This document shows, one piece after another, positions 1 through 11,612 of a DNA stretch of 11,612 nucleotides. Every line of letters begins with the position of its first letter. Within the stretch, counting starts at the first letter, position 1. The notes under the pieces are model-generated. The model searched no databases. It saw nothing but the letters and a program-made list of their open reading frames with translations, and was not told the DNA's origin. Both the position numbers and the translations under genes were made by a program. The DNA lies in the UHGV virus genome UHGV-1584301, one strand, 5' to 3'. Source of the stretch: a virus.

Positions 1-399
1 GTGGTGCGTAGCGCGCAGATGGAACGCTTTATAAAAGCACTGGAGGCCAAAGTGCAAAAAAGCACTTTGGAACAAATTCAGCCACTTAAAATAATCAAAG
101 GTGGTGCAGAACCAGGTGTGTGGGGTGTTGAACTTCTGGCAATCAGATATGCAGCATGGATTAAGCCGGAATTTGAAATCGAAGTTTATGAAGTTTTCAA
201 AACGGTTGTCCGTCTCGGTGTTGGCGCAATGTCCCGTCTGAATAGAATCGATCACATCATCAATACTGAAACCAAAGCGATAAGCCAGTGCGCAAGCCAA
301 ATGGCTAAGTGGGGCGTTGGTGGGCGAAAAAGATTGCTTCATGTTGCACGTGAGAGAGCGGCAAATGAAGTGCAAATGTATTTGCCCGGAATGGTGTGA
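1..399 (+). CDS. KilA-N domain-like protein, 5'-truncated at the window edge (antirepressor/regulatory-type phage protein)
   Basis: ORF open from position 1 with a stop at 397-399. The segment GVWGVELLAIRYAAWIKPEFEIEV fits the conserved KilA-N core pattern (G-x-W-x-x-x-L-A-x-x-x-A-x-W-x-x-P-E-F) as I remember it. The true N-terminus probably lies upstream of the window. Confidence 0.5.
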   Translation: MVRSAQMERFIKALEAKVQKSTLEQIQPLKIIKGGAEPGVWGVELLAIRYAAWIKPEFEIEVYEVFKTVVRLGVGAMSRLNRIDHIINTETKAISQCASQMAKWGVGGRKRLLHVARERAANEVQMYLPGMV

Positions 400-417
400 T
401 TCTGCTGGTTAATCCGG

Positions 418-447
418 GCAGCCCTTCAGTGAGGGCTGCAATAATGC
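418..447 (+). terminator. Candidate hairpin terminator downstream of the KilA-N-like ORF
   Basis: Perfect 8-bp inverted repeat GCAGCCCT (418-425) / AGGGCTGC (432-439) with a 6-nt loop, 19 nt after the stop codon, followed by A/T-rich AATAATGCTTTATT. The T-tract is interrupted, so the call is weak. Confidence 0.3.
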
Positions 448-505
448 TTTATTCGTATGAAGACGAAGGGTAATCTGTAGGCTCTGATTATCTAATGGAG
501 GGTTT

Positions 506-712
506 ATGATGGACAATTATTTTAAATCTGGCGATAACCGAGTATCTGATTCTGAGCACCAGCGTTTAGTGGCTACCAAAGCAGCTCTTGAAATTATCAA
601 GGCCGCCGTATCTGCCCCTACCGATGCGAAAAACGTGTCTTATGATTTGGAGGAGGCAATAAAATACCTTCCGCGGTTGACTGATGCTATTCAGGAAACG
701 ATTGGTAAATAG
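506..712 (+). CDS. Small hypothetical protein (68 aa)
   Basis: ATG at 506 (a second ATG at 509) preceded by GGAGGG at 496-501; stop at 710-712. Lies in the low-GC accessory region and is followed by a hairpin plus T-run. I recognise no family. Confidence 0.5.
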   Translation: MMDNYFKSGDNRVSDSEHQRLVATKAALEIIKAAVSAPTDAKNVSYDLEEAIKYLPRLTDAIQETIGK

Positions 713-764
713 CATTTCGTTTTAGTTTTATTATTTCACCTTAAATATGAGTAAGATTAAGACA

Positions 765-790
765 AAGCTACCTACGAGTAGCTTTTTTAA
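765..790. terminator. Rho-independent terminator, probably bidirectional, between convergent ORFs
   Basis: Stem AGCTAC (766-771), loop CTACGA, stem GTAGCT (778-783), then T6 (783-788) on the + strand. On the - strand the same hairpin is followed by TTTGTCTT. It sits between the + ORF ending at 712 and the - ORF ending at 924. Confidence 0.5.
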
Positions 791-923
791 TGGCTATAGC
801 ATTAGGAACATAATCATGTAAAAACCGGACAAAGAAGCCATCGGACGGCGTCTAGTAAAACAGTAATCAAGATATGCAATACTGAAACGCCGCCTGGTAT
901 TCTCTGAGATAAAGAAGAATTAA

Positions 924-1502
924 TTAAGTATTAGTCATTGAATGTTTTATGTGCTCGAATAATGTGAGAGCATCATCAGATAATTCACGCCGAGAGATCC
1001 AGTCATGCTCATTCAATTGCCATGCAAGGCCTAAAGCTTGATTCAATCCTGGATATGCAATTGGTGAGTCATCAGAGTTACTACTTGCGGCTTCCATTTT
1101 GGCTAATGGAATTCTTAAACGATTGATCTTACGTTTATAGATCTGTATCTCATTTCGCACATGATTCAATGGAGATCCATCATTTTTTGCAAATTGATCT
1201 AATGTTCTTACTAGTTCATACATTCCTAAAACCCAGAGATAGGAAGAAGTGATATGATCACTTAAGTCGTGCATTGGGTTTTTTAGATATCCAGTCTTGA
1301 TGAGTTCAGCATCATCATTAACTAGGCGAGAATCTAGTGCACCTAGATGTTGAAGTGTTATTGTCGACCATTGATTGTGGGCCGTAATTGCATGGGAGCA
1401 GTCAACCCACCTCTTGTTTCTGTCTGCATCAAATAATCCAGCAATGTAAGCTCTAAGCCTACCATTGTGGGGCTTCTTTAATTCCTCAGACAAATTATCC
1501 AT
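924..1502 (-). CDS. Hypothetical protein of unknown function (192 aa from ATG), reverse-oriented AT-rich moron; candidate accessory, defence or conversion gene
   Basis: Reverse-strand ORF with stop at 924-926. The ATG at 1500-1502 is preceded by AGGAGA (reverse complement of 1507-1512) at a 4-nt spacing. The ORF track extends it to a GTG at 1527-1529 (201 aa), which would overlap the terminase start. Sampled 60-nt blocks give about 33-43% G+C here against about 55% in the terminase gene. No family recognised. Confidence 0.6.
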   Translation of the reverse strand: MDNLSEELKKPHNGRLRAYIAGLFDADRNKRWVDCSHAITAHNQWSTITLQHLGALDSRLVNDDAELIKTGYLKNPMHDLSDHITSSYLWVLGMYELVRTLDQFAKNDGSPLNHVRNEIQIYKRKINRLRIPLAKMEAASSNSDDSPIAYPGLNQALGLAWQLNEHDWISRRELSDDALTLFEHIKHSMTNT

Positions 1503-1522
1503 TTGATCTCCTAGGGTACTAT

Positions 1523-2050
1523 ATGGCACTCACTGACAAGCAAGAAATGTTCTGTCGCGAGTACCTCATCGATTTAAACGCCACGCAAGCGGCTATTCGG
1601 GCGGGGTACAGCGCAAAGACAGCTAACCGTACCGCATCCGAAAACATGTCAAAACCTGACATCCAATTCAGAATCGCCGAACTGAAAGCGCAACGCAATG
1701 ATCTTGTTGGTATTAATGCAGAATATGTGCTTAATCGCCTTATTGAAATCGATCAGATGGATGTGCTCGACATTCTCCTGCAAAACGGTGAGCTAAAACC
1801 CATTAAAGACTGGCCTAAGGTATGGCGCACAACGCTATCAGGAATGGATGTCGTGGAGATGGTATCTGCAGATAGCACCGCACTTCTGAAGAAAATCAAA
1901 TGGCCTGATAAGGTCAAAAATCTCGAACTTCTTGGTAAGCATGTTTCCGTTCAGGCGTTTAAAGAACAAGCTTCTCACGAGCTAACCGGCAAAGACGGCG
2001 GCGCAATCCAGATTGAAACATCACCAATGAGCACTTTATTCGGAAAATGA
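1523..2050 (+). CDS. Terminase small subunit (Terminase_2 / P27-type family)
   Basis: N-terminus MALTDKQEMFCREYLIDLNATQAAIRAGYSAKTA matches the conserved signature of this TerS family (LT-KQ--F--EYL...TQAA..AGYS). It lies immediately upstream of the large terminase with an ATGA stop/start overlap. Confidence 0.85.
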   Translation: MALTDKQEMFCREYLIDLNATQAAIRAGYSAKTANRTASENMSKPDIQFRIAELKAQRNDLVGINAEYVLNRLIEIDQMDVLDILLQNGELKPIKDWPKVWRTTLSGMDVVEMVSADSTALLKKIKWPDKVKNLELLGKHVSVQAFKEQASHELTGKDGGAIQIETSPMSTLFGK

Positions 2051-3462
2051 CCTCGATTAATCCTATCTTTGAACCGTTCATTGAGGCGCATCGCTATAAA
2101 GTCGCCAAAGGCGGTCGAGGTAGCGGTAAGTCATGGGCAATTGCGAGACTGCTTGTTGAAGCGGCGCGTCGGCAGCCGGTGCGTATTCTCTGCGCTCGTG
2201 AACTGCAAAACAGTATCAGCGATTCGGTAATCCGACTGCTTGAAGACACTATCGAGCGTGAAGGGTATTCGGCTGAGTTTGAAATTCAGCGTTCAATGAT
2301 TCGTCATCTCGGAACGAATGCTGAATTCATGTTCTACGGCATAAAAAACAACCCGACGAAGATTAAATCGCTCGAAGGCATTGATATCTGCTGGGTGGAA
2401 GAAGCGGAAGCGGTAACAAAGGAATCGTGGGATATCCTGATCCCAACCATCCGTAAGCCGTTCTCTGAAATATGGGTGAGCTTTAACCCGAAGAACATCC
2501 TCGACGATACCTATCAGCGATTCGTCGTAAATCCTCCTGATGATATTTGTCTGCTGACGGTGAACTACACCGACAACCCGCACTTTCCTGAAGTTCTCCG
2601 TCTGGAGATGGAAGAGTGTAAACGCAGAAATCCGACACTGTATCGTCACATCTGGCTTGGTGAGCCAGTAAGCGCAAGTGATATGGCAATCATCAAACGT
2701 GAATGGCTTGAAGCCGCAACCGATGCGCACAAGAAACTAGGATGGAAAGCGAAAGGCGCTGTTGTTTCTGCACATGACCCGTCAGATACAGGGCCGGATG
2801 CTAAAGGTTATGCATCGCGTCACGGTTCGGTAGTTAAGCGCATTGCCGAAGGCCTGCTGATGGACATCAACGAGGGTGCTGACTGGGCTACTTCGCTGGC
2901 GATTGAAGACGGCGCTGACCACTACCTGTGGGATGGTGATGGTGTTGGTGCCGGGCTACGCAGACAGACAACGGAAGCGTTCTCCGGCAAGAAAATCACC
3001 GCCACGATGTTCAAGGGTAGCGAATCGCCATTCGATGAAGATGCTCCGTATCAGGCCGGAGCATGGGCTGATGAAGTCGTACAGGGCGACAACGTTCGCA
3101 CTATTGGCGATGTATTCCGCAATAAGCGAGCGCAATTCTATTACGCGCTGGCTGACAGGCTGTATCTGACATATCGGGCGGTTGTTCACGGTGAGTATGC
3201 AGACCCAGACGACATGCTGAGTTTCGACAAAGAAGCGATAGGCGAGAAGATGCTGGAGAAGCTGTTTGCAGAACTTACGCAGATTCAGCGCAAATTCAAT
3301 AACAACGGGAAGCTGGAGCTAATGACTAAGGTCGAAATGAAGCAGAAGCTCGGTATTCCATCTCCTAACCTGGCTGATGCGCTGATGATGTGTATGCATT
3401 GCCCGGAGTCGGCTGCGCAACCCGACTATTCCAGTTACTCAATTCCTTGTGGTGTAGGTTGA
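2047..3462 (+). CDS. Terminase large subunit (ATPase plus nuclease)
   Basis: Walker A KGGRGSGKS near the N-terminus, Walker B-like DICWVEEAE, and an acidic C-terminal nuclease region (AVVSAHDPSD, LWDGDGVG). 471 aa. Start codon overlaps the TerS stop (ATGA at 2047-2050). Confidence 0.93.
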   Translation: MTSINPIFEPFIEAHRYKVAKGGRGSGKSWAIARLLVEAARRQPVRILCARELQNSISDSVIRLLEDTIEREGYSAEFEIQRSMIRHLGTNAEFMFYGIKNNPTKIKSLEGIDICWVEEAEAVTKESWDILIPTIRKPFSEIWVSFNPKNILDDTYQRFVVNPPDDICLLTVNYTDNPHFPEVLRLEMEECKRRNPTLYRHIWLGEPVSASDMAIIKREWLEAATDAHKKLGWKAKGAVVSAHDPSDTGPDAKGYASRHGSVVKRIAEGLLMDINEGADWATSLAIEDGADHYLWDGDGVGAGLRRQTTEAFSGKKITATMFKGSESPFDEDAPYQAGAWADEVVQGDNVRTIGDVFRNKRAQFYYALADRLYLTYRAVVHGEYADPDDMLSFDKEAIGEKMLEKLFAELTQIQRKFNNNGKLELMTKVEMKQKLGIPSPNLADALMMCMHCPESAAQPDYSSYSIPCGVG

Positions 3463-3463
3463 T

Positions 3464-5662
3464 ATGGCAGAAAAAAAGATGACTGACTGGCATCGCAAGG
3501 TGCTGTGCAACTTTGATAATGCCTGGTCAGCAACGCAGGATATGCGTGAGCAGATTATTGAGGCTCAACGTTTCGTCCGGGTATCCGGCGCACAGTGGGA
3601 AGGCAGCACAAACGCTGGTTACTCATTTGATGAAGGCAGGTTTGAGCATTACCCGCGCTTTGAACTGAATAAGATTGCCCGTGAATGTGATCGCATCATT
3701 GGCGAGTATCGACAGAATCGCATCAGCGTTAAATTCAGGCCGAAGGATGACAAGGCATCGGAAGCGTTAGCCGAAAAGATGAACGGCAAATTCCGCGCTG
3801 ATTATCAGGAAACATCCGGTGGTGAAGCGTGTGATAACGCATTTGATGATGCTGTAACGGGCGGATTCGGTTGTTTCCGCATGTGTGCCGATTACGAAGA
3901 TGAAATGGACCCAAGTAATGAGCAGCGACGCATCAGCCTTCTTCCTGTTTACGACCCGGCGACATGCGTCTTCTTCGATCAGGACAGCAAGCAATATGAC
4001 CGCTCTGATGCTATGTGGGCTATGGAAATGTTCTCCATGACGCCTAAAGCGTTCGAGGCTGAATACCCTGATTCCATCGCGGCAAGCCTTTCTCGTGATG
4101 ACACTGGCACTCAATATGACTGGTCAACGCCCGATGCCATCTATGTTGGACGCTACTACGAAGTTCGCATAGAGAAGGTGAAGCTCACGGCGTGGCGCAA
4201 CCCTGTTAGCGGAGAAACGGCAATCTATGATGAAGAGCAAATAAAAGATATTGTCGACGAGCTGACCGATGGTGCATTCGAACTGATTGGCGAGCGAACG
4301 GTGAAGAAGCGCCGCGTTTATTGCGGTCTTCTGTCTGGCGCTGAATGGCTGGAAGAACCGAAGCGTATTCCGGGCGAACATATTCCTCTCATCCCGGTAT
4401 ATGGGCGTCGTTCATTTGTTGATAATCAGGAGCGAATCGAAGGCCACGCAGCAAAAGCGATGGATGCGCAGCGTCTTGAGAACCTGATGGTTTCCATGAT
4501 TGCAGATAACGCCACTCAGGCTGGCGGTGATGGTATTCCTGTAGTTGATGTTGACATGATTCCTGGTCCTCTCGCCACTCATTGGGCGGAGCGCAACAAA
4601 AAGCGCCCGGCGTTCCTGCCGATGGTCAGTCTGAAAAACAAAAACGGAGATATTACTGCGCAGGCTCAGGTCAGCAGTTATACACCTCCAACACAAATGC
4701 CTCCTGCTCTTGCCGGGCTATTACAGTACACCGGAACGGCTATTCAGCAAATTACAGGTGCGTCGCAGCTTGAGAACATGCCGAGCAACGTCGCTACCGA
4801 TACCGTTGATAGCATCTTTAACAGGATGGACACGCAGTCCTATATCTACATGGACAACATGGCTAAATCCATGCGCCGTGCTGGCGTCGTGTGGCTTTCT
4901 ATGGCGCGTGAGGTCTATGGCAGTGATACGCCGATGCGTATCGTTAATGAGGACGGCAGCGATGACGTGGCGCTGATGACTGGTGAAGTGGTTGACCGTC
5001 AGACAGGGCAGGTTATCGCGCTTAATGACCTTTCGCAGGGTAACTATGAAGTGACTGTCGATGTTGGTCTGTCGTTCGCTACTCGCCGTGATGCAACGGT
5101 TAAGTCGTTACTTTCCATGCTGGCACTTATCCCGCCCGGAACGCCGAAACACGACCTTGTATCGTCGATGATCCTCGATAATATGGACGGCGAAGGGATG
5201 GACGACCTTAAAGAATACAACCGCAATCAGTTGCTTCTGTCTGGAGTTATCAAGCCGAGAACGCCAGAAGAACAGCAGATGGTTGAGCAGGCGAAACAAC
5301 AACAGGCCAGTCAGCCAGATCCGGCTATGGTTGCAGCGCAAGGTCAGCTTCTTGCTGGTCAGGCTGAATTGCAGAAAGCGCAGAACGAACAGGCAGCCAT
5401 TCAGGTTAAAGCATTCCAGGCACAGACTGATGCTCAGGTTGCAGCGGCAAATGTTGTGAAAATCCTCGCATCTGCCGATAGCCAGCAGAAATCTGATATC
5501 CGCGAGGCTCTGAAACTGCTCGGACAGTTCCAGCAACAGCAAGGAGACAATGCCCGTGCTGATGCAGAGCTTGTCCTGAAAAGTCAGGCACAGGGCCATG
5601 CGCAGCGCATGGACATCAGCAGCATCCTGCAAAAATCAACTCAGCAACAACCACAGCAGTAA
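3464..5662 (+). CDS. Portal protein, P22-type with long C-terminal Q/A-rich helical extension
   Basis: 732-aa ORF directly after the large terminase (stop 3460-3462, ATG 3464). The size and the Q/A-rich C-terminal 130 aa match my recollection of the P22 gp1 portal with its C-terminal barrel. Gene order is terminase-portal-scaffold-coat. Confidence 0.88.
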   Translation: MAEKKMTDWHRKVLCNFDNAWSATQDMREQIIEAQRFVRVSGAQWEGSTNAGYSFDEGRFEHYPRFELNKIARECDRIIGEYRQNRISVKFRPKDDKASEALAEKMNGKFRADYQETSGGEACDNAFDDAVTGGFGCFRMCADYEDEMDPSNEQRRISLLPVYDPATCVFFDQDSKQYDRSDAMWAMEMFSMTPKAFEAEYPDSIAASLSRDDTGTQYDWSTPDAIYVGRYYEVRIEKVKLTAWRNPVSGETAIYDEEQIKDIVDELTDGAFELIGERTVKKRRVYCGLLSGAEWLEEPKRIPGEHIPLIPVYGRRSFVDNQERIEGHAAKAMDAQRLENLMVSMIADNATQAGGDGIPVVDVDMIPGPLATHWAERNKKRPAFLPMVSLKNKNGDITAQAQVSSYTPPTQMPPALAGLLQYTGTAIQQITGASQLENMPSNVATDTVDSIFNRMDTQSYIYMDNMAKSMRRAGVVWLSMAREVYGSDTPMRIVNEDGSDDVALMTGEVVDRQTGQVIALNDLSQGNYEVTVDVGLSFATRRDATVKSLLSMLALIPPGTPKHDLVSSMILDNMDGEGMDDLKEYNRNQLLLSGVIKPRTPEEQQMVEQAKQQQASQPDPAMVAAQGQLLAGQAELQKAQNEQAAIQVKAFQAQTDAQVAAANVVKILASADSQQKSDIREALKLLGQFQQQQGDNARADAELVLKSQAQGHAQRMDISSILQKSTQQQPQQ

Positions 5663-5752
5663 TTAACCCATAACGTGCAATGGCTGTCTTTATGAGGCCT
5701 GGCACCCTATTGCCTTCCGATGGGCTGAACATCGAGTAAACAGGGGTAACAA

Positions 5753-6646
5753 ATGGACCAGATGGCAGAAAACACACCAGAAGTTGAAATCGAAACCGAT
5801 ACATCAGAGCAGATTCCTGATGATGTCGAACTGGCTGAAGAAGTCGAAACAGAAGATGGCAGTGAGTCCTCCGGCAATGATGCAGAGGAAGCTACTGAAA
5901 CTGATGACGACGAATCAGAACAGGAATTCTACTTTGGTGACGAAAAGCTGGATTCGCCAACCAGCGAAGATGGCGCTGAGCATGGACTGGTAAAACACCT
6001 GCGCAAGACGATTAAAGAGAAAGACCGCGAGCTGAAAGAGCTGATGCGTCAGTCTCAGAAACCCGTCGAGCAGCAGCCGGTAATCACTCAACCACCGCGA
6101 ATGCCAAAACTGGATGATGAGGACATCGGTTTCGATGAAGAAATCTATCAGCAACGCATGGCTAAGTGGGCAGAGGATAACGGAAAGTACCAGCAACAGG
6201 AGATGGCTCGCAAGCAGAAGGAGCAGGAGCTTCAGGCTGCTTATCAAGAGCGATTATCCAAATATCAGCAACGTGTTAAGGCTCTCAAAGTTCCTGGCTA
6301 TCAGGAAGCTGAGCAGGCCGTACTCGAGGAAATCCCCATCGAGACACAAAACGCGATCCTGTTTGAGTCAGAGAAGCCGGAAATCGTTGTTCTGGCACTC
6401 GGTCGCAACGCTGAACTGCGCAAGCAACTGGCAGAAGCTACCAACCCCGTAGCAATTGGTCGTCTGCTGGAACGTATCGAATCGAAGGCCAGAATCATGC
6501 CAAAAGCAAAAACCACGGCAGCCACAACCCCGACAGTTAAGGGGAGCAACGGCGCAGTAATCAACAACCTCGACAAACTGAAAGCCAAGGCGCTGGAAAC
6601 TGGTGACTGGACGCCGTATTTCGCCGCTAAAAAGGCAAAAAAATAA
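5753..6646 (+). CDS. Scaffolding protein (P22 gp8-like)
   Basis: 297 aa between portal and coat. Highly acidic N-terminal region, charged helical middle, and a basic C-terminus (...NNLDKLKAKALETGDWTPYFAAKKAKK) resembling the coat-binding C-terminal helix-turn-helix of P22 scaffold. RBS AGGGG lies upstream of ATG 5753. Confidence 0.8.
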   Translation: MDQMAENTPEVEIETDTSEQIPDDVELAEEVETEDGSESSGNDAEEATETDDDESEQEFYFGDEKLDSPTSEDGAEHGLVKHLRKTIKEKDRELKELMRQSQKPVEQQPVITQPPRMPKLDDEDIGFDEEIYQQRMAKWAEDNGKYQQQEMARKQKEQELQAAYQERLSKYQQRVKALKVPGYQEAEQAVLEEIPIETQNAILFESEKPEIVVLALGRNAELRKQLAEATNPVAIGRLLERIESKARIMPKAKTTAATTPTVKGSNGAVINNLDKLKAKALETGDWTPYFAAKKAKK

Positions 6647-6664
6647 CCTATCGGAGCATTAAGC

Positions 6665-7918
6665 ATGGCTAACCAATTAGCAAAAGACCTTGAAATCATG
6701 TTCGAAAACTACGTTGAAGGCTTTGAGGCCGCCTGCGTAGTTTCCCGTAACGCTAAAAAATTCCGTCCCGGTGATACAGCAATGCAGCGAGCAGGTGATG
6801 TTCTGTATCGTCCGCAGCATTACCACATGAACATTGAGGAAGGCCTCGATCTCAGCAGCAAAACGCCAACAGCACTGGTTCAGCGCCTTGTTCCTTCTGT
6901 GTTCAAGGAGCCGAAAAACATTCTGTACACTCTGGATGCGCGTGAAATGCGTGACCCGGAACATAAAACTGAAGCTGGTCGAGCCGCAGGTATGCGCCTT
7001 GCTGCACAGATTGACTCTGACCTGATTTCCATGGTCACGCAGCGTGCTACTAACGTGATCACGATGGCTGACTCAACCACAGGTTCACAGGGCCGTGATT
7101 TGTGGAACTGTGCGGCAGGTATTGATGCCACCATGACGGCGATTGGTGTACCTCAGGGTATCAACCGTCGCTCTTTCTGGAACCCCTTCAACTACAAAGA
7201 CCTTGCTGGCGAGCTTGGTCACCGTGCCTATGCTCAGGGCGCAACCCTGACAGCATACGAAAAAGCGCAGATCCCTCCGGTTGCGTCCTTCGATAGCTAC
7301 AAGACCGATATTTCTGGTCGTGTTCCGAAGGGTACAGCAACTTCCATTACGCTGGCAGCAGCACCTGCGCACAAGGTTGAAGCGAAAGATGCTAACGATA
7401 TGCCAGTTGATAACCGACAGGGGACTATTACGGTATCTGCATCTGGCTTGCAGGTTGGTGATGCGTTCACCATTGCCGGTGTGAATTCCGTACACCAGAT
7501 CACCAAAGATACCACCGGGCAGCCGCAGGTATTCCGCGTTCTGGCAGTTAGCGGAACGACAGTAACTATCTCCCCGAAAATTCTGCCGCCTGACAACGCG
7601 GATGTCGCCAGCCGTCCATATGCAAACGTTGATGCTAATGCGGCAAGTAGCGCAGCAATCACCATTCTCAACAAAAATGCCGCACCGGCTAACCTGTTCT
7701 GGGCTGATGGTTCTGTTGAACTGATGTACGGCAAACTGGCGTTCCCAACTGGTCAGGGTCCACAGGTAATGACAGCAACCACCGAGCAGGGCGCTACGCT
7801 GATCATGTCTTACGCCTTCGACCACATCAAAGGCGTAACCACTGCGCGTTTCACCACTCTGTACGGTTGCTCTGTACTGGTTCCTGAATATACGGGCATC
7901 GTTATTGCCGGGCAGTAA
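6665..7918 (+). CDS. Major capsid (coat) protein, P22 gp5-like
   Basis: 417 aa. Segments AKKFRPGDTAMQRAGDVLYRP and RPYANVDANAASSAAITILNKNAAPANLFWADGSVELM parallel P22 coat segments as I remember them (AKKYTPPAASMQRS... and [33 protein letters not shown]...). GGAG RBS at about 6656-6659; followed by a strong terminator. Confidence 0.9.
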   Translation: MANQLAKDLEIMFENYVEGFEAACVVSRNAKKFRPGDTAMQRAGDVLYRPQHYHMNIEEGLDLSSKTPTALVQRLVPSVFKEPKNILYTLDAREMRDPEHKTEAGRAAGMRLAAQIDSDLISMVTQRATNVITMADSTTGSQGRDLWNCAAGIDATMTAIGVPQGINRRSFWNPFNYKDLAGELGHRAYAQGATLTAYEKAQIPPVASFDSYKTDISGRVPKGTATSITLAAAPAHKVEAKDANDMPVDNRQGTITVSASGLQVGDAFTIAGVNSVHQITKDTTGQPQVFRVLAVSGTTVTISPKILPPDNADVASRPYANVDANAASSAAITILNKNAAPANLFWADGSVELMYGKLAFPTGQGPQVMTATTEQGATLIMSYAFDHIKGVTTARFTTLYGCSVLVPEYTGIVIAGQ

Positions 7919-7924
7919 TTTTGG

Positions 7925-7948
7925 TGGGGCTTCGGCCCCATTTTTATT
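7925..7948 (+). terminator. Rho-independent terminator immediately after the coat gene
   Basis: TGGGGC (7925-7930), TTCG tetraloop, GCCCCA (7935-7940), then TTTTTATT. Begins 7 nt after the coat stop codon. Confidence 0.7.
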
Positions 7949-7959
7949 GGGAGAAGACA

Positions 7960-8148
7960 ATGGCACGAACAATGCTCTATAAGCCTGGCAACATGATCAC
8001 CTGTGGTCAGTTTGCTGTCGATTACATCATTGTTGATGACGAAGAAGTTAAATCTCACCTGAAAAAAGGTTGGGTAAAAACTCCTGAAGAAACCGCAACG
8101 AAGCAAAAAGTGGCTAAGGCGGAAGAAGATGGCGAAAACGAAGGGTGA
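7960..8148 (+). CDS. Small hypothetical protein (62 aa) between the coat and gp4-like genes
   Basis: ATG at 7960 preceded by GGGAGAAG at about 7949-7956. The ORF track's upstream extension to 7921 would run through the terminator hairpin, so I reject it. The 3' end overlaps the gp4-like start by 20 nt. Position is consistent with a small gene between coat and gp4 homologue in Sf6-like genomes (from memory). Confidence 0.5.
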   Translation: MARTMLYKPGNMITCGQFAVDYIIVDDEEVKSHLKKGWVKTPEETATKQKVAKAEEDGENEG

Positions 8149-8590
8149 TCTCGTTCTAAAGGCTTTACGAAAAGCTGGGCTGTATTCCAATGCCACGTTG
8201 ACAGATGCTGACCCTCAGGCAATTGAAGATGCCATTAATGACCTCGAAGACATGATGGCAGCATGGCAGGCGAAAGGTATCGAGCTTGGATATCAGTTTG
8301 CGGATACAGAAAACGGCATCATGCCGTTACCTGACGATGATTCAGGTATCCCTGCATGGGCAAATGATGGCGTGGCTTTGAAGCTCGCTGTGCAAGTGTG
8401 CATGGATAACGTCATTCAGCCGTCAGACGCTCTCCTGACCGCTGCTGACAGTGCATATCAGACAATCTGTATCGCTTTAACCAAAATACCACCACTTGAG
8501 CGGCGAAATGACATGCCTCGCGGTAGTGGTAACAAAAGCGTGTTTACGTGGAATCGGTTTTACATCGAGAAAGATGATCCGAGTACGTGA
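8129..8590 (+). CDS. Head completion / tail adaptor protein (P22 gp4-like)
   Basis: N-terminus MAKTKGDLVLKALRKAGLYSNATLTDADPQAIEDAINDLEDMMAAW closely parallels P22 gp4 as I remember it ([47 protein letters not shown]). 153 aa, in the expected position after the coat gene. Confidence 0.85.
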   Translation: MAKTKGDLVLKALRKAGLYSNATLTDADPQAIEDAINDLEDMMAAWQAKGIELGYQFADTENGIMPLPDDDSGIPAWANDGVALKLAVQVCMDNVIQPSDALLTAADSAYQTICIALTKIPPLERRNDMPRGSGNKSVFTWNRFYIEKDDPST

Positions 8591-8599
8591 GGTGAATAA

Positions 8600-10018
8600 A
8601 TGCCGATTCAGCAACTTCCGCTTATGAAAGGTGTCGGCAAAGACTTCCGAAACGCCGACTATATCGACTATCTGCCAGTGAATATGTTGGCTACACCCAA
8701 AGAAATCCTCAACAGCAGCGGATATCTTCGCTCATTCCCGGGCATTGCCAAACGTTCTGATGTGAACGGTGTATCTCGAGGCGTCGAGTACAACATGGCG
8801 CAGAATGCTGTCTATCGTGTGTGTGGCGGCAAGCTCTACAAAGGCGAAAGCGAAGTCGGTGATGTTGCCGGAAGTGGTCGCGTATCAATGGCGCATGGTC
8901 GGACATCACAGGCGGTAGGCGTTAATGGTCAACTGGTCGAGTATCGCTATGATGGCACGGTTAAAACCGTCTCAAACTGGCCTAAAGACAGCGGATTCAC
9001 GCAGTATGAGTTAGGCTCAGTACGCGACATTACGCGCTTGCGTGGGCGTTATGCGTGGTCAAAAGACGGCACTGATTCATGGTTTATCACTGACCCTGAA
9101 GACGAATCTCATCCTGACCGCTACAGCGCACAATATCGCGCAGAGTCTCAGCCTGACGGAATCATCGGCATCGGAACATGGCGAGACTTCATCGTCTGCT
9201 TTGGTTCATCGACGATTGAATATTTCTCCCTGACTGGTGCAACCACCGTTGGTGCTGCTTTGTATGTCGCCCAGCCATCGCTGATGGTGCAAAAAGGAAT
9301 AGCCGGAACCTACTGCAAAACGCCGTTTGCTGATTCTTATGCGTTCATCAGCAATCCTGCAACAGGTGCGCCGTCTGTGTACATCATCGGCTCCGGTCAG
9401 GTGTCACCAATCGCCAGCGCGAGCATTGAGAAAATCCTCCGCTCCTACACTGCTGATGAACTGGCTGATGGTGTGATGGAGTCTCTGCGATTTGATGCGC
9501 ATGAGCTGCTGATTATCCATCTTCCGCGCCATGTTCTGGTGTACGACGCATCTTCAAGCTCCAATGGTCCGCAATGGTGTGTACTGAAAACAGGCCTGTA
9601 TGACGATGTGTACCGCGCTATCGACTTCATTTACGAAGGCAATCAGATAACGTGCGGCGATAAGCTGGAATCCGTGACCGGGAAATTGCAGTTCGATATC
9701 AGCAGCCAGTACGACAAACAGCAGGAACACCTGCTGTTTACTCCGTTGTTCAAAGCAGATAATGCCAGATGCTTTGATCTTGAGGTTGAATCGTCAACTG
9801 GAGTTGCGCAGTATGCTGACCGCCTGTTCCTCTCTGCAACTACTGACGGCATCAATTACGGGCGTGAGCAGATGATTGAGCAGAATGAACCGTTCGTTTA
9901 CGACAAACGCGTTTTGTGGAAGCGAGTAGGGCGCATCAGGAAAAATGTCGGCTTCAAATTGCGCGTTATCACGAAGTCACCTGTCACTCTGTCTGGCTGC
10001 CAGATAAGGATCGAGTAA
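8600..10018 (+). CDS. Tail hub protein (P22 gp10-like)
   Basis: 472 aa, the same length as P22 gp10 from memory. N-terminus [49 protein letters not shown] matches my recollection of gp10. RBS GAGGTGA upstream; synteny gp4-gp10-needle. Confidence 0.85.
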
Positions 10019-10866
10019 TGGCTGATTCGAATCTCAACACCCCTGTTATTGTGCAGGCGACGCGGCTCGATACATCAATCCTTCCACGCAATATATTCAG
10101 CCAGTCTTACCTACTATATGTCATAAATCAGGGAGCTGATGTCGGCGCAATTGCCGGGAAAGCAAATCAGGCTGGTCAGGGCGCTTACGATGCTCAGGTG
10201 AAAAACGATGAACAGGATGTGATTCTCGCTGACCATGAGCAGCGAATTTCTGCTGCGGAAGCAACGCTTGTTAATCATGAGGAGCGAATCAGCCAGGCAG
10301 AATCAACTCTTCAGGAACATGAAACACGAATAGCTCAGAATGAAAGCGATATTGCCTCGCTTGATACCAGAGTTCAGTCGCTGGAATCGCAGGTTTCAGA
10401 CCATGAAACGCGCATCGATGCTCTGGAGTATGCCACTACTCGCAAAAAGTCAGAGGTTGTTTACTCTGGCGTATCTGTAACCATCCCGACAGCGCCGACC
10501 AACCTTGTTAGCCTGCTGAAAACGCTCACTCCGTCATCCGGCACGTTGGCACCGTTCTTCGACACCGTTAACAACAAGATGGTTGTGTTCAACGAGAACA
10601 AAACCTTGTTCTTCAAGCTGTCGATCGTCGGGACGTGGCCCAGTGGAACCGCAAACAGGTCAATGCAGCTAACCTTTTCCGGCTCTGTTCCTGACACGTT
10701 GGTCAGCAGTCGTAATGCGGCGACAACAACCGACAACATCCTGTTAGCTACGTTCTTCAGCGTGGATAAAGACGGCTTTCTTGCCACAAATGGAAGCACG
10801 TTAACCATTCAGTCAAATGGTGCGGCGTTTACTGCCACAACCATCAAAATCATTGCGGAGCAGTGA
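10018..10866 (+). CDS. Tail needle (P22 gp26-like N-terminus and coiled coil) with a C-terminal knob-type domain
   Basis: ATG at 10018 overlaps the gp10-like stop (TAATG). N-terminus [68 protein letters not shown] resembles P22 gp26. A 14-residue periodic coiled coil follows, then a beta-rich S/T/N-rich C-terminal region of about 110 aa. Total 282 aa, the length I recall for the Sf6 knob-bearing needle. The ORF-track start at 9916 is an in-frame extension inside the gp10-like gene. Confidence 0.85.
10234..10443 (+). repeat. Five imperfect tandem 42-bp units (14-codon periodicity) inside the tail-needle gene
   Basis: CATGA(G/A) recurs at 10234, 10276, 10318 and 10402, each a multiple of 42 bp apart. 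Encoded units are [14 protein letters not shown] / [14 protein letters not shown] / [14 protein letters not shown] / [14 protein letters not shown] / [14 protein letters not shown], consistent with a heptad-based trimeric coiled coil. Confidence 0.55.
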
Positions 10867-11345
10867 TGGAAATAAAGCTCATCGATAATCCGGTGAAGCT
10901 TGCAGAATTCCTCAACAACCCGGCAAACACGGGAAATATCGTAGACAGTGGAGATAAATACTACATCAAGCCTGATGCGGTATATCTCGGCATCTACGAA
11001 GGATTAGTGCTGGCTGGCGTTCATGAAGTGCGTAACTTCTGGCATAGCGTTGTTGAATGTCATGCGGTGTACGACCACGGATTCCGTGGTGAATATGCAC
11101 TGCAAGGGCATCGATTATTCTGCAAATGGCTTCTCGAAAACTCACCATTCCTTAACAGCATCACCATGGTTCCTGACACAACGAAATACGGACGGGCAAT
11201 TATCCGTTTGCTTGGCGCTACCCGTGTTGGTCACCTTGATGATGCTTATACCAGCAATGGAAAGCCTGTGGGCATCACGATTTATCAGTTACCGCGCTCA
11301 AAATACGAGGAGCTAACGAATGTTAATTTTCCAGATTGCCAATAA
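10866..11345 (+). CDS. P22 gp14-like protein (assigned by synteny)
   Basis: ATG at 10866 overlaps the needle stop (TGATG); GGAG at 10857-10860. 159 aa. Sits after the tail needle as gene 14 does in P22. I do not remember the P22 gp14 sequence, so this rests on position only. Confidence 0.6.
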   Translation: MEIKLIDNPVKLAEFLNNPANTGNIVDSGDKYYIKPDAVYLGIYEGLVLAGVHEVRNFWHSVVECHAVYDHGFRGEYALQGHRLFCKWLLENSPFLNSITMVPDTTKYGRAIIRLLGATRVGHLDDAYTSNGKPVGITIYQLPRSKYEELTNVNFPDCQ

Positions 11346-11612
11346 GCACCTCAGCAAAGCTGTTTACTGCAAAGGTGGCAGTGATGGCGGTTCAAAGGCA
11401 CAGGCACGCGCAACTGAAAAGGGCATCGAATTGCAGCGTGAAATGTGGCAGACGAACATGCAAAACCTTGCACCGTTCACGCCACTCGCTCAACAGTACG
11501 TATCAGAGTTGCAGAATCTTTCCTCTCTTCAGGGGCAAGGTCAGGCGCTTAACCAGTATTACAACTCCCAGCAGTACAAAGACCTTGCAGGTCAGGCTCG
11601 CTATCAGAGTCT
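11320..11612 (+). CDS. Ejection (internal) protein, P22 gp7-like, 3'-truncated by the window end
   Basis: ATG at 11320 preceded by GAGGAG (11306-11311). Open frame to the window end (MLIFQIANKHLSKAVYCKGGSDGGSKAQARATEKGIELQREMWQ...). Absent from the ORF track because no stop is reached. Overlaps the gp14-like 3' end by 26 nt. Assigned by synteny only. Confidence 0.55.
   Translation, partial: MLIFQIANKHLSKAVYCKGGSDGGSKAQARATEKGIELQREMWQTNMQNLAPFTPLAQQYVSELQNLSSLQGQGQALNQYYNSQQYKDLAGQARYQS

Follow-up and report, generated by a model that had tools for sequence, protein, structure and literature searches.

The window analysed here, the whole stretch of 11,612 nucleotides, contains the late region of an Escherichia P22-like prophage. 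A small gene on its reverse strand, referred to below as the cargo gene, is very probably an exchangeable moron cassette of a P22-like/lambdoid prophage, encoding a soluble, mostly helical, stand-alone protein from a large family that moves horizontally as single-gene cargo. The strongest support for this reading comes from the position of the gene, which lies between fixed walls whose enclosed content is exchanged among related prophages, forming a plug-in slot at the start of terS.

The reverse-strand gene and the slot at terS

The genes of the window follow the order KilA-N fragment, 68-aa ORF, TerS, TerL, portal, scaffold, coat and tail-accessory genes, all on the + strand, and the PBSX-type TerL shares 95-98% identity with those of Sf6, HK620 and CUS-3-type phages. 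Each of the remaining - strand ORFs of at least 100 aa in the ORF list is located inside a + strand structural gene, so the cargo gene is the sole free-standing gene on the - strand, in agreement with the first-pass annotation, which had described it as the only substantial one. Its coding sequence was found to occupy positions 924-1502 on the - strand, with the ATG at 1502 and the stop codon at 924-926, and to encode 192 aa. The ORF list gives a GTG-initiated reading of 201 aa (924-1529), and the gene had at first been placed at these longer coordinates. However, all close homologues begin with MDNL, the N terminus encoded from the ATG at 1502, and the coding region was shortened to 924-1502 for this reason.

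The ribosome-binding site AGGAGA that had been ascribed to the gene is present as the complement of 1507-1512, 4 nt ahead of the cargo ATG. The start codon of TerS is at 1523, such that the cargo and TerS start codons are arranged head to head, 20 nt apart. The terS gene (1523-2050, + strand) encodes the small terminase subunit (Terminase_2, Pfam PF03592, E = 3.5e-39); it is the first gene of the morphogenesis module and forms the right-hand wall of the slot. To the left of the slot lies orf68 (506-712, + strand), a backbone ORF of 68 aa assigned to phrog_5901. The cargo gene has a G+C content of 38.7% (GC3 31.6%) compared to 50-52% for the TerL, portal, scaffold, coat and gp10 genes and 49.1% for the whole window, which bears out the earlier remark that it is lower in G+C than the morphogenesis genes.

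The edges of the cassette were set by local BLAST against prophages that have either other cargo or other backbones. In E. coli prophages with the same backbone and other cargo, homology to the window ends at 795 (SW4848) or 851 (T28R) and starts again at 1513 or 1506. In Enterobacter and Klebsiella prophages, where the same gene occurs in other backbones, homology begins at 822 and continues into terS. The mobile unit was therefore taken as approximately 822-1522, as the BLAST homology breaks there. It includes a 3' untranslated region (822-923, - strand) which travels with the gene into other backbones at about 74-77% identity, and a cassette-specific leader of 20 nt containing the ribosome-binding site (1503-1522, - strand), whose right boundary falls exactly at the TerS ATG. 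Beyond this boundary, the first 127 nt of terS (1523-1649, + strand) show 95-96% identity between the E. coli, Enterobacter and Klebsiella loci, compared to 80-87% for the cargo gene itself. In Klebsiella the terS piece is interrupted by a stop after codon 66 and is a pseudogene, yet its 5' end is still retained.

The slot was surveyed in a sample of prophages with the same terS type, a type which is carried by 203 of the 5,426 genomes searched. Different and unrelated cargo was found at this position, or none at all. The occupants in E. coli prophages include a 174-aa protein (phrog_5483), a 182-aa protein (phrog_30882) that is also found in E. coli B REL606, a YodC-family and DUF6953 pair, and a 90-aa protein, all encoded on the - strand. 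ECB_RS03905 of REL606 (WP_000762846.1) and WP_001067622.1 are examples of these other occupants. Two further slots were observed to have no annotated gene (L080) or only + strand genes (L081). At least five - strand cargo sets, unrelated to one another, have leaders of their own and start 19-27 nt away from the TerS ATG, and five cargo sets part from one another at the first base beyond the complement of this ATG (CAT). The two larger alternative cargo proteins (B and C) showed no similarity to the cargo protein of the window (A) by BLASTP.

This content is enclosed by the 5' end of terS to the right and, to the left, by a backbone hairpin together with orf68, which form the walls of the slot. 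We considered orf68 as a cargo-specific partner and rejected it, as it remains with the E. coli backbone under any cargo; it is also unrelated to the 72-aa ORF flanking the cassette in Enterobacter. Taken together, the breakpoints, the cargo sets, the empty slot and the low G+C content uphold the proposal that the gene is a moron acquired by horizontal transfer and that its slot, located between the lysis genes and TerS, is variable.

Any promoter for the cargo gene must sit within the coding sequence of terS because the cassette starts at the terS ATG. No sigma-70-like promoter on the - strand was detected in 1503-2100 by a standard scan and a relaxed scan gave nothing conserved across seven loci, so the gene could not be credited with a recognizable promoter of its own. 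A perfect TTGACA is located at 1652-1647, without a usable -10 element. We infer that the 5' end of terS, which lies upstream of every cargo type, is either the seat of any - strand promoter or an anchor for recombination.

On the other side of the gene, at 765-790, there is a hairpin whose AU-rich stem of 9 bp is flanked by an A run and a T run, and which could serve either strand. With z = -1.25 for the 71-nt segment, this hairpin is weak, and it was not called by the terminator scan, which called instead a - strand site at 849-837, within the 3' untranslated region of the cassette. The U-tract of this second, terminator-like hairpin is not conserved in other hosts, and both candidate terminators are weak. 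Since the hairpin at 765-790 is retained by prophages with other cargo, it belongs to the phage backbone and not to the moron. It is possibly a weak, potentially bidirectional terminator and it reads better as one for the + strand. The hairpin that was said to bracket the gene as a terminator does exist. A weak + strand match to a Phe-leader in Rfam at the same position is due to the hairpin and T run alone and was discarded; Rfam otherwise gave no match.

The cargo protein and its family

The cargo protein has a mass of about 22 kDa and a pI of 6.35. It contains no transmembrane segment (maximum Kyte-Doolittle value of 0.67 over 19 residues), and an AlphaFold2 model computed with the family alignment as input (pLDDT 89.5, pTM 0.84) is mostly alpha-helical and comprises a core of four helices, a small three-stranded sheet and a C-terminal helix. 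Both results match the first impression of a helical protein that lacks a transmembrane segment, with the small sheet as an addition. The N-terminal helical pair in the model is specific to the enterobacterial clade.

A first homologue search returned 95 matches down to E = 4e-12, none of which has an informative name or carries a Pfam domain. When 1.84 billion cluster representatives were then searched with a profile, 898 clusters (50% identity) were obtained at E <= 1e-3. Among the best 150 of these 898 clusters, the proteins are 108-278 aa long, mostly 165-200 aa, and are matched in a single stretch. The family ranges over Proteobacteria, Cyanobacteria, Verrucomicrobia, Nitrospirota, CPR and archaea. 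In a search for domain fusions only one case was found, in which a homologue is joined to a PilZ c-di-GMP-binding domain. Compared to the copies in Enterobacter and Klebsiella prophages, the gene has a dN/dS of 0.13-0.23 at a dS of about 0.5. The low dN/dS, the confident model and the 898 clusters establish the cargo ORF as a real gene under purifying selection, and the concern that it might be a spurious ORF was set aside on these grounds.

An alignment of 48 sequences that includes distant members contains six invariant and sixteen nearly invariant columns. The invariant positions are W32, D57, W90, E96, R99 and W161, and the nearly invariant ones include R28, S87, Y95, R130, P132, K135, P151 and R171. 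Along the sequence, R28 is located on core helix 1, D57 on helix 2, and E96 and R99 on helix 3, while R130 and K135 are in the loop after helix 4 and R171 is at the start of the last helix. Such a scatter of polar residues is the pattern expected if they lined one pocket at the end of the bundle for a phosphate-bearing ligand, and we would place a putative pocket there. The most conserved motif, R-L-R-I-P-L-A-K-x-E ... D-S-P-I-A-Y-P, falls in the stretch of the model with the lowest confidence.

The 192-aa protein has no match in Pfam, PHROGs or NCBIfam, and 40 family members searched against Pfam also gave none. In PADLOC-DB v2.0.0, no family was matched at E <= 1. These results agree with the earlier statement that the product belongs to no known family. 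A match to Rap1a at E = 0.13 was dismissed. Searches of the literature and of supplements by accession number and sequence motif turned up no mention of the family. The profile searches and structure comparison that had been proposed as a check returned neither a housekeeping nor a structural phage homologue, with Foldseek finding no significant structural neighbour in the PDB or BFVD. To judge from the sequence and structure searches made, the family appears to be undescribed and to have no detectable relatives.

Three specific assignments were considered and rejected. The first, a class I terpene synthase, was prompted by the single, marginal match that the profile gave among PDB sequences, which covers 59 residues of the plant enzyme 5c05 (E = 0.0086) over a helix resembling RDR...YFWxLG. 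It was dropped because the DDxxD motif is missing and the protein is half the size of such enzymes (the alpha-domain is about 300 aa); the Foldseek matches to UbiA and GGPPS have E > 7. The second was a HEPN protein. The Rx4-6H motif is missing, the corresponding segment being R171-R-E-L-S-D176, and no conserved histidine occurs in the alignments of 40 or 48 sequences; neither a specific fold similarity nor a profile match to HEPN was found. The third was a homologue of P22 Pid. In a tblastn search of 50,697 phage records, among them P22, with the cargo protein as query, none of the isolated phage genomes was found to encode it, and the only two matches were to phage-labelled records that are in fact contigs of Acinetobacter chromosomes. 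None of the 5,426 complete RefSeq E. coli genomes contains the exact protein of the window, which was found in 442 sample blocks of the assembly collection.

Family copies in other elements and candidate functions

Where the surroundings of family copies could be interpreted, the gene mostly occupies a cargo position in a mobile element, and these elements are diverse. Those in lambdoid prophages of E. coli, Enterobacter and Klebsiella are associated with varied lysis, Q and head modules. In an Aeromonas hydrophila prophage island the gene is accompanied by TIR, HNH, KAP NTPase, catalase, ankyrin and SOD genes, and in Acinetobacter prophages it is located between the integrase and the lysis/tail genes, where it directly adjoins Rosmer RmrT/RmrA. 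Two filamentous (inovirus) prophages also carry it, one in Vibrio, where it comes after zot and a secretin gene and is followed by an ADP-ribosyltransferase, and the other in Chitinolyticbacter, immediately 3' of zot. Further copies occur in a Serratia island with HicAB and a P4-type primase, on a Zymomonas plasmid next to RelE/ParE, on a plasmid-like Photobacterium contig with ParAB (GmrSD and HEPN genes are about 4.4-6 kb away) and in a methanogen, where the gene adjoins an Avs2-like STAND NTPase. Many distant homologues, on the other hand, are found singly, as insertions surrounded by housekeeping genes (uvrD, ffh, cytochrome b, mfd), and their vicinity shows neither a defence nor a mobile-element marker.

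When the ORFs of 53 loci, taken from GTDB species representatives, were clustered all against all, no neighbour proved to be conserved, and a Pfam and PADLOC census of 99 immediate neighbours identified no conserved partner gene. Ten large upstream neighbours were annotated and each was different. The protein therefore acts alone, as no partner is kept with it. Known defence genes are present near the family as isolated, anecdotal cases (Rosmer, TIR/KAP NTPase, Avs2-like STAND and CapP), the Avs2-like STAND protein and CapP being found among the 99 immediate neighbours; a neighbour match to GajB proved to be the housekeeping gene uvrD. In 37 of 47 loci the family gene has a lower G+C content than its flanks; the median difference is -6.3 points and the largest is -24 points. 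Together, the AT-richness and the positions in mobile cargo give the profile of a horizontally mobile accessory gene, which is compatible with defence and is no proof of it.

From this context, we tentatively propose that the protein is a lysogen-expressed, single-protein superinfection-exclusion or abortive-infection factor; among the functions considered, this one is placed first, although we hold it with less than even confidence. No homology to known defence proteins was found. The proposal is also weakened by the promoter scans, which detected no site, by the weak terminators, by the distant homologues that lie among housekeeping genes, and by the AcrIF11-like and Acb2/Tad1-like genes in the same slot region of other phages. 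In the proposed mechanism, the cargo gene would be transcribed leftward, counter to the late operon, from a weak non-consensus start in the conserved 5' end of terS, and the protein would thereby be present in the lysogen. There it might by itself block or abort infection by competing phages, acting through a conserved polar site with residues from each helix (D57, E96 and R99, along with R28, R130, K135 and R171). The ligand of this site could be a phage protein or a phosphate-bearing molecule such as a nucleotide or nucleic acid; that these residues form a single site is an assumption. Upon induction of the prophage, Q-driven late transcription would pass antisense over the whole cargo gene and could silence it, sparing the growth of the prophage itself. 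As the late transcript must cross the cargo gene in antisense to reach terS, a simple route by which the prophage might silence its cargo suggests itself.

The other functions were ranked below exclusion or abortive infection in the order in which they follow. The first is a Pid-like moron that alters host physiology or the maintenance of the element (metabolism, stress or the carrier state) and does not block phages, which we regard as unlikely. Pid is likewise encoded on the opposite strand between the lysis genes and terS, and it acts on the host dgo operon (PMC8835761), and both the many lone insertions among housekeeping genes and the homologue fused to a PilZ domain, which points to signalling, would suit such a role. 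However, a family that extends from Proteobacteria to archaea is not expected to act on a host-specific regulator, and Pid is itself an unrelated ORFan, with the tblastn search giving no match in a P22-like phage.

A counter-defence (anti-immune) protein that neutralises host defence on behalf of a phage or mobile element is somewhat harder still to credit. Sister prophages hold an AcrIF11-like ADP-ribosyltransferase and Acb2/Tad1-like genes in neighbouring positions. The cargo protein is also small, soluble and partnerless, and its rarity in the phage collection (the two mislabelled records) is typical of accessory genes in an arms race. Against this, the gene runs counter to the late operon and is not part of the early operons, and hence would not be made when an infecting phage needs the protein. 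The family is also common in chromosomes, plasmids and archaeal/CPR genomes away from phages, and a pI near neutral does not fit a DNA mimic.

The close contact with terS raises the possibility of an inter-element weapon that interferes with the packaging of satellites or rivals, or of an addiction gene that acts as a partner-less, toxin-like stabiliser. In enterobacteria the gene always abuts the start of terS and the Klebsiella copy travels with a terS 5' fragment, while toxin-antitoxin modules (HicAB, RelE/ParE) are found near some copies. Yet the junction is shared with four cargo types unrelated to this one, which makes the contact with terS a property of the slot; the distant homologues have no terminase nearby and no antitoxin-like partner is conserved. 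We consider this explanation improbable. Finally, a spurious or decaying functionless ORF, in favour of which one could cite the complete lack of annotation and of a detected promoter, is effectively refuted by the conservation of the gene (dN/dS of 0.13-0.23, 898 clusters, invariant columns, a confident model and 442 sample blocks).

As a member of a widespread family that many kinds of mobile elements carry, the cargo gene is a reasonable but unproven candidate for a new single-gene phage-exclusion factor. Should it prove to act in defence or exclusion, the known systems would gain a compact one of about 190 aa that has no partner and some 900 clusters in bacteria and archaea, and that current annotation and defence-finding resources miss wholly. 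A broader proposal would join three elements, namely a new phylum-spanning family of single proteins directed against phages or mobile elements, control of the slot hidden within terS, and antisense shut-off of any cargo during lysis; this combination is doubtful, and we give it less credence than the exclusion function taken singly. The slot is useful regardless of what this cargo does, as a place to mine for further accessory functions (one of its cargo sets is that of the laboratory strain E. coli B REL606), and it allows a generic self-immunity of prophage cargo through antisense late transcription to be tested.

Comparison with known systems

The cargo gene is of a kind already known, namely morons on the opposite strand within the late region of P22-like or lambdoid prophages, in a slot of the P22 pid type. 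In the P22 map, pid is located in the lysis-terS interval on the opposite strand, about 450 bp (orf80, orf59c) upstream of terS. The pid genes of P22 and BTP1 and the cargo gene are alike in being single small genes in the lysis-terS late region that run against the late promoter and have a downstream hairpin. They differ in several respects. There is no sequence relationship between them (tblastn, 50,697 phage records), and Pid is an ORFan of P22-like phages whereas the cargo family comprises about 900 clusters across phyla. The cargo gene of the window abuts the terS ATG, unlike the more distant pid, and the promoter of pid has been mapped while none was found for the cargo gene. The P22 pid gene has an eroded -10 element (AATCCT) and a 174-nt 5' untranslated region, and depends on its downstream hairpin terminator (PMC8835761); pid, which is expressed in lysogens or carrier cells, nevertheless ranks with the most strongly expressed BTP1 prophage genes in lysogens (PMC7067206). 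A missing consensus promoter therefore does not bar expression, since pid is highly expressed with an eroded -10 element.

Among defence genes, a likeness in layout is seen with taiEcA of HK106/phi80-type lambdoid phages, a divergent defence gene inside a Q-controlled late operon that has been described as a 'non-contiguous operon' (PMC11364771). As in that system, the cargo gene is divergent and late transcription is antisense to it. Tai differs in having an adjacent counter-defence gene, atiEcA, whereas the neighbouring orf68 in the window stays with the backbone. A precedent for a partnerless protein is HepS of Gifsy-1, a solo HEPN protein that acts as a prophage abortive-infection factor (PMC13043305).

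Compared to lambda-type morons in the sense of Juhala and Hendrix (bor, lom), the cargo gene is similar in being an extra gene of deviant composition that is present or absent among relatives. Unlike those, it uses a fixed junction at the terS ATG that is shared by at least five unrelated cargo sets, and this reuse of the junction identifies a plug-in slot and not a one-off insertion.

The start of terS as the junction of the cargo slot

Among the related E. coli prophages (the window and loci L001, L002 and L077-L081), at least five cargo sets that are unrelated to one another lie on the reverse strand; all of them begin 19-27 nt from the TerS ATG, and the point at which these sets diverge is exactly the ATG codon itself (window 1503-1525). 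The first 127 nt of terS (window 1523-1649) show 95-96% identity over three genera, in which they are more conserved than the cargo. The common cargo junction and the conserved 5' end of the gene together suggest that this stretch anchors recombination, conceals a control region, or does both.

A 5' fragment of terS also accompanies the 192-aa cargo gene cassette in the Klebsiella prophages (L008 and L010, approximately 7727-7980). This fragment is a pseudogene with a stop after codon 66 and lies 4 kb from the true terminase of the prophage; its first 127 nt still match E. coli at 95%.

The terS gene of the window (1523-2050) is a mosaic with a breakpoint at approximately 1965. Its first ~440 nt are common to prophages with a wholly different TerL, portal and head module (L002, L003 and L087-L094, all with the Phage_portal_3/Mu_F head module type), and the last third of the gene differs from one TerL type to another, which would fit a contact between the C-terminal part of the protein and TerL.

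Other occupants of the slot and small backbone features

Two sister prophages carry further genes beside the cassette, namely an AcrIF11-like ADP-ribosyltransferase (L007, 8928-9413) and an Acb2/Tad1-like protein (L010, 7114-7407). The interval between the lysis region and terS therefore gathers counter-defence genes besides other cargo. The same slot in the defective prophage of the laboratory strain E. coli B REL606 (L078) holds another uncharacterised reverse-strand gene of 182 aa (ECB_RS03905, WP_000762846.1, phrog_30882; L078 1933-2481), through which the slot would be readily accessible to experiment.

To the left of the slot, a weak Rfam match to the Phe leader was found at 706-791 (+); it scores 26 bits where the gathering score is 55 (E = 0.12). 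The match stems solely from the hairpin plus T run that follow orf68, the 68-aa backbone ORF. Read on the + strand, the element looks like a terminator or attenuator, which an antiterminated late transcript would need to pass. Elsewhere in the window, a 75-aa ORF of unknown function (phrog_1175; 7921-8148, +) is wedged in behind the coat gene and overlaps the start of the head-completion gene that follows.

Family members in other prophages

The sole domain fusion found within the family of the 192-aa protein occurs in the 278-aa metagenomic member P0207, which carries a C-terminal PilZ (c-di-GMP-binding) domain with an E-value of 9.4e-6, above the Pfam cut-off. In Aeromonas hydrophila (L066/L067, 1264-9972), a family member belongs to an accessory island within the early region of a lambdoid prophage, together with a catalase, an ankyrin-repeat protein, a Cu-SOD, an HNH protein and a KAP NTPase, with an extra TIR protein in L067. 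Oxidative-stress and defence-like genes are thus found side by side as cargo.

Two records in the phage collection titled 'Acinetobacter phage MD-2021a' (CAKLQH020000001.1 and CAKLQF020000001.1; 328-378 kb) contain lptB, kdsC, kdsD, cysS and tRNA-Gly adjoining a prophage, and are bacterial chromosome contigs bearing a phage label.

Directly downstream of the family member in Acinetobacter prophages (L068-L070; 7953-9827 in L068), and between the integrase and the lysis/tail genes, lies a Rosmer-like pair consisting of an RmrT match (E = 1.3e-9) and an HTH-M78 peptidase.
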